Origin: an uncultured Pseudomonadota bacterium
GTDB lineage: Bacteria > Pseudomonadota > Alphaproteobacteria > JACZXZ01
NCBI GenBank assembly: GCA_963842155.1
Contig: CAWJFP010000039.1
Coordinates: 18,321-82,320 of the forward strand
Direction of reading: 5' to 3'
Length of the DNA: 64,000 nt
A program made the translations under genes and the position numbers. Shown piece after piece: positions 1-64,000 of the stretch. Below the pieces are notes generated by a model. That model had not been told where the DNA came from. It saw only the letters and a program-made list of their open reading frames with translations, and did no database searches. Each line of letters opens with the position of its first letter. Positions within the stretch are counted from its first letter, which is position 1.

Positions 1-1807
1 GCTCGACATAGGTGGGCCGGCCGTGATTGCACTGGCCGGAATGGGGCGTCGCCTCCATCTCGCGCAGGATCGCGTCCATCTCGGCGGCCGAGAGGCGGCG
101 GCCCGCGCGCACGCTGCCATGGCAGGCGAGCGTGCCGCAGACCTCGGCGAGCCGCTCCTTGAGCGCATGCGTTTCGCCGAGCTCGGCCAGCTCGTCGGCG
201 AGATCGCGCACCAGCCCCTTGATCTCGCATTCGCCGAGCAGCGCCGGCAGCTCGCGCACCACCACGGCACCAACGCCGAAGGGCTCGATGGTGAGCCCCA
301 GCTCGTAGAGCTCGGCGGCGCGGGCGAGCAGCCGCTCGGCGGCTTGCGGCTCGAGCTCGACGACCTCGGGGATGAGGAGGAGCTGGCGCTTGACGCCGCT
401 TGCCTCGAGCGCGCGCTTCATGCGCTCATAGACCAGCCGCTCATGCGCCGCATGCTGATCGACGATGACGATGCCGTCGGCCGTCTGGGCGACGATATAG
501 GTGCCGTGGAGCTGCGCCCGCGCGGCGCCAAGGGGAAAGCCGCTCGCGCCGGCGGCGGCCTCGGCCTCGCCGCTTGCCATGGCCGCGGCCGCGCTTTCCG
601 CGCCAGGCGCCGAAGGCCGGGTCAGTCCCGGAAGCGAAGCGTCCGAGGGCGACGCCAGATATTGCGCCGCCGCCTCGGCGAAGCCGCGCGGAATGGCGCC
701 GCCGCCGCGGGGATGGGAGTAGCCGCCATGGCCCGCTCCGCCCGCGGGCAAGCTGGCGGGGCGGAAGGCGCCGAGCGCCGCACCCGCGACCGTGGTCGAG
801 GCGCGATGGCCGGCTCCCGCAAGCGCATGCTTGAGCGCGCTCACGATGAGGCCGCGCACCAGGCCCGCGTCGCGGAAGCGCACCTCGGCCTTGGTGGGGT
901 GGACGTTCACGTCGAGCTGCTCGGGCGGCAGCTCGAGGAAGAGGGCGAGCATCGGGCTGCGGTCGCGCGCGAGGAAATCCTGATAGGCGCCCCTGACCGC
1001 GCCGGCGAGCAGCTTGTCGCGCACCGGCCGGCCATTGACGAAAAGATATTGCTGCTGCGCGGTGCCGCGGTTGAGCGTGGGCAGGCCGGCATAGCCGGAA
1101 AGCCTGAGCCCCTCGCGCTCCGCCGCGATGGCAAGCGCGTTCTCGGCGAACTCGCGCCCCATGATGGCGGCGAGGCGCGCGAGCCGCGCGTCGAGCAGGT
1201 CGCCTTCGGCCGCATTGAGCTTGACCAGCGCCCTGCTGCCGTCCGAGAGGGCGAAGGCGACGGCGGGATGGGCCATGGCGAGGCGGTTGATCGCGTCGAT
1301 GGCATGGCCGAGCTCGGTGCGCTCGCTTTTGAGGAATTTGAGGCGCGCCGGGGTGGCGAAGAATAGGTCGCGCACCTCGACCCGCGTGCCGGGCGGCATG
1401 GCCGCGGGCTCGGGCCGGCCTTTCCTGCCGCCCTCGACCGCGAGGCTCCAACCGTTGGCGGCGCCGCGCGGGCGGCTCGCGATCGAGAGCCGGCTGACCG
1501 CGCCAATCGAGGGCAAGGCCTCGCCGCGGAAGCCCAGGGTCGCGATGCGGGTGAGATCCTCGTCCGGCAGCTTGGAGGTGGCGTGGCGCTCGACGGCGAG
1601 GGTGAGCTCCTCGGCCGTCATGCCGCTGCCGTCGTCCGTCACGGCGATGAGGGCGCGCCCGCCTTCGCGTAGGCTCGCCTCGATGCGCCCGGCGCCGGCA
1701 TCGAGGGCGTTCTCGATCAACTCCTTGAGGGCCGCCGCAGGCCGCTCCACCACCTCGCCGGCCGCGATCTGGTTGACCAGATTGGGCGGCAGGACGCGGA
1801 TGGCCAT
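1..1807 (-). CDS. mutL: DNA mismatch repair protein MutL (C-terminal end runs off the window)
   Basis: This minus frame leaves the window, so it is absent from the ORF track. From ATG at 1807 it reads [39 protein letters not shown]...VTDDGSGM...[11 protein letters not shown] (GHKL ATPase motifs). It stays open to position 1. Confidence 0.9.
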
Positions 1808-1823
1808 CAAGCGTCCCTTCGCG

Positions 1824-2390
1824 TCAGAACCAGTCGAAGAGTCCGCCCAGGAAGCCGCTGCTCGAGCCCTCGCCCTTGCGCTCGATGCTGGGCGTCTGGT
1901 CGGCGTTGGAGCTGAAGATGTTGTCGAAGAAGCCGTTATCCTTCTTCGGCGGCGGCGGCGGATTGAGCAAGGCGTTGGTGAAGCCCTGCTCCTCCTGGTT
2001 GAGCGCCTGGGTCTCGGAATCCACTTTGTTGCGCACGGTATTGTTCGGCCGCACCGCGCCTGCATGCTGGAGCAGCGCCGACTCGCCGAGCGAGAGGCCG
2101 CCGCGACGCTGCACCGCGCCGTTGCCGGCCTCCTTGTCGAGACCGAAGACGGCGGCGCGCGCCGAGGCCGCGGCCGACAGGTCGGTCGTCGGCCCGCCGG
2201 TCGCCGGCGGGCGGAGATTATAATCCGGCGGCAAGGTGAGCGGCGGCCGGCGCACCGAATCGTCGTTCACCCCCGGCTGCGGGCCGTTGCCCGCGACCAC
2301 GTTATAGACACCGCGAGCCGTGTCGCAGGCGCCGAGCGCTAGCAAGGCGGCCGCGGCGATGCAAAGCTTGAGTCCCGTTCGCGTAGCCAT
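1824..2390 (-). CDS. Small Pro-rich lipoprotein (DUF3035-like)
   Basis: Internal ATG (2390) of ORF 1824..2867. [22 protein letters not shown] is a signal peptide plus lipobox. The upstream part of the ORF is Arg/Ala junk. Confidence 0.7.
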
Positions 2391-2458
2391 CCCCACTCCC
2401 GTCCATCGGCCGCCGCCCTTAAACCGGGCGCGGCCTTGAAGCCCTCGTCGCGCGCATT

Positions 2459-2926
2459 TTAGGACTTTTCGCCCTTGGCAAACAAGGCCTCGGCCAACAG
2501 CAGCACGACGCCGACGGTGATCGCGGAATCGGCGAGGTTGAAGGCCGGCCAATGATAGTCGCCGAGATGGAGATCGATGAAGTCGGTGACCGCCGTCGAA
2601 TAGAGACGGTCGGCCACGTTGCCGATGGCGCCGCCCGCGATGAGCCCGACGGCGGCGGAGACGAGCCGGCTGCGCGCGCGCCATTGCCAGAAGAAGAGCC
2701 AGCCGACGATGACCAGCGCCAGTGCGGAGAGCAGCCACGGTCCCCAGGGCGCGTCGAAGCGGAAGAGGCTGAAGCTGATGCCGCGGTTGCGCGCCAGCAC
2801 GAGGTCGAGGAAGGGTGCCAACTCGACGACGCGCGGCGGATGCATGACGATGGCGAGGATCCACCATTTGCTGAGCTGATCGAGCAGGATCACGAGGAGG
2901 GCGAGGACGAGGGAGAGCCCGGTCAT
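2459..2926 (-). CDS. lspA: Lipoprotein signal peptidase II
   Basis: ORF 2459..2992 has four TM segments and LspA motifs (ARNRGISFSLF, AFNLADSAITVG). ATG 2926 (MTGLSLVL) is preferred because 2992 would overlap the ileS stop. The start is uncertain. Confidence 0.85.
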   Translation of the reverse strand: MTGLSLVLALLVILLDQLSKWWILAIVMHPPRVVELAPFLDLVLARNRGISFSLFRFDAPWGPWLLSALALVIVGWLFFWQWRARSRLVSAAVGLIAGGAIGNVADRLYSTAVTDFIDLHLGDYHWPAFNLADSAITVGVVLLLAEALFAKGEKS

Positions 2927-2975
2927 GCGGGCCGAGCTCCGGCTTCCCCAGGCCGCGCCGAGCGGGCGCGGGCGC

Positions 2976-5822
2976 TCAAGCGGCGGCGACAAGGCCGGTC
3001 ACCACGCCGTGGCAGCGGTCGCAAAGCCCGGGATGGTCGCGATGGCGCCCCACCTCGGGCAACACCATCCAGCAGCGCTCGCATTTGGCGCCTTGGGCCA
3101 ATCCCGGCACCACGCCGATGCCGTCGAGCTCCGGCAGGGTGAAGGCGCCCTCGGGCGGCGGGCCCTCGCGCAGCGTCGCGCCCGAGGTGATGGCGAGCTC
3201 GGCCAAGTCGAGGCCAGCGAGGGCCGCGACATATTCCGCGGTGGCGTAGACAATGGGGTGCGCCTGCAGGCTCGAGCCGATGCGCTTTTGCGCGCGCTCG
3301 ACCTCGAGCGCGCCCGTCACGACGCGGCGCAGCCGGCGCACCATCTCCCATTTCGCGGCGAGCGCCTCGTCGCGCCAGCTCTCGGGCAGCTCGGGGAAGA
3401 GGCGCAGATGGACGCTGCCCTCGGGGTCGGCATGGCGGGCGAGCCAGGCCTCCTCGGCGGTGAAGCAAAGCACCGGCGCGAACCAGGCGGTGAGGCAATC
3501 ATAGAGCCGCTCGAGCACCGTGCGCGCCGCGCGCCGGCGCGGCGAGCTCGGCGCGTCGCAATAGAGCGAATCCTTGCGAATGTCGAAATAGAAGGCCGAG
3601 AGGTCGGTGGCGCAGAAATTATGCAGCTCGGTGAACCAGCCATGGAGGTCGAAATCCTCGACGGCGCGGCGCCCGAGCCGGTCGAGCTGCCACAGGCGAT
3701 GGAGGATCCAGCGCTCGAGCTCGGGCATCGCCGCGGGCTCGACGCGCTCGGCCGGATCGAAGCCGTCGAGATTGCCGAGCAGATAGCGCAGGCTGTTGCG
3801 CAGGCGGCGATAGATGTCCGCCACATGCTTGAGGATCTCGGGGCCGATGCGGAGATCGTCGGAATAGTCCGACCACACGACCCAGAGCCGCAGGATGTCG
3901 GCGCCATATTGATCCACCACCTCCTGCGGCGCCGTCACGTTGCCGAGCGACTTGGACATTTTGCGCCCCAGCTCGTCCATGACGAAGCCGTGGGTGAGCA
4001 CGGCCTCGAAAGGCGCACGGCCGCGCGTGCCGCAGGATTCGAGGAGCGAGGAATGGAACCAGCCGCGATGCTGGTCCGAGCCCTCGAGATAGAGCGAGGC
4101 GGGCCACTTCAGATCGGGCCGCCGCTCGAGCACGAAGGCGTGCGTCGAGCCGCTGTCGAACCAGACCTCGACGATGTCGGTGACGGGCTCGAAGTTCGCC
4201 GGGTCGTGGTCGTTGCCGAGGAAACGCGAGGGCGGGCTCGCAAACCAGGCCTCGGCGCCCTCGCGCTCGAAAATCTCGGCGATGCGGTCGATAACGGCCT
4301 GCTCGCGCAGCGGCTCGCCCGTGCGCTTGTCGACGAAGACGGCGATCGGCACGCCCCAGGCGCGTTGGCGCGAGACGCACCAGTCTGGGCGGTTCTCGAT
4401 CATGGCGTGGAGCCGCTCCTTGCCTTGCGGGGGGACGAAGCGCGTGGCCGCGATGGCGGCGAGCGCCTTCTGGCGCAGATCGTTCGTCTCCATCGAGATG
4501 AACCATTGCGGCGTGGCGCGGAAGATGAGCGGCGCCTTGGAGCGCCAGGAATGAGGATAGGAATGGGTGAGCGGCGCTTGGGCGAGGAGCGCGCCCGCTT
4601 CCCTAAGCGCGGCGATGATCGGCTTTTCGGCAGGCGAGTAATATTTGCCGTTCTTGCCTTGGGCAAGCACGAAAAGCCCGGCGAAGAGCGGCACGCGCGG
4701 CGCATAGCTCCCATCGGCCAGCACCGTCTCGGGCACTTCGATCCCGTGCGCCTGGGCAAGGTCGAAATCTTCCGCGCCATGGCCGGGTGCGGTATGAACG
4801 AAGCCGGTGCCGTCGCTCTCGCTGACATGATCGCCCGGCAGCAGCGGCACGTCGAACTCGTAGCCCCGGCCGCGCAAAGGATGGGCGCAGATCGCGCCGG
4901 CGAGAGCCGCGCCCGGCAGCCGCGCCTTCACCTCGTAGCTGGCGATGCCGGCGGCCTGCGCGAGTGCCTCCATGAGCCGCTCCGCGACGAGAAGCCGCTC
5001 GCCCGGCCGCGCCAGGCTGCCTTCGGCCGTCGCCGTCACCTCGATGGCGACATAGGCGAAGCCCGGCCCGTAGGCGACGGCGCGGTTGCCCGGAATCGTC
5101 CAGGGCGTGGTGGTCCAGATCACGACCGAGGCGCCGGCGAGCGCCGGATCGCCCGCGCGGAGCACGGGAAAGCGCACATGGATCGCGGTCGAGCGGTGGT
5201 CGTGATACTCGACCTCGGCTTCCGCGAGCGCGGTCTGCTCGACGATCGACCAAAGCACCGGCTTCGAACCCTTGTAGAGCCCGCCATTCATGAGGAACTT
5301 GCCGATCTCGCGCACGATCTGCGCCTCGGCGCCGAAGCTCATGGTGGTATAGGGATGGGCCCAGTCGCCCTCGACGCCCAGGCGGCGGAACTCGCCTTTC
5401 TGCACCTCGAGCCAATGCTCGGCGAAGGCGCGACAGGCGCGGCGCAACTCGGCGATCGGCACGTCGTCCTTGCGCCTCCCCTCGGCGCGATATTGCTCCT
5501 CGATCTTCCACTCGATGGGCAGGCCGTGGCAGTCCCAGCCGGGCACGTAGTTGGCGTCCTTGCCCAGCATCTGCTGCGAGCGGTTGACCGCGTCCTTGAG
5601 GATCTTGTTGAGGCCGGTGCCGATATGGAGATGGCCGTTGGCGTAGGGCGGCCCGTCATGGAGGATGAATTTCTCGCGCCCGGCCGAGGCGATGCGCAGG
5701 CGGCGATAAAGATCGAGCGCATTCCAGCGCGCCAGCCAGTCGGGCTCGCGCTTCGGCAGGTCCCCCCGCATCGGAAAATCCGTGCGCGGGAGGAAGACGG
5801 TCGCTCGATAGTCGGTGGCCAT
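2976..5822 (-). CDS. ileS: Isoleucine--tRNA ligase
   Basis: 948 aa with class I HIGH (PPYANGHLHIGT) and KMSKS (GRKMSKSLGN) motifs and a C-terminal Cys-rich Zn module (CERC...CDRC). Classic ileS-lspA pair. Confidence 0.97.
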   Translation of the reverse strand: MATDYRATVFLPRTDFPMRGDLPKREPDWLARWNALDLYRRLRIASAGREKFILHDGPPYANGHLHIGTGLNKILKDAVNRSQQMLGKDANYVPGWDCHGLPIEWKIEEQYRAEGRRKDDVPIAELRRACRAFAEHWLEVQKGEFRRLGVEGDWAHPYTTMSFGAEAQIVREIGKFLMNGGLYKGSKPVLWSIVEQTALAEAEVEYHDHRSTAIHVRFPVLRAGDPALAGASVVIWTTTPWTIPGNRAVAYGPGFAYVAIEVTATAEGSLARPGERLLVAERLMEALAQAAGIASYEVKARLPGAALAGAICAHPLRGRGYEFDVPLLPGDHVSESDGTGFVHTAPGHGAEDFDLAQAHGIEVPETVLADGSYAPRVPLFAGLFVLAQGKNGKYYSPAEKPIIAALREAGALLAQAPLTHSYPHSWRSKAPLIFRATPQWFISMETNDLRQKALAAIAATRFVPPQGKERLHAMIENRPDWCVSRQRAWGVPIAVFVDKRTGEPLREQAVIDRIAEIFEREGAEAWFASPPSRFLGNDHDPANFEPVTDIVEVWFDSGSTHAFVLERRPDLKWPASLYLEGSDQHRGWFHSSLLESCGTRGRAPFEAVLTHGFVMDELGRKMSKSLGNVTAPQEVVDQYGADILRLWVVWSDYSDDLRIGPEILKHVADIYRRLRNSLRYLLGNLDGFDPAERVEPAAMPELERWILHRLWQLDRLGRRAVEDFDLHGWFTELHNFCATDLSAFYFDIRKDSLYCDAPSSPRRRAARTVLERLYDCLTAWFAPVLCFTAEEAWLARHADPEGSVHLRLFPELPESWRDEALAAKWEMVRRLRRVVTGALEVERAQKRIGSSLQAHPIVYATAEYVAALAGLDLAELAITSGATLREGPPPEGAFTLPELDGIGVVPGLAQGAKCERCWMVLPEVGRHRDHPGLCDRCHGVVTGLVAAA

Positions 5823-5926
5823 GCTCGGTCGCGGGCGGCTGATAGGCTAGGGAGGTGCCGGGAGGGGCGGATGTTAGGGACGCCCCCTTGGAGCGTCAAG
5901 GCGCGCCGCCACGTCGAGCCTCGAGT

Positions 5927-6766
5927 TCAGAGTCGGCCGACCATGATCGGGCAGCGGTCACCCATCTCGTATCTCGGCAAATGGCGGTCGAGGAGCGAAA
6001 CCCCTTCGGCTTCCAGCATGGCAATCAACTCGTCGAGGGTGGGAAAGTTTAGTCGTACCTGTTTGCCTCGAAAGAGCTCGATGGTCCGGACCACTTCCGG
6101 CCGCCAGCCGCATCTCTCCGATAGCCCTTCGACTTCGGACTCGAGCCGGCGCCAGAATCGCCAGACCTCATCCAGCGTTACGCCCTCTTCCGGGCGGGAT
6201 TGCAGTGCCATGGCCAGACGAAACTTGAAGGCGTGAAAGCTCCCGGCTGCGCCGGTTTGCGCGGTCTGGAAAAGCGCCGGGATGCTTTCCGGAATGGCCG
6301 GACGGGCAAAGCTGCGCAAGATCAGGAGGGCTCGCGGGCGCGCCAGCACGGCCAGTCTTGCCAGCAATCGCCGCATCTCTCCCGGATACCTCAAGGCGTT
6401 GATGCTGCCGTCGCCGATCACCATGTCGTACGGCCGCGCGGGCCGGGGGAGCGCGAACCAATCGTCGCACAGCGCATGGCGTAAACCGGGTACGTCGCCG
6501 GGCCACACGCTTGTGACCATTTCCTGCGCTTTATCGACACCGGTGACGACCGTCCGCGCGGGCCATGACATGGTCGCTATCTCGGGCGTAACACCGAGTA
6601 TGAGCGCCGTGCTTGCGGCATCCGGGGGGGTGTCCGAATAGGCATTGATGAAGCGCAGGAAAGCGGTCAAGTCCTCGCCGCAAGGGCGCAGAGGCGACGA
6701 GTAGAGGTCCCAGCTCCGAGCCGTAGAATTCCAGTGTGCGCGTCCGTACTCGTCGGCCAGTGACAT
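5927..6766 (-). CDS. Class I SAM-methyltransferase-like protein, paralogue A
   Basis: 279 aa with a Rossmann-type MTase-like core (ALILGVTPEIA..VTGVDKAQEMV..MVIGDGSINAL..RALLILRSF) but no canonical GxGxG. Same length as, and clearly paralogous to, 6986..7825. Confidence 0.7.
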   Translation of the reverse strand: MSLADEYGRAHWNSTARSWDLYSSPLRPCGEDLTAFLRFINAYSDTPPDAASTALILGVTPEIATMSWPARTVVTGVDKAQEMVTSVWPGDVPGLRHALCDDWFALPRPARPYDMVIGDGSINALRYPGEMRRLLARLAVLARPRALLILRSFARPAIPESIPALFQTAQTGAAGSFHAFKFRLAMALQSRPEEGVTLDEVWRFWRRLESEVEGLSERCGWRPEVVRTIELFRGKQVRLNFPTLDELIAMLEAEGVSLLDRHLPRYEMGDRCPIMVGRL

Positions 6767-6769
6767 CGA

Positions 6770-6920
6770 TTATCGCCCTTGTTCCAGCCGTTCGAGCGCC
6801 GCTCGGTGAGCGCGAGGATCGATCTCGGTTTCCGGATCGGGATAAAAGTCGGAGTCGAATTCGGCTGCTTGCCGCTCGGGCTCGCTTGGATCTCGTCCAC
6901 TTCGACGATGCGCAGCAGCG
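6770..6920 (-). pseudogene. Dead duplicate of the 3' end of the adenylating-ligase gene
   Basis: Encodes ...DEIQASPSGKQ then, after a 1-nt deletion near 6862, EFDSDFYPDPETEIDPRAHRAALERLEQGR. This copies the last ~45 codons of 7829..9289, and there is no upstream gene body. Confidence 0.85.
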
Positions 6921-6925
6921 ATAAA

Positions 6926-7980
6926 GCGGATGTTATGGACGCCCCCTCGGAGCGTCAAGGCGCGCCGCCACGTCGAACCTCGAGTTCAGAGCCGGCCGAC
7001 CATGACGGGGCAGCGGTCGCCCATCTCGTATTTCGGCGAGTAGCGGTCGAGGAGCGAAACCCCTTCGGCTTCCAGCGTGGCAATCAACTCATCGAGGGTG
7101 GGAAAGGTCAGTCGCATTTGGTTGCCGCGAAGGAGTTCGATGGTCCGGACCACATCCGGCGGCCAGCCGCATCGCTCCGACACGCCTTCGACTTCGGCCT
7201 CAAGCCGGCGCCAGAGCTGCCACAGCTCGTCCATACCGACACCCTCGTCCGGGCGCGGCTGCAGTGCCATGGCCAGACGGAACTTGAAGGCGTGAAAGCT
7301 CCCGGCCGACGCGGATTGCGCGGCCTGGAAAAGAGCTGCGATGCTTTCCGGGATGGCTGGACGCGCAAAGCTGCGCAAGATCAGGAGAGCTCCAGGGCGC
7401 GCCAGCTTGCGCAGTTTTGCCAGCAATCGCCGCATCTCTCCCGGATACCTCATCGTGTTGATGCTGCCGTCGCCGATCACCACATCGTACGGCCGCCCAG
7501 GCCGGGGGAGCGCGAACCAATCGTCGCACAGCGCATGGCGTAAACCGGGTACGTCGCCGGGCCACACGCTCTTGACCATTTCCTGCGCTTTATCGACACC
7601 GGTGACGACCGTCCGCGCGGGCCATGACATGGTCGCTATCTCGGGCGTTACTCCTAATATTAGCGCCGTGCTTGCGGCATCCGGGGGGATGTCCGAATAG
7701 GCATTGATGAAGCGCAGGAAAGTGGTTACGTCCTCGCCGCTAGGGCGCACTGGCGAGGAGAAGAGGTGCCAGCTCCGAGCTCTGGAATTCCAGTGTGTGC
7801 GTCCGTACTCGTCGCCATGCGGCATCGATTATCGCCCCTGTTCCAGCCGTTCGAGCGCCGCTCGGTAAGCGCGAGGATCGATCTCGGCTTCCGGATCGGG
7901 ATAAAAATCGGAATCGAATTCCAGCTGCTTGCCGCTCGGACTCGCTTGGATCTCGTCCACTTCGACGATGCGCAGCGGCG
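6926..7980. repeat. Tandem duplication unit B (about 1.06 kb)
   Basis: Partner of 5867..6920. Homology stops at 7980, where the intact ligase gene continues. Confidence 0.9.
6986..7825 (-). CDS. Class I SAM-methyltransferase-like protein, paralogue B
   Basis: 279 aa, same motifs as paralogue A. Its ATG lies 3 nt after the ligase stop (CGATAATCGATG). Confidence 0.7.
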   Translation of the reverse strand: MPHGDEYGRTHWNSRARSWHLFSSPVRPSGEDVTTFLRFINAYSDIPPDAASTALILGVTPEIATMSWPARTVVTGVDKAQEMVKSVWPGDVPGLRHALCDDWFALPRPGRPYDVVIGDGSINTMRYPGEMRRLLAKLRKLARPGALLILRSFARPAIPESIAALFQAAQSASAGSFHAFKFRLAMALQPRPDEGVGMDELWQLWRRLEAEVEGVSERCGWPPDVVRTIELLRGNQMRLTFPTLDELIATLEAEGVSLLDRYSPKYEMGDRCPVMVGRL

Positions 7981-9289
7981 TCTTATCGCTGCCGGCGATC
8001 GCCGTCCAGACCCGCATCAGCCGTTGGGAGAACTCCGGCGACATGCCTCCCGCGGAACGCACGCGCAATTCGAAACTATGATCGCGAAACTGATGGAGTT
8101 GATATTGGCGCAGGGGCCTCAATAGCTCGATAGGCATCGCCTCTATTGCATCGAGCAGGGAATAGTGACGCTCGCGGGTGCCCTCCGGCAGGTAGCCGAA
8201 GCGGCGAAACCGTCCGGCGATTTCGCCGATCACCGGGAGGTTACGCCCGCAGGGGCAGGGCAAGATCGCCGCGCGCGCGACGTCGCCGGTATCGTAACGG
8301 ATGAGAGGCATCGCCAGGTTCTGCAGCGCCGTAACCAGCACGCGCCCGAGCTGGCCGGCCGTGCAGGCCGCGCCTCGCGCGTCGACCACCTCGACGATGC
8401 AATGCTCGACATTGATGTGATAGAGCCCCGCCTCGCAGCGTACCGCCACGGCGCCGATTTCATTCAAACCGTAGGCATCGTGGAGGGGCGAGCGATAGAT
8501 GCGCTCGACCTGGCGACGGGTCGATGGAGCCGTGCTTCCCGCACTGCTGAATAAGGCGGAAATCGAATCGGCCGGATTGGCACAATCATTGGCATAGGCC
8601 AGTTCCTCGAGGACATTCGAATAGGTCGCGAGATAGTTGGGTTGGATTTCCTGCAACCAGCGAAGTTGTTGCCCCATCGAATTCCACACGTTAAATCGAT
8701 AACCCGGTCCGGTTTCGAAATAATTCCCCAAATAATCCCACCTTTCGGTTCGCCATACCTCCCCACTTTGCAGCAATGCGCCGTTCTTGCGCGGAAAGTG
8801 GCTCGGTATTTTGATGGAGCATGACACGCCTCTGGGGTCGACGCGCGCCCAGCGCCGCCGACGGTGGGCAAGGATGCCGAACATCGCATCGCTTTGCCGT
8901 GTCGCTAAGACCTTTACCGGACGGCCGGTGGTGCCGGAGGACTGAGTGACAGCGAATATCTCTGTGCCTTGCGGCAGCGCCCGTGCACGCATTTCGTCGA
9001 ACTGATCGATAACCTCCTGCTTCGAGAGGATCGGCAGCCGCGGCAAATCCTGCTGCCCTTTGATATCCGCCGCCTGCAAGCCGAGGGCTTCGAAACGCGC
9101 GCAATAAAATGGAACATGCTTGCCGGCGATGGCGAGTATTTGCGCCAGACGGCGATCTTGTTGGGCGAGGAGAGTCTCGGGCGCGGCAAACTCGTTTGCG
9201 ATCAACGCAGTGAACCAACGACCATCGGCATTTCCGGGCCGCAATCGCCAACGGGACAGCTCGGCTTCCTCTTGGGCACGCGTGCTCAT
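7829..9289 (-). CDS. PaaK / coenzyme F390 synthetase-like adenylate-forming ligase (ANL superfamily)
   Basis: 486 aa with ANL core motifs in order: TQSSGTTGRPVKV, DAYGLNEIG, IRYDTGDVA, IGEIAGRFRR, ASPSGKQ. GC3 is visibly lower than in flanking core genes. Confidence 0.8.
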   Translation of the reverse strand: MSTRAQEEAELSRWRLRPGNADGRWFTALIANEFAAPETLLAQQDRRLAQILAIAGKHVPFYCARFEALGLQAADIKGQQDLPRLPILSKQEVIDQFDEMRARALPQGTEIFAVTQSSGTTGRPVKVLATRQSDAMFGILAHRRRRWARVDPRGVSCSIKIPSHFPRKNGALLQSGEVWRTERWDYLGNYFETGPGYRFNVWNSMGQQLRWLQEIQPNYLATYSNVLEELAYANDCANPADSISALFSSAGSTAPSTRRQVERIYRSPLHDAYGLNEIGAVAVRCEAGLYHINVEHCIVEVVDARGAACTAGQLGRVLVTALQNLAMPLIRYDTGDVARAAILPCPCGRNLPVIGEIAGRFRRFGYLPEGTRERHYSLLDAIEAMPIELLRPLRQYQLHQFRDHSFELRVRSAGGMSPEFSQRLMRVWTAIAGSDKTPLRIVEVDEIQASPSGKQLEFDSDFYPDPEAEIDPRAYRAALERLEQGR

Positions 9290-9301
9290 GGCGCGACGGA
9301 G

Positions 9302-9451
9302 TTATTGACCCAGACTATCGACCGCTGTCCATGCGATCGACCAACCAGCCTGTCCTGCACGGAATTCCTGGCCAAATTCTTCATCGATATCATCGTTGTC
9401 GCATTGTACCACAAGCGCGCGGGGAACGATCCGCCGGCCGTCAATAGTCAA
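9302..9451 (-). CDS. Candidate 49-aa acidic peptide (MTIDGRRIVPRALVVQCDNDDIDEEFGQEFRAGQAGWSIAWTAVDSLGQ)
   Basis: Open frame filling the gap between the DUF2877 gene and the ligase. TTG 9451 overlaps the upstream TGA as TTGA, with an alternative GTG at 9412. TAA falls 12 nt before the ligase ATG. No clear SD, so this rests on coding-context evidence only. Confidence 0.35.
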   Translation of the reverse strand: MTIDGRRIVPRALVVQCDNDDIDEEFGQEFRAGQAGWSIAWTAVDSLGQ

Positions 9452-10272
9452 TCCGAATGCAATCCGACGCGCAAGCCGGCGAGGAGATCCCAGCCCGACG
9501 AATGGCCGAGGACGGCGAGCGAGCGCGCGGCAAGGAGGGCGCCCTCGCGCTCGCCCGAGGCCAGCGCCAGGCAAAGCGCATGAGCCGGCGCGAAGCTCAT
9601 GCCGTGCGTGGCGTCGACGAGGATTGCCGCGCTGACGCGGCCGGCGCGTAGCCGCGCCTCTTGGCGCAGCAGTTCGCCCCAGGCCTCGACGCGCGTGGCG
9701 CGCGCCGGCAAGGCTACGGCTTGGAGCCGCAGACCGAGATGGAACCCGGCGAGGAAATCGTCGCCCGAGGGCGTCAGGCCGGGGCCGAGGCCGATCAAGC
9801 GCCGCACTGCCTCGCGTCCGGCGACGAGGTTGTCCGCCGCCGCGCTCTCGCGCAACAAGGCGATGCGCAAGGCGGCATCCTCGAGCGGAAATTCCGCGCG
9901 CGCGCCCGCGAGCCAGACGCCCAAGCCGCGCGGCGTCGCTTCTGCCAAGAGCGACGCGGCGAGCCTCTCTATGCGCTCGCCGAGTGCAAGCGGCCCGCCC
10001 GCGATTTCCCTCGGCCAAGCGGGACGCCAAGGCGCCAGACCGTGCAGTGCGAAATGCACCTCCCGCCAATCGGCCGGCAACGCGCCTCCGAGCAGGACCG
10101 AGCGCGGATGGAGCAACGCGTCGCCGCCTCCCGCCCAGATGATCTCGGGGCCGGCCTCGAGATAAGCGGACTCGCGTAAGGCGGCGACGAGGCGCGCCAT
10201 GCCGCGCGACGCGGCCAAGGCCTCGAAGGCGAGGCAGCCGATATGGACGGGGCGGAGCGGAGGCGGCGCCAT
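9448..10272 (-). CDS. DUF2877 / AllH(YlbF)-like protein
   Basis: ORF 9448..10398 trimmed to ATG 10272 (MAPPPLRPVHIG). It carries the hallmark GLGPGLTPSGDDFLAG motif of the DUF2877 family. No fdrA/ylbE-type partners are nearby. Confidence 0.7.
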   Translation of the reverse strand: MAPPPLRPVHIGCLAFEALAASRGMARLVAALRESAYLEAGPEIIWAGGGDALLHPRSVLLGGALPADWREVHFALHGLAPWRPAWPREIAGGPLALGERIERLAASLLAEATPRGLGVWLAGARAEFPLEDAALRIALLRESAAADNLVAGREAVRRLIGLGPGLTPSGDDFLAGFHLGLRLQAVALPARATRVEAWGELLRQEARLRAGRVSAAILVDATHGMSFAPAHALCLALASGEREGALLAARSLAVLGHSSGWDLLAGLRVGLHSD

Positions 10273-10676
10273 GCCCGTAAACCTAGGGGAGCCGCCCGCG
10301 CCGATGCAAATTAGGCGGGAATATCCCCTGCCGGCGCGACGTTCGGCCTCGCAGCTGCGGCTCCGTCGCCAGGCGCCGTTCGACGCCGGTCGCCACAACT
10401 CCTAGGCGAGGTACAAAGAGAACGACTCTCGACCACAATATTTCGTGGGAGCGGTTCAAGAGGACCCCTACATGAAGTCGAAAAATTGACGCCGCAACTC
10501 CCCGCGAGAAAGGATTTCGCGCGGCGGAGATTGACCAGGCTCAACAGTGAACGGACTCGACCGCAGCTCTACAAGAGTTACGCAGATATTTCACAGAGCG
10601 TTCATGGAATGTAGTCTTCGCAATAACATTCACTATTCCGATGTTTCGGTAGACAAGCAGTGCAGCTTTTTATAGC

Positions 10677-12203
10677 ATGGTTAACTCTGGCAATAAATTT
10701 GCCGTGGGGGAGCCCCGCAGAGGGCCAAATTGGGCAATGGCTGAAATCGCGCACTACGAGGACCTTGCCGGCGCGGAAGGCAAGCTGATCTATTACCGGC
10801 CGCAACGCTTCACGGCGCGAGAGATTTACAAGCAGATCGTCCCCAGCCTGCGCGTCAACAAGATGCCGTTCGTGCTGCATGATCTGAGCATCAGCGGCAT
10901 GGCGGCCTGCACCGAGGTCAATCAGAGCCCCGATGCGGAGATCGGCGAGGAGGTGCCCGTCCTCCTGCAGCTGGGCGACACGGATCTCTATCGCGGCAAG
11001 GGCCGCGTCACGCGCGTCGAGCCCTTCTATGCGCGCACCAAGATCGCGCTCAGCCTGACCAGCGGCTATATCGACATCGCGAAGACCATCGCCGACCATC
11101 AATCGGCCCTCTTCAAGGTCTCGCTCGAGAAGAGCCTCGCCTTGCGCACCGACCTCTTGAGCGCCGAGTACCGCACTCTCGTGGCCGACCTGCTGCGCTT
11201 CTTCCGCCAATATCGCCTGCCGCTCGAGCAGCTCGAGAGCAACCTGCCGAAGGGCGGCGCGGGCCAGGAGGAGCAGATGATGCGCGTGCTCGCGATCTGC
11301 GAGGATCGCGCCTTGCCCGAATGGCGCCGCCTCTGGTTCCGCGCCAATGAGCTGGTGGCCCCCATCATGAAGGACGAAGAGACGCTCAAGGCGACGAAGA
11401 CATTGACCACGCTCGTCATCACGCCGGAGTTCGTCGAGGGGCCCGTCATCCGGCGCAGCTACGAGAAGCCGCTGGGCTATCCGGGCGACTACGAGGTGAT
11501 GAACATCATCTACCGCTGGCGCTACGAGGGGAAGACGATGTTCGGCCAGCTGCTGCATCGGCTCGGCCTCGACGTCGCAGAATGCATCGCCATGCGGATG
11601 GTGATGATGCAGCAGACGATCGCCCAGGTGCTGGCGGAATCGCCGGGGGGACAGGCGGTGCATGTCACCAACCTCGCCTGCGGCCCCGCGCAAGAGGTGG
11701 TGAACTGCCTCAAGATCCCGGCCTTACCGGCGCCGGTGCGCTTTACCCTCGTCGATCAGGACGCCGACGCGCTGTCCTACGCCTATCAGCAGACCTATCC
11801 CGAGGTGGTGCGCCATCAGGGCCGCGCCACGATCCAATGCCTGCATGTGTCATTCAGCCAGCTCATGCGCGCGGGCAGGCTGTTCCGCCGCATGCCCGAC
11901 CAGCATCTCATCTATACCGTCGGGCTGCTCGACTACCTCTCGACCGTGCGCGCCCGCGCGCTCATCGCCGATCTTTACGGGCAGCTTTCGGACGGCGGCA
12001 TGCTGGTCGTCGGCAATATGCGCGACACGCCGACCGGCATTCTCTGGCCGCTCGAGTTCATCTGCGACTGGAGCCTGATCTACCGCACGGAAGAGGAGAT
12101 GCACGAGCTGGCGGCCGGGCTCGACGCCGCGAGCGTCGAGGTGCGGCCGGACCCGACGGGTCGCGTCTATATGCTCTTCATCCGCAAGCCCAAGCGGGCC
12201 TGA
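10677..12203 (+). CDS. PilZ domain - SAM-dependent methyltransferase fusion (PhcB-like architecture)
   Basis: 508 aa. The N-terminal PilZ signature is QRFTAR (RxxxR) plus DLSISG (DxSxxG). The C-terminal class I MTase has VTNLACGPAQE, FTLVDQDADAL and DGGMLVVGNM. An alternative start is ATG 10737. Confidence 0.8.
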   Translation: MVNSGNKFAVGEPRRGPNWAMAEIAHYEDLAGAEGKLIYYRPQRFTAREIYKQIVPSLRVNKMPFVLHDLSISGMAACTEVNQSPDAEIGEEVPVLLQLGDTDLYRGKGRVTRVEPFYARTKIALSLTSGYIDIAKTIADHQSALFKVSLEKSLALRTDLLSAEYRTLVADLLRFFRQYRLPLEQLESNLPKGGAGQEEQMMRVLAICEDRALPEWRRLWFRANELVAPIMKDEETLKATKTLTTLVITPEFVEGPVIRRSYEKPLGYPGDYEVMNIIYRWRYEGKTMFGQLLHRLGLDVAECIAMRMVMMQQTIAQVLAESPGGQAVHVTNLACGPAQEVVNCLKIPALPAPVRFTLVDQDADALSYAYQQTYPEVVRHQGRATIQCLHVSFSQLMRAGRLFRRMPDQHLIYTVGLLDYLSTVRARALIADLYGQLSDGGMLVVGNMRDTPTGILWPLEFICDWSLIYRTEEEMHELAAGLDAASVEVRPDPTGRVYMLFIRKPKRA

Positions 12204-12373
12204 GGCGCGCCCACCGCCCCCCGCTCTCCGCTGCGCCTCCCTCTGCGCGCGGAAAACCGCGTCGCATTTCGGCGCCGGCTCGTCGAGACGTCGGCGCCCA
12301 GAGCGTTTTCACATCGAGTGGAAACGCGAAAAGCCCGAGGCACCGCGTATGCGGTGCCTCCACTTGTCTCGCG

Positions 12374-12398
12374 AAAAAAATGCGGGCCGGTGGCCCGC
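12374..12398 (-). terminator. Rho-independent terminator downstream of the histidine kinase
   Basis: On the minus strand, GCGGGCCACCGGCCCGC is followed by TTTTTTT. A second hairpin (gaggcaccgc-gtat-gcggtgcctc, 12337..12360) is followed on the minus strand by GGGCTTTTCG. Confidence 0.7.
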
Positions 12399-12459
12399 AG
12401 GCGCTTGAGCGGCCGGAAACAAGATATGCTAGAGCGATTCCGCGTGAGCGGATATCGCT

Positions 12460-13899
12460 CTAGGCGCTGCGCGCGATGGCGTGAACCGGCGCCGCATCGG
12501 CGGGCCGCTGCAGCCTGATCACGCGCTCGGCCGGCAGGCACACCGTCATCCGCGTACCGATACCGAGCTCGCTCTCCAGCAGCAGCGTGCCGCCATGGAG
12601 CTCGACGATGCGCTTCACCAGCGGCAGGCCCAGCCCGGTGCCGCCATGCTTGCGGTTATGGGCGCTCTCGACCTGGACGAAGGGCTCCAGGATCTTCTCC
12701 AGATCGTCATGCGCGATGCCGATGCCCGTATCCTCGATGCGGACGCGGCAGCCCTCGGCGTCGTTCTGGATCGAGATGACGACCGCGCCGCCGGTGAGGG
12801 TGAACTTGATCGCGTTCGAGACCAGGTTGATGAGCACCTGGCGCAGGAGGCGGAGATCGGCACGCAGGATGGGTTGCTCCTTCGGCAGGCTGAAGGCGAG
12901 CCGCACGCCCTGCGTCGCCGCGGTGTTGCGGAACATTCGGATGCAGCCGTCGACCAGATCGCAGAGGTCGACCTCCTCCTCGGAAAGGATGAGCTTGTTG
13001 GCCTCGGCCTTGGCCAGATCGAGGATGTCGTTGATCACCGAGAGGAGGTGCGTGCCGCTGCTGTGGATGTCGTCGACATAGCCCATGTAGCGCTCCGAGC
13101 CGATGGGCCCGAAGATCTGCAGCTTCATCACCTCGGTGAAGCCGATGACGGCGTTCAAGGGCGTGCGCAGCTCGTGGCTCATGGAAGCGAGGAACTCGCT
13201 TTTCGCGCGGTTCGCCGCCTGTGCCTCCTGTCCCAGCCGCTCGGAGCGGACCTTTTCGAGGATGAGGAGATGCGTGTTGATGAAGTTGCGCCGCCGGTAG
13301 AGCTCGTGCGTGTAACTCGAGAATATGCCCACGGCCAGGGACGCGCTGAAGAAGAAGTCGTTGTTGATGAGGATCGCTTTCGGGATATGCGCGACGAGTA
13401 TGGCGCCCAGCTGGTACAGCAGGAAGAGCGAGAGCGAGAGCAGCGCGGCGTAGAAATGATCGAGGCGGATGATGCTGGAGCAATAGATCACGACGAGGAT
13501 GAGGCCCGCGTAATAGAGATAATTGGCGGGCGCGGGCATGATCGTCGTCATGGCGAGAATGCCGAAGCCCGATGCGAAGCTGCCGACGGCGAGGAAGAAC
13601 TGCGAATAGCGGATGAAGACGCGCGTGTAGGTCGCGACGAGCACGGCAACCAGGATGGGGCAGACGATGCCGTAGCGGATCAGCCAGATGCCCGGCAGGT
13701 CGTCCGGCACCATGTAGGTGTCGAGAATGCCGAAGAGCGCATAAAGGACTGTGCCCAGAACAATGGTCAGCCGAATGAGCCGCATCGAACGCTGCAGCTC
13801 TTCGGTCACGAAATGCTTTTCGATCTCGCGATCGTGGAACTTGAGCGTGATCGGACTATACTGGACCGAACGGCGCGTCTCTTCGCTCTCGGCCGACAC
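12460..13899 (-). CDS. Membrane-bound sensor histidine kinase, no cognate response regulator nearby
   Basis: HisKA H-box SHELRTPLNAVIGF, N/G boxes (LINLVSNAIKFT, DTGIGI, GGTGLGL), and about six TM segments N-terminally. The ORF runs to 14046, but its first ~50 codons are Arg-rich junk. GTG 13899 is preceded by GGGGAAG; TTG 13938 is also possible. Confidence 0.85.
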   Translation of the reverse strand: MSAESEETRRSVQYSPITLKFHDREIEKHFVTEELQRSMRLIRLTIVLGTVLYALFGILDTYMVPDDLPGIWLIRYGIVCPILVAVLVATYTRVFIRYSQFFLAVGSFASGFGILAMTTIMPAPANYLYYAGLILVVIYCSSIIRLDHFYAALLSLSLFLLYQLGAILVAHIPKAILINNDFFFSASLAVGIFSSYTHELYRRRNFINTHLLILEKVRSERLGQEAQAANRAKSEFLASMSHELRTPLNAVIGFTEVMKLQIFGPIGSERYMGYVDDIHSSGTHLLSVINDILDLAKAEANKLILSEEEVDLCDLVDGCIRMFRNTAATQGVRLAFSLPKEQPILRADLRLLRQVLINLVSNAIKFTLTGGAVVISIQNDAEGCRVRIEDTGIGIAHDDLEKILEPFVQVESAHNRKHGGTGLGLPLVKRIVELHGGTLLLESELGIGTRMTVCLPAERVIRLQRPADAAPVHAIARSA

Positions 13900-14095
13900 G
13901 TCTTCCCCGCTATCTTTCTCAACCTTGCCAGGCTCCAAGAAAAAATAGCGCCCTAATCTTAATGAAAGGTGACCATGGCGCCGCCGTGCGCGGCCCGGCT
14001 GGGCTCGCGGGAAAGCCCGTTTCGCCGTGCGCCGCGCCCGCCACAAGGTTAATTTTTCCCGAAGGCGCTCATGCCGAGCGGGGAGGTCCCCGATT

Positions 14096-14902
14096 TCAGC
14101 CCAGGCGGGCGAGAAAGGCCGCGATCGCCGCGTTCACGGCCGCCGGTTGCTCGACGGTCGAGCTATGGCCGGCGCCGGGGATGCGCAGGAGCTCGGCACC
14201 CTTGATCGCGGCGGCGATGCGCTCGGCCTGGGCCGGCACGGTGGCGACGTCCTCCTCGCCCACCAGGACGAGTGTCGGGGTCGCGATCTTGCCGAGCTCG
14301 TCATGGATGGCGGGGCGCTCGAGCACGCCGTTGAGCGCGCGCCAGATCGAGCGTCGATCGGTCGCCAGAATCTGCGCGCGCCAGGCCGCGCGGTCCGCGG
14401 CGCGCGCCGGATCGGCGAGCACGCTGCGGCCGAAGAGGATCGGCATCACCGAGGGCAGCACGAGCCTCGTGCCGAGCCAGCGCGAGACAAAGGCCATGAG
14501 CCTGTATTTCGGCTTCCGCCCGGGAGGCTCCGCGTCGGCCGTGGTCTCGAGCAGGATGAGCGAGCGCAGGAGCTCGGGCCGGCGCGCGGCCAGCCGCATG
14601 CCGACGAAGCCGCCCATGCTGAGGCCGCAGAAATGCACCCGTCCGAGGCGCAAGGCGGCGATCAGCTGGGCGGCATCGTCGGTCAGCGTGTCCATGTCGA
14701 TCGAGCGCAGCGACGACTCGCCGCTCTGTCCCTGGCCGCGATGATCGTAGGCGACGCAGCGATAGCGGCCCCGCAGCGCCGCCACTTGCGGCGCGAACAG
14801 CGTGGTGTTCCAGAGCAGCCCATGGCTGAACAGGATGGGCTCGCCCTCGCCTCCGCTGTCCTCGTAATGAAGCTCGGCGCCGTTGATGCGGATCGTCGTC
14901 AT
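14096..14902 (-). CDS. Alpha/beta-fold hydrolase
   Basis: ATG 14902 (MTTIRINGAELHYEDSG...). Motifs are HG oxyanion FSHGLL and nucleophile elbow GLSMGG, plus a C-terminal His (AGHSS). Its start is 5 nt downstream of the FabZ-like gene stop. Confidence 0.85.
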   Translation of the reverse strand: MTTIRINGAELHYEDSGGEGEPILFSHGLLWNTTLFAPQVAALRGRYRCVAYDHRGQGQSGESSLRSIDMDTLTDDAAQLIAALRLGRVHFCGLSMGGFVGMRLAARRPELLRSLILLETTADAEPPGRKPKYRLMAFVSRWLGTRLVLPSVMPILFGRSVLADPARAADRAAWRAQILATDRRSIWRALNGVLERPAIHDELGKIATPTLVLVGEEDVATVPAQAERIAAAIKGAELLRIPGAGHSSTVEQPAAVNAAIAAFLARLG

Positions 14903-14907
14903 GGGCG

Positions 14908-15372
14908 TCAGGGAAGGGCGCTGCGCTGATCGAGGATCATGGCCGTGAGATAGGCTTCCGCCACGAGCGCGCCGGCGACCCACGCCTTGCCATGCACCTT
15001 GGAGGTGGGACCGAAGGCGCGCTCCTTGACGAGATGGAGCAGCATGACGTCGCCCGGGCCGACCGGCCTATGGACGCGGAATTTCTGCAGCCCCATGAAA
15101 TAGATGTACTTGCCCGACCTGTCGCCGCCGAGGGTGTGGATCGCCGCCACCGCGGCCGTCTGGCCCATCGCCTCGATGATGAGCGTGCCGGGGACGAACA
15201 GCCGGCCGGGCGGCAGGCCGCGGAAGAAGGGCTCGTTGACCGTCACGTTCTTGACGCCGACGGCACTCTTGTCCGGGACGACGTCCTTGACGTGATCGAT
15301 CATCAGGAAGGGATAGCGGTGCGGCAGCATCGCCTTGATCTGGTCGAGATTGAACTCGACGGTCGGCCCCAT
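14908..15372 (-). CDS. FabZ-like hot-dog protein lacking the catalytic His
   Basis: LPHRYPFLMID...NVTVNEPFFRGLPPGRLFVPGTLIIEAMGQ matches the FabZ pattern, except that GHFP is GLPP. Start is ATG 15372; the ORF extends to 15414. Confidence 0.75.
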   Translation of the reverse strand: MGPTVEFNLDQIKAMLPHRYPFLMIDHVKDVVPDKSAVGVKNVTVNEPFFRGLPPGRLFVPGTLIIEAMGQTAAVAAIHTLGGDRSGKYIYFMGLQKFRVHRPVGPGDVMLLHLVKERAFGPTSKVHGKAWVAGALVAEAYLTAMILDQRSALP

Positions 15373-15546
15373 TCCCCCGCTCCCCTCCGGCCCAAAACCG
15401 AGCCGGGTCCGCATTGCACGGCCTGGCGCCCCCTCGCGCCATGGCCGGCGAGGGAACCTTCATTTCGCCAGCGGCATTGAGTTAAGCATCAAACGCGGCG
15501 TAAGCTCGCATGCAGCGTTCGATCCCCAAGCGATGGAGCATGGGCC

Positions 15547-16011
15547 ATGGCGATGCGCTTGCCTTCGAGAGCCGCTACGGGCCGGCTTGCAATCGCGGCT
15601 TTCGGCCTGGCGCTCGCCGCTCCGGCCGCCATTCCGCTCGGCTCTGGGGCCGAGCTCACCGTCACCGTCGAGGGGCTGCGCAACGCCAAGGGCAATGTCG
15701 AGCTCTCGATCTACAACGACCCCGCGCAATGGCCCGACAATCCGACGCCGGACCATCATCAGGTCAAGCCGGCTGCGGAGGGCAGCGTGACCTTCAAATT
15801 CGATCTGCCGCCCGGCACCTATGCCGCGGCCGGCTATCATGACGAGAACGGCAACGGCAAGTTCGACAAGAGCTTCCTCGGCCTGCCCGAGGAAGGCTAC
15901 ACCATGTCCAACAACGCCAGGCCCTTCCTCTCGGCCCCGGCCTGGGGCAAGGTGGATTTCCCGCTTCCTGCCTCGGGCGCCTCGATCACGATGAAGATGA
16001 TCTATCCCTGA
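15547..16011 (+). CDS. Secreted DUF2141 family protein
   Basis: Signal peptide (LAIAAFGLALAAPAA), then ELTVTVEGLRNAKGNVELSIY...HDENGNGKFDKSFLGLPEEGYTMSNN, which is typical of DUF2141. Confidence 0.7.
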   Translation: MAMRLPSRAATGRLAIAAFGLALAAPAAIPLGSGAELTVTVEGLRNAKGNVELSIYNDPAQWPDNPTPDHHQVKPAAEGSVTFKFDLPPGTYAAAGYHDENGNGKFDKSFLGLPEEGYTMSNNARPFLSAPAWGKVDFPLPASGASITMKMIYP

Positions 16012-16390
16012 GCGGGGCGCGAAGCGCGCAAGCCTCTTGTCGCTTGCCGCGCGCCATGGTACAGACTACGGGATCATTATTTCAAATAAATCGACCAGCG
16101 GGGCGGTCTAGAAGAGCAAAGCCCCGTTATACGGGGATCTACAGCCAGTGGAACGGGGAATATTACTTAAGAGCAGGACTTTATTCTTGGCGGCTGCCTG
16201 GAATCCTGTCGCCGTCTCCCAAAGAGGCAAACTAATTCCCCATGACGGCTCCCCAGGCGACGAACCAGAGACGAACTAGAGAAGCGAGGCTGGGCGGGGG
16301 GCGAAGCCCCGCAACCGGCTCCGAGCGGAGCGACCAAATCCTTCTCCACGCCCGGAGGCGCGGGCCTGGAGCCAACCAGGAGGCATTCGA

Positions 16391-17014
16391 ATGTCACGCA
16401 AGCTTCTCTTCGGCCTGACGGCCGTCGCCGCGGCCGCCCTCGGCCATTCCGCATTCGCCTGCCAAGGCAGCAAAATCCTGTTCGAGGACAAGTTCGCGAC
16501 GCTGAATCAAGGCTGGGGCCAGGACCAGAACGTCTCGGTGGCCGGCGGCAAGCTCGTCGCCAAGGCGCCGGACACCAATGGCGACCATATCCTCTATCAG
16601 GGAAACGTCTTCCCAGATGCGGGCGTCTGCGTCACCGAGGATTTCGCGGCGAGCCCTGATCCCGCCAACGCGGTCGCAGGCGTCGTCTTCTGGGCGGTCG
16701 ACGATTCGCATTACTACGTGCTCGAGATCTCGGCCGACGGCAGCTGGGCGGTCGCGCGCAAGCTTGCCGACAACCGCTGGATCCTGCCCATCAAGTGGAA
16801 CGCCAATCCGGCGGTCAGGAAGGGCCTCAATACGCCAAACGAGCTCGAGGTGCAGACCAAAGGCAATAATGCCGCGCTCTTCATCAACGGCACCAAGATG
16901 GGCGAGGTCTCGGGCCAGATGCCCGACGGCGGGCAGCTCATCGGCTTCTTCTGGCAGGGCGTGAACGGTGGCGAGACGCGCGTCGAATATGTCGACGTGA
17001 AGGTGACGAACTGA
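16391..17014 (+). CDS. Secreted hypothetical protein, LamG/DUF1080-like jelly-roll
   Basis: Signal peptide MSRKLLFGLTAVAAAALGHSAFA and RBS aggagg 7 nt upstream. The beta-rich body has a pattern like concanavalin-type lectin domains. Confidence 0.6.
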   Translation: MSRKLLFGLTAVAAAALGHSAFACQGSKILFEDKFATLNQGWGQDQNVSVAGGKLVAKAPDTNGDHILYQGNVFPDAGVCVTEDFAASPDPANAVAGVVFWAVDDSHYYVLEISADGSWAVARKLADNRWILPIKWNANPAVRKGLNTPNELEVQTKGNNAALFINGTKMGEVSGQMPDGGQLIGFFWQGVNGGETRVEYVDVKVTN

Positions 17015-17102
17015 GGGCGCTTCCGCTCGTCGGCTTCTATGGGTGGCAGGACGAGACCAAGGGCGCCGCGAGCATGGAATTCACCGACATCAAGGTGGCC
17101 AA

Positions 17103-17963
17103 TTAAAGGAGCCCGCCTGTCGGGCGGCGGCCGCGCTTGCGGTAGGCGCTCGGGCTCGCGCCCATCACGCCGCGAAAGCGCCGATTGAAGCTCGCGAGAT
17201 CGTTGAAGCCGGCATCGAAGGCGATGGTCGAGATGAGCTCGTCCGAGCGGCTGATGCGCAGCGCCGCGCGATGGAGGCGCGTGCGCAGGACATATTGATG
17301 CGGCGTCATGCCCGCCACTTGGCGGAAGACGCGCAGGAAATGATAGGGGCTCATCGCGGCCTCATTTGCGAGCTCGGCGAGCGCCAGCGGCTCTTGCGCC
17401 CGGGCCTCGATCCGCCGCAAGGCCCGGACGATGCGCCGCTCGTCCCGCCGGCTCGGCCTACGCGCGGCGGGCTCGGCGCCGGCGAGCGTGGCGACGACGG
17501 CGGCCGCCAGCGACACTGCCAGCTCTTCGAGCGCGGCGCCGTCGCCCTCTTGGCGCGCGGCCTCGGCCGCGACCAGCAGCGGCATGAGCCTCGGCAAAGG
17601 CGGCAAACGCGGGACAGTGAAAACCATGCGCCGCGCGCCCGCCAAACTCCCGAGGACCGGCAATTCGGCCAGGATCGCTTCCAGCCGGTCGGGCGCGAAA
17701 TGGAAGGCGAGGCAGCGGTCGCCTTTGCCATGGTCATGGCCGCATTCGAAGCCATCGCCCTCGTTGCCGAGCAGCAACGCGCCCGGCGCGAGCAAGGCGG
17801 CACCTTGCGTCGAGCGGTACTGGAACATGCCTTGCGTCACGGCGGCTATGCAGGCGTCACCGTGGCGCTCCTCGAAGGGCGGGTCGCCCGGGCCGGCATC
17901 GCAGACGACGTCGCTCACCGACCAGCCGGGGCCCGACACGAGGAGACGCGATATTGTCGCCAT
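17103..17963 (-). CDS. AraC family transcriptional regulator
   Basis: Double HTH at the C-terminus (MSPYHFLRVFRQVAGMTPHQYVLRTRLHRA...IAFDAGFNDLASFNRRFR). Confidence 0.9.
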   Translation of the reverse strand: MATISRLLVSGPGWSVSDVVCDAGPGDPPFEERHGDACIAAVTQGMFQYRSTQGAALLAPGALLLGNEGDGFECGHDHGKGDRCLAFHFAPDRLEAILAELPVLGSLAGARRMVFTVPRLPPLPRLMPLLVAAEAARQEGDGAALEELAVSLAAAVVATLAGAEPAARRPSRRDERRIVRALRRIEARAQEPLALAELANEAAMSPYHFLRVFRQVAGMTPHQYVLRTRLHRAALRISRSDELISTIAFDAGFNDLASFNRRFRGVMGASPSAYRKRGRRPTGGLL

Positions 17964-18049
17964 GCCTCATCATAGCAATTTTTCCCAAGCACGGACATCG
18001 CGCGGGGGTCTAAAGAGAAAGTCATCGACGCCCAACGAAAGGCCCGGCT

Positions 18050-18589
18050 ATGTCGATTACCACGTCCTCGACCCTTATCGACGCGCTCCATAGCGCCGGC
18101 CCGGCCCCGGAGCGCGCGGAAAAGCTGGAGCTCTACGGCTGGCTCGTCGGGCGCTGGGAGATGGATGCCGCCTACCATCTGGCGGACGGCGCGACCCAGC
18201 GCAGCCGCGGCGAGATTCATGCCGGCTGGGTGCTCGACGGCCGCGCGATCCAGGACGTCTGGATCGTCCCGCCGCGCGGCGCGCAAGGCCGCAGGCCCCC
18301 GGCCGCGACCGATTTCTACGGCACCACCTTGCGCGTCTACGACCCCGCGATCGATGCTTGGCATATCTTCTGGATCGACCCGGTAAAGCAATCCTACAGG
18401 CGGATGATCGGCCGCGCGCGCGGCAAGGATATCTTGCAGGAGGGCAAGGACGAGGCGGGGGCCGCGGTGCGCTGGAGCTTCACCTCGATCGCGCCCAACT
18501 CCTTCCATTGGCTCGCCGAGCGCTCGCCCGACGATGGGGCGAGCTGGCGGCTCCTCGTCGAGTTCTTCGCGCGCCGCGTTTCCGCTTGA
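18050..18589 (+). CDS. Hypothetical protein
   Basis: 179-aa ORF with protein-like composition and host-like codon bias. I could not assign a family from sequence alone. Confidence 0.5.
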   Translation: MSITTSSTLIDALHSAGPAPERAEKLELYGWLVGRWEMDAAYHLADGATQRSRGEIHAGWVLDGRAIQDVWIVPPRGAQGRRPPAATDFYGTTLRVYDPAIDAWHIFWIDPVKQSYRRMIGRARGKDILQEGKDEAGAAVRWSFTSIAPNSFHWLAERSPDDGASWRLLVEFFARRVSA

Positions 18590-18637
18590 CGCGAAAACGT
18601 TCTAGCTTCGCGACTTCACCACAAGGGAGCAGCAGCG

Positions 18638-19018
18638 ATGTTCGACCATGTCTCGATCGGCGTCCGCGATCTCGCCCGCACCAAGCGCTTCTATGACGCG
18701 GCGCTGAAGCCGCTCGGCTACAAATGCTTGAGGCAGCAGCCGGGCTTGCTCGGCTACGGGGCCGACGCCGTGGCGTTCTGGATCAGCCCCTCGGAGCATC
18801 CCGTTCCGCCCCACGACAAGTCGGGCCTGCATTTCTGCTTCGCCGGGCCGACGCGCGAGAGCGTCGACGCGTTCCACGCGGCGGCAATCCGCGCCGGCGG
18901 GCGCGACAACGGCGCGCCCGGCCTGCGTCCCGATTACAGCGCGGATTACTACGCCGCCTTCGTCGTCGATCCCGACGGCTACCGGCTCGAAGCCTATTGC
19001 GGCCGGCCCGCGCGCTGA
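18638..19018 (+). CDS. VOC (glyoxalase/bleomycin resistance/dioxygenase) family protein
   Basis: MFDHVSIGVRDLARTKRFYDAALKPLGY... is the typical VOC N-terminal beta-alpha-beta module. Confidence 0.85.
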   Translation: MFDHVSIGVRDLARTKRFYDAALKPLGYKCLRQQPGLLGYGADAVAFWISPSEHPVPPHDKSGLHFCFAGPTRESVDAFHAAAIRAGGRDNGAPGLRPDYSADYYAAFVVDPDGYRLEAYCGRPAR

Positions 19019-19049
19019 GCGGCGGCATGACCGCAAGAGAGAACCGCCC

Positions 19050-19463
19050 TCACGCCGCCACGATGACCATCCACGACAGGCCGAAGCGGTCGGCCACCAT
19101 GCCGAAGCACGGGGAGAAGAACGTCTTGCCCAACGGCATCTGCACCTTGCCGCCCTCGGCGAGCGCGGCGAAGAGCCGCTCGGCCTCGGCCTCCTTCGCC
19201 ACGGTGAGCGAGAGCGAGATGCCCTGGAAATTCGGCTTCCCCTGGCAGCGGCCGTCGGACGCCATCACGCGGCTCTCGCCGATGCGCAAGCTCGCATGCA
19301 TGATCTTCTCGCCGGCACCGGGCGGCATCATGCTCATCTCCTGCGGCTGGGGGTGATCCTTGAAGCGCAGCATCATCGTCACCTCGGCGCCGAGCGCCTT
19401 GCGGTAGAAATCGAGCGCCTCCTCGCAGCGGCCGTCGAAGGACAGATAGGGTTGGACTTGCAT
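19050..19463 (-). CDS. VOC family / PhnB-like protein
   Basis: MQVQPYLSFDGRCEEALDFYRKALGAEV...FFSPCFGMVADRFGLSWMV is the PhnB/YjdN-type signature. Confidence 0.85.
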   Translation of the reverse strand: MQVQPYLSFDGRCEEALDFYRKALGAEVTMMLRFKDHPQPQEMSMMPPGAGEKIMHASLRIGESRVMASDGRCQGKPNFQGISLSLTVAKEAEAERLFAALAEGGKVQMPLGKTFFSPCFGMVADRFGLSWMVIVAA

Positions 19464-19505
19464 CTCTACTCCTCCGGTTTTGGAGCTATCGCCAGCGGGG
19501 GCGCC

Positions 19506-20732
19506 TCAATCATCGATCGCCTGATAGACCGAGGTCCAGAAATCGCGACAGACGGGCGGCGGGCTGGGCGAGGTCCAGGCGCGCTGCGTCATCAGGATGC
19601 CGACCAGCTCCTCCCTCGGATCGACGTACCATGACGTGCCCAAGCCGCCGTCCCAGCCGAAGCGTCCGACGGAGCCGGCCAGCGTCTCGCGCCTTGTGGC
19701 GACCGAGAGCCCGAAGCCCCAGCCATGGCTCTCGAAATAGCCGGGGACGATGGCGCTGACCGCCTTCTGCGCCGGCGTGAGCTGGTCGGTCGCCATCAGC
19801 TCGACCGTGGGGCGCGACAGGATGCGCGTGCCGCCATGCTTGCCCTTGTTCAGCATCATCTCGCCGAAGGCCATGTAATCGTCGATGGTGGAAACCAGCC
19901 CCCCGCCGCCGGAGGGGAAGGCAGGCGGGCGGCTCCATTGGCCGCCCACGGGCTCATCATAAAGCTCGAGCGCGCCGGTCTCGAAATTGGTCCAATAGCT
20001 CGTCGCGAGCCGGTCGAGCTTCTCCGCCGGCACGGCGAAGCCCGTATCCTTCATGCCGAGGGGCTCGAAGAGCCGTTCGCGCAGGAATGTCTCGAAAGGC
20101 TGGTCTGCCGCGCGCGCGATCAGCACGCCGAGCAGGTCCGAGCCGGTGTTGTAGAGCCATTTCTCGCCCGGCTGATGCATGAGCGGCAGGGTCCCGAAGC
20201 GGCGGAGCCATTCGTCGGGCGCGGGCGGAACTTGCGGGCGCGGCGGCCCCTGGCCGAGCTCGAGCGCGCTCGCGGCCTTGAGGATCGGCATGCTGTCCGG
20301 CGGCGCCATGAGCATGCCGAAGCCCATGCGGAAGGTGAGCAAATCGCGCAGGCTGATCGGCCGCGACGCGGGCACCGTATCCTCGAGCGGCCCGTCGAGC
20401 CGCTTCAGCACCTTGCGGCCGGCGAGCTCGGGCAGCAGGCGATCGACCGGCTCGTCGAGGCGCAGCTTGCATTCCTCGACCAGGATCATCGCCGCCGCGG
20501 CGGTGACCGGCTTGGTCATCGAGGTGATGCGGAAGATGGTGTCGCGCTGCATCGGGTCGCGCAGCATCGTGGTGCCGCCGGCGGCGGTCTTCATGCCGAA
20601 CGCATCGCCATGGAACTCGCCGCGCCGGCTCACCGCCGTGACGATGCCGGGCACCTCGCCGCGCTCGACATAGCCCGCCATGATCTCGCGCATCCGCGCG
20701 AGGCGGGGTTTGGAGAAGCCGGAGGTGGTCAT
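19506..20732 (-). CDS. Serine hydrolase, beta-lactamase (class C/esterase) family
   Basis: 408 aa with SxxK motif (ITSMTKPVT) and the conserved layout of AmpC-like esterases/transpeptidases. Confidence 0.9.
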   Translation of the reverse strand: MTTSGFSKPRLARMREIMAGYVERGEVPGIVTAVSRRGEFHGDAFGMKTAAGGTTMLRDPMQRDTIFRITSMTKPVTAAAAMILVEECKLRLDEPVDRLLPELAGRKVLKRLDGPLEDTVPASRPISLRDLLTFRMGFGMLMAPPDSMPILKAASALELGQGPPRPQVPPAPDEWLRRFGTLPLMHQPGEKWLYNTGSDLLGVLIARAADQPFETFLRERLFEPLGMKDTGFAVPAEKLDRLATSYWTNFETGALELYDEPVGGQWSRPPAFPSGGGGLVSTIDDYMAFGEMMLNKGKHGGTRILSRPTVELMATDQLTPAQKAVSAIVPGYFESHGWGFGLSVATRRETLAGSVGRFGWDGGLGTSWYVDPREELVGILMTQRAWTSPSPPPVCRDFWTSVYQAIDD

Positions 20733-20990
20733 GGAGTGCTGATTCCGTGCCGTTTCATACGAATGTAATCATCGCTTAATATCCCGAACTTCAATTTCGG
20801 AACATCCCCCATCTCATGTCCCGGCGTAGGCCGGGACCCAATTCTAGCATGGATACCGGCTTCCGCCGGTATGGCGAGGAGGAGACCTGGCGATGGTGGC
20901 CGAACGAAGCTCCGATCCACCACTTTAGCAGCAAGCAGATTACGCTGAGCGGCTCCGCTCGACGGGCTTGTCCTCATATTCGTCATGGCG
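20491..20990. repeat. Source copy of a ~0.4-0.5 kb segmental duplication
   Basis: 5' end of the serine hydrolase gene, the intergenic REP hairpins and the 3' end of the DUF899 gene. It is repeated, with three small deletions, at 22303..22710. Confidence 0.85.
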
Positions 20991-21686
20991 CCGCACCCAA
21001 TCGCCCAGATTATGGTTGGGCCCGGTCTCGTTGCGCCCCTTCGGGGTGAGGTCGAGAATCATATAGGTGCCGATCAGCTCCTCGTTACCGCGCGCGAAGC
21101 TCGAATAGGTATGGAAAATATCGCCGGCCTCGTCCTTATAGAACACGCTGAGGCCGGGCAACTCCTCCATCGCGCTGTCGATCATCTCGAAATTATAGAA
21201 CAACTTGCCCTTGGCGATCTCCTCGGGCTTGAAGGAGACGTGGAAATCGTAGTTGAAGTCGCTGCCGTGCGACGACACCCAATCGAAGCTCCAGCCCATG
21301 CGTTTGCGATAGGCTTCGATCTCGGCGAGCGGCGCGCGCGAGACCGCGACCACCGTGACGTCGTGATGTTCCAGATGGGTGAGCCCGCCGCCGATATGGT
21401 CGGCGCCGAAGGAGCAGCCGACGCAGCCCGCCTGCCAGCCAGGCCCGAGCATGAAATGATCGACGACCAGCTGGCTGCGGCCGTGGAAAAGCTCGGCGAG
21501 CGACTTTTTGCCGGCGAGGGTCTCGAAGACATAGGGCTTCTCGACCTTGATCCAAGGCAGCGCGCGCCGCTCGGCGCTCACCTTGTCGCGCTGCCTAGTC
21601 AGCTCCTTCTCCTGCGCCAGAAGCCGCCGGCGTGCGGTCAGCCATTCCTCGCGCGATACGATGGGGTGTTGCTGCATAGCCGGCAC
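20940..21686 (-). CDS. DUF899 thioredoxin-like family protein
   Basis: MQQHPIVSREEWLTARRRLLAQEKELTRQRDKVSAERRALPW... and a CxxC-like GCVGCS, as in DUF899. Confidence 0.85.
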   Translation of the reverse strand: MPAMQQHPIVSREEWLTARRRLLAQEKELTRQRDKVSAERRALPWIKVEKPYVFETLAGKKSLAELFHGRSQLVVDHFMLGPGWQAGCVGCSFGADHIGGGLTHLEHHDVTVVAVSRAPLAEIEAYRKRMGWSFDWVSSHGSDFNYDFHVSFKPEEIAKGKLFYNFEMIDSAMEELPGLSVFYKDEAGDIFHTYSSFARGNEELIGTYMILDLTPKGRNETGPNHNLGDWVRRHDEYEDKPVERSRSA

Positions 21687-21767
21687 TCCGTCATGGAAGG
21701 GGAGGGCGAAGGCACCGCGCCGCGCTTTCGCCTTGACAGATAGGTTGATATCAACATAATAGGGATC

Positions 21768-22214
21768 ATGTCAAGACGGAATGCGCCAAGCGCCGAAATC
21801 ACCCATCACGTTCGGGACGCCTGTCTCTGCCTCCATGTCCAGCGCGCGGCGCGCACGCTGGCGCGGCGCTTCGACGCGGCGCTGCGGCCGCTCGAGCTGA
21901 CCAGCGGCCAGTTCTCGCTGCTTGTCTCCCTCAATCGCCCGACGCCGGCGAGCATTGGCGAGGTCTCGGCCTTGCTCGCCATGGACCGGACGACCCTAAC
22001 CGCCAATCTCAAGCCGCTGGAACGTCGCGGGCTCCTCATTGTGACGGTCGACGAGCGTGACAAGCGCAGCCGGCGGCTCGGCCTGACCGCCGCCGGCCGT
22101 GCCTTGCTCGTCGCGGCCCTCCCGATCTGGAAGCGGAGCCACAGGGCGCTCGAGCGCCGCCTCTACCGCTCCAGCGTCGATCGCCTGCGGGACGATCTAC
22201 AGGCGCTGGGGTGA
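21768..22214 (+). CDS. MarR family transcriptional regulator
   Basis: 148 aa with a winged HTH (LTSGQFSLLVSLNR...IGEVSALLAMDRTTLTANLKPLERRGLL..DERDKRSRRL). Divergent from the DUF899 gene. Confidence 0.9.
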   Translation: MSRRNAPSAEITHHVRDACLCLHVQRAARTLARRFDAALRPLELTSGQFSLLVSLNRPTPASIGEVSALLAMDRTTLTANLKPLERRGLLIVTVDERDKRSRRLGLTAAGRALLVAALPIWKRSHRALERRLYRSSVDRLRDDLQALG

Positions 22215-22283
22215 GGGGCGGCGAATACGATCGCCAGCGCATTTTTATTCAAGCGGAAGCGCCGCTCCCCTCATTCTTCCCTC

Positions 22284-22517
22284 TCAGCCCATTCGGAGGC
22301 TTGACGCCGCGGCGGTGACGGGCTTGGTCATCGAGGAGATGCGGAAGATCGCGTCGCACTGCATCGGGTCGCGCAGCATCGTCGTGCCGCCGGCGGCCGT
22401 CTTCATGCCGAACGCATCGCCATGGAACTCGCCGCGCCGGCTCACCACCGTGACGATGCCGGGCACCTCGCCGCGCTCGACATAGCCGGACATGATCTCG
22501 CGTATCCGCGCGGTCAT
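22284..22517 (-). pseudogene. N-terminal fragment of a serine hydrolase (duplicate of 19506..20732)
   Basis: MTARIREIMSGYVERGEVPGIVTVVSRRGEFHGDAFGMKTAAGGTTMLRDPMQCDAIFRISSMTKPVTAAA copies residues ~10-85 of the full gene and then ends. Confidence 0.85.
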
Positions 22518-22710
22518 GGAGCGCTGACTCCGTGCCGTTTCATACGAGCATGATCATCGCTTAATATCCCGAACTTTAATTTCGGAACATCCCCCATCTA
22601 TATCCCGGCGAAGGCCGGGTCTATTTCTAGCATGGATACCGGCTTCCGCCGTCATGTACGACTTTAGCAGCAAGCGACGGTTTATCCTTATATTCATCAT
22701 GGCGCCTTGT
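22303..22710. repeat. Truncated second copy of the 20491..20990 segment
   Basis: Same order of parts as the source copy, including a stub of the DUF899 C-terminus (RRHDEYKDKP versus RRHDEYEDKP). Homology stops abruptly at about 22710, where GC drops. Confidence 0.8.
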
Positions 22711-22930
22711 TGACCTCAAGCGCGTCTTGCATTGGCGCGTTTGCGATCGGCGCTGCGGGCATATCGGCCTACCTGTGCGCAACGCGCCGCGGTAGCAGAA
22801 GGGCGGACCCTTGCGAGCCCGCCCCCATCGACCTGTAGGATATTTCATTTACATCGGCTGCATCATTTCGGCCGACGCTCTAGCATAGAACGGCACCAGG
22901 CGCAGAGCAAGCCCCGGCGATGACCTGCGT

Positions 22931-23260
22931 TTAGGGCGCTCTGCGCTTCGTCTCACGCGTCAGCTTGGACGACACCTTCACGGGTCGCGAGTTCCCAAGG
23001 TAGAATTGCCGCAGGCGGCTCGACTTATAGTCGAGCCGTGACGGAACGGTCCCAGTGCGCTCAAACTCTTGGCGCGCTTCCATATGGCCCCGTTTGAAAC
23101 CACGACGATACATTTTCTCGGAAAGGTCAGCGAGGGCCTGTTCCGATACTCGACGAAGGCCGCGGGTCGGAATTTTCTGACGGCGGCCGGTGGTGTTTTG
23201 CGTGCGCCTGATTGTCTTCTTGAGCGATGCGGAAGCGCCCGCGGCGAAAGCTTTCTTCAT
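22931..23260 (-). CDS. Basic hypothetical protein (low-GC islet)
   Basis: ORF 22931..23308. ATG 23260 (MKKAFAAG...) has GGAGAAG 5 nt upstream. Lys/Arg-rich, no recognisable family. Confidence 0.45.
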   Translation of the reverse strand: MKKAFAAGASASLKKTIRRTQNTTGRRQKIPTRGLRRVSEQALADLSEKMYRRGFKRGHMEARQEFERTGTVPSRLDYKSSRLRQFYLGNSRPVKVSSKLTRETKRRAP

Positions 23261-23402
23261 GGTCTTCTCCATATGAAATTGGGGTGAAAACTCGTTCTCG
23301 ATGAACACGGCACGATAGCGCGCGCAGCACGCTGCTGCAACCGTAGGGGCTCGCGTCTCGCTAAGGCACGATCTCCTGGGAACGCACTATAATTAACTTT
23401 AC

Positions 23403-23419
23403 ATCGTTCTTAGAACGAT
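23403..23419. promoter_or_regulatory. Perfect 8-1-8 palindrome in a divergent promoter region
   Basis: ATCGTTCT-T-AGAACGAT lies between tataat-like (cactataatt) and tatact hexamers, about 35 nt upstream of ATG 23454. It looks like an operator. Confidence 0.45.
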
Positions 23420-23453
23420 ATACTAAGGACTTTCGATTGAACGGAGGCAGCCA

Positions 23454-23765
23454 ATGATCGTCAAATATATCGGGCTCACGGCGGAAACCAGTGCGCTGAT
23501 AGAGCGCTTCCGCACTAATCCGGCGCAAGCAGAAGACGAGATAATTAGCGTTATATTTCAACTACTTATCAGCGACCAAAGATCGGCTGGGCAAGCAGGC
23601 GCGAACCTGGGGGCGCAACAAGGCTGCGACCTCGGAAAGGGCGTTGTTTTAGATGAAGGGGAAGCAATGTTTTGCTATCGTTTCAGGCATTCCTTCAAAG
23701 CTCGGAAGCCGGAGGAGTCGCAACTGCAAGGGGGGGCGGCCTCTATATCGACGGACAAAGGGTAG
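23454..23765 (+). CDS. Hypothetical protein, probable 5' part of a gene split at a G7 tract
   Basis: RBS ggagg 7 nt upstream. The frame ends 30 nt after the G7 run at 23730..23736. Confidence 0.45.
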   Translation: MIVKYIGLTAETSALIERFRTNPAQAEDEIISVIFQLLISDQRSAGQAGANLGAQQGCDLGKGVVLDEGEAMFCYRFRHSFKARKPEESQLQGGAASISTDKG

Positions 23766-23998
23766 AGCGGTCGAAAGGTAGTTTTGTTCAACCGGCCCTT
23801 CAGATTGTCCAACGGAAAATCAATGATATCAGCCCCACCAATGGCGGATTTACGTCACTGGACGCCTGGAAATACTGGTACGTTTCGCGCGACCAAAAGC
23901 TAATTCGCGTCGGTGATCTTCGGACCAAAGACCAGATCGTCCACAGGCGTAAAGCTGCGCTATTGAGTGATCGCACCGCGGATGACCTCGGCCTCTAG
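23672..23998 (+). CDS. Hypothetical protein, probable 3' part of the same split gene
   Basis: This frame is open across the G7 tract. With one extra G, 23454..23998 becomes a single ~181-codon ORF (...SQLQGGGGLYIDGQRVERSKG...). Confidence 0.45.
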   Translation: MLSFQAFLQSSEAGGVATARGGGLYIDGQRVERSKGSFVQPALQIVQRKINDISPTNGGFTSLDAWKYWYVSRDQKLIRVGDLRTKDQIVHRRKAALLSDRTADDLGL

Positions 23999-24020
23999 TG
24001 CCCTAATTGGTAGGCCGGCT

Positions 24021-24386
24021 ATGGACTTAGTCAAGTACGCGAAAAGCATCCTCGCGCGCCGTTCAGAGGCGGTCACGCTCAAGCGCGCTACCGCGAGTAT
24101 CGGAGATTGGAAGCCGCAAGCACACCGCTGCCACGAAAACGTCCGGGCGTGGGTCCAGCGCAATCCGCACCATAAGCAAGTGTTCGGATATGTACTTTTC
24201 AACTTTGGCATACTCGGCCAGCGAGTGATGGCTCACTCCGCTGTCGAGGACGAAAACGGGATTCTCCACGATATCACGCCGCACGGCGCGTCAGGCGATT
24301 ACCCTTTCGTCCGGCATGTCGGCTCGAAGGATGAATTTGCGCAGATGGCCGTCGCTATTCAGGTTGACGTTCTGCTAGAGGATTAG
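24021..24386 (+). CDS. Hypothetical protein (low-GC islet)
   Basis: ATG 24021 (MDLVKYAKSIL...) within ORF 23967..24386. No family recognised. Confidence 0.45.
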   Translation: MDLVKYAKSILARRSEAVTLKRATASIGDWKPQAHRCHENVRAWVQRNPHHKQVFGYVLFNFGILGQRVMAHSAVEDENGILHDITPHGASGDYPFVRHVGSKDEFAQMAVAIQVDVLLED

Positions 24387-24420
24387 GCGTGCTCGGGTAG
24401 AGTTCGCCTTCGGAACCGCC

Positions 24421-24879
24421 ATGTCCACAACCTTCCTCTACGTCACCTACATCCGGACGACGCCGGAGCAGCTCTGGCAAGCGCTGACGGAGCCCGCCTT
24501 GACGCGGCGTTATTGGTTCGGCTGCTGGCAGGAATCGAATTGGAAGATCGGCTCGCCCTGGCGGCTCATGATGCCGGACGGGCGCCTGGCCGACAGCGGC
24601 CTGATATTCGAGCCCGACCGGCCGCGGCGCCTGGTCATATCCTGGCACAACGAGTTCCATGATTGGGCGCGCGATCTCGGCTTCACGCGCGCGAGCTACA
24701 CCCTGGAGCCCACCGGCGCGGTCGTCAAGCTCACCCTCACCCATGAAGTGCCCGCGGACGGCGCCAAACTGCTCGAGGCCTTGTCGCAGGGCTGGCCGCT
24801 TATTCTCTCGAGCTTGAAGAGCCTGTTGGAGACGGGCGAGGCGCTGCCCGGCACCGATCGTCTGCCGCCCGGGAGCTGA
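24421..24879 (+). CDS. SRPBCC / Aha1-domain family protein
   Basis: MSTTFLYVTYIRTTPEQLWQALTEPALTRRYWFG... is the typical Aha1/BPI-like START-fold signature. Confidence 0.8.
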   Translation: MSTTFLYVTYIRTTPEQLWQALTEPALTRRYWFGCWQESNWKIGSPWRLMMPDGRLADSGLIFEPDRPRRLVISWHNEFHDWARDLGFTRASYTLEPTGAVVKLTLTHEVPADGAKLLEALSQGWPLILSSLKSLLETGEALPGTDRLPPGS

Positions 24880-24889
24880 GCGTCGCGCG

Positions 24890-25045
24890 CTTGTCCGGAT
24901 TATTTTCGCTTCAGGTGAACCGCAAGCCCCCTCACCCTCCCCTCTCCCCCAATGGGGGAGAGGGTTGAGTAGGGTTGGCGAAGCGAGAGCCGAGCCTTAC
25001 CCGGAGCTGGGTGAGGGGCGCATGCTTATACCTAATCGGACCGCT
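24890..25045. repeat. MITE/REP-like palindromic element, copy 1
   Basis: ccccctcaccctcccctctcccccaatgggggagagggttgagtagggttggcgaagcgagagccgagccttacccggagctgggtgagggg. An inverted, ~85-90% similar copy lies at 36641..36785. Confidence 0.8.
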
Positions 25046-25065
25046 CTAACGTGACGCGAGCGGGC

Positions 25066-25461
25066 TTACAGCAGCTCGAATCCGGGAAGCCGGCGCGCCC
25101 TCCGGTCGAAGGTCACAATGCGGGAACAGCCCGCCTTGGCGGCCAACGCCCCGATGAGGGCATCGGCGAAGGAGCCTCGGCCGTCCTTGAACGCGATCAT
25201 GGCGGTAAAGACTTCCTGCTCGTTTTCGACCAGGAGAACGTCGGCCTGGAGCATGCGTTCGATGGCCGCGGCGATGCCGTCGTCGGAGAGGCCGTAAGCG
25301 CGCTCGAGCACCCATACGGTCTCGACCATCGCCACGACACTGACGAAGCCGGGATCGTCCTCGGAGACTCGCCGCTCGATGAGCGCCGTCGCCTTGGGCG
25401 ATTGAACCGGATCGTCTTGGGCGAGGTAGCGGACGAGGATGTTGGTATCGAGTCCGATCAT
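25066..25461 (-). CDS. vapC: Type II toxin VapC (PIN domain)
   Basis: MIGLDTNILVRYL...FADALIG...IVTFD shows the PIN acidic residues. There is a 4-nt overlap with the upstream antitoxin gene. Confidence 0.9.
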   Translation of the reverse strand: MIGLDTNILVRYLAQDDPVQSPKATALIERRVSEDDPGFVSVVAMVETVWVLERAYGLSDDGIAAAIERMLQADVLLVENEQEVFTAMIAFKDGRGSFADALIGALAAKAGCSRIVTFDRRARRLPGFELL

Positions 25462-25712
25462 CGCCGCTTGCGGCGCGAGACGCCGGCGGCGGCGGCGGCA
25501 GCGATGGCCGCGCTCATCTCCTCGATCGTGACGGGCCGCCGCCGCGCGCCCGCCATGCCGCGCAAGGCCGCGGCGGGAAGCTTCGGCAAGAGAACCACGC
25601 TGCCATCGGGATGCAGGAAGAACTTGACCCGATCGCCCGGCTTCAAGCGAAGATGCTCGCGGATGGCTTTCGGAATCGTCGCCTGGCCCTTCGAGGTGAT
25701 CGCGGATTCCAT
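25458..25712 (-). CDS. vapB: Type II antitoxin, AbrB/MazE/SpoVT family (VapB)
   Basis: MESAITSKGQATIPKAIREHLRLKPGDRVKF. ATG 25712 has GGAGG 5 nt upstream. The ORF extends to 25754. Confidence 0.85.
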   Translation of the reverse strand: MESAITSKGQATIPKAIREHLRLKPGDRVKFFLHPDGSVVLLPKLPAAALRGMAGARRRPVTIEEMSAAIAAAAAAGVSRRKRR

Positions 25713-25903
25713 GCGGGCCTCCATTACATTCCCGGAAATGTAATACCGCTGCACTCGTCGCGCGTCAAGCCGGATGCGGCAGACAGCTTTCGCCCTGGCA
25801 GAAGCCGATCCCTTCGGCCTTTATCATTATATTGCCCAGGAAGCGGGCCATGACGTCGCAGGCGCGCCGCGCGCTTAAACGCCAGCGATGACAGATGTCT
25901 CGC

Positions 25904-26116
25904 TCAGAGATCGTCGGGCCGAAGGCCAGTGTGCTTTGCGATGCGCGCAAGCATCGCCGGTCCCAGCTCATCGCCACCATGAAAGGCGAACACGTAGTCG
26001 GGCCAGCCTTGGCGCGCGAGCACGCGGTGCGAACCACGTTGCCGCTTCACCGTCCATCCGACGCGCTGAAGAGCCCGCAACACGCGGGCCGCCTTCGCGG
26101 CCGGCCACGCGCTCAC
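25904..26116 (-). CDS. hicA: Type II toxin HicA (mRNA interferase)
   Basis: GTG 26116 overlaps the hicB stop as GTGA. VSAWPAAKAARVLRALQRVGWTVKRQRGSHRVLARQGWPDYVFAFHGGDELGPAMLARI has the YcfA/HicA fold signature. In the track it is hidden inside ORF 25904..26476. Confidence 0.8.
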   Translation of the reverse strand: MSAWPAAKAARVLRALQRVGWTVKRQRGSHRVLARQGWPDYVFAFHGGDELGPAMLARIAKHTGLRPDDL

Positions 26117-26313
26117 GCGGCGAAAAGATCCCGGGCTTCGTTGGGCACCGGCTCGCCATGCTCGATGCGATCGGCGATGACGCGAAGGGCCAGCGCGGTG
26201 ACGTTCATCCGCGCTTCGGCTTCGCTCTTGCCGTAAGCGAGTACGCCGGGAAGCGCCGGCACCTCGCCGATCCAGCGGCCATCCTCCTCGCGTGCGATCT
26301 CGATTTTGAGCAT
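26113..26313 (-). CDS. hicB: Type II antitoxin HicB family
   Basis: MLKIEIAREEDGRWIGEVPALPGVLAYGKSEAEARMNVTALA is the HicB N-terminal (UPF0150-like) domain. Confidence 0.8.
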   Translation of the reverse strand: MLKIEIAREEDGRWIGEVPALPGVLAYGKSEAEARMNVTALALRVIADRIEHGEPVPNEARDLFAA

Positions 26314-26338
26314 GCCAATTCTGCCTCAAACCGCGAAT

Positions 26339-26414
26339 TGGCGTCCCCAAGGGGAGTCGAACCCCTGTTTCCGGCGTGAGAGGCCAGCGTCCTGGGCCAC
26401 TAGACGATGGGGAC
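26339..26414 (-). tRNA. tRNA-Glu (anticodon CUC)
   Basis: The reverse complement GTCCCCATCGTCTAGTGGCCCAGGACGCTGGCCTCTCACGCCGGAAACAGGGGTTCGACTCCCCTTGGGGACGCCA folds as a cloverleaf. It has a 7-bp acceptor stem, an anticodon loop CT-CTC-AC, a TPsiC arm AGGGG/CCCCT, and an encoded CCA. Confidence 0.95.
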
Positions 26415-26488
26415 CCGCGCGAGCGATCGGTTCGCTGCGACGGCCCTTCAATACAACGCGCCGCCTCTTGTTGCAATGGCGCCGAAGC

Positions 26489-27547
26489 TCACCCCGCCTT
26501 CGCCGCTTTCGCGGCATCGCCATGGCGGCGCAGCGAGGCGACGAGCGCATCGACATCCGCGGCGCGGGTGGAGAAGGCGCAGACGAAGCGGCATTGCACC
26601 ATCCCCTCGCCCGACCAGCGGTAGAAGGTAAAGCCGTCGGCGAAGGCGCCGGCGATGGCGGCCTCGGGCAGCATGGCGAAGATCTCGTTCGCCTCCACCG
26701 GATGGACGAGCTCGACGCCGGGCAGGCTCGCCAGGCCCTGCGCCAGCCGCGCGGCCATCGCGTTGGCGTGGCGCGCGTTCCTGAGCCAGAGATCCTCGGC
26801 GAGATAGGCCTCGAGCTGGACCGAAAGGAAACGCATCTTGGAGAAGAGATGGCCCGCGCGCTTGCGGCGATAGTCGAAGCCTTGGGCCAGCTCGCGCTTG
26901 AAGAAGACCACCGCCTCCGCCGCCAGCGCGCCGCCCTTGGTGGCGCCGAAGGAAAGCGCGTCCACGCCGGCGCGCCAGGTGAGCGCCGCCGGCCGGCAGC
27001 CGAGCGCCGCCACGGCATTGGCGAAGCGCGCCCCATCCATATGGACATGGAGGCCGTGGCCATGGGCGATCTCGGCCAGGGCCGCGACCTCCTCGGGACG
27101 ATAGAGCGTGCCGGCCTCGCTCTCGTTGGTGAGGCTCAGCGCCGCCGGCTGCACATGATGCACCGTGCCGGCGCCCGCCGCCGCCAGCGCCGCCGCGAAT
27201 GCCGCGGGCGCGATCTTGCCATGCTCGCCCGGCACCGCGACGAGCTTGGCGCCGCCCGAGTAGAACTCGGGCGCGCCGCATTCGTCCGCATTGATATGCG
27301 AGTCGGGATGGCAATAGATGGCACCCCAAGGCGGCGTCATGGCGGCGAGCGCGAGCGAGTTCGCGGCCGTCCCCGTCGCCACCGGGAAGACCGTCACCTC
27401 GCGCTCGAAAAGCCGCGCGAAGGCCGCCTCGAGCCGCTCGCTCACGGCATCGTTACCGTAAGGCATCGCGGCGCCCTGGTTCGCCCGCGCCAGCGCCGCC
27501 ATGATCTCCGGCGCCACCTCGGCCGTGTTGTCGCTCGCGAAGTTCAT
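26489..27547 (-). CDS. ltaE: Low-specificity L-threonine aldolase
   Basis: ATG 27547 (MNFASDNTAEVAPEIM...). PLP Lys context is SFGATKGG. It has the beta-eliminating lyase family layout. Confidence 0.85.
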   Translation of the reverse strand: MNFASDNTAEVAPEIMAALARANQGAAMPYGNDAVSERLEAAFARLFEREVTVFPVATGTAANSLALAAMTPPWGAIYCHPDSHINADECGAPEFYSGGAKLVAVPGEHGKIAPAAFAAALAAAGAGTVHHVQPAALSLTNESEAGTLYRPEEVAALAEIAHGHGLHVHMDGARFANAVAALGCRPAALTWRAGVDALSFGATKGGALAAEAVVFFKRELAQGFDYRRKRAGHLFSKMRFLSVQLEAYLAEDLWLRNARHANAMAARLAQGLASLPGVELVHPVEANEIFAMLPEAAIAGAFADGFTFYRWSGEGMVQCRFVCAFSTRAADVDALVASLRRHGDAAKAAKAG

Positions 27548-27729
27548 GGCTTTTTCCCTTATGAGCAAAGGATTACGGCGCAAGACCGAAATGTCTTGGA
27601 ATATTCCGGCCTAATATCTTGTCGGTATTTTGTCATTCCTCCCAGGGGGACCGCTCCAGATGAGGACGTTCTTAGGCGGCTGCGAAGCCGCCGGGAAGGC
27701 CGGGTGGGCGCCGTACCATGGGAGCCGCG

Positions 27730-28089
27730 TCACGGTTGCGGCGTGAGCTCGAAGCTGCCGACGAGCGCCCCGTTCGAGAGATCGAGCACGAGCAGGCGCC
27801 GCACGCCGCCGGCGAGCTCGAGCTGAAGGATCATCCGGCCCTGGTCCGTCCGCGTATCGACGATGCGCGCGCCGGGCGGCAAGGCAATCGCCACAGGCCC
27901 GAAGGGATGGGCCGGCCCGGACGAGACGGTCGACGAGGCGCCGGTGGAAGAGGCAGCTGGCGCCTCGGGTCCCGCGCCTCGCTTGACGAGGCCGTAGATA
28001 AGGAGGCCGAAGGCCAGCACGATGAGTATGCCCATGCCGATGACCAGGGCCTTGAGCGCGCGCATGATTCCGGTCCACTGTCTCTTCAT
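27730..28089 (-). CDS. Small membrane-anchored hypothetical protein
   Basis: ATG 28089 (MKRQWTGIMRALKALVIGMGILIVLAFGLLIYGLV), with a single TM and then a ~70-aa domain. Divergent from rluD. Confidence 0.55.
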   Translation of the reverse strand: MKRQWTGIMRALKALVIGMGILIVLAFGLLIYGLVKRGAGPEAPAASSTGASSTVSSGPAHPFGPVAIALPPGARIVDTRTDQGRMILQLELAGGVRRLLVLDLSNGALVGSFELTPQP

Positions 28090-29101
28090 GACGACGGCGG
28101 AGAAGGAGATAGCGGCCGGCCCGGACAAGGTCAAACCCGGCGCCGTCGAGGCGAGGGCCGGCGCGGCCGATGACGGCATGCGGCTCGACGCCTATCTCGC
28201 GCGCGCGCTGCCCGCCCTCTCGCGCTCGCGCCTCAAGCAGCTGATCGTGGCGGGCCATCTGCGCGCGGACGAGCGGCCGCTCACGGATCCCTCGGCGAAG
28301 GTGCGGGCCGGCCAAAGATTCACCCTCGTTATTCCTCCGAGCGTCGAGGCGCGGCCCGAGGCGCAGGCAATTCCGCTCGAGGTGCTTTACGAGGATGACG
28401 ATCTCATCGTCATCGACAAGCCGGCGGGCCTCGTCGTGCATCCCGCCGCCGGCAATCCCGACCGGACCTTGGTGAACGCGCTCCTCGCTTATTGCGGCGC
28501 CAGCCTCGCCGGCATCGGCGGCGTGCGCCGGCCCGGCATCGTGCATCGCCTCGACAAGGATACCAGCGGCCTCATGGTCGCGGCCAAGACCGACCGCGCC
28601 TTCGCCGGGCTCGCGGCGCAGTTCGCCGCCCATGAGGTCGAGCGCGCCTATCGCGCGTTGGTCTGGGGCGCCCCGCGCCCGGCGCAAGGCGAGATCGCCG
28701 GCAATATCGGCCGCAGCCCGCGCGACCGGAAGAAGATGGCGGTGCGGGCGCAAGGCGGCAAGGCCGCGCTCACGCGCTACCGCACCCTCGCGTCCTATGG
28801 CGGCGTGGCGAGCCTGCTCGAATGCCGCCTCGCCACCGGGCGCACGCACCAGATCAGGGTGCATCTCGCGAGCCTCGGCCATCCCGTGATGGGCGACCCG
28901 CTTTACGGCAAGGCGACTGCCGCGCGGCGTGCCTCCTTGCCCCCGGCGGCGCGGGCGGCGCTCGATCGGCTCGGGCGCCAGGCGCTCGACGCCTATCTGC
29001 TCGGCTTCATCCATCCGGCGAGCGGCACGCGGATCAGAATCGAGCGGGAATCGCCGGGCGATTTCAGCGAGCTTAAGAAAAATTTAGAATCTTTTAAGTG
29101 A
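28088..29101 (+). CDS. rluD: 23S rRNA pseudouridine synthase, RluA/RluD family
   Basis: S4 domain (RLDAYLARAL...SRSRLKQLI) plus catalytic HRLDKDTSGLMV. ATG 28088 within ORF 28022..29101. Confidence 0.9.
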   Translation: MTTAEKEIAAGPDKVKPGAVEARAGAADDGMRLDAYLARALPALSRSRLKQLIVAGHLRADERPLTDPSAKVRAGQRFTLVIPPSVEARPEAQAIPLEVLYEDDDLIVIDKPAGLVVHPAAGNPDRTLVNALLAYCGASLAGIGGVRRPGIVHRLDKDTSGLMVAAKTDRAFAGLAAQFAAHEVERAYRALVWGAPRPAQGEIAGNIGRSPRDRKKMAVRAQGGKAALTRYRTLASYGGVASLLECRLATGRTHQIRVHLASLGHPVMGDPLYGKATAARRASLPPAARAALDRLGRQALDAYLLGFIHPASGTRIRIERESPGDFSELKKNLESFK

Positions 29102-29202
29102 ACGGAACCAGGCCTATGCTAGATTCTCCCGCGACTCAGCGAAAACCGGCCGGCATGCCGGGCCTCGGCAGGCCCGCGCGGGCCGGTTGGAGGGGAGCCA
29201 AA

Positions 29203-30093
29203 ATGGCCACCACCGCGCTATCCAGCGTCGGCTCGTTTCATCCGGAAGGCAATCTCGCGCGCTATCTGCAGGAGATTCGCCGCTTCCCCATGCTCGAGCC
29301 CGAGCGGGAATACATGCTCGCCAAGCGCTGGCGCGAGCATAACGACGTGGAGGCGGCCCATCAGCTGGTGACGAGCCATCTGCGGCTGGTGGCCAAGATC
29401 GCCATGGGCTATCGCGGCTACGGCCTGCCGCTCGCCGAGCTCATCTCCGAGGGCAATGTCGGGCTCATGCAGGCGGTGAAGCGCTTCGAGCCCGATCGCG
29501 GCTTCCGCCTCGCCACCTATGCCATGTGGTGGATCCGCGCCTCCATCCAGGAATATATCCTGCATTCCTGGTCGCTCGTGAAGATCGGCACGACCGCGGC
29601 GCAGAAGAAGCTGTTCTTCAACCTGCGCAAGATCAAGGGCCAGCTTCAGGCCATCGAGGAGGGCGACCTCTCGCCCGAGAACGTCAAGAAGATCGCGACG
29701 CAGCTCGCGGTCGCCGAGAGCGACGTGGTGCAGATGAACCGCCGCCTCGCCAGCCCCGACCATTCGCTCAACGCGCCCCTGCGCGACGAGGGCGAGGGCG
29801 AGTGGCAGGACTGGCTCGTCGACGACGAGCCGAGCCAGGAGACCAAGCTCGCCGAGAGCGAGGAGCTCGGCAACCGCCATCGCCTGCTCGAGAGCGGCCT
29901 CAAGGTCCTGAGCCCGCGCGAGCGGCACATCCTCGTCGAGCGGCGCCTGCGCGAGGATCCCACCACGCTCGAGGACCTCTCGCAGGAATACGGCATCTCG
30001 CGCGAGCGCGTGCGCCAGATCGAGGTCCGCGCCTTCGAGAAGCTGCAGAAGGCGATGAAGAACCGCACCATCGAGCAGTCGCTGGCGAGCTGA
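29203..30093 (+). CDS. rpoH: RNA polymerase sigma-32 factor RpoH
   Basis: ATG 29203 is preceded by ggagggga. RpoH box QKKLFFNLRK. Regions 2 and 4 are conserved (LRLVAKIAMGYRGYGLPLAELISEGNVGLMQAVKRF). Confidence 0.93.
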   Translation: MATTALSSVGSFHPEGNLARYLQEIRRFPMLEPEREYMLAKRWREHNDVEAAHQLVTSHLRLVAKIAMGYRGYGLPLAELISEGNVGLMQAVKRFEPDRGFRLATYAMWWIRASIQEYILHSWSLVKIGTTAAQKKLFFNLRKIKGQLQAIEEGDLSPENVKKIATQLAVAESDVVQMNRRLASPDHSLNAPLRDEGEGEWQDWLVDDEPSQETKLAESEELGNRHRLLESGLKVLSPRERHILVERRLREDPTTLEDLSQEYGISRERVRQIEVRAFEKLQKAMKNRTIEQSLAS

Positions 30094-30425
30094 AGGCCGC
30101 GGCGCGGCACGATTCCAAGCCTCAAGGCGCGGCACGGCTTTCCGTTTCCGACATCTTGGCCGTGAACACGACTATCGATGGCGCGAAAAATCGTCGCCAG
30201 CGGGCTTGTCCCGGTGGCCCACCACTTCCTAAATCCTAAAGACAAGTCGTGGATCGCCGGCACGGAGGCCGGCGATGACCAATTAGGATTGTCACGGGGC
30301 GTTGAGTTCTGTTTTCAAGCCCCGCCAACTAAACAGGACAGCGGTGACATCGATGGCGCATTGCCATCAATTTCACCTCTGTATCGTCCGCAATATCCGG
30401 ATAGCGCCGGCCGAGCCGCCTCGCC

Positions 30426-31409
30426 ATGATCCGCCCCATGCGCGCGCGGAACCGCGGGACGGCAGTCAACAAGGTCATGGGGCCGCTCGAATGGCTCCTG
30501 CTGCTGGCGCTCGCGGTGTTGTGGGGCGGCTCCTTCTTCTTCATCAAGCTCGCGCTCGGCGGCTTCCATCCCTTGACCATCGTGCTCGGCCGCGTGGCGC
30601 TCGCGGCACTCGCCCTCAATCTCGCCGTCCTCGCGAGCGGGTTGCGCATGCCGTCCGACCGGCGCCTTTGGGGCCGCTTCTTCGCGATGGGGCTCATCAA
30701 CAATCTCGTCCCCTTCTCGCTCATTATCTGGGCGCAGAGCCATATCGCGAGCGGCTTGGCCTCCATCCTCAACGCCACGGCGCCGCTTTTCACCGTGCTC
30801 GTCGCCTATTTCCTCTCGAAGGACGAGCGTTTGACCTGGGGCCGCGCGATCGGCGTGCTGGTCGGCTTCCTCGGCGTCGCCATGATGATCGGGCTCGATG
30901 CCCTGCGCCTCGCCGGCAGCGAGGTGCTCGCCGAGACGGCCGTGCTCGCGGCCGCCCTCGCTTACGCCTTCGCCGGCATCTATGGCCGCCGCTTCGCCGG
31001 CCTGCCGCCGCTCCTCGCGGCGACGGGCCAGCTCACCGCCACCACCATCATGATGACGCCCTTGGCGCTCGTCATCGACCGGCCCTGGACGGAGGCGCCC
31101 GGCCTCGCGGCCTGTGGCGCCTTGCTCGGCCTGGCGCTGCTTTCGACCGCCGTCGCCTATGTGATCTATTTCCGCATCCTGGCCACGGCGGGAGCCGTCA
31201 ATCTGCTGCTCGTGACCCTGCTCAATCCGGTGACCGCGGTGCTGCTGGGCGCGCTGGTGCTGGGCGAGCATCTCGCCGGCAGCGCCTTCCTCGGCATGGC
31301 GCTGATCGCGCTCGGCCTCGCCGCGATCGACGGCCGGCCCTGGAGGGCGCTCGCGGCGCGGCGCGCTCCGCGCCGGCTCAATCCTCGAAAGGGTCGCGCA
31401 CCAGGATAG
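30426..31409 (+). CDS. DMT superfamily (EamA) transporter
   Basis: Ten hydrophobic segments and two EamA repeats ([13 protein letters not shown]...). The start is uncertain (30426 or ATG 30477). Confidence 0.85.
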
Positions 31410-32667
31410 TGTCGGCGCGCTCGGGGCTGGTCGAGAGCAGCGCCACCGGCGCCTCGATGAGCTCCTCGATGCGGCGAATATATTTGATCGTGGTCGCCGG
31501 CAGCTGGGCCCAGGAGCGCGCGCCGCGCGTCGATTGGCCCCAGCCTTCGAAGCTCTCATAGACGGGCTCGACCGCCTCCTGCGCCGAGAGCAGCGGCGGC
31601 AGCCGGTCGAAGCCGGCATTGCCGAGCCGGTAGCCGACGCAGACCTTGATCTCGTCGAAGCCGTCCAGCACGTCGAGCTTGGTCAAGGCCACGCCGTCGA
31701 TGCCGGCGACGCGGATCGCCTGGCGCAGCAGCACGGCGTCGAACCAGCCGCAGCGCCGCTTGCGGCCGGTCACCACGCCGAACTCTTTGCCCCGCGCGCC
31801 GAGGAGATCGCCGATCTTGTTGTCCTGCTCGGTCGGGAAAGGGCCGGCGCCCACGCGCGTCGTATAGGCCTTGGTGATGCCGAGCACGTAATCGACCGCG
31901 CCCGGCCCGAGGCCCGAGCCCACCGCCGCCTGCCCCGCCACCGTGTTGGACGAGGTCACATAGGGATAGGTGCCGTGATCGACGTCGAGCATGACGCCTT
32001 GCGCACCTTCGAAAAGGATGCGCCGGCCTTCGCGCCGGAGCTGATCGAGCCGCCGCCAGACGGGATCGAGGAAGGGCAGGATCTTGGGCGCGATCTCGAG
32101 CAGCGAGGCTCGCAGGCCCGCGCCCTCGACCTCGGCGGCGCCCAAGCCCCGCCGCAGCGCGTTGTGATGAAACAGCAGCTCGTCGAGCCGGTCGTCGAGC
32201 GTCCCCTCGTCGCCGAGGTCGCAGGCACGCAGCGCGCGGCGCGCCACCTTGTCCTCGTAGGCCGGGCCGATGCCGCGGCCGGTGGTGCCGATCTTGCGCC
32301 CGCCGCGCTGCTCCTCGCGCAAGCGGTCGAGCTCGCGATGGAGCGGCAGGATGAGGGGTGCCGTCTCGGAGAGCCGCAACGTCTCGGGCGTCACGGTGAC
32401 GCCCTGGCGCGCGACGGTCGCGATCTCCTCGAGCAGCGCCCAGGGATCGACCACCACGCCGTTGCCGATGACCGAGAGCTTGCCGCGCACCACGCCCGAG
32501 GGCAGCAGCGAGAGCTTGTAGGTGACGCCGTCGATGACGAGCGTGTGGCCGGCGTTATGGCCGCCCTGGAAGCGCACCACCACGTCGGCCCGCTCGGAGA
32601 GCCAATCGACGATCTTGCCCTTGCCCTCGTCGCCCCATTGGGCGCCGATCACGGCTACGTTCGCCAC
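31378..32667 (-). CDS. purA: Adenylosuccinate synthase
   Basis: [23 protein letters not shown]...GGHNAGHTL shows the canonical P-loop and switch motifs. Confidence 0.97.
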
Positions 32668-32692
32668 TTAGGATATCCTCCTTTTCAGCCTT

Positions 32693-33838
32693 TCACCCGA
32701 TCTTCTCGACCCGTCCCTTCGCATAGAGGTGGCTGCAGCCGAGCCGGCGCGCCTCCTTGCGGGGATCGGCGACGGGCGCGAGCCCCGCGAGCGCGATCCA
32801 GCCCGCCGCGCGCAGCTTCTTGGCCTCCGCCGCCGGCACGCCATGGGGCAGAAAGAGGCGCGGCTTCGTCTCGGGCTCCGGCACGGCGCGCGACACGGAA
32901 TCGAGGAAAAGGGTGAAGCCCGTCGCCGGCTCGCCCACGCCGTTGCCGGCGCGATAGCGTCCGCCGCGGCCGAGCTCGCCGCGCACGCCGCGCGCGAAGA
33001 GGGTGAAGCTCACGCCGGTCTGATATTCGAAGCCGCGATATTCGACCGGGTCGATGGTGAGCTTGAGCGCGGGATTGGCCCGGCTCACCAGATGCGCGAC
33101 CTCGGCCAAGCGCCTCGCCTCGGCGGCAGCCCCTTGCGGCAGCTTGATCGCCTTGAGCCGCTTCAAGGCGGACTCGGCCGTGCCCACCGCCTCGAGCAAG
33201 GCGCCGCAAAGCGCCGCCGGCTTGCCGCCGACGGCCGCCACCTCGGCGATGCTCTTGCGATCGAGTGCCGCGCGCAGGCGCTTGGCGGCGCGCGCATCGC
33301 AGCCGAGGCCGCGGCAGAGCTCGTCGACCAAGGTCGGCGAGTTGAGGTCGACCGAGAGCCGGGCCGCCCCCACCCCATCGAGCGCGTCCACCGCGAGCAG
33401 CACGGCTTCCGCGTCGGCCGCGACGTCGTCCGAGCCGATGAGCTCGGCGCCGACTTGCGCGAACTGCCGCTCGGGCCTGAGCTGGCTGCCCTTCACCCGC
33501 AGCACGTCGCCCGCATAGCTCAGGCGCAAGGGGCGCGCCGCGTCGGCGAGGCGCGTTGTGGCGATGCGCGCGACCTGCAAGGTCATGTCGGCGCGCACCG
33601 CCATCATGCGCTGGCTCACCGGATCCATGAGGCGGAAGCTGTGCGCCGCCATCGCGGCGCCGGGGCCCGAGAGCAGGCTGTCCTCGAACTCGACGAGGGG
33701 CGGCCGCACCAGCTCGTAGCCGGCGGCCGCGAGCGTGGCGAGCAGCCGCTCGCGCAGCTCGGCGTCCTGGCGCGCCTTGGGCGGCAGCAGGTCGCGCAAG
33801 CCCGCCGGCAGAAGCGCCTTGTGGGCCTCCTCGCTCAT
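32693..33838 (-). CDS. hisZ: ATP phosphoribosyltransferase regulatory subunit
   Basis: ATG 33838 (MSEEAHKALLPAGLRDLLPP...). HisRS-like catalytic core without an anticodon domain, positioned immediately upstream of purA. Confidence 0.85.
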   Translation of the reverse strand: MSEEAHKALLPAGLRDLLPPKARQDAELRERLLATLAAAGYELVRPPLVEFEDSLLSGPGAAMAAHSFRLMDPVSQRMMAVRADMTLQVARIATTRLADAARPLRLSYAGDVLRVKGSQLRPERQFAQVGAELIGSDDVAADAEAVLLAVDALDGVGAARLSVDLNSPTLVDELCRGLGCDARAAKRLRAALDRKSIAEVAAVGGKPAALCGALLEAVGTAESALKRLKAIKLPQGAAAEARRLAEVAHLVSRANPALKLTIDPVEYRGFEYQTGVSFTLFARGVRGELGRGGRYRAGNGVGEPATGFTLFLDSVSRAVPEPETKPRLFLPHGVPAAEAKKLRAAGWIALAGLAPVADPRKEARRLGCSHLYAKGRVEKIG

Positions 33839-34057
33839 GCGCAAGAGCCTATCCCTGAAGGGGCGCGCGCGCTCGCGCGCCGACCGTCCCGCTCGATGCG
33901 GGGCCGGGCCAGTACCTAACGTCTTTGGCAGTCGAGGGCAAACGGAAAAGGGGGTCCGGGCGAAGACCCGCGCGCCATATCCGCGGTGGCGCGCAAGGCT
34001 CGCGGCGACTATTCTCCCTCCCGACCGCGGGCACCACCTGGAAGGGCAGCGACCGCA

Positions 34058-34657
34058 ATGCCGCTGGTAAAGCAAGTCTACCTAGCCGGCCCCGACGTGT
34101 TTCTCGCCGACGCCCGCGATATCGGCCGGCGCAAGCAGGAGATATGCCGGGAGCTCGGCTTCGAGGGGCTGTTTCCGCTCGACAAGGACGAGGCGGTGGG
34201 CCGCGACGCGGCAAGCATCTTTCGCGCGAACTGCGCCCTCATGCAGCAGGCGGATATCGGGCTCTTCAACCTCACGCCCTTCCGCGGGCCGAGCGCCGAC
34301 GCCGGCACCGTGTTCGAGCTGGGCTACATGTATGCGCGCGGCAAGCCGGTCCATGGCTACAGCAGCGTGCCGGCGACCTACCGCGCGCGCGTCGGCCCCG
34401 CGCTCGGTTCGCGCGCGGCGCCGCGCGACGGCGAGGGCTATGCGATCGAGGATTTCGGTTTGCTCGACAATTTGATGATCGTACGCGCGATCCTCGAGGC
34501 CGGCGGCGAGCTCACTTCCATCGAGGAGAAGCCCGGCGCGGCGGAGGGTGCGTCGTTGGCGGCCTTTCGGGCTTTCAGGGCTTGTCTCGAGGCCATAAGC
34601 GCTCGGACCGACATGGCGCGCAGCGGAAAGAGGGAGACTGTCGCGAAGGGGGGTTAG
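34058..34657 (+). CDS. Nucleoside 2-deoxyribosyltransferase family protein
   Basis: ATG 34058 (MPLVKQVYLAGPDVF...). It keeps the family nucleophile motif DAGTVFELGYMYARGKPV. The ORF extension to 33986 overlaps the hisZ promoter region. Confidence 0.8.
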   Translation: MPLVKQVYLAGPDVFLADARDIGRRKQEICRELGFEGLFPLDKDEAVGRDAASIFRANCALMQQADIGLFNLTPFRGPSADAGTVFELGYMYARGKPVHGYSSVPATYRARVGPALGSRAAPRDGEGYAIEDFGLLDNLMIVRAILEAGGELTSIEEKPGAAEGASLAAFRAFRACLEAISARTDMARSGKRETVAKGG

Positions 34658-34658
34658 C

Positions 34659-35438
34659 ATGACCGCAGGGGCATTCGAGATCCACGGACATGACGAGAAT
34701 TTCGATCTGAGGCCGAAGGACGTCGCGCATCCCATCCCCGACGACCAGCGCAAGCTCAGCAGCGAGGTCTACGAGGCGGTGAATATCCTCAAGCTCCTGA
34801 AGGCGCAAGGGGCCTTCGGCAGCGACGACAAGGCCCACCATAAGACGCACGACAAGTCCTTCGAGGAATTCGTCGCGCGAATTCTTCAGGCGGCGCACGC
34901 GGGCTGCGTCGCGCAACATGTCGACACCAATCTCGCGGCGGCGGCCCTCGAGCAAATCCGCGCCGATATCCTACGGCGCAAGGGAAGGGCCCTCGTCTAT
35001 CGCTATCTGGCCGCCCTCTCTCTCTGGGCCTTGGCGGGCGGGCTCGTCGGCGTGGCGATCGTCGCCGCGACGCACTTTCTTCATCCTGCCTGGGAGGGCT
35101 ACGGCTGGGTCATCATCGGCGCCATGGCGGGCACCTGGCTCTCGGTGGCGGCGACGCGGCTGGAGGTTTCCTTCGCAGGCATACAGGACTATCTGGATCT
35201 CTGGTACGAGCCGTTCGTCCGCATGTCGTTCGTCGGGCTGCTCGCCACCCTCTTCGCGCTCTTCCTCAAGCTGAAGATCCTGTCGCTGTCGATCGGAGTC
35301 CTCGATCTCAGCGACTTCGCCACCGATCATATCGGCGCGGCGCTGGCGCTCGGCGCGATCTCGGGAATCGCCGAGAAGGCGATATCGGTCGAGCTGATCG
35401 AGCGCGCACGCCGGCTGCTCGCGCCGGAAAAGAGCTAG
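34659..35438 (+). CDS. Hypothetical membrane protein (soluble N-domain plus about 4 TM)
   Basis: 259 aa, starting 1 nt after the upstream stop. Hydrophobic spans are LAALSLWALAGGLVGVAIVAA, WVIIGAMAGTWLSVAA, FVGLLATLFALFLKL and IGAALALGAISGIA. Confidence 0.6.
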   Translation: MTAGAFEIHGHDENFDLRPKDVAHPIPDDQRKLSSEVYEAVNILKLLKAQGAFGSDDKAHHKTHDKSFEEFVARILQAAHAGCVAQHVDTNLAAAALEQIRADILRRKGRALVYRYLAALSLWALAGGLVGVAIVAATHFLHPAWEGYGWVIIGAMAGTWLSVAATRLEVSFAGIQDYLDLWYEPFVRMSFVGLLATLFALFLKLKILSLSIGVLDLSDFATDHIGAALALGAISGIAEKAISVELIERARRLLAPEKS

Positions 35439-36634
35439 TGTCCTGAACCAGAAGTTCACAAGATCGGTTGGGCTTTGACGGCCGCATTGTGGACGCAGAA
35501 GCGTTCGATCGAGGCGAGGATGTCATCGGCTGATTTGGTCCAACGAAAGGGCCGATGATCGGCGTTGTGCTGAGCGATGAAGTCGGCGATTGCGGCATGG
35601 AGGGCGGCGACGCTGCGGTGGATACCGCGCCGGATCTGCTTTTCGGTCAGCATGCCGAAGAACCGCTCGACCTGATTGAGCCAAGAGGAACTGGTCGGCG
35701 TGTGGTGCACGTGCCAGCGCGGGCGACGCGCCAACCATCTGCGGATCAGCGCTGTCTTGTGCGTCGCGTAATTGTCCATGACGAGATGGACATCGAGATT
35801 GCGCGGCACGTTGGCCTCGATCTCGTCGAGGAAGCGCCGGAACTCGGCGGCACGATGGCGCGGATAGCACTTGCCGATCACCCGACCGGTGGCGATGTCG
35901 AGGGCCGCGAAGAGTGACGTAGTGCCGTGACGAACATAGTCATGGCTGCGCCGTGCCGCCTGGCCAGGACGCATCGGCAGCATCGGTTGGCTGCGGTCGA
36001 GAGCCTGAATTTGCGACTTCTCGTCCACGCACAGAACCACGGCATGCTGCGGCGGCGCGACGTAGAGGCCCACCACGTCACGCACCTTGGCGACGAAGTC
36101 GGGATCGGTGGAGAGCTTGAATGTCTCCATCCGATGCGGCTGAAGGCCGAACGCACGCCAGATCCGCTGCACCGTGGAGACCGACAGGCCGCTGGCCTTT
36201 GCCATGCCGCGCGAGCTCCAATGCGTTGCGGCGGGCGGCAGGCTCTCCAGCGTCTGCACGATAACCGCCTCGATGCGAGCGTCATCGACCGTGCGTGGTG
36301 CGCCGGATCGCGGCTCGTCCCGCAACCCGTCCAGGCGTTGCTCGACAAATCGCCGGCGCCACTTGCCAACCGTCCCCTGATCCACGCCGAGACGGCTCGC
36401 GACCCCCTTGTTCTGCTTGCCCTCGGCACAGCACAGCACAATCCGCGCCCGCAGGGCCAACGCCTGCGCCGTATTCCGTCGAGCCGCAAGCGACGAGAGC
36501 TCCGAGCGCTCCGTCTCGCTTAGCACCAACGCCGCCAATCGTCCCCTCGCCATCGCAGCCCCCCTGCCATTCCTCGCAAGAGTTTGGCATGGCACCGCGA
36601 ATTGGCGATACTGCGAACTTCAGATTCGGGACAC
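35438..36634 (-). mobile_element. IS630 family insertion sequence (1197 bp)
   Basis: Imperfect ~24-bp terminal inverted repeats GTGTCC(T/C)GAA(C/T)C(A/T)GAAGTTC. TA is duplicated at 35436-35437 and 36635-36636 inside a CTAG target. Confidence 0.9.
35456..36553 (-). CDS. IS630 family transposase
   Basis: N-terminal HTH ([20 protein letters not shown]...) and a DDE domain ([13 protein letters not shown]...[11 protein letters not shown]...[11 protein letters not shown]). ATG 36553; the ORF extends to 36595. Confidence 0.9.
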
Positions 36635-36640
36635 TAGAGC

Positions 36641-36785
36641 ACGATCCGATCAGGTCGAAGCACGTACCCCCTCACCCAGCTTCGGGTAAGGCTCGGCTTC
36701 GCCTCGCCAACCCTTCACAACCCTCTCCCCCCGTTGGGGGGAGAGGGTAGGGTGAGGGGGTGGCGATTCGGTCTGATCGGATCCC
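36641..36785. repeat. MITE/REP-like palindromic element, copy 2 (inverted relative to copy 1)
   Basis: Core ccctcacccagcttcgggtaaggctcggcttcgcctcgccaaccc...ccctctccccccgttggggggagagggtagggtgaggggg. It is bounded by gatccgatcagg / tctgatcggatcc inverted ends. Confidence 0.8.
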
Positions 36786-36808
36786 GCTCTAGGAAGCGCC
36801 GCACGCCC

Positions 36809-38395
36809 CTAAAAACTCAGCGCGCGGACCTTGATGATATTGGGGAGCCGCTCGACCAGCGCGACGAGCGCCGGCGGAATCGGCTGGTCGAGCTGCACCA
36901 GCGCTATGGCCTCGCCGCCGGCCTGGGCGCGGCCGAGATGGAAGGTCGCGATATTGATGCCTGCTTCGGCGAGCGCATGGCCGAGATTGCCGACAAAGCC
37001 CGGCCGGTCCAGGTTGCGCACATAGAGCATATGCGGCCCGAGCTCGGCCTCGACCGGGATGCCGTTGATCTGCACGATGCGCGGCCGGCTGCCGCCGAAG
37101 AGGGTGCCCGAGATCCAGCGCGTATGGTCCTCGTTCTCGACCGTCACGGTGATGAGGGTCTGGTAGTCGGGCGTCGTGTCGCTCTTCTCCTCGCGCACGG
37201 CGATGCCGCGGTCGCGCGCGATCTGCGGCGCGTTCACCATGTTCACCGTCTCGAGCGAGCGCTTGAACAGGCCCTGCAGGATGACCGCGTTGATGGGGCG
37301 CGTATCGAGCTCGGCGACATGGCCGGCATAGGCGACGTTGACCGCCTTGGGCGCCGTGTCGGCGAGCTGGCCGAGCAAGCCGCCGAGCTGCTCGGCGAGC
37401 GTCATATAGGGCTTCAACAGCGGCGCCTGCTCGGGGCTGATCGAGGGCGTGTTGACGGAGTTGACCACCGCGCCCGCGAGGAGGAAATCCGCCATCTGCT
37501 CGGCCACCTGGATGGCGACGTTCTCCTGTGCCTCCTCGGTCGAGGCGCCGAGATGGGGCGTGGCCACGAAGCCGGCGACGCCGAAGAGCGGATTCTCCTT
37601 GGCGGGCTCGGTCTCGAACACGTCGAAGGCCGCACCCGCCACCTGGCCCGAGAGCAGCGCCTCCTTGAGCGCCGCCTCGTCGATCAGCCCGCCGCGCGCG
37701 CAATTGACGATGCGCACGCCCTTTTTCATGACGGCGAGCGTCTCGCGATTGATCATCAGCCGCGTCTCGTTGGTGAGCGGCACATGGAGCGTGATCAGGT
37801 CGGCGCGGCGGAAGAGCTCGGCCAGCTCGACCCGCTCGACGGAGAGCGAGGCGGCGCGCTGCGGCAAGAGGAAGGGATCGTAGGCGATCACCTTCATATG
37901 CAGGCCGCGCGCGCGGTCGGCCACGATCGAGCCGATATTGCCGCAGCCGATGATGCCGAGCGTCTTGCCGGTGAGCTCGACCCCCATGAACCTGCTCTTC
38001 TCCCATTTGCCGGCCTGCGTCGAGCGGTCAGCCTCGGGGATCTGGCGGGCGAGCGCGAACATGAGGGCGAGCGCATGCTCGGCCGTGGTGACGGCGTTGC
38101 CGTAGGGCGTGTTCATCACCACCACGCCGCGCTGGGTCGCGGCGGCGAGATCGATATTGTCGACGCCGATGCCGGCGCGTCCCACCACCTTGAGCCGGCT
38201 CGCCGCCTCGATCACCTTGGCGGTGACCTTGGTGGCCGAGCGCACGGCGAGCCCGTCATAGGCGGGAATGGCGGCCACGAGCTCGGGCTCCTTGAGGCCG
38301 GTCTTCACCTCGACGGCGATGCCGCGCTCCTGGAAGATCTCGACCGAGCGCGGGCTGAGCTTGTCGGCGATGAGAACGCTGGGGCTCGCAACCAT
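36809..38395 (-). CDS. serA: D-3-phosphoglycerate dehydrogenase
   Basis: 528 aa with NAD motif GIIGCGNIGS, catalytic RG..D / H, and a C-terminal ACT domain. Confidence 0.95.
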   Translation of the reverse strand: MVASPSVLIADKLSPRSVEIFQERGIAVEVKTGLKEPELVAAIPAYDGLAVRSATKVTAKVIEAASRLKVVGRAGIGVDNIDLAAATQRGVVVMNTPYGNAVTTAEHALALMFALARQIPEADRSTQAGKWEKSRFMGVELTGKTLGIIGCGNIGSIVADRARGLHMKVIAYDPFLLPQRAASLSVERVELAELFRRADLITLHVPLTNETRLMINRETLAVMKKGVRIVNCARGGLIDEAALKEALLSGQVAGAAFDVFETEPAKENPLFGVAGFVATPHLGASTEEAQENVAIQVAEQMADFLLAGAVVNSVNTPSISPEQAPLLKPYMTLAEQLGGLLGQLADTAPKAVNVAYAGHVAELDTRPINAVILQGLFKRSLETVNMVNAPQIARDRGIAVREEKSDTTPDYQTLITVTVENEDHTRWISGTLFGGSRPRIVQINGIPVEAELGPHMLYVRNLDRPGFVGNLGHALAEAGINIATFHLGRAQAGGEAIALVQLDQPIPPALVALVERLPNIIKVRALSF

Positions 38396-38415
38396 GGGGG
38401 TCTCGCTGCTGGGGG

Positions 38416-39579
38416 TCAGGCGGCGGCCACGAGCTCGGCGCGCACCGTCTCGAAGGCCCAGTCGAGCCAGGGGAAGAGCGCGTCGAGATCCGCGCGCTCG
38501 ATGGTGGCGCCGCCCCAGATACGCAAGCCGGGCGGCGCATCGCGATAGGCGTTGATGTCGTAGGCCACGCCCTCGCTCTCCAGCAGGTCGGCGAGCTTCC
38601 TCGCCACCGCGGCCTGGCCGTCATGCGGCAGGGCCTCGATCACGGGATCGGCGAAGGCGAGGCAGACGGAGGTGGAGGAGCGCGTCTTGGGCTCCTTGGC
38701 GAGGAACTCGATCCAGGGCGTGCGCGCGACCCAGGCGGCGATCGCGGCGAGATTGGCCTCCGAGCGGGCGATGAGCGCCTTGAGCCCGCCGATGCGCGCG
38801 GCCCAATCGAGCCCGTCGAGCGCGTCGGCCACGCACAGCATCGAGGGCGTATTGATCGTCTCGCCCTTGAAGATCGCCTCGGCGAGCTTGCCCCCCTTGG
38901 CGAGGCGGAAGATCTTGGGGATCGGCCAGGCCGGCTCATGGCTCTCGAGCCGCGCGACCGCGCGGGGCCCGAGGATGAGCATGCCGTGCTGCGCCTCGCC
39001 GCCCAGGACCTTCTGCCAGGAATAGGTCACGACGTCGAGCTTGCTCCAGGGCAGCTCCATGGCGAAGGCGGCGGAGGTGGCGTCGCAGATGACGAGCCCC
39101 TCGCGCCCGTCGGGGATCCAGTCGCCGTCGGGCACGCGCACGCCCGAGGTCGTGCCGTTCCAGGTGAAGACCACATCGCGCGCGAAATCGACTTGGCCGA
39201 GCTCGGGCAGCTCGCCATAAGGCGCTTCGATGACGCGTAGATCCTTGAGCTTGAGCTCCTTGGCGGCGTCGCTCGCCCAGCCCTTGCCGAAGCTCTCCCA
39301 GGCCAGCACATCGACCCGGCGCGGGCCCAGCAGCGACCACAGGGCCATCTCGACCGCACCCGTGTCGGAGGCGGGCACGATGCCGATGCGATAGTCGCGC
39401 GGCAGACCGAGCAAAGCGCGGCTCTTCTCGATCACCTCGACGAGCCGCGCCTTGCCTTGCTTGGAGCGGTGCGAACGGCCGACCAGCGCGCCGGCGAGCG
39501 CGTCGGGCGTCCAGCCTGGGCGCTTGGCGCAAGGGCCGGAGGAGAAATGGCCGTTGCGCGGCCGCAAGGTAGGCTTCAT
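38416..39579 (-). CDS. serC: Phosphoserine aminotransferase
   Basis: ATG 39579 ([23 protein letters not shown]...). Class V aminotransferase with Lys context [10 protein letters not shown]. Sits upstream of serA. Confidence 0.9.
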
Positions 39580-39782
39580 CGCAGGACTTCCCGTCGCATG
39601 TGAGGGGGGCGGCGCACCGACCCTTTTGAGGAGGGCGGAGTGTATGTGGCCGCGCGCGGTCTCGTCAACGCAGGGCCGCGAGCGGCAGCGCTTGCGCCGC
39701 GAAGATAATAAGGAGGGCGGCGACGAGGCCAATCACCAGCCCGACATCGCCGCCCGCGAGATGCGTCGCGAAAGATTAAGAC

Positions 39783-40205
39783 CTAGGCAACCCGCGAAGG
39801 ATGATGGGGACGCCTGTTCTCGTTCACCGCCAGGGGCCGGCGCGCGGTCTCCGCCGCATCGAACCGGCCCGGACCGGGGGGCTTGCCGGCCGCGATATAG
39901 GGTATCTCGCCCGGCGTGACGCCGAGATCGGCGAGTTCCCGGTCGCTTAGCATGGAGAGCTCGCGGATCATGCGCTCGCGCTCGAGCCAGCGCCGCAGTG
40001 GCTCGACGACGAGCTTGTGGGCGAGCCAGGCGACGCCATGGAGGAAGAAGGCGGCGAGGGCCTTCGCCGTCGCCGCATCGCGCTGGGCGCGGGCCGCCCG
40101 CAGGACGGCATCCTCCGCCAAGAGCCGCGGCGCCGTCCAGCGGTCCGGCTCGGCCAAGGGCCGCACGGGCGATTCGATCGCCTTCGGCTTGGTGATGATC
40201 GACAT
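39783..40205 (-). CDS. DUF1127 domain protein (long form)
   Basis: RRWLERERMIRELSMLSDRELADLGVTPGEIPYIA is the DUF1127 signature. Divergent from a LysR gene. Confidence 0.75.
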   Translation of the reverse strand: MSIITKPKAIESPVRPLAEPDRWTAPRLLAEDAVLRAARAQRDAATAKALAAFFLHGVAWLAHKLVVEPLRRWLERERMIRELSMLSDRELADLGVTPGEIPYIAAGKPPGPGRFDAAETARRPLAVNENRRPHHPSRVA

Positions 40206-40422
40206 GGCTGAACTCCTTCCTTTTCCGTCGGCGTTGATCCTGAGCTTGCCCCGGCCGCGTCATCAAAAGTTACGGTTTATACCGCAGTGCAACAACCGAT
40301 GCTTCGACATGAACATGATGAGAAAAAGACATAGCTCGGTTTTTCAAAAAGTCGAATCGGCGCTTGTCATCGGTTATATAACGCCTTAGGATGCATGAAA
40401 AAATCTCATGGAGGAGAAGCTC

Positions 40423-41349
40423 ATGACGAGGCGCTTGCCGCCGCTCAATGCCTTGCGGGCCTTCGAGGCGGCCGCAAGGCTGATGAGCTTCACCCGCGCC
40501 GCGGAGGAGCTCGAGATCACCCCCTCGGCGGTGAGCCACCAGATCCGCGGGCTCGAGCGCTATCTCGGCTTGCGCCTGTTCCGGCGCGCCAATCGCACCC
40601 TCATGCTGAGCGACGAGGGGCAGAATTACCTGCCCGCCTTGCGCGAGGCCTTCGACATGATCCACGCGGCGACGACGCGGCTCGGCGCGCGTCAGGCCGG
40701 CGGCACGCTCACCGTGAGCCTGCTATCGAGCTTCGCCGTGCGTTGGCTCATTCCGCGCCTGCCGCGCTTTCAGCTGCTGCATCCCGAGATCGAGGTGCGT
40801 CTCTCGACCTCGACGCGGCTGGTCGATTTCCGGCGCGAGGACGTCGATTGCGCGATCCGCTACGGGGCGGGAAGCTGGCCCGGCCTCGCCGCCGACCGGC
40901 TGCTCTCGGAAGACATCTTCCCCGTGGCGAGCCCGCGCCTTCTGCGCGGGCCCTGGCCGCTCAAGGAGCCGCGCGATCTCGCCCACCACAGCTTGCTGCA
41001 TACCATGTCCTGGCGCGAGGGCTGGCGCCAATGGCTGACGGCGGCGGGGCTGGCGGGCGCAGCGCTGGGCGAGATCGATCCCGAGCGCGGCCCGCAATTC
41101 GAGACCTCGGACCTGGCGCTCGCCGCCGCCGCCGAGGGGCTCGGCGTCGCCATGGGGCGCACGGCGTTGGTGGCCGACGATCTGCGCTCGGGCCGGCTGG
41201 TGGCCCCCTTCGACGTGCGCCTCGCCTCCGACAGCGCCTATTACCTGGTGACCCCGGACGACCGCCGCGACCAGAGCAAGATCGCCGATTTCCGCGCCTG
41301 GCTCCTCTCCGAGGTGGCGCGCGGGCGGCAGCTCATCGAGGCCGCGTAG
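40423..41349 (+). CDS. LysR family transcriptional regulator (GcvA-like)
   Basis: MTRRLPPLNALRAFEAAARLMSFTRAAEELEITPSAVSHQIRGLE. RBS ggaggag 6 nt upstream of ATG 40423; the ORF opens at 40408. Confidence 0.9.
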   Translation: MTRRLPPLNALRAFEAAARLMSFTRAAEELEITPSAVSHQIRGLERYLGLRLFRRANRTLMLSDEGQNYLPALREAFDMIHAATTRLGARQAGGTLTVSLLSSFAVRWLIPRLPRFQLLHPEIEVRLSTSTRLVDFRREDVDCAIRYGAGSWPGLAADRLLSEDIFPVASPRLLRGPWPLKEPRDLAHHSLLHTMSWREGWRQWLTAAGLAGAALGEIDPERGPQFETSDLALAAAAEGLGVAMGRTALVADDLRSGRLVAPFDVRLASDSAYYLVTPDDRRDQSKIADFRAWLLSEVARGRQLIEAA

Positions 41350-41356
41350 CGGGACG

Positions 41357-42415
41357 CTATAAGGCGGAGGCGATCGCCTCGCCCATCTCGCTCGTCGTGG
41401 CCTTCCCTCCCATGTCGCGGGTGCGGAGATCGCTTTCCGCCAGCACCTTCTCGATGGCGCGCTCGATGGCGCGCGCGGCGCTTTGCTGGCCCAGATGATC
41501 GAGCATCATGGCACCCGACCAGATCTGGCCGATGGGATTGGCGATGCCCTGCCCCGCGATGTCGGGTGCCGAGCCATGCACCGGCTCGAAGCAGGAGGGA
41601 TGCTCGCGTTCGGGATTGATGTTGGCGCCGGGTGCTATGGCGATGGTGCCGGTCACCGCCGGCCCGAGATCGGAGAGGATGTCGCCGAAGAGATTGCTCC
41701 CCACCACCACGTCGAACCAGTCGGGATGGAGCACGAAATGCGCCGTCAGGATGTCGATGTGATATTGGTCGGTGCGCACGTCTGGATATTGCGCCGCGAT
41801 CGCGCGGAAGCGCTCGTCCCAGAAGGGCATGGTGTGCTTGATGCCGTTGGATTTGGTGGCCGAGGTGAGATGCTTCGCCGGCCGGCTCTGCGCGAGCTCG
41901 AAGGCGTAGCGCATGATGCGGTCCGTGCCCTTGCGGGTGAAGCTCGACTGCTGGACGCAGATCTCGTCCTCCGTGCCGTCATAGAGCCGGCCGCCGATGT
42001 CGGAATATTCCCCCTCGTTGTTCTCGCGCACGATCATGAAGTCGATCTCGCCCGGCTTGCGGTCGCGCAAGGGCGAGCGCACGCCCGCGAGCAGCCGCAC
42101 CGGACGAAGATTGACATATTGCCGGAAGCCGCGGCGGATCGGGATCAGCAGGCCCCACAGCGAGATATGGTCGGGCACGCCGGGATAGCCGACGGCGCCG
42201 AGATAGATCGCGTCATGGCCCTGGAGCTGCTCGAGCCCGTCCGCGGGCATCATGCGCCCGCTCCTCTTGTAGAGCTCGCAGCTCCAGGGGAAATAGCTCC
42301 AGGCGAATTCGATGCCGTAGCGGCGTCCCACCGCCTCCAGGAGCCTGATCCCCTCGGGCACCACCTCGTTGCCGATGCCGTCGCCCGGAATCACGGCAAT
42401 GCTGAATTTCGCCAC
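41357..42415 (-). CDS. Tartrate dehydrogenase / isopropylmalate-isocitrate dehydrogenase family
   Basis: MAKFSIAVIPGDGIGNEVVPEG..., with family motifs NLFGDILSDL and GSAPDIAGQGIANP. Confidence 0.88.
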   Translation of the reverse strand: MAKFSIAVIPGDGIGNEVVPEGIRLLEAVGRRYGIEFAWSYFPWSCELYKRSGRMMPADGLEQLQGHDAIYLGAVGYPGVPDHISLWGLLIPIRRGFRQYVNLRPVRLLAGVRSPLRDRKPGEIDFMIVRENNEGEYSDIGGRLYDGTEDEICVQQSSFTRKGTDRIMRYAFELAQSRPAKHLTSATKSNGIKHTMPFWDERFRAIAAQYPDVRTDQYHIDILTAHFVLHPDWFDVVVGSNLFGDILSDLGPAVTGTIAIAPGANINPEREHPSCFEPVHGSAPDIAGQGIANPIGQIWSGAMMLDHLGQQSAARAIERAIEKVLAESDLRTRDMGGKATTSEMGEAIASAL

Positions 42416-42528
42416 CGCACTCCTCCCCCAAGATGCGCCAGCCGGTATAGCATGAGAGGTCGCGCCCGCCCATGGCGGCGAGACCCTGGAGGCGGAACGG
42501 GTGGCCAGCAGCGAAGGGAGGCAGTCGC

Positions 42529-43389
42529 ATGAGCGAGAGCCAGAGCGAGAAGGCGCGAAAATTCCGTGCGCTGCATGAGCGGGGCGAAGCCTTCGTCATT
42601 CCCAATCCTTGGGATGCCGGCTCCGCGCGCATCCTCGCAGCGTTGGGCTACGAGGCGTTGGCGACGACGAGCGCGGGCTTCGCCTTCACGCTCGGCCGGC
42701 GCGACGGGGCGGTGACGCGCGACGAGGTGCTCGCCCATTGCCGCTCGATCGTGGCGGCGAGCGAGCTGCCCGTCTCCGCCGACCTCGAGAATTGCTTCGG
42801 GGCCGCGCCCAAGACGGTCGCCGAGACCATCCGGCTCGCCGCCGGCACGGGCCTCGTGGGCGGCTCGGTCGAGGATGCGAGCGGCGACAAGCGCCAGCCC
42901 ATTTACGACCATGCGCATGCCGTCGAGCGCGTGGCGGCGGCGGCCGAGGCCGCGCGATCCTTGCCCTTCCCCTTCACGCTTACGGCGCGGGCGGAGAATT
43001 TCCTCCATGGCCGCGCGGACCTCGAGGACACGATCCGGCGGCTTCAGGCCTTCGCCGCCGCCGGCGCCGACGTGCTGTTCGCGCCGGGCCTGCCGAGCCT
43101 CGAGGCGATCGAGGTGGTCTGCAAAGCCGTGGCGCCGCGCCCGGTCAACGTGCTTGCCGGCCGCGCCGGGCCGATCACGGTCGCCAGCCTCTCCGCGGCG
43201 GGCGTGCGCCGGATCAGCCTCGGCGGCGGATTGTCCCGCGCAGCGCTCGGCGCCTTCCTGCGCGCGGCGCGCGAGATCAAGGAGAAGGGCAGCTTCACCT
43301 TCCTCGACGAGGCGGCCGGCTATGCCGAGATCGGCGGCTTCATGGCGGGGAAATCGAGACGCCGCCACTTACGCCTAGGGAGACTCTGA
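42529..43389 (+). CDS. Isocitrate lyase / PEP mutase family protein
   Basis: ATG 42529 after gaagggagg. FRALHERGEAFVIPNPWDAGSARILAALGYEALATTSAG is typical of the family. Confidence 0.85.
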   Translation: MSESQSEKARKFRALHERGEAFVIPNPWDAGSARILAALGYEALATTSAGFAFTLGRRDGAVTRDEVLAHCRSIVAASELPVSADLENCFGAAPKTVAETIRLAAGTGLVGGSVEDASGDKRQPIYDHAHAVERVAAAAEAARSLPFPFTLTARAENFLHGRADLEDTIRRLQAFAAAGADVLFAPGLPSLEAIEVVCKAVAPRPVNVLAGRAGPITVASLSAAGVRRISLGGGLSRAALGAFLRAAREIKEKGSFTFLDEAAGYAEIGGFMAGKSRRRHLRLGRL

Positions 43390-43409
43390 TCGCGTCGAAC
43401 CAGCCTGAT

Positions 43410-43469
43410 CGTCACCCCCGCGAAAGCGGGGGTCCAGGGCCCTCGATTCCCGCTTACGCGGGAATGACG
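43410..43469. repeat. REP pair (two inverted ~30-nt hairpin units)
   Basis: cgtcacccccgcgaaagcgggggtccaggg followed by its inverted relative ccctcgattcccgcttacgcgggaatgacg. The same family occurs at 48394..48454. Confidence 0.8.
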
Positions 43470-43506
43470 ATAGATTGTGGTCGATTGAACTCGATCGGAT
43501 CATGCT

Positions 43507-44034
43507 CTATCGCAAGGTAAGCTCGAAGAAGGCGGTTCCGGCGACCGGCGTCTCGTAATAGGCCGCGATGGGGCGGAAGCCGCGCGCGCGATAGAGCGCT
43601 ATCGCCGCCGCCATCCTGGCGGGAATGGTGTGGAGCCGCATGAACCGGTAGCCGGCGAGGCGCGCCTCGGCAATCACGCAATCGACCAGCGCCTCGCCGA
43701 TTTTCAGGCCGCGAAAGGCGGGGTCCACGTAAAGCCGCTTCATCTCGCAAATCTCGCTCGTCTCGCCGGTTGCCAACGCGAGCGGCCGCAACGCCACCAC
43801 GCCCGCCACGGCGGCCCCCTCCTTCGCCAGCAGAAGCCTGCCGCGCGGCAGTGCGTAAGCGCCGGGCAAGCCGGCAAGCTCCTCATCGAAGCCTTGGAAG
43901 CAAAGGCTGAAATCGAGCGTCGCGGCATAGGCGAGGAACAGCGCCCTTGCCGCGGCGATGTCCTCGGCGCCGGCGGCATCGCGGATGCGGATGGCTTCGC
44001 CGCTCGCTCCCGTGGCTTGGGGCGCTTTTGTCAT
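43507..44034 (-). CDS. GNAT family N-acetyltransferase
   Basis: ATG 44034 overlaps the phzF-like stop (ATGA). Acetyl-CoA motif is RGLKIGEALV. Confidence 0.85.
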   Translation of the reverse strand: MTKAPQATGASGEAIRIRDAAGAEDIAAARALFLAYAATLDFSLCFQGFDEELAGLPGAYALPRGRLLLAKEGAAVAGVVALRPLALATGETSEICEMKRLYVDPAFRGLKIGEALVDCVIAEARLAGYRFMRLHTIPARMAAAIALYRARGFRPIAAYYETPVAGTAFFELTLR

Positions 44035-44822
44035 AGCTCGATGCTGCCGGTCATGAAGGGCGCGCAGCGGCCGGCGATGCGGACGCGGGACCCGCGATCC
44101 TCGCACCAAATCTCGCCGCCGCGCCGCGACAGCTGGCGCGCGAAGAGCCGCTTCTCGCCAAGCCGCTCGGCCCAATAGGGGATGAGCTCGCAATGGGCCG
44201 AGCCGGTCACCGGATCCTCGTTGATGTCATGCTTCGGCGCGAAGAAGCGCGAGACGAAATCGGCGTCGCCGCCCGCCTTGCCCCGCGCGGTCGCGATGAG
44301 CCCGAGACCGTCCAGCGCCGCGACCTTGCCGAAGTCGGGCTCGAGCGCGCGCACCTCTTCCTCGCGCGCGAAGACGGCGAAAAGATCGCGCGCGGCGAGG
44401 AGCGCGTGCGGCCGCGCGCCGAGCGCCGCCGCGACGGCGTCGATGCCGGAAGCAGGCTTGGGCGGGGTCGCGGGGAAATCCATGGCCAGCCGCTCGCCCT
44501 CGCGCTCGACCGTGAGCATGCCCGATTTCCGCGTGTGGAAACGCACGGAGGGCCGCTGCGGCTCGAGCAGCTCGAGGATGACATAGGCGGTGGCCAAGGT
44601 GGGATGGCCGGCCAGGTCGATCTCGGCCACGGGCGTGAACCAGCGCAGCTCGAAATCCGCGCCGCGCGGGACGAAGAAGGCGGTCTCCGAGAGGTTGTTC
44701 TCGGTCGCGATCGACTGCATGACCGCGTCGTCGATCCAGCTTACGAGAGGGCAGACCGCCGCCGGATTGCCGCCGAAGACGCGCGCAGCGAAGGCATCGA
44801 CCTGGTAGAGTGGAATACGCAT
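44031..44822 (-). CDS. PhzF family isomerase
   Basis: MRIPLYQVDAFAARVFGGNPAAVCPL...NLSETAFF...DPVTGSAHC shows the PhzF/DAP-epimerase-like signature. Confidence 0.9.
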   Translation of the reverse strand: MRIPLYQVDAFAARVFGGNPAAVCPLVSWIDDAVMQSIATENNLSETAFFVPRGADFELRWFTPVAEIDLAGHPTLATAYVILELLEPQRPSVRFHTRKSGMLTVEREGERLAMDFPATPPKPASGIDAVAAALGARPHALLAARDLFAVFAREEEVRALEPDFGKVAALDGLGLIATARGKAGGDADFVSRFFAPKHDINEDPVTGSAHCELIPYWAERLGEKRLFARQLSRRGGEIWCEDRGSRVRIAGRCAPFMTGSIEL

Positions 44823-44897
44823 CAGCCGGTCTTTCGCAAGAGCGCGCGGATGCCGAAGCAGTTCTCGAACGTCGCCAGCCCGATCGTCATCCCGAGG

Positions 44898-45605
44898 CTA
44901 CTCCACGAACGCCAGATTGACCCGGCGGTTGCGCTTGCCCTTGCTCTCGATCTTGGTGACGAGAACCGGGCCGATCTCGCTCGTCGTCGCGACATGGGTG
45001 CCGCCGCAGGGCTGCAGGTCGACGCCGTCGATCTCGAGCAGTCGCACTCTTCCCTGCCCCACCGGCGGCTTGACCGACATGGTGCGCACCAGCTCGGGCT
45101 GGGCGGCAAGCTCCGCGTCGCTGATCCAGCGCACGCGCACCGCATGGTTCTCGGCCACGAGGCGATTGATCTCGGCGGCGATGCGCTCCTTGTCGAGCGG
45201 CTCGGGCGTATCGAAATCGAGCCTGCCCTTGCCGTCGCTGACCTGCCCGCCGGTGACGCCGGCCGCGACGACGGCGCTCAGCAGATGAAGACAGCTATGC
45301 ATCCGCATGAGACGATGGCGCCGCGCCCAGTCGATCTCGGCCGTCACACGCTCGCCTGCGCGCGGCAGAGGCGCGCCGGGCTCCGTCAGATGCAGGATCT
45401 CGCCCGGCGCCGCGCCCTTGCGCGTGTCGATCACGGCGATGCGCCGCCCGTCGGCGAGCGTCAGGCCGCCGATGTCGCCGGGCTGGCCGCCGCCCGCGGG
45501 ATAGAACACGGTGCGATCGAGCCTTATGCCCGCCTCGTCGGCCGCCACCACCACGGCCTCGCAAGCCCGGGCATAGTGATCGGCGCGGAACAGCTCCTCG
45601 GTCAT
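44898..45605 (-). CDS. Alanyl-tRNA editing protein (AlaX-M type)
   Basis: Zn motifs HSCLHLL and CGGTHV. ATG 45605 (MTEELFRADHY). Confidence 0.85.
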   Translation of the reverse strand: MTEELFRADHYARACEAVVVAADEAGIRLDRTVFYPAGGGQPGDIGGLTLADGRRIAVIDTRKGAAPGEILHLTEPGAPLPRAGERVTAEIDWARRHRLMRMHSCLHLLSAVVAAGVTGGQVSDGKGRLDFDTPEPLDKERIAAEINRLVAENHAVRVRWISDAELAAQPELVRTMSVKPPVGQGRVRLLEIDGVDLQPCGGTHVATTSEIGPVLVTKIESKGKRNRRVNLAFVE

Positions 45606-45627
45606 GCCTCCTCCCATTGAGCGCCGC

Positions 45628-46647
45628 CTATCGCCGCCGCGCCAGATAGAGCCCCGCGAGGATGATCGCGGCGGCGAGGATGATGGGCAAAGTCGGCCGC
45701 TCGCCCAAGCATAGCATCGCGAGGAGGAGGGCGGAGAGCGGCTGCAGGAATTGGAACGGGCTGACCCGCGCGACCCCGCCTTGCGCCAAGGCCCAATACC
45801 AGGCGAGATAGCCCAGCAGCGAGGAGACGATGCCGAGATAGAGCACGGTCAGCCAGACGACGGGCCCAGCGGCGCGCCAGTCGGCGCCGATGCCGAAAAT
45901 GCCGAGCAAGGGCAGCATGAGGATGCCGCCCAGCGCATTGCCCCACAAGGTCGTGGCGCGCGTGCCGATCAGAAGTGCCAAGCGGCTCCCCGTGACATAG
46001 CCGGCGGCCGAGCCGATCGCGCCGAGCAGGATCAGGAGATCGCCCAACACGCTGCTCTTGTCGCCGAGCCCGAGGCGCGAGCCGATCAGGATCGCCTCGC
46101 CCGCGAAGGCGACGGCGCAGCCGAGCCACCAGCGCCCGGCCGGCCAGCGCCGATCAGCCGCCGCCGCGAGCAGACCGGTGAGGATCGGCAGGCAAGCGAG
46201 GATAAGGGCGCCATGGCTCGCCGAGGTGAGCCTCTGCCCGTAGCAATAGGCGATCGGCAGGACGACGAAGCCGCCCACGGCGCTGACCAGAAGGAGCAGC
46301 CAAGCTTGCCGCCCGCTCGGGCGCGATAAGCCCTGCGTCAGCAGAAACGGCGCCGAGGCTGCCGCCGCCACGAGGCTGCGCAAAGCGGCTACCAGCATCG
46401 GATCGAAGACATCGACCGCCAGCTTGGTGAAGACCGTAGTCCCGCCCCAAACGGCCACGGCAAAGATCGCGGCGCCCACGATCGCGGCCTTCGAGCTCGC
46501 GCCTTCGTCGCCGCGCGACAGCGCGATCATGCTTGCATTCGCTCGGCTCACATGAGTTGCGTTCGCTTCGCTCATATGGCTTGCCTTCGCTCCGCTCATA
46601 TGGCTTGCGTTCGCTCCGCTCATATGGCTTGCGTTCGCTCCGCTCAT
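45628..46647 (-). CDS. DMT (EamA) transporter with N-terminal octapeptide-repeat extension
   Basis: The transporter core starts at ATG 46530 (MIALSRGDEG...AIFAVAVWGGTTVF). The in-frame repeats MSGANASH x4 each carry an ATG. The first ATG (46647) overlaps the DUF1127 stop as ATGA. The true start is uncertain. Confidence 0.75.
   Translation of the reverse strand: MSGANASHMSGANASHMSGAKASHMSEANATHVSRANASMIALSRGDEGASSKAAIVGAAIFAVAVWGGTTVFTKLAVDVFDPMLVAALRSLVAAAASAPFLLTQGLSRPSGRQAWLLLLVSAVGGFVVLPIAYCYGQRLTSASHGALILACLPILTGLLAAAADRRWPAGRWWLGCAVAFAGEAILIGSRLGLGDKSSVLGDLLILLGAIGSAAGYVTGSRLALLIGTRATTLWGNALGGILMLPLLGIFGIGADWRAAGPVVWLTVLYLGIVSSLLGYLAWYWALAQGGVARVSPFQFLQPLSALLLAMLCLGERPTLPIILAAAIILAGLYLARRR
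46531..46647. repeat. 24-bp tandem repeat, about 4.9 copies
   Basis: Unit tatggcttgcgttcgctccgctca (plus strand) gives copies at 46552-75, 46576-99, 46600-23 and 46624-47, plus a degenerate 21-bp copy at 46531-51. Confidence 0.9.
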
Positions 46648-46865
46648 GGCCGCCAAAAAGGCTTCGCGGCCTCGGCTGCGGCGTCGGCGCGGCTCACGCC
46701 GATATCCTTGAGCGCCGGATCGTCGAGCGCCGCGAGGGCGCGGCGTTGGCCGGCACGCTCCGCCCAGATTTGCGCAAGCTCGACGAACGCGGTCAAACGC
46801 AGGCCCGCGAGCGCGGCTTGGCCCCGCAATTCCCACTTCCGTCCGCCCGCCTGGTGCCCTCCCAT
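46644..46865 (-). CDS. DUF1127 domain protein
   Basis: ATG 46865. LDDPALKDIGVSRADAAAEAAKPFWRP is the canonical DUF1127 C-terminus. Divergent from the MocR gene. Confidence 0.75.
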   Translation of the reverse strand: MGGHQAGGRKWELRGQAALAGLRLTAFVELAQIWAERAGQRRALAALDDPALKDIGVSRADAAAEAAKPFWRP

Positions 46866-46955
46866 GACTCGCTCCAATGCCAGAATTGTCCCCGGAAACG
46901 AGGGGTACATTCTGGAAAATACTTGACAAAAACACGCAGTCAATTCTTATATTGT

Positions 46956-48344
46956 ATGATGACAATATGGGAACCCGCTTTGGACAAGGCGGTCCGGCCG
47001 CGTTACCTTGCGATCGCCGGGGCGCTTCAACGGGATATCGAGGCGGGCAGGCTGCAGCCCGGCGCGCGGCTTCCAACTCATCGCGATCTTGCTTTTAGAC
47101 TCGGCGTCACCGTGGGCACCGTCTCGCGCGCTTATGCCGAGGCCGACCGGCGCGGCCTCCTCCATGGCGAGGTGGGGCGCGGCACTTTCGTGCGACCGCG
47201 TCTCGGGCCGGGGCTGTTGCGCCTCTATCCCGAGGAGCCGGGCATCATCGATCTCTCGGTCAGCCGGCCGCCGGACGGTGCCGCCGATGCGGAGCTTGCG
47301 GCGGCCCTCGGCGAGCTGGCGCGGCGTCAAGATTTGGCGCCGCTTCTGGCTTATCAGGCCGAGGCCGGGCTGCCCGCCCATCGCGCCGCCGGTGCCGCAT
47401 GGCTCGCTCGCTCGACCGGGCTCGCCGCGCAGGCCGAGCGGCTCTTGGTAGTCAGCGGGGCGCAGCATGGGCTGCACGCCGCCTTGGCCGCCACCGTGCG
47501 GCCGGGCGAGGTGGTGCTCACCGAGGCCCTCACCTATCCCGGCTTCAAGCTCATCGCCGGGCAGCTCGGTTTCGATCTTCGAGGCGTGCCGATCGACGAT
47601 GACGGGCTCCTACCGGATGCGCTCGAGGCGGCCTGCCGGCGCTGGCGCCCGCGCGCGCTCGTCACCGTGCCGACCATCCATAACCCGACGAGCGCGATCA
47701 TGCCCGAGGCGCGCCGGCGCGAGATCGCCGAGATCGCGCGACGCCACGGGCTGCTGGTGATCGAGGACAATATCTACGGCTTCCTCGCCGAGGAGCTTCC
47801 GACCTTGCTCGCCGATTTGGCGCCCGAGCGGGTGATCCATATCGCGAGCCTGTCGAAGAGCATGGCGCCGGGCTTGCGCGTCGGCTATGTGCAGGCGCCA
47901 GCCGAGCTGGTGCCGCGCATCGGCGCCATGCTGCGCGGCTCGGTCTGGATGACCTCGCCGCTGCTCGCCGAGATCGCGCGGCTCTGGATCGAATCGGGGG
48001 CGGGCGAGCGCTTGGCGGCGCGGCGCCAAAGCGATGCGCGCGAGCGCCAGGCGCTTGCCGCGCGCTATTTCGCCGGCCAGCGCTTCGTCACCCGACCGAC
48101 GAGCTTCCATCTCTGGCTCCATCTGCCGGAGCCCTGGCGGGCGGGCGATTTCCTGGCCGAGGCGCGCGGGCGCGGCGTGCTGGTGACGGCACCCGAGCCC
48201 TTCACCACGGGGCGCGAGCAGGCGCCGCATGCGGTGCGCGTCTGCTTGAGCGCCGTCGAGAGCATCGAGCGCCTGGAGACCGCGCTCGGGATTCTCGCCT
48301 CCTTGCTCGCGGCACCCATGGGCCCCGGCCTCGCCGTGGTGTGA
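46956..48344 (+). CDS. MocR/GntR-family regulator with PLP aminotransferase domain
   Basis: ATG 46956. GntR wHTH (LPTHRDLAFRLGVTVGTVSRAY) plus a class I/II aminotransferase fold with PLP Lys in SLSKSMAPGLRVGY. Confidence 0.9.
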   Translation: MMTIWEPALDKAVRPRYLAIAGALQRDIEAGRLQPGARLPTHRDLAFRLGVTVGTVSRAYAEADRRGLLHGEVGRGTFVRPRLGPGLLRLYPEEPGIIDLSVSRPPDGAADAELAAALGELARRQDLAPLLAYQAEAGLPAHRAAGAAWLARSTGLAAQAERLLVVSGAQHGLHAALAATVRPGEVVLTEALTYPGFKLIAGQLGFDLRGVPIDDDGLLPDALEAACRRWRPRALVTVPTIHNPTSAIMPEARRREIAEIARRHGLLVIEDNIYGFLAEELPTLLADLAPERVIHIASLSKSMAPGLRVGYVQAPAELVPRIGAMLRGSVWMTSPLLAEIARLWIESGAGERLAARRQSDARERQALAARYFAGQRFVTRPTSFHLWLHLPEPWRAGDFLAEARGRGVLVTAPEPFTTGREQAPHAVRVCLSAVESIERLETALGILASLLAAPMGPGLAVV

Positions 48345-48393
48345 GCGCATCCCGCTAGAGAGAAGTTGGCTTAGCATTAATCGCGCGGCGCAC

Positions 48394-48454
48394 CGTCATT
48401 CCCGCGAAAGCGGGAATCCAGCAGCCACTGGAGCTCCGCTTGCGCGGGGCGACG
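48394..48454. repeat. REP pair of the cgtcattcccgcgaaagcgggaatccag family
   Basis: cgtcattcccgcgaaagcgggaatccag plus the inverted degenerate unit ctccgcttgcgcggggcgacg. Confidence 0.75.
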
Positions 48455-48520
48455 GGCGGAATGTTTCAACTCGCTTACGTCATGCGCTAGGCTCGTCCGC
48501 TTCGCGGCTCGTTTCGGCAG

Positions 48521-49093
48521 GTGCCCATGTTATGGATCGAGGCCTTTTGCGTGGCGTTCGGCCTGCTCGGCCTCGCCGAGATGGGCGACAAGACGCAGTT
48601 TCTCGCCGTCATGTTGGGGGCGCGCTTTCACAAGACCTGGCCCATCGTCGGCGGCATCGTGCTCGCCAGCCTGGTGAGCCAGGGGCTCGCGGTCGTCATC
48701 GGCCAGTGGCTCGGCGAGCTGCTGACGCCCGAGCGCATGCGCTGGATCGTCGGCCTCTCCATGATCGCCGTCGCGATCTGGACGCTGCGCCCGAGCAAGC
48801 TCGAGAGCGAGGGGGAGCCGAGCAAAAGCGCGCGCGGCGCCTTCAGCGCGACCTTCGTCGCCTTCATGATCGGCGAGATGGCCGACCGCACGCAATTCGC
48901 GACCGCCGCGCTTGCCGCGCGCTACCAGCTCTTCTGGCCTGTGCTGCTGGGCAGCACCCTCGGCATGGTGGCGGCGAACCTGCCCGCCCTCTGGCTCGGC
49001 CGCGTCGCGGCGGGACGCATCCCGCTCAAGGCGCTGCGCTATGCGAGCGCGGCCGTCTTCGCCGCGATGGGATTGTGGATATTGCTCGCGTGA
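48521..49093 (+). CDS. GDT1/TMEM165 (UPF0016) family cation transporter
   Basis: Two E-x-G-D-(K/R)-T motifs (AEMGDKTQF, GEMADRTQF) and six TM segments. Confidence 0.88.
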   Translation: MPMLWIEAFCVAFGLLGLAEMGDKTQFLAVMLGARFHKTWPIVGGIVLASLVSQGLAVVIGQWLGELLTPERMRWIVGLSMIAVAIWTLRPSKLESEGEPSKSARGAFSATFVAFMIGEMADRTQFATAALAARYQLFWPVLLGSTLGMVAANLPALWLGRVAAGRIPLKALRYASAAVFAAMGLWILLA

Positions 49094-49248
49094 GGACAGA
49101 GTGACGCACAGGTCGGACGCGTCGGAACATCCGTTCGTCATGGTTGCGGCGCGGGGCCCCTCTGCCGCTGGCGGGAGGACGAGCCCCGACGGGCGCTATT
49201 GATGGGGACAGGAAATTTGGGCTTCGCGCGTAGGTACATGCGGGGAAA

Positions 49249-50130
49249 ATGGCGGCTCCAACGACCCACAAGGCAGGCGCGATGAGGTTCGGCGCGGAAG
49301 CCCACAAGGAACTGTTCTGCCGCGATTTCATCGCGGGCCACAACCCCTATGATCCAAGACGGCTGCCATGGCCCGAGCTCGACCCGGCCTCGCTCGCGCG
49401 GCTGCGCGCTGTGCCCTTCTGGCAAGAAGTCTTCTATGCCGAGCGCCAGGCTGGCGCAATGGTGCGCGCCTTCGCCGAAACGCTCACGGACCCGCTGCTC
49501 CGAGAGGCGGTGGATCTGCAAGGCTTCGAAGAGGCACGCCACGCGACTCTCATCGCCATCATGATCGAACGCTACGGGCTAGACGCGGCGGCGCAGCCGA
49601 TGGAGCCGCTGCCCGCCGACGTCGAAACGGCGTTCATCGATTTCGGCTATGGCGAATGCGTCGACTCGTTTTTCGGCTTCGGCGTCTACGAGGCGGCACG
49701 GCGCTCGGGCTTCCTCCCCGAATCGATGTTCGCCATCCTCGACATGCTGCTGCAGGAGGAAACGCGCCATATCGTCTTCTTCGTGAACTGGATGGCCTAT
49801 CGCGAGGCGCGCCGCGGCGGCGCCGCCGCCCTCTTGCGCGGCCCGACCTCCGCCTGGTTCCATGGCCGCGCCGTAGGCCGCCATATCCGGGCCATCCGCA
49901 AAGGCGCCCACGCCGGCGGCAGCAATTTCTCGGCCACCCAGGTCGACCTATTCCGCAATGGCTTCGGCATCCGAGATCTCCTCGAGCACTGCGTCCTCGA
50001 AAATGAACGACGGATGAGCACGTTCGATAGGCGGCTGCTCAGGCCGCGCCTGCTACCGGCGCTGGGGCGCCTCGCTCTCTTCGCAATGAAGCCCTGGCCG
50101 CGGCGCCAACGCCGTGCCAAGCGGGCGTGA
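49249..50130 (+). CDS. Ferritin-like di-iron oxygenase family protein
   Basis: Two ExxH motifs (FEEARHATL, LQEETRHIVFF) plus upstream carboxylates. The layout is AurF/desaturase-like, and the specific function is unknown. Confidence 0.6.
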   Translation: MAAPTTHKAGAMRFGAEAHKELFCRDFIAGHNPYDPRRLPWPELDPASLARLRAVPFWQEVFYAERQAGAMVRAFAETLTDPLLREAVDLQGFEEARHATLIAIMIERYGLDAAAQPMEPLPADVETAFIDFGYGECVDSFFGFGVYEAARRSGFLPESMFAILDMLLQEETRHIVFFVNWMAYREARRGGAAALLRGPTSAWFHGRAVGRHIRAIRKGAHAGGSNFSATQVDLFRNGFGIRDLLEHCVLENERRMSTFDRRLLRPRLLPALGRLALFAMKPWPRRQRRAKRA

Positions 50131-50149
50131 TGGCGCGGAGCCAGCGGCT

Positions 50150-51085
50150 CTAATCGTAGTCGATGGGCGTCGCGTCGCAGCCTTCGTCGTGGCGTTGCCA
50201 ATAGAGCGTACGCAACCGACTGCTCAACGGCCCGATCTCGCCGTCGCTGACCGGTTTTCCGTCCACCCGCGTCACCGGCAGGATGCCGCCTGCCGTGCTG
50301 GTCAGGAATATCTCGTCGGCCGATCTCAGCGCTTCCGACGACACGGTGCCGATCACGGCTTTGACGTTGAGCTCGGAGAGGAGGTCAAGTGCGGTTTGCC
50401 GCGTGATGCCCTCAAGACAGGTTCCGCCCGGCGTCGTCACGAGTCCGTCGCTCGCGGCGAAGAGATTGAAGCCCGGGCCCTCGGCGATGTTTCCCTCGGC
50501 GTCGACCAGGACCGGAAGGTCGCAGCCATGGTCATAGGCCTCGAAGATCGCCCGGATCATGTCGCCCCAATGGAAGTTCTTATAGGCGGGGTTGACCGAT
50601 TCCGGCGGGATACGCAGGACGGAAGAGACGTGAAGGTCGATGCCGCGCCGGCGCATCTCCTCGTCGGCGATCCAGACGAACGGGATGGCGAATGCGATGA
50701 AGCGGTTCTCGAACCGCCGCGGATCGCGCGACCCGGCCGGTGCCACGCCGCGCGTGCAGATCACCTCGACATAGGCGTCGCGGAGGCCGCTGAGCCGCAC
50801 CAGCTCGTGGAGGATCGCTTCGATCTCATCCCGACCGTGCGGCAGTTTGAGGCGCAGCCCGGCGACGCTCCTTTCGAACCGGTCGAGGTGATGCTGAAGG
50901 CGGAAAAAGCGGCCTTTCCACACATGGACGACGTCATAGGTCACGTCGGACTTGATGAAGCCCCAATCGAGAACCGAGATCTTCGCCTCGCCGATCGGGA
51001 CGTACTCGCCGTCGATGAAGGCAACACCGCCGGCATGCGCGAGATCTTGCGCCGCCACTCGCCTCGTTGCGGCCGAGTTCGACAT
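50150..51085 (-). CDS. Class IV (branched-chain/D-amino-acid) aminotransferase
   Basis: ATG 51085 after ggaaggagg. FIDGEYVPIGEAKISVLDWGFIKSDVTYDV...EGPGFNLF...TPGGTCLEGITR. Confidence 0.88.
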   Translation of the reverse strand: MSNSAATRRVAAQDLAHAGGVAFIDGEYVPIGEAKISVLDWGFIKSDVTYDVVHVWKGRFFRLQHHLDRFERSVAGLRLKLPHGRDEIEAILHELVRLSGLRDAYVEVICTRGVAPAGSRDPRRFENRFIAFAIPFVWIADEEMRRRGIDLHVSSVLRIPPESVNPAYKNFHWGDMIRAIFEAYDHGCDLPVLVDAEGNIAEGPGFNLFAASDGLVTTPGGTCLEGITRQTALDLLSELNVKAVIGTVSSEALRSADEIFLTSTAGGILPVTRVDGKPVSDGEIGPLSSRLRTLYWQRHDEGCDATPIDYD

Positions 51086-51390
51086 TCTGACCTCCTTCCA
51101 AGCGCGCACCGTGACGACAGGCTGCGGCCTTACAGCATAGCATAGGCGATGACTGCTTTGGCTCGAAAGACGAGGCTCGCCGCATCCATCGTGAACGTCC
51201 GCATTTGGCATCTCCGCGACGTCTAGCAATAGATAACGCGTGGCTGCTTTCGGGCCAGGAACGAAACCGGGGACGCTGGACTAGATTGGGGCGGCCTGCC
51301 GAACGATGGCAGGTTATCGGGGAGTGGCGACCGTTACGCTAATACGAGATCGATTTTGCCGCAAAACTTGAACCGTACCCGGCCCCCGAC

Positions 51391-52197
51391 TCATCCGGCC
51401 GCGAACGGCCTTACCGTATGGCCATGGTTGAGCGGGCCATGGCCGTGGCCCAAGCCGGGCGCGGTGCGGATCGCCTCGGCGACGAAGGCGCGGGCGCGCA
51501 ACACGGCCGCGCGTAGCGCCAGCCCCTGCGCGAGCCCGGTCGCGACGGCCGAGGCGAGCGTGCAGCCGGTGCCGTGCGTGTTGCGGCTCTCGATGCGCGG
51601 GCTTTCGAAAATCTCGGTGCCCTCGGGGGTGGCGAGGATGTCGTAGACGATGGGGCCCGGCAGATGGCCTCCCTTGAGGAGCACGGCCCGGCAACCCAGC
51701 GCCAGCAGCATGGGCGCCGCCTCGACCATCGCCTCGCGCGTGCCGATGGCGCGGCCCCGCAGCGCCTCGGCCTCGGGCAGGTTCGGCGTGATCACGCTGG
51801 CGAGCGCGATGAGCCGGCGCTTGAGCGCCAGGATGGCGCGCTCCTCCAGAAGCTGCTGTCCGCCCTTGGCCACCATCACGGGGTCGAGCACAAGCGGGAT
51901 GCCGCGCGCCTTGCGCGCGATCATCTCGGCGACCGCCTCGATGACGTTGCCGGTATGCAGCATGCCGATCTTGATGCAGTCGGCGCCGATATCGTCGAGC
52001 ACCACCTCCATCTGTCGCGCGATGAAGGCGGGATCGATGCCGACGACGGCATGGACGGCGAGCGTGTCTTGCGCGGTGAGCGCGGTGATGGCGGTCGCGG
52101 CATAGCCGCCGAGCGCCGTCACTGTCTTGATGTCGGCCTGAATCCCCGCCCCGCCACCCGAGTCCGAGCCGGCGACGATCAGGACCCTGCCTTGCAT
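51391..52197 (-). CDS. thiD: Hydroxymethylpyrimidine/phosphomethylpyrimidine kinase
   Basis: VLIVAGSDSGGGAGIQADIKT...HGTGCTLASA shows the ThiD signature. Confidence 0.93.
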   Translation of the reverse strand: MQGRVLIVAGSDSGGGAGIQADIKTVTALGGYAATAITALTAQDTLAVHAVVGIDPAFIARQMEVVLDDIGADCIKIGMLHTGNVIEAVAEMIARKARGIPLVLDPVMVAKGGQQLLEERAILALKRRLIALASVITPNLPEAEALRGRAIGTREAMVEAAPMLLALGCRAVLLKGGHLPGPIVYDILATPEGTEIFESPRIESRNTHGTGCTLASAVATGLAQGLALRAAVLRARAFVAEAIRTAPGLGHGHGPLNHGHTVRPFAAG

Positions 52198-52210
52198 GGG
52201 CGAGCGGCGC

Positions 52211-53554
<1,344 letters not shown>

Positions 53555-53606
53555 TTCCAACCGATCTCTTGTGTCCCGCGACCCTATAGCACAACCGGCG
53601 TGGCCG

Positions 53607-54803
53607 TTACATGACCGCGTCGCCCGCGGCGACGGCGCGCGCTTCCGCCTCCGGCGCGCGCAAGGCGGTCCAGAGCTCGATCGCCTGCGCCGTCTCCGCC
53701 ACGTCATGGACGCGCAGCATCTGCGCGCCTTGGCCGGCGCCATGCAACGCCGCAGCGAGCGATCCGGCGAGCCGCCCCTTGGGCGGCAGCGCGCCCTCCG
53801 CTTTCGCGAGCGAGAGGAAGCGCTTGCGCGAGGCGCCGAGCAGCAGCGCGCAGCCCAGCCCGTGAAGAAGAGCCAAGCGCTCCAGCATGGCGAGGTTGTG
53901 GCTCGTCCATTTGCCGAAGCCGATGCCGGGATCGATCGCGATGCGCGCGCGCGGGATGCCGGCGGCGACGCAAGCCGCCACGCGCGCGGCGAGCGCGTCG
54001 TAAACATCGAGCGCCACGCAATCGTAGCGCGGCGCCTTGTTCATGCTGCGCGGCTCGCCCGGCATATGCATGAGGATGACGGGCGCTCCGCTCGCGGCCG
54101 CGACGGCCAGGCTCTCGCGATCGCCCGCCAGCGCCGACACGTCGTTGATGATGGCAGCGCCCGCGGCGAGTGCGGCGCGCATGACCGCGGCGTGGCGCGT
54201 ATCGATCGAGAGCGGCAAGCCCAAGGGGCGCAAGCCCTCGAGCACCGGCCGCACGCGACGCAGCTCCTCCTCGGGCGGGGTGGGCTCGGCGCCGGGGCGC
54301 GTCGATTCCCCGCCGATGTCGATGATGTCGGCGCCCGCCGCCGCGAGCGCCTTGCCATGGGCGATGGCCGCGGCGGGATCGATGAAGGCGCCGCCGTCGG
54401 AGAAGCTGTCGGGCGTGACGTTCACGATGCCCATGAGGCGCGGGCGGTCGAGTGCCAATCCGGCGAAGGGCGGGCGGGGCGCCGAGAGCGCGTTGAGCAG
54501 GCCCGCGACTCTCTGCTCGAAGGCGCCGCCCACCTGCCGCGCCCAGGAATTGAGCTCGGGGAGGCCGGCGAGCGTCGCCTCGATGCGGCCCTCGCCGCGC
54601 CGCAGGACCTCGCAATGTGCGAAGGCAAGCGGTCCGCCGGCGAGCGGGAGCGCGCGCCTGCCGAGGATGCCCGCGCGCGCGGCGGCGCCTTCGAGCAGCC
54701 CCACCGGGCGCAGATAGAGCGACCCGCTGCCCCCCGACGCAAAGAAGCCCCGGTCGAGACCGGGGCTCCATTCGATCGCGAGGCCGGCGGCCGGCTCACG
54801 CAC
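53607..54803 (-). CDS. folP: Dihydropteroate synthase with N-terminal extension
   Basis: Core [15 protein letters not shown]...[10 protein letters not shown]. The frame is open upstream to 54977, deep inside ftsH. GTG 54803 overlaps the ftsH stop. Internal GTGs are also possible, so the start is uncertain. Confidence 0.8.
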
Positions 54804-56730
54804 CGGGCTGCGGCTCCGGCTCCGGCTCCATGCCGCCGGTCTTGGGTTCGCGTTGCGGCTTGCTGCTCGGCACCGAGGCGCGCGGCTTGGGCGGCTCGCT
54901 CGGCATGTCCTTGTCGGGACGGAGGATGGGCTCGCCGCGCAGCAGGCCGCGGATCTCCTCGCCCGAGAGCGTCTCATGCTCGAGCAGCGCCTTGGCGAGC
55001 AGATGCAGGTCGTCGAGATGCTCGGTCAGGATGCCGCGCGCCGTCGCCTCGCCCTCCTCGACGATGCGGCGCACCTCCTCGTCGATGATCTTGGCGGTCG
55101 CCTCGGAGACGTTCTTGCGCTGGGTCACGGAATGGCCGAGGAAGACCTCCTGCTCGTTCTCCGAATAGCGCAAGGGCCCGAGCTTGTCGCTGAAGCCGAA
55201 CTCGGTGACCATGCGCCGCGCCAGCTCGGTCGCCTGGCGGATATCGCTATAGGCGCCCGTCGTCACGTCGTCCTTGCCGTAGATGAGCTCCTCGGCGACG
55301 CGGCCGCCGAACATCATGGCGAGGCGCGCCTCGAGCTCCTTCTTGGTGTTGGAGAAGCGGTCGCGCTCCGGCAGATTCATGGTGACGCCGAGCGCGCGGC
55401 CGCGCGGGATGATCGTCACCTTGTGCAGCGGGTCGTTGCCCGGCGCATAGAGCCCGACCAGCGCATGGCCGCCCTCGTGATAGGCCGTGCACTCCTTCTC
55501 CTTGTCGCTCATCACCAGCGAGCGGCGCTCGGCGCCCATAAGCACCTTGTCCTTGGCGCCCTCGAGCTCGAACATGGTGACGAGCCGCTTGCCCCTGCGC
55601 GCGGCGAGCAGCGCCGCCTCGTTCACGAGATTGGCGAGATCGGCGCCCGAGAAGCCAGGTGTGCCGCGCGCGATCGTCTTGGCGTCCACGTCGGGCGCGG
55701 TCGGCACCTTGCGCAGATGCACCTTAAGGATCTTCTCGCGCCCCAGGATGTCGGGATTGGGCACCACGACCTGGCGATCGAAGCGGCCGGGCCGCAGGAG
55801 CGCGGGATCGAGCACGTCGGGCCGGTTGGTGGCGGCGATCAGGATGACGCCTTCGTTGGTCTCGAAGCCGTCCATCTCGACCAGCAGCTGGTTGAGCGTC
55901 TGCTCGCGCTCGTCGTTGCCGCCGCCTAGGCCGGCGCCGCGATGGCGGCCCACCGCGTCGATCTCGTCGATGAAGATGATGCAGGGCGCGTGCTTCTTCG
56001 CCTGGTCGAACATGTCGCGCACGCGCGAGGCGCCGACGCCCACGAACATCTCGACGAAGTCCGAGCCCGAGATGGTGAAGAAGGGCACGTTCGCCTCGCC
56101 GGCGATGGCGCGGGCGAGGAGGGTCTTGCCGGTGCCGGGCGGGCCGACGAGCAGGCAGCCCTTCGGGATCTTGCCGCCGAGGCGCTGGAATTTCTGCGGG
56201 TCCTTGAGGAACTCGACGATCTCCTCGAGCTCCTGCTTGGCCTCGTCGATGCCGGCCACGTCCTCGAAGGTGACGCGGCCCGACTTCTCGGTGAGGAGGC
56301 GCGCGCGCGACTTGCCGAAGCCCATGGCGCGGCCGCCGCCCGACTGCATCTGGCGCATGAAGAAGACCCAGACGCCGATCAGCACGAGGAAGGGGAACCA
56401 GGAGACGAGGATGCCGAAGAGCGAGGGGACGTTGTCGTCCTCGGGCGTCGCGCGGAAGCGCACGTTATGCTCGGTCAGCCGCCCCACCAGCCCCTGATCC
56501 GGCGGACCATAGGTGCTGAAGCTGCGGCCGTCGCTCATCTGGCCGGTGATGTTGTGGCCCTGGATGGTGACCTCGCGCACCTCGTTCGCGTTGACATGCG
56601 AGAGGAAGTCCGAATAGGCCATGGGGGCCTGTCCGGAATGGTTCGAGGAGCCTTGGAACAGATTGAAGAGCGCGACGAGCAAGAGCCCGATGATGATCCA
56701 GAGGGCGATGTTCTTCCCGAAATTGTTCAA
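54796..56730 (-). CDS. ftsH: ATP-dependent zinc metalloprotease FtsH
   Basis: Walker [15 protein letters not shown], and Zn motif HEGGHAL. TTG 56730 ([18 protein letters not shown]) has GGAGG upstream. The ORF extends to 56850. Confidence 0.95.
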
Positions 56731-56859
56731 GTCCCTGCGCCCTCCAAATTCCCGGCCGGCCGGCAGCCGGGGCAACGCGAAGACGGCCGCCTTGCTGCGG
56801 AAAAGGCGGCCTTCCCCTCGTCGAAATACTGCGCTTGGCCCATTAAGCAACCGTTAGCG

Positions 56860-58164
56860 CTACCGCGAGGCGGCCGTCGATCCGATGGCCAGCGTCCGGG
56901 ATGGGCGGAATTCCGCCCGGCAATGCTCGACGCTATCAGGTCCAAGCCCGCCCCGTCCATAGCACAAGTGGGGTACGGCGAGAGGCCCGTCAAGGTCGAA
57001 GAGGGCCGGGAGCGAGGGCCGCGCGGGGGTCGGAATCGGGCAATGTTCGAGGTCCGCGGCGCGCAAACCGCGCCAGCCCTGGGCGCCAAGCGCCGCCACA
57101 TGCAGCGCGCCGCGCGCCGCGCGCGGCCGGCCGGTCAGGGAAATAACGAATCGCCCGTCCCAATGGAGAGACCCGCCGGGCACGATCTTTTGCCCTCGCG
57201 CGACCGCCCCCGGCTCGCGGCAGACGAGAAGCCGCCTTGCGTCGCCGGGCAGGAGGCGCATTATCCGACAGCCGCCGAGCGTGCGGGCCTTTGGCAGGCC
57301 GTCCAGGCGAAGCGCGCGATAAAGCCGCTCCAGCCGCGCGAGCCGGGGCGGATAGCCGCCGCCGCCCAGGCATTGCAGGAGAGCGGCGAGAGCGCGCAAG
57401 CCGAGCTCCTCGGGCGCCGCGGCAAGGGGCCCCCGCTCCAGGATCGCGTAGCCGGCGGGATCGAGCGTGACGGATGCGGCCAAGAGGGCTTCGAGCGCTC
57501 GCTCGAGCGCTCGGCGCGCGCGCGCCAGCCGCGCGGCCGTCGCGGCGAGCCGAGTGGCCGTGAGCCCCTCGCGCGCCAAAGCCGGCATGAGCGCGCGGAG
57601 CCTTGCCCGCGCATGCCTTGGGTCGCGGTTGGCCGGATCCTCGATCCAAGGCTGCTTTTGCGCCGCGAGCGTGGCGGCGAGCCGCGCGCGCGGGAAATCG
57701 AGCAAAGGCCGCAGCAGGCGAAGATCGGCGCCGGGAGCGAGCGGCGCCATGGCGGCGAGCCCGTCCAGCCCGCTGCCGCGGCCGAGGCGGAGCAGCAATG
57801 TCTCGGCCTGGTCGTCCTGCTGATGGGCGAGGAGGAGATGGAGAATGCCGGCCTTGCGGCACCAGCCGGTCAGAAGGGCGTAGCGCGCGGCGCGCGCGGC
57901 GGCTTGCAGATTGGCGGCAGGCTTGGCGCCGCGCCAGCGCAGGATGCGACAGCCGATGCCGCGGGCGCGCAGCCAGGCTCGGACGCGGCCTGCCTCTGCG
58001 GCCGACCCGCGCCGCAAGCCATGATCGACGATGAGGGCCGTGGCCTCGCCGCCTTTCGCCTCGGCCCAGGCGGAGGCGAGCAGCGCCAGCGCCATGCTGT
58101 CGCTCCCGCCCGAAACCGCGAGCGCGAGGCGCGGCGCGCTTTCGAACGGCCCGAGCGCCGCCAT
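56860..58164 (-). CDS. tilS: tRNA(Ile)-lysidine synthetase
   Basis: PP-loop LAVSGGSDSMAL. ATG 58164; the ORF extension to 58506 overlaps cpoB. Confidence 0.88.
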   Translation of the reverse strand: MAALGPFESAPRLALAVSGGSDSMALALLASAWAEAKGGEATALIVDHGLRRGSAAEAGRVRAWLRARGIGCRILRWRGAKPAANLQAAARAARYALLTGWCRKAGILHLLLAHQQDDQAETLLLRLGRGSGLDGLAAMAPLAPGADLRLLRPLLDFPRARLAATLAAQKQPWIEDPANRDPRHARARLRALMPALAREGLTATRLAATAARLARARRALERALEALLAASVTLDPAGYAILERGPLAAAPEELGLRALAALLQCLGGGGYPPRLARLERLYRALRLDGLPKARTLGGCRIMRLLPGDARRLLVCREPGAVARGQKIVPGGSLHWDGRFVISLTGRPRAARGALHVAALGAQGWRGLRAADLEHCPIPTPARPSLPALFDLDGPLAVPHLCYGRGGLGPDSVEHCRAEFRPSRTLAIGSTAASR

Positions 58165-58250
58165 CGCGCGTGCGAACTCAGGCCCGCCGACCGGCTTGGC
58201 CGCGGCGGCGGCCTCGGCTTGTCTCGGTTCCCGCAGCGCCGCGCCGCGTC

Positions 58251-59261
58251 TCACCCGCAGCCGGCGAGCTTGCGCTCGCGCGCGGCGCTCTGCCGCAGGG
58301 TCGCGGGCGCGGCGGGATATTTGGCGGCGAGCGAGGCGTAGACGTCGCAGGCGTCCTTCTTGCGGTTGAGCTTGCCGAGCGACATGCCGAGCTTGAGCAG
58401 CGAATCGGGCGCCTTGACGCCCTTGGGGAATTTCTCGTAGCCCGTGGCGAAGGCGGAGGCCGCGTCCTGGAAATTGCCGCGAATATAGTAGGTCTCGCCG
58501 AGCCAATATTGCGCCGCGCCGGCAAGCTGATCGTCGGGGTGGGTGTTGACGAAGGCCTTGAGGGCCACTTCGGCCGCGTCGTAATCCTGCTGCTTGAGGA
58601 AGGCGAGGGAATAATCATATTGCTGCTGCGGCGTGCCGAGGGGCAGCACCTGGCCGTTGCCGACGACATGCCCGACGGGCTTGGCCGGCGCGAGCGCCGG
58701 GCTCGGCGTCGCGCCCGGCGGCGGGGTGAGGACGGGTGCCGCCTGCTGCTGGGGCGGCGGCACGAGCATCACCGGCTGCTGGCCTTGCCCCGGCTGTTGC
58801 GCTTGGCCCGGCTGCTCGGCTTGCGCCTGCTGGGACGCGACGCCGGCGGCCTGGCTCTGCTCGAGCTTGCCGAGCCGCGCATCGATATCCTTCGACAGGC
58901 GGTCGAGCCGGTCCTTCATCTGCGCGAGATCGTGGTCCATCTCCTCGACTTGGCCGGTCAGGCTTTGCATCTGGTCCTCGAGTTGCGAGACGCGCACTTC
59001 GAGGGCCGCCGTGGCGCCCGGTGCGGCAGGGGCGGCCTGGGCGATCTGCGGCACGCCGCCCGGCGCGCGCGGGCCGAGATTGACCTGGCGCTGCAGGATT
59101 TGCAGATCGGCCTCGAGGCGCTGCAGGCGCTGCAGCAGCGCCGCGTTGTCGCCCTGGGCGAAGGCCTCGCTTGCGGGCGCCCAGAGCAGGAGCGCGAGCG
59201 GCAGCGCGCGCAGCAGGCTCGTCGCTCTCGGCGGATATGCTGCGAAAAGGCGCGGCATCAT
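58251..59261 (-). CDS. cpoB: Tol-Pal system protein CpoB/YbgF
   Basis: Signal peptide, coiled coil (LLQRLQRLEADLQILQRQV), Gln/Pro linker, and a C-terminal TPR (YDYSLAFLKQQDYDAAEVALKAF...). Confidence 0.88.
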   Translation of the reverse strand: MMPRLFAAYPPRATSLLRALPLALLLWAPASEAFAQGDNAALLQRLQRLEADLQILQRQVNLGPRAPGGVPQIAQAAPAAPGATAALEVRVSQLEDQMQSLTGQVEEMDHDLAQMKDRLDRLSKDIDARLGKLEQSQAAGVASQQAQAEQPGQAQQPGQGQQPVMLVPPPQQQAAPVLTPPPGATPSPALAPAKPVGHVVGNGQVLPLGTPQQQYDYSLAFLKQQDYDAAEVALKAFVNTHPDDQLAGAAQYWLGETYYIRGNFQDAASAFATGYEKFPKGVKAPDSLLKLGMSLGKLNRKKDACDVYASLAAKYPAAPATLRQSAARERKLAGCG

Positions 59262-59423
59262 CGACCTCTCGGCTGGAATGGGGGCACGCGCGATGCCGGC
59301 GGGGAGAGGCCCGGCCGGCCCGCGAAGCTGCCCGCTATTCTAGGCGAAATTATGGCGCGGCGGCGAGGGGTACTGTCCGATGGCTCCTACCCTGGCTAGG
59401 ACAGAACCGGCGTTTCGATTTGT

Positions 59424-59846
59424 TTAGTCTTGGTATTCATAATCGGAGTGGGTTACGGCTTCAAACCGGCCCTCGCCCAAGCTAATGGCGTGTTTCGATG
59501 GGACATATTCACGACAGAACCCCATCAATCGCTCTTTCAGGTCCCAATCGGAGTAGCGAATAAACCCCATCACATAGATGCGTTGGCCGCCACCCGTTGG
59601 ATTGATTTTCGGGTCGCCGCTAAGAGGGCTCCGGCTTTCTACTGGGATGATGCACGACCCGTAACCATCGATCGTGTCGCCGTAGTGCAGCAAGACAGTG
59701 GTTTCTTCGTCTTCCAGTGGCGGCGTCATCGGCAGGCCGGAAATGGACCAGTAGAATTTATAACGGCTTTCGATAATTTTAGCCTCGGTCGCGCCGCTAT
59801 TAACAACGACCAAACTCCCCTTGATTACCCTCCCTTTGGCAAACAA
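59424..59846 (-). CDS. Hypothetical protein, probable 3' part of a disrupted membrane-protein gene
   Basis: Low GC. Its VVVNSGATEAKI...MGFIRYSDWDL resembles LIKNSGVTPAFK...YGKITYEDSFG of 60483..61112. It begins at a TTG with no RBS. Confidence 0.45.
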   Translation of the reverse strand: MFAKGRVIKGSLVVVNSGATEAKIIESRYKFYWSISGLPMTPPLEDEETTVLLHYGDTIDGYGSCIIPVESRSPLSGDPKINPTGGGQRIYVMGFIRYSDWDLKERLMGFCREYVPSKHAISLGEGRFEAVTHSDYEYQD

Positions 59847-60300
59847 TGGCTGGCCTGGCCCCTATGGATTCGATACTGACGCTGCGAATACGAAAATAGG
59901 GACGGTGCGTGGCGAGATATTGCAGGCGCGCAAGCCCATGTTGTTTATCCGTAATGTCGGCTTGACGGCCGGAAAGGAGAGCGGCCTTGTGCGCGGCATC
60001 AGCGGCTTGCATCGCCGCATCAGCGTGAATTTTTTCGACGGCCCACAGCTTCTCAGTAGAGCGCCAAAGGGTGAGGGTAAAAGCGGCGATGGCAATTGTG
60101 GCGAGGGCGTTAATACCCACCCCGTAGTCGTTAAGAATTTTTCCAGCCTTAATGGCGAGGAAAAGAGGGAAGCTATAAATGGTACAATCTTCTTGGCCGG
60201 TTTGGGGGTTTTGCTGGCATATCTCTGCATACGTTTGAATCGATAATTCCAATGCTGCAACAATTAAAATCCCGCCGCCAACCGCCAGCGCACCAGCCAT
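59800..60300 (-). CDS. Hypothetical membrane protein, probable 5' part of the same gene
   Basis: ATG 60300 (MAGALAVGGGILIVAAL...), three TM segments, then THRPYFRIRSVSIE (compare RPYVFIDSGSIV in the paralogue). It overlaps the downstream ORF by 47 nt in another frame. Confidence 0.45.
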   Translation of the reverse strand: MAGALAVGGGILIVAALELSIQTYAEICQQNPQTGQEDCTIYSFPLFLAIKAGKILNDYGVGINALATIAIAAFTLTLWRSTEKLWAVEKIHADAAMQAADAAHKAALLSGRQADITDKQHGLARLQYLATHRPYFRIRSVSIESIGARPAIVCQREGNQGEFGRC

Positions 60301-60482
60301 GCGCCATTTCGTTGGCCTCGGCATCGTTGCTGCGGCAGTCCGGCGCATTCAGGTTCAAAAAACGGCGATTATGCACTATTAGACATAAGGCGGCGCGGGG
60401 TCTACGCTGGGCGCGACAGGCCGGCGTTCTAATCGTTTTATTTGGTTGCCTGTGGGGAGGATCGACGCTCGCTAGCGAAGCG

Positions 60483-61112
60483 TCAGGTGGCGCTATTGCC
60501 ATCCGTCATGTAGACCAAAATCGTGCCGGTGGGACGCGGGTATGCCCCAGCGTAGCCCAGGCAATAGTTTGTTTCGTGTTGGATACCAAACGAATCCTCA
60601 TACGTAATCTTTCCATAGGAGATTATTGCAAAAGCAGGATTTGCCAAAAGACCGATTTCATAAGGCGTTATTGTACGCATCAGATTCCTGGTGAGCGTGC
60701 TTGTGGCGCCAGGGGCAATCGTTGTGGGCGAACAAATATTGGTGATATCGGCTGGGGCGTCCAATACGCCAGCCGGAAGCCGAGCGTCCAACGTAACATG
60801 GGTGAGCTTTACGGCGCTCCAGTGTCGAGTTTTGAATGCTGGCGTAACCCCGGAATTCTTTATAAGAAGACCGCTGTTTGGGCAGCCAGTTTGCGCTGGC
60901 GCAGAGACATTTGGTGGCGTAGCACCATCTACAATGCTGCCGGAATCGATAAAAACATATGGCCTCAATTGGGCGCGCGTTGTGACTATTTGTCGGTAGC
61001 CAATCCAGGCGAGAGCGCCCGTATTGATCATGAGAAGAACAGTCGCGACGGCGGTTATGGCACCGTCGTGAGTCTCCAGAAAAACGCGGACGCATATGAG
61101 AAAGTCGCGCAT
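60483..61112 (-). CDS. Hypothetical membrane-anchored protein (paralogue of 59424..60300)
   Basis: 209 aa with GAGG 8 nt upstream of the ATG. One N-terminal TM, then a beta-rich domain. About 50% GC. Confidence 0.55.
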   Translation of the reverse strand: MRDFLICVRVFLETHDGAITAVATVLLMINTGALAWIGYRQIVTTRAQLRPYVFIDSGSIVDGATPPNVSAPAQTGCPNSGLLIKNSGVTPAFKTRHWSAVKLTHVTLDARLPAGVLDAPADITNICSPTTIAPGATSTLTRNLMRTITPYEIGLLANPAFAIISYGKITYEDSFGIQHETNYCLGYAGAYPRPTGTILVYMTDGNSAT

Positions 61113-61148
61113 GATCGCTACCTCATTAGCGGCGCGCTGTTCATTTTT

Positions 61149-62203
61149 GGGATTGTGGCTATCTTCACAATCGGCCTATTGCTCGTTGCCTATTTTTGGT
61201 TGCGGCGATGAATTTAGCACCCCTTGATCGCTTCTCCAAAGATATCCTCATTCTCCCTGTTGTTGTAGCGGAATTGAAACTCGGCGACATAGAGCGGCAG
61301 GTACTTCTTGCTGACCTTGTGAAACGTGCCGATCATGCCCCGCTTAACGAGCGACCAAAAGCCTTCAATTGTGTTGGTATGGACAGCGCCAATGACGTAC
61401 TGGCCACGCGCGTGATCGATGGTGGCGAGCGGGTAGTCAGCACGAAGTGGGTTATAGCCGGGATATTGATCCGCGCAGAGCAAGCTGACTTTCGTCGAGA
61501 CGGACTCACGAACAAAGGCCGTCAGTGTGGAAGCTTGGACGTTTTCGATGACGCGGGCCACGACACTACCCTTGCGGCGCACGGCCCCGACGATGACGGC
61601 CTTTCCAGAGCCGACGCCACCCGTTCCGCCGCCACCGCCGCGCTTGTCCCAATGTCTGTTTTTCGCCTTGCCGCCGATGAAAGTTTCATCGACCTCGACA
61701 ACACCTATGAGTTTGCGAAATTCCTCGTTCGCCAGCCCGGCGCGGATGCGATGGCACATGTGCCAAGCGGTGCGGTAGGAACCAGTGCCGATCACGCGAT
61801 GGACCTGCAAGGCACTGATGCCCTTCTTGCTGGTCAGCATCATGTGAATGACGCGAAACCATGTGCGAAGCGGGTAATTCGTGTTCTCGAATACCGTTCC
61901 GACCAAATGGGAAAAGCGGTAGCCAGCCGATCCGCCAGGGGCGCAAGCGGTGCATTGCCAGTGCCAAGGGCGGCTAGGAAGCTCGTAGGGGTTTTCAGCG
62001 CCGCAACGCGGGCAACGGACGCCCTGGGGCCATCTATGGGCAACCAGATAGGCACAGCAAGCGTCTTCGTCCGGGAAAGCCTTTTCCCATTGGCCGATTG
62101 TCATTTGGTGGATGCGCTTCTTGGTAGCCACGGCTCGCCTCCCTCGATGGTAGGGAGAGCCTAACATATGAAAATCCTTATGTCAAGTAGTGCACAATCG
62201 CCC
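61149..62203 (-). mobile_element. IS1595-family insertion sequence (boundaries tentative)
   Basis: Candidate imperfect inverted ends are gggattgtggctatcttcac (61149-68) and the reverse complement of gtcaagtagtgcacaatcgccc (62182-62203). The resulting size of ~1.05 kb fits the family. Confidence 0.5.
61214..62104 (-). CDS. IS1595 family (ISXO2-like) transposase
   Basis: MTIGQWEKAFPDEDACCAYLVAHRWPQGVRCPRCG (N-terminal Zn ribbon), then the DDE region VEVDETFIGGK...DQYPGY...NTIEGFWSLVKR. ATG 62104; the ORF extends to 62167. Confidence 0.88.
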   Translation of the reverse strand: MTIGQWEKAFPDEDACCAYLVAHRWPQGVRCPRCGAENPYELPSRPWHWQCTACAPGGSAGYRFSHLVGTVFENTNYPLRTWFRVIHMMLTSKKGISALQVHRVIGTGSYRTAWHMCHRIRAGLANEEFRKLIGVVEVDETFIGGKAKNRHWDKRGGGGGTGGVGSGKAVIVGAVRRKGSVVARVIENVQASTLTAFVRESVSTKVSLLCADQYPGYNPLRADYPLATIDHARGQYVIGAVHTNTIEGFWSLVKRGMIGTFHKVSKKYLPLYVAEFQFRYNNRENEDIFGEAIKGC

Positions 62204-62795
62204 AAAAAACAGGTGGCTTACCGCCAACCATAATTGTGACCTTGTCACGATGCTGGTCACCTATTGCGAATGGGATCCCAGTCGCCTTAAGAGCCTCGGC
62301 CAAATTCACGGCGGCTGGGTCGCTTGTCTGGAACACGATAAGACCAGTCCAAATAACCCCAAGAGGGAAAGTCTTTTTATCTACATTCCAACCTGCATCC
62401 GTAAGAGTTTTTAAAATGTCTGCGGCATATAGGCCGGATTCAGAATCACCCATCGTTTCTATATCAAATGTAGCGGGATTCTGTGATAGCAGCTTGACTA
62501 GCGTTTTGTGCTGCTCGTTCGTAATTCGCCTGTTGGCAAATTTCTGTCTAAGGTCAATATTTTGTCTTTCTAAGTTGGCGGCCCGCTCTTCTAGTTTTCC
62601 GGCCCGCTCTCTTGCTTCGCCAGCCTCTACATTTAGGGCGGTCATTGTCGCTTCAGAATCGTGGTCACGGACGCTTGTCCCCCACATTAAAAGGAAGACA
62701 CCAATAAAGGTGACTGCGGCTCCGATAATGGAGGCTTTCCACCCCCATGCGTAAAAACGGTTTGCCGTCTCAAGCGAAATATCTAAAAGCGCCAT
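62178..62795 (-). CDS. Hypothetical membrane-anchored coiled-coil protein, possibly C-terminally truncated by the IS
   Basis: ATG 62795 with GGAGG 6 nt upstream. One TM, a coiled coil (EARERAGKLEERAANLERQNIDLRQKF), and a ~100-aa C-domain. The last 8 codons (WAIVHYLT) lie in the candidate IS end. Confidence 0.5.
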   Translation of the reverse strand: MALLDISLETANRFYAWGWKASIIGAAVTFIGVFLLMWGTSVRDHDSEATMTALNVEAGEARERAGKLEERAANLERQNIDLRQKFANRRITNEQHKTLVKLLSQNPATFDIETMGDSESGLYAADILKTLTDAGWNVDKKTFPLGVIWTGLIVFQTSDPAAVNLAEALKATGIPFAIGDQHRDKVTIMVGGKPPVFWAIVHYLT

Positions 62796-62877
62796 CGCCG
62801 CCTCCGTGGGTTTTTGTGGCCGCAATAATTTTTGTGCTGATATGGGCCGCCCTCATGCTGTGCGTCACGCCATGAAA

Positions 62878-63380
62878 TCAGCATCCCCTAATCGCTTCTC
62901 CAAAGATATCCTCGTTCTCGCGGTTGTTGTAGCGGAATTGGAATTCCGCGGCGTAGAGCGGGAGGTATTTTTTGCTGACTTTGTGGAAGGTTCCGACAAC
63001 GCCGCGCTTGAAGATGCTCCAAAAGCCTTCATCGTATTGGTGTGGATCGCGCCGATAACGTACTGACCGGCCGCGTGGTTGATGACGGCATGCTGCGGGA
63101 ATTCGTCGGCAAGATGCTTGTAGCCGACCCAATGATCCGTGACGAGCAAGCTGACCTTGTTCGAAACGCTTTCGCGGATGAAGCCGGTCAGCGTCTCGGC
63201 GCGGACATTCGAGATGACACGCGCCACGACATTGCCCTTGCGCTGGACGGCTCCTGCGACAACGGCTTTCCCCATGCCGCCCGTCCCGCCGCTCCCATCC
63301 CCGTGCTTGTCCTTGTGTCCGTTCTTGGCCTTCCCCCCGACGAAAGTCTCATCGACTTCCACAACACTGGCCGATCCCAT
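62878..63380 (-). pseudogene. 5'-truncated, frameshifted IS1595-family transposase
   Basis: Starts at the equivalent of residue ~160 (VVEVDETFVGGKAKN...). A 1-nt deletion near 63045 splits it into ORFs 62865..63380 and 62878..63132. It is about 80% nt identical to 61214..61700 by eye. Confidence 0.85.
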
Positions 63381-63528
63381 CTTAGGACACTCTAAAAGGT
63401 CTCGGACAGTACCGCAGCGTTTATGTTGCTCGATACAATCTCTGCTCGCGAAGGCGGAGCCGGCTTAGGAACGCTCCTGCGCCGCCAGACTCGAGTCATC
63501 CGGCGAGGGACAAGTCGGGTCGGCTCGC

Positions 63529-64000
63529 TCAGGGCTGCTTGAAGAGGTAATGCCGCAGCATGTAATCGAGGCCATGGCGCCATGACTCGTCGGTGTTGCC
63601 GCGAATGTCCACGCTCTTGACGAACTCCATCTTCCCCACGCCGCGCGCGTCCTCCATATAGAGATTGATGTTGAGGATGAGGTTGCTCACCTTTTGCACG
63701 GTGCCCCAGGCGGCCCAATCCGCACCCGCCGCCAGCGCATAACCGCGCTCGCAACCGTTGCAGCCGGTGATCTCGGGGCCGGCGGCGATCTTCGCGCGCA
63801 GCTCGGGCGGAATGGGGAGGATCTTGAAACGGCCCGAGGCGTCCAGCTTTTCGCGGAACAAATCGTCGAGCATGCGGAGGCGCTCGTTTTCGGCCGGCTG
63901 CGTCGGCTCGAGCGAGGTATTGATCAATTGAAAGCCGAAGAACGCGACGCGGGGCACGGCGTCGTCCGCCACGGCACTCGCGGGAACGATCGGCGCGAGG
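63529..64000 (-). CDS. Conserved periplasmic protein (DUF2380/DUF3280-like); N-terminus off-window
   Basis: The frame is open to the window edge (...PIVPASAVADDAVPRVAFFGF, a signal-peptide end). Body motifs are CNGCERGYALAAGADWAAWGTVQKVSNLILNINL and DIRGNTDESW. Confidence 0.65.
   Translation of the reverse strand, partial: LAPIVPASAVADDAVPRVAFFGFQLINTSLEPTQPAENERLRMLDDLFREKLDASGRFKILPIPPELRAKIAAGPEITGCNGCERGYALAAGADWAAWGTVQKVSNLILNINLYMEDARGVGKMEFVKSVDIRGNTDESWRHGLDYMLRHYLFKQP

Follow-up and report, generated by a model that had tools for sequence, protein, structure and literature searches.

The locus examined here raises the question of whether four neighboring genes, which an initial annotation had combined into a single Phc-like signaling block, belong to one system or whether a smaller unit accounts for the resemblance. 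The genes lie within the window, the 64,000-nucleotide stretch of DNA that was analyzed, and encode a methyltransferase with an N-terminal PilZ domain, a convergent sensor kinase, an α/β-hydrolase and a FabZ-like hot-dog protein. In the Phc system, PhcB makes a methyl 3-hydroxy-fatty-acid quorum signal that is sensed by PhcS (PMC11960443, PMC7694676).

Domain architecture of the methyltransferase and its relationship to PhcB

The 508-aa open reading frame with a class I SAM methyltransferase that had been described at the outset is present (10677–12203, the longest frame). The true start is probably ATG 10737, because homologues are mostly 476–488 aa long with alignments beginning at M21. The resulting protein of 488 aa (10737–12203, forward strand) is assigned to the PhcB family with a PilZ-helical-methyltransferase layout, as indicated by the open reading frame, homologue alignment, AF2 modeling and HHalign. 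In the full-length AF2 model (pLDDT 87.6), the N-terminal domain is followed by a central all-helical domain (11163–11639, helices at residues 143–301), also delineated by alignment to PhcB and carrying the signature KPLGYPGD. The C-terminus is occupied by a class I (Rossmann) SAM methyltransferase domain (11658–12185) with a GCGPA motif I and a C-terminal DW..IYR, its fold being seen in the AF2 model and by Foldseek in addition to the alignments. The Foldseek matches of this catalytic domain are small-molecule O- and C-methyltransferases, of which 3ocj is the best.

Several comparisons connect the protein with PhcB, as the initial annotation had anticipated. BLASTP against the PhcB ortholog of Ralstonia mannitolilytica, which comes from a phcBSRQ locus with neighbors in clusters named PhcS, PhcR and PhcQ, showed 28 % identity across 251 aa (E 8e-27), and HHalign of the methyltransferase family against four PhcB orthologs gave a probability of 99.9 % (E 9.5e-35, 377 columns). 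The searches are reciprocal: the methyltransferase is the only match to PhcB in the genome from which the window derives, and PhcB is the only match to the methyltransferase in the R. mannitolilytica genome. The residues K244–D251 (KPLGYPGD) are invariant in the alphaproteobacterial members of the family. The signatures KPLGY[PA]GD and [DE]W..IYR, both of which fall outside the generic SAM motifs, occur in 25 of 25 alphaproteobacterial members and likewise in the four PhcB orthologs examined; PhcB has them as KPLGYAGD and EW..IYR, the present protein as KPLGYPGD and DW..IYR. The initial annotation gave "EF 3-hydroxypalmitic acid methyl ester biosynthesis protein" as a common pipeline label; JGI indeed applies it to homologues of this protein, and it is the KEGG name of PhcB itself (K19620). 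Identity to PhcB is only 21–28 %, and the substrate could therefore differ from that of PhcB, whose products are methyl 3-hydroxymyristate or methyl 3-hydroxypalmitate.

The PilZ domain and a possible c-di-GMP input

The N-terminal domain (10737–11138, forward strand) was assigned to the PilZ fold by Pfam, Foldseek and a motif table of 81 orthologs. Residues 1–135, modeled by AF2 with a pLDDT of 86, form a disordered Arg-rich arm, a six-stranded β-barrel and a C-terminal helix. PilZ domains are the sole class among the best PDB matches of this model (MotI, YcgR, PlzD, BcsA, MapZ and Alg44; E 2e-4 to 2e-2, TM about 0.5), which agrees with the original description of a PilZ domain fused to a methyltransferase. 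The Pfam PilZ score (PF07238) of 21.1–21.2 bits lies just below the gathering cut-off of 22.5, and 13 of 25 family members match the model at E <= 0.01. The protein thus resembles the PilZ receptors YcgR, MotI/DgrA, PlzD, the BcsA PilZ domain, MapZ and Alg44 in its predicted barrel and C-terminal helix, its [D/N]xSxxG motif and its disordered Arg-rich N-terminal arm, but differs from them in being fused to a PhcB-type methyltransferase, in lacking the canonical RR and in its sub-threshold Pfam score.

The arm bears K16, R21, R24 and R28, and the barrel bears D49-L-S51-I-S-G54. The DLSISG sequence, correctly picked out earlier as the DxSxxG motif, is the local version of a family-wide [D/N]xSxxG, with D/N49, S51 and G54 found in 81 of 81 orthologs. 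The accompanying choice of QRFTAR (R24 to R28) as the RxxxR motif has to be revised: R21 and R24 are invariant among the 81 orthologs, but R28 is an arginine in only 20, and the canonical RRxxxR is located at positions 16–21, where 70 of the 81 have R16-[RK]17-x-x-x-R21. The protein studied here has K-L-I-Y-Y-R at these positions, with KL replacing the canonical RR; it shares G-K-L-I-Y-Y-R with its two closest relatives, whereas the majority of members have G-R-[RK]-x-[FY]-Y-R. Its RxxxR region accordingly comprises K16-L17 and R21, the invariant R24 and an R24xxxR28 of its own, and by these alignments its PilZ arm is the least canonical of the family. A c-di-GMP input through this domain is plausible, since the predicted PilZ fold and [D/N]xSxxG are retained; binding is less certain for this protein than for most members because KL replaces the RR of RRxxxR.

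The domain might instead not bind c-di-GMP and have a role in regulation or interaction, which is presumably also the role of the N-terminal domain of PhcB, where the motifs are missing. We consider this a serious possibility, only a little short of an even chance. The departure of the arm from the canonical motif and the sub-threshold Pfam score point in this direction, as does the N-terminal domain of Ralstonia PhcB, which has equal size and position, carries no PilZ c-di-GMP motifs in any of the four orthologs examined and yet matters for function, as indicated by the adaptive mutation R22C (PMC6989110). Between the two N-terminal domains, full-length HHalign aligns only the second half, and HHalign of the N-terminus alone gives 4 %, which is not significant. 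Speaking for binding are the retention of D49, S51, G54, R21 and R24, the presence of R24xxxR28 as an alternative RxxxR, the predicted disorder of the Arg-rich arm, which resembles that of apo PilZ domains, and the capacity of the genome to make c-di-GMP, with five GGDEF proteins. A precedent for such coupling is found in Pseudomonas aeruginosa, where the c-di-GMP-loaded PilZ protein MapZ controls the methyltransferase CheR1 (10.1101/2020.02.11.943704). In both cases a PilZ domain is coupled to a SAM methyltransferase, and the logic would be c-di-GMP control of methylation; MapZ and CheR1, however, are separate proteins with a chemoreceptor target, whereas the present protein is a fusion in cis whose catalytic domain is PhcB-like and not CheR.

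The convergent kinase and conservation of the pair

A convergent sensor kinase with about six transmembrane segments had been noted next to the methyltransferase, and this is borne out by HisKA and HATPase_c domains and about six hydrophobic segments. The kinase (12460–13899, reverse strand) is an orphan membrane histidine kinase with a PhcS-type sensor, its extent being based on the open reading frame, Pfam and ortholog length. The longest frame extends to 14046; the start is likely GTG 13899, and the ortholog in a relative with 83 % identity is annotated as 480 aa. The kinase core (12526–13206; Pfam HisKA at 13000–13206 and HATPase_c at 12526–12858) finds its best NCBIfam matches among hybrid-type and DivJ/PdhS-type kinases, all far under the cut-offs, and is nearer to hybrid-type and DivJ-type HisKA kinases, unlike that of PhcS. 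The six-transmembrane sensor domain (13231–13863, reverse strand) matches no Pfam family. BLASTP aligns the kinase with PhcS collinearly from end to end, and HHalign with the sensors alone gave 95.9 % (E 5e-9, 170 collinear columns) as compared with 0.2 % for the reversed control. An HMM of the kinase sensor matches 4 of 4 PhcS orthologs (E 4e-11 to 1e-5), and the reverse hmmsearch matches as well, in line with the earlier suggestion of a PhcS-type membrane sensor. This homology is profile-based, because the PhcS sensor used as a single sequence found no match in the genome.

The convergent intergenic region (12204–12459) contains two GC-rich hairpins 3' of the kinase stop, identified by hairpin search at 12337–12360 and 12381–12399, the latter with a T7 tail on the minus strand, and these correspond to the double terminator that had been proposed to close the kinase gene. 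The kinase had also been described as lacking a nearby response regulator, and no receiver domain or response regulator was found within the 64-kb window. No PhcR ortholog was found, and a search of the genome with PhcQ returned generic receiver similarity only (best E 1.5e-4) and no PhcQ ortholog.

The two genes are closely linked. Of 83 loci, 73 have an orthologous kinase directly beside the methyltransferase in convergent orientation, the gap between them ranging from -7 to 263 nt. The matrices of pairwise identities for the two proteins are correlated (r = 0.97), and the methyltransferase and the kinase sensor are both missing from 10 of 10 genomes of the same family. The best 80 of 503 methyltransferase loci are all alphaproteobacterial, so that the arrangement is not unusual for an alphaproteobacterium. 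The methyltransferase family comprises hundreds of alphaproteobacterial species and >1,000 cluster-50 representatives at E <= 1e-30, and carriers of the pair include Parvibaculum, Tepidicaulis, Oceanibacterium, Aliidongia and Stellaceae. No paper characterizing the PilZ-methyltransferase family was found in the literature searched. In two further architectures a related methyltransferase and sensor domain are also adjacent: one is phcBSRQ, and in the other the sensor is part of a sensor-GGDEF-EAL protein encoded next to the methyltransferase.

On these comparisons, the methyltransferase and kinase are conserved together as a pair, with Ralstonia PhcB and PhcS as their respective relatives. The phcBSRQ operon of Ralstonia, Cupriavidus and Massilia shares with it homologous helical and methyltransferase domains with both common signatures, a homologous six-transmembrane kinase sensor and the adjacency of synthase and sensor genes. 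The operon differs in that its genes are co-directional whereas the present pair is convergent, and in that it includes the response regulators PhcR (a receiver plus a kinase-like domain) and PhcQ, neither of which was found for the pair.

The most likely reading, which we favor with somewhat better than even confidence, is that the two proteins are a Phc-like signal synthase and its sensor, possibly with c-di-GMP as an input. Its direct basis is the homology of both proteins, the conservation of the pair, its co-absence in relatives, and the PilZ fold and motifs. The methyltransferase, a cytoplasmic three-domain enzyme, would methyl-esterify a lipid-like carboxylate to give a diffusible product; the six-transmembrane kinase would sense this product in the membrane and relay the signal to a response regulator encoded elsewhere. 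c-di-GMP may gate signal synthesis via the PilZ domain, because this domain retains the fold, [D/N]xSxxG and the two invariant arginines.

The same pair could also be coupled with no cell-to-cell signal, the methyltransferase modifying or detoxifying an intracellular or membrane lipid-like metabolite and the kinase monitoring the membrane or the substrate and not a secreted autoinducer. The low identity to PhcB and the failure to find circuitry built on PhcR, PhcQ or the LysR master regulator PhcA are compatible with such a role, as are five Parvibaculum loci that retain the methyltransferase with no kinase inside 8 kb and an MMPL lipid transporter that adjoins the methyltransferase in Parvibaculaceae and would also fit lipid handling. 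We nevertheless judge it unlikely: the only characterized relatives, PhcB and PhcS, are a signal synthase and its sensor (PMC11960443, PMC7694676), and the pairing of synthase and sensor domain recurs in three architectures and so follows the pattern predicted by a ligand-receptor relationship.

Neighboring genes and significance of the pair

Upstream of the kinase on the same strand lie the α/β-hydrolase (14096–14902, Pfam Abhydrolase_1/6) and the FabZ-like gene (14908–15372, NCBIfam FabZ 136.9 bits against a cut-off of 113), with 5 nt between them when ATG 14902 is taken as the hydrolase start. Both were correctly recognized at the outset, including the loss of the dehydratase histidine: the FabZ-like protein has FRGLPP in place of FxGHFP. 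Compared with FabZ, the 3-hydroxyacyl-ACP dehydratase, it passes the NCBIfam model and retains the Glu of the IEAMGQ motif, but the catalytic His is replaced, and elsewhere in the genome there is a 50 % identical FabZ homologue, to which it is a second copy. In relatives, the family paralogs carry FRGLP or FRNMS and the housekeeping-type homologues GHFP.

In the pathway originally proposed, the His-less FabZ would capture 3-hydroxyacyl-ACP, the hydrolase would free the acid, the PilZ-methyltransferase would esterify it and the kinase would sense the product. In favor of this pathway, acyl thioesters and esters are possible substrates of hot-dog and α/β folds, all four genes lie side by side in the window, and in the 83 % identical relative, too, the FabZ-like gene adjoins the kinase. 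Against this, that relative has no hydrolase at its locus, 196 nt that include an AT-rich stretch lie between the hydrolase and the start of the kinase, and the hydrolase and FabZ-like gene occur in 0 of 80 other alphaproteobacterial methyltransferase loci. The FabZ-like gene is placed outside the module because genomes of the same family that lack both the methyltransferase and the kinase sensor still conserve the His-less paralog; by its distribution it is a resident gene of the bacterial family. The four-gene pathway is thus largely refuted by the missing co-conservation and is very improbable. What stands of the proposed block is the methyltransferase/kinase pair; by these gene-neighborhood comparisons the supported unit is two genes and not four, with the hydrolase and FabZ-like gene as neighbors only. 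Least credible is a protein methyltransferase of CheR/MapZ-type logic that acts on the kinase or another protein with no small molecule involved, for although MapZ/CheR1 offers a precedent for a PilZ-controlled methyltransferase (10.1101/2020.02.11.943704), 4 of 25 members give CheR SAM-domain matches and one homologue is named a chemotaxis methylase by JGI, these matches are weak (best E 0.0014) and to the generic SAM domain only, the kinase has no MCP-like methylation region by Pfam, the homology to PhcB is far stronger and the structural neighbors are small-molecule methyltransferases.

The reading as a Phc-like synthase and sensor pair could be taken further, to a widespread alphaproteobacterial Phc-type cell-to-cell module in which c-di-GMP, by way of the fused PilZ domain, acts as an allosteric switch on the synthesis of a lipid methyl-ester autoinducer, and in which the pairing is also wired in reverse, with the sensor fused to GGDEF-EAL. 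We offer this extension tentatively and regard it as rather doubtful; if true, the quorum signal and the second messenger would form a two-way circuit. Several carriers of the pair are harmless environmental isolates in culture, and the fused PilZ domain would make control of autoinducer synthesis by an intracellular second messenger directly testable. Phc signaling has been studied in Ralstonia and close relatives, where it controls virulence and symbiosis; with a PhcB/PhcS-like pair conserved across many free-living Alphaproteobacteria, fatty-acid methyl-ester signaling would have a wider reach.

The four genes and their relation to PhcB and PhcS

The four open reading frames claimed in the initial annotation are all present as described. 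Gene 1, encoding the PilZ-helical-methyltransferase protein, occupies positions 10677–12203 as the longest open reading frame (508 amino acids), with the ATG at 10737 as the most likely start (488 amino acids), since homologues are mostly 476–488 amino acids long and align from that Met. Gene 2, convergent to gene 1, encodes a histidine kinase with HisKA and HATPase_c domains and approximately six hydrophobic segments. It runs from a probable GTG start at 13899, preceded by an AT-rich stretch, to a stop at 12460, 3′ of which lie two GC-rich hairpins, one bearing a T7 tail. Upstream on the kinase strand are gene 3 (14096–14902), an α/β-hydrolase, and gene 4 (14908–15372), a FabZ-like protein that passes the NCBIfam FabZ model and carries FRGLPP in place of the FxGHFP of FabZ.

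Four Burkholderiales reference loci came from a phylum-wide search of 400 genomes. All have the complete phc operon as published, in which the genes for a methyltransferase and a membrane kinase are accompanied by one for a receiver joined to a kinase-like domain and one for a receiver protein. By exact-sequence cluster look-up, one reference locus belongs to Ralstonia mannitolilytica, where the kinase and regulator clusters are named PhcS, PhcR, and PhcQ, and another to Massilia sp. Gene 1 shares 28% identity with the Ralstonia PhcB orthologue over 251 amino acids (E 8e-27), and profile–profile comparison of the gene 1 family with PhcB gave 99.9% (E 9.5e-35), with 377 columns aligned between residues 76 and 476. 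The matches are reciprocal and unique, and the gene 1 family and PhcB have in common KPLGY[PA]GD and [DE]W..IYR, two signatures from outside the generic SAM motifs. The label [quoted passage not shown] given in the initial annotation, is indeed used by JGI for gene 1 relatives. Among solved structures, the one most similar to the helical-plus-methyltransferase part of gene 1 is an uncharacterised Bordetella parapertussis protein (PDB 3ocj; TM 0.60 on target), possibly the closest structural template available for enzymes of the PhcB type; PDB sequence searches with the full gene 1 protein and the N-terminal profile returned nothing useful.

The alignment of the gene 2 kinase with PhcS is collinear from end to end. 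With the kinase cores removed, sensor-only profiles matched PhcS at 95.9% (E 5e-9, 170 collinear columns), compared with 0.2% for the reversed-sequence control, indicating a PhcS-type sensor. All four PhcS proteins are matched by the alphaproteobacterial sensor HMM (E 4e-11 to 1e-5), and searching in the opposite direction likewise gives matches. Profiles are needed to see this relation: the PhcS sensor as a single sequence found no match in the window's genome, and Pfam assigned no family to the sensor domains even at E ≤ 10. Because of these sequence, profile, and reciprocal matches, gene 1 is assigned as a PhcB homologue and gene 2 as a PhcS homologue, bearing out both relations proposed in the initial annotation.

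PhcR and PhcQ, the defining downstream parts of the Ralstonia-type phc operon, are missing here. No orthologue of either was found, the 64-kb window contains no receiver domain or cognate response regulator, and no regulator cluster is conserved across the 80 related loci. Also in contrast to the Ralstonia-type operon, the methyltransferase and kinase genes are convergent and not co-transcribed. A comparison of their two promoter regions for a common operator gave no shared word of at least 9 nt. A regulator shares an operon with the kinase only in the distant locus of genome G056. There (L107:5394–8824), a PilZ-methyltransferase of 31% identity faces, in convergent orientation, an operon encoding a 151-amino acid single-domain response regulator and a PhcS-like kinase, possibly hinting at the type of partner regulator.

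Co-conservation of the methyltransferase and kinase

A scan of species-representative genomes yielded 503 loci encoding gene 1 relatives. The best 80 of the 503, all alphaproteobacterial (Parvibaculum, Tepidicaulis, Stellaceae, Aliidongia, Oceanibacterium, and others), were searched by tblastn with every window neighbour as query, and the kinase was the sole neighbour co-conserved with gene 1. An orthologue of gene 2 is convergent to and directly adjoins the methyltransferase in 73 of 83 loci; these orthologues are full-length, with 42–55% identity that includes the transmembrane region and a gap to the methyltransferase of −7 to 263 nt. The hydrolase, FabZ-like, AllH-like, ligase, and DUF2141 genes were recovered in 0 of the 80 related loci. 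The four-gene block was rejected on this search, and the pathway built on it in the initial annotation, in which a 3-hydroxyacyl intermediate would be captured, released, methyl-esterified, and sensed, is essentially refuted by the missing co-conservation of the hydrolase and FabZ-like gene with the pair.

Neither the methyltransferase nor the kinase sensor domain was found in any of 10 same-family genomes. This joint absence, together with the co-conservation, indicates that methyltransferase and kinase form one unit, acquired or lost jointly. The correlation of r = 0.97 between the methyltransferase and kinase matrices of pairwise identity and the low GC content at 6–14 kb of the window (~63%, compared with 68–72% in the flanks) fit such a unit. 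Of three close metagenomic relatives, the 83%-identical one has the gene order ileS, methyltransferase, kinase, FabZ-like gene, with the hydrolase absent. The position of ileS directly beside the methyltransferase in this relative, the low GC content, and the absence of the pair from all ten same-family genomes suggest that window positions 6000–14000 are a variable, probably acquired region. In the 79% relative, also metagenomic, a DUF899 gene sits between methyltransferase and kinase (L109:4931–5638).

The hydrolase is read as a local addition, because it occurs in 0 of 80 loci and is absent from the locus of the 83% relative. The FabZ paralogue is read as a resident gene of the bacterial family, since it is kept in same-family genomes without the methyltransferase or kinase sensor domain; the His-less form (FRGLP or FRNMS) was found in five of them (L112–L116). 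The window's genome encodes a second FabZ homologue, 50% identical to gene 4. The His-less paralogue keeps the Glu and is a conserved second copy in genomes of the family, beside a FabZ homologue whose motif, where checked, is GHFP.

The PilZ domain of gene 1

The full-length model of gene 1 (pLDDT 87.6) contains a disordered arm (residues 1–21), a six-strand barrel (37–107) followed by a helix (114–134), a helical domain (143–301), and a Rossmann domain (308–483). When the N terminus was modelled alone (pLDDT 86), the best PDB matches were solely PilZ domains (MotI, YcgR, PlzD, BcsA, PA0012, MapZ, and Alg44). This identity is visible by fold comparison only and not by PDB sequence search; the Pfam PilZ model is marginal on the window's protein (21.1 vs 22.5 bits) and matched 13 of 25 relatives.

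Residues D/N49, S51, G54, R21, and R24 are invariant over 81 orthologues. The RxxxR motif described in the initial annotation is present in the window as R24..R28, but it is a minority trait, with Arg at position 28 in 20 of 81. The canonical motif, R16-[RK]17-x-x-x-R21, occurs in most members, with K16-L17 in the window's protein and its two nearest relatives, and it is possible that the PilZ domain of the window's protein no longer binds c-di-GMP. The window's genome encodes five GGDEF proteins. Across the family it is plausible that the synthase is switched by c-di-GMP binding at its PilZ domain, and the case is weaker for the window's protein.

The four PhcB orthologues have an N-terminal domain of equal size that lacks the PilZ motifs of gene 1, and N-terminus-only HHalign gave no significant match for the PhcB N terminus as a degenerate PilZ domain. 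In Ralstonia, an adaptive R22C substitution in the PhcB N-terminal domain alters quorum responsiveness (PMC6989110).

Proposed signalling role and related architectures

In the most probable mechanism, gene 1 would, by analogy with PhcB, methyl-esterify a lipid-like carboxylate to give a diffusible product, which the partner kinase would sense in the membrane as PhcS does. In PhcS, autophosphorylation of H230 follows signal sensing (PMC11960443). The gene 2 kinase would in turn signal to an unlinked regulator. At E ≤ 1e-3 the gene 1 family has 5,469 cluster-50 representatives, and at E ≤ 1e-30 it still numbers 1,130; a literature search found no paper characterising the PilZ-methyltransferase family or tying phcB to Alphaproteobacteria or PilZ.

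In 46–49 Parvibaculaceae loci, the gene immediately upstream of the PilZ-methyltransferase, and co-directional with it, encodes an MMPL-family transporter (774 amino acids; L020:5540–7864); the window has none. Another locus has an MMPL transporter 2 kb beyond the kinase (L006:12309–14729). Five Parvibaculum loci (L042, L059, L061, L079, and L080) have an MMPL gene and a PilZ-methyltransferase but lack a histidine kinase in the 8 kb to each side. In the 6–7-Mb genomes of another alphaproteobacterial family, a 344-amino acid PhcB-like methyltransferase without PilZ is divergent to a 696-amino acid membrane protein in which a PhcS-like sensor domain is fused to GGDEF and EAL (L123:3987–7311, genome G155). 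Methyltransferase loci of this type also include L091, L093, L097, L098, L100, L101, and L102, and the sensor HMM matched the open reading frame adjoining the PilZ-less methyltransferase in 7 of 10.

The MMPL and sensor-GGDEF-EAL neighbours in these other lineages are consistent with a lipid-like, exported product. A non-signalling role for gene 1 in lipid modification or detoxification is possible. CheR-like protein methylation is unlikely, because CheR matches are weak (best E 0.0014) and confined to the generic SAM domain. The pairing of a PhcB-like synthase with this sensor domain is seen in three arrangements (the phc operon, the PilZ pair, and the sensor-GGDEF-EAL pair), of which two have a link to c-di-GMP.
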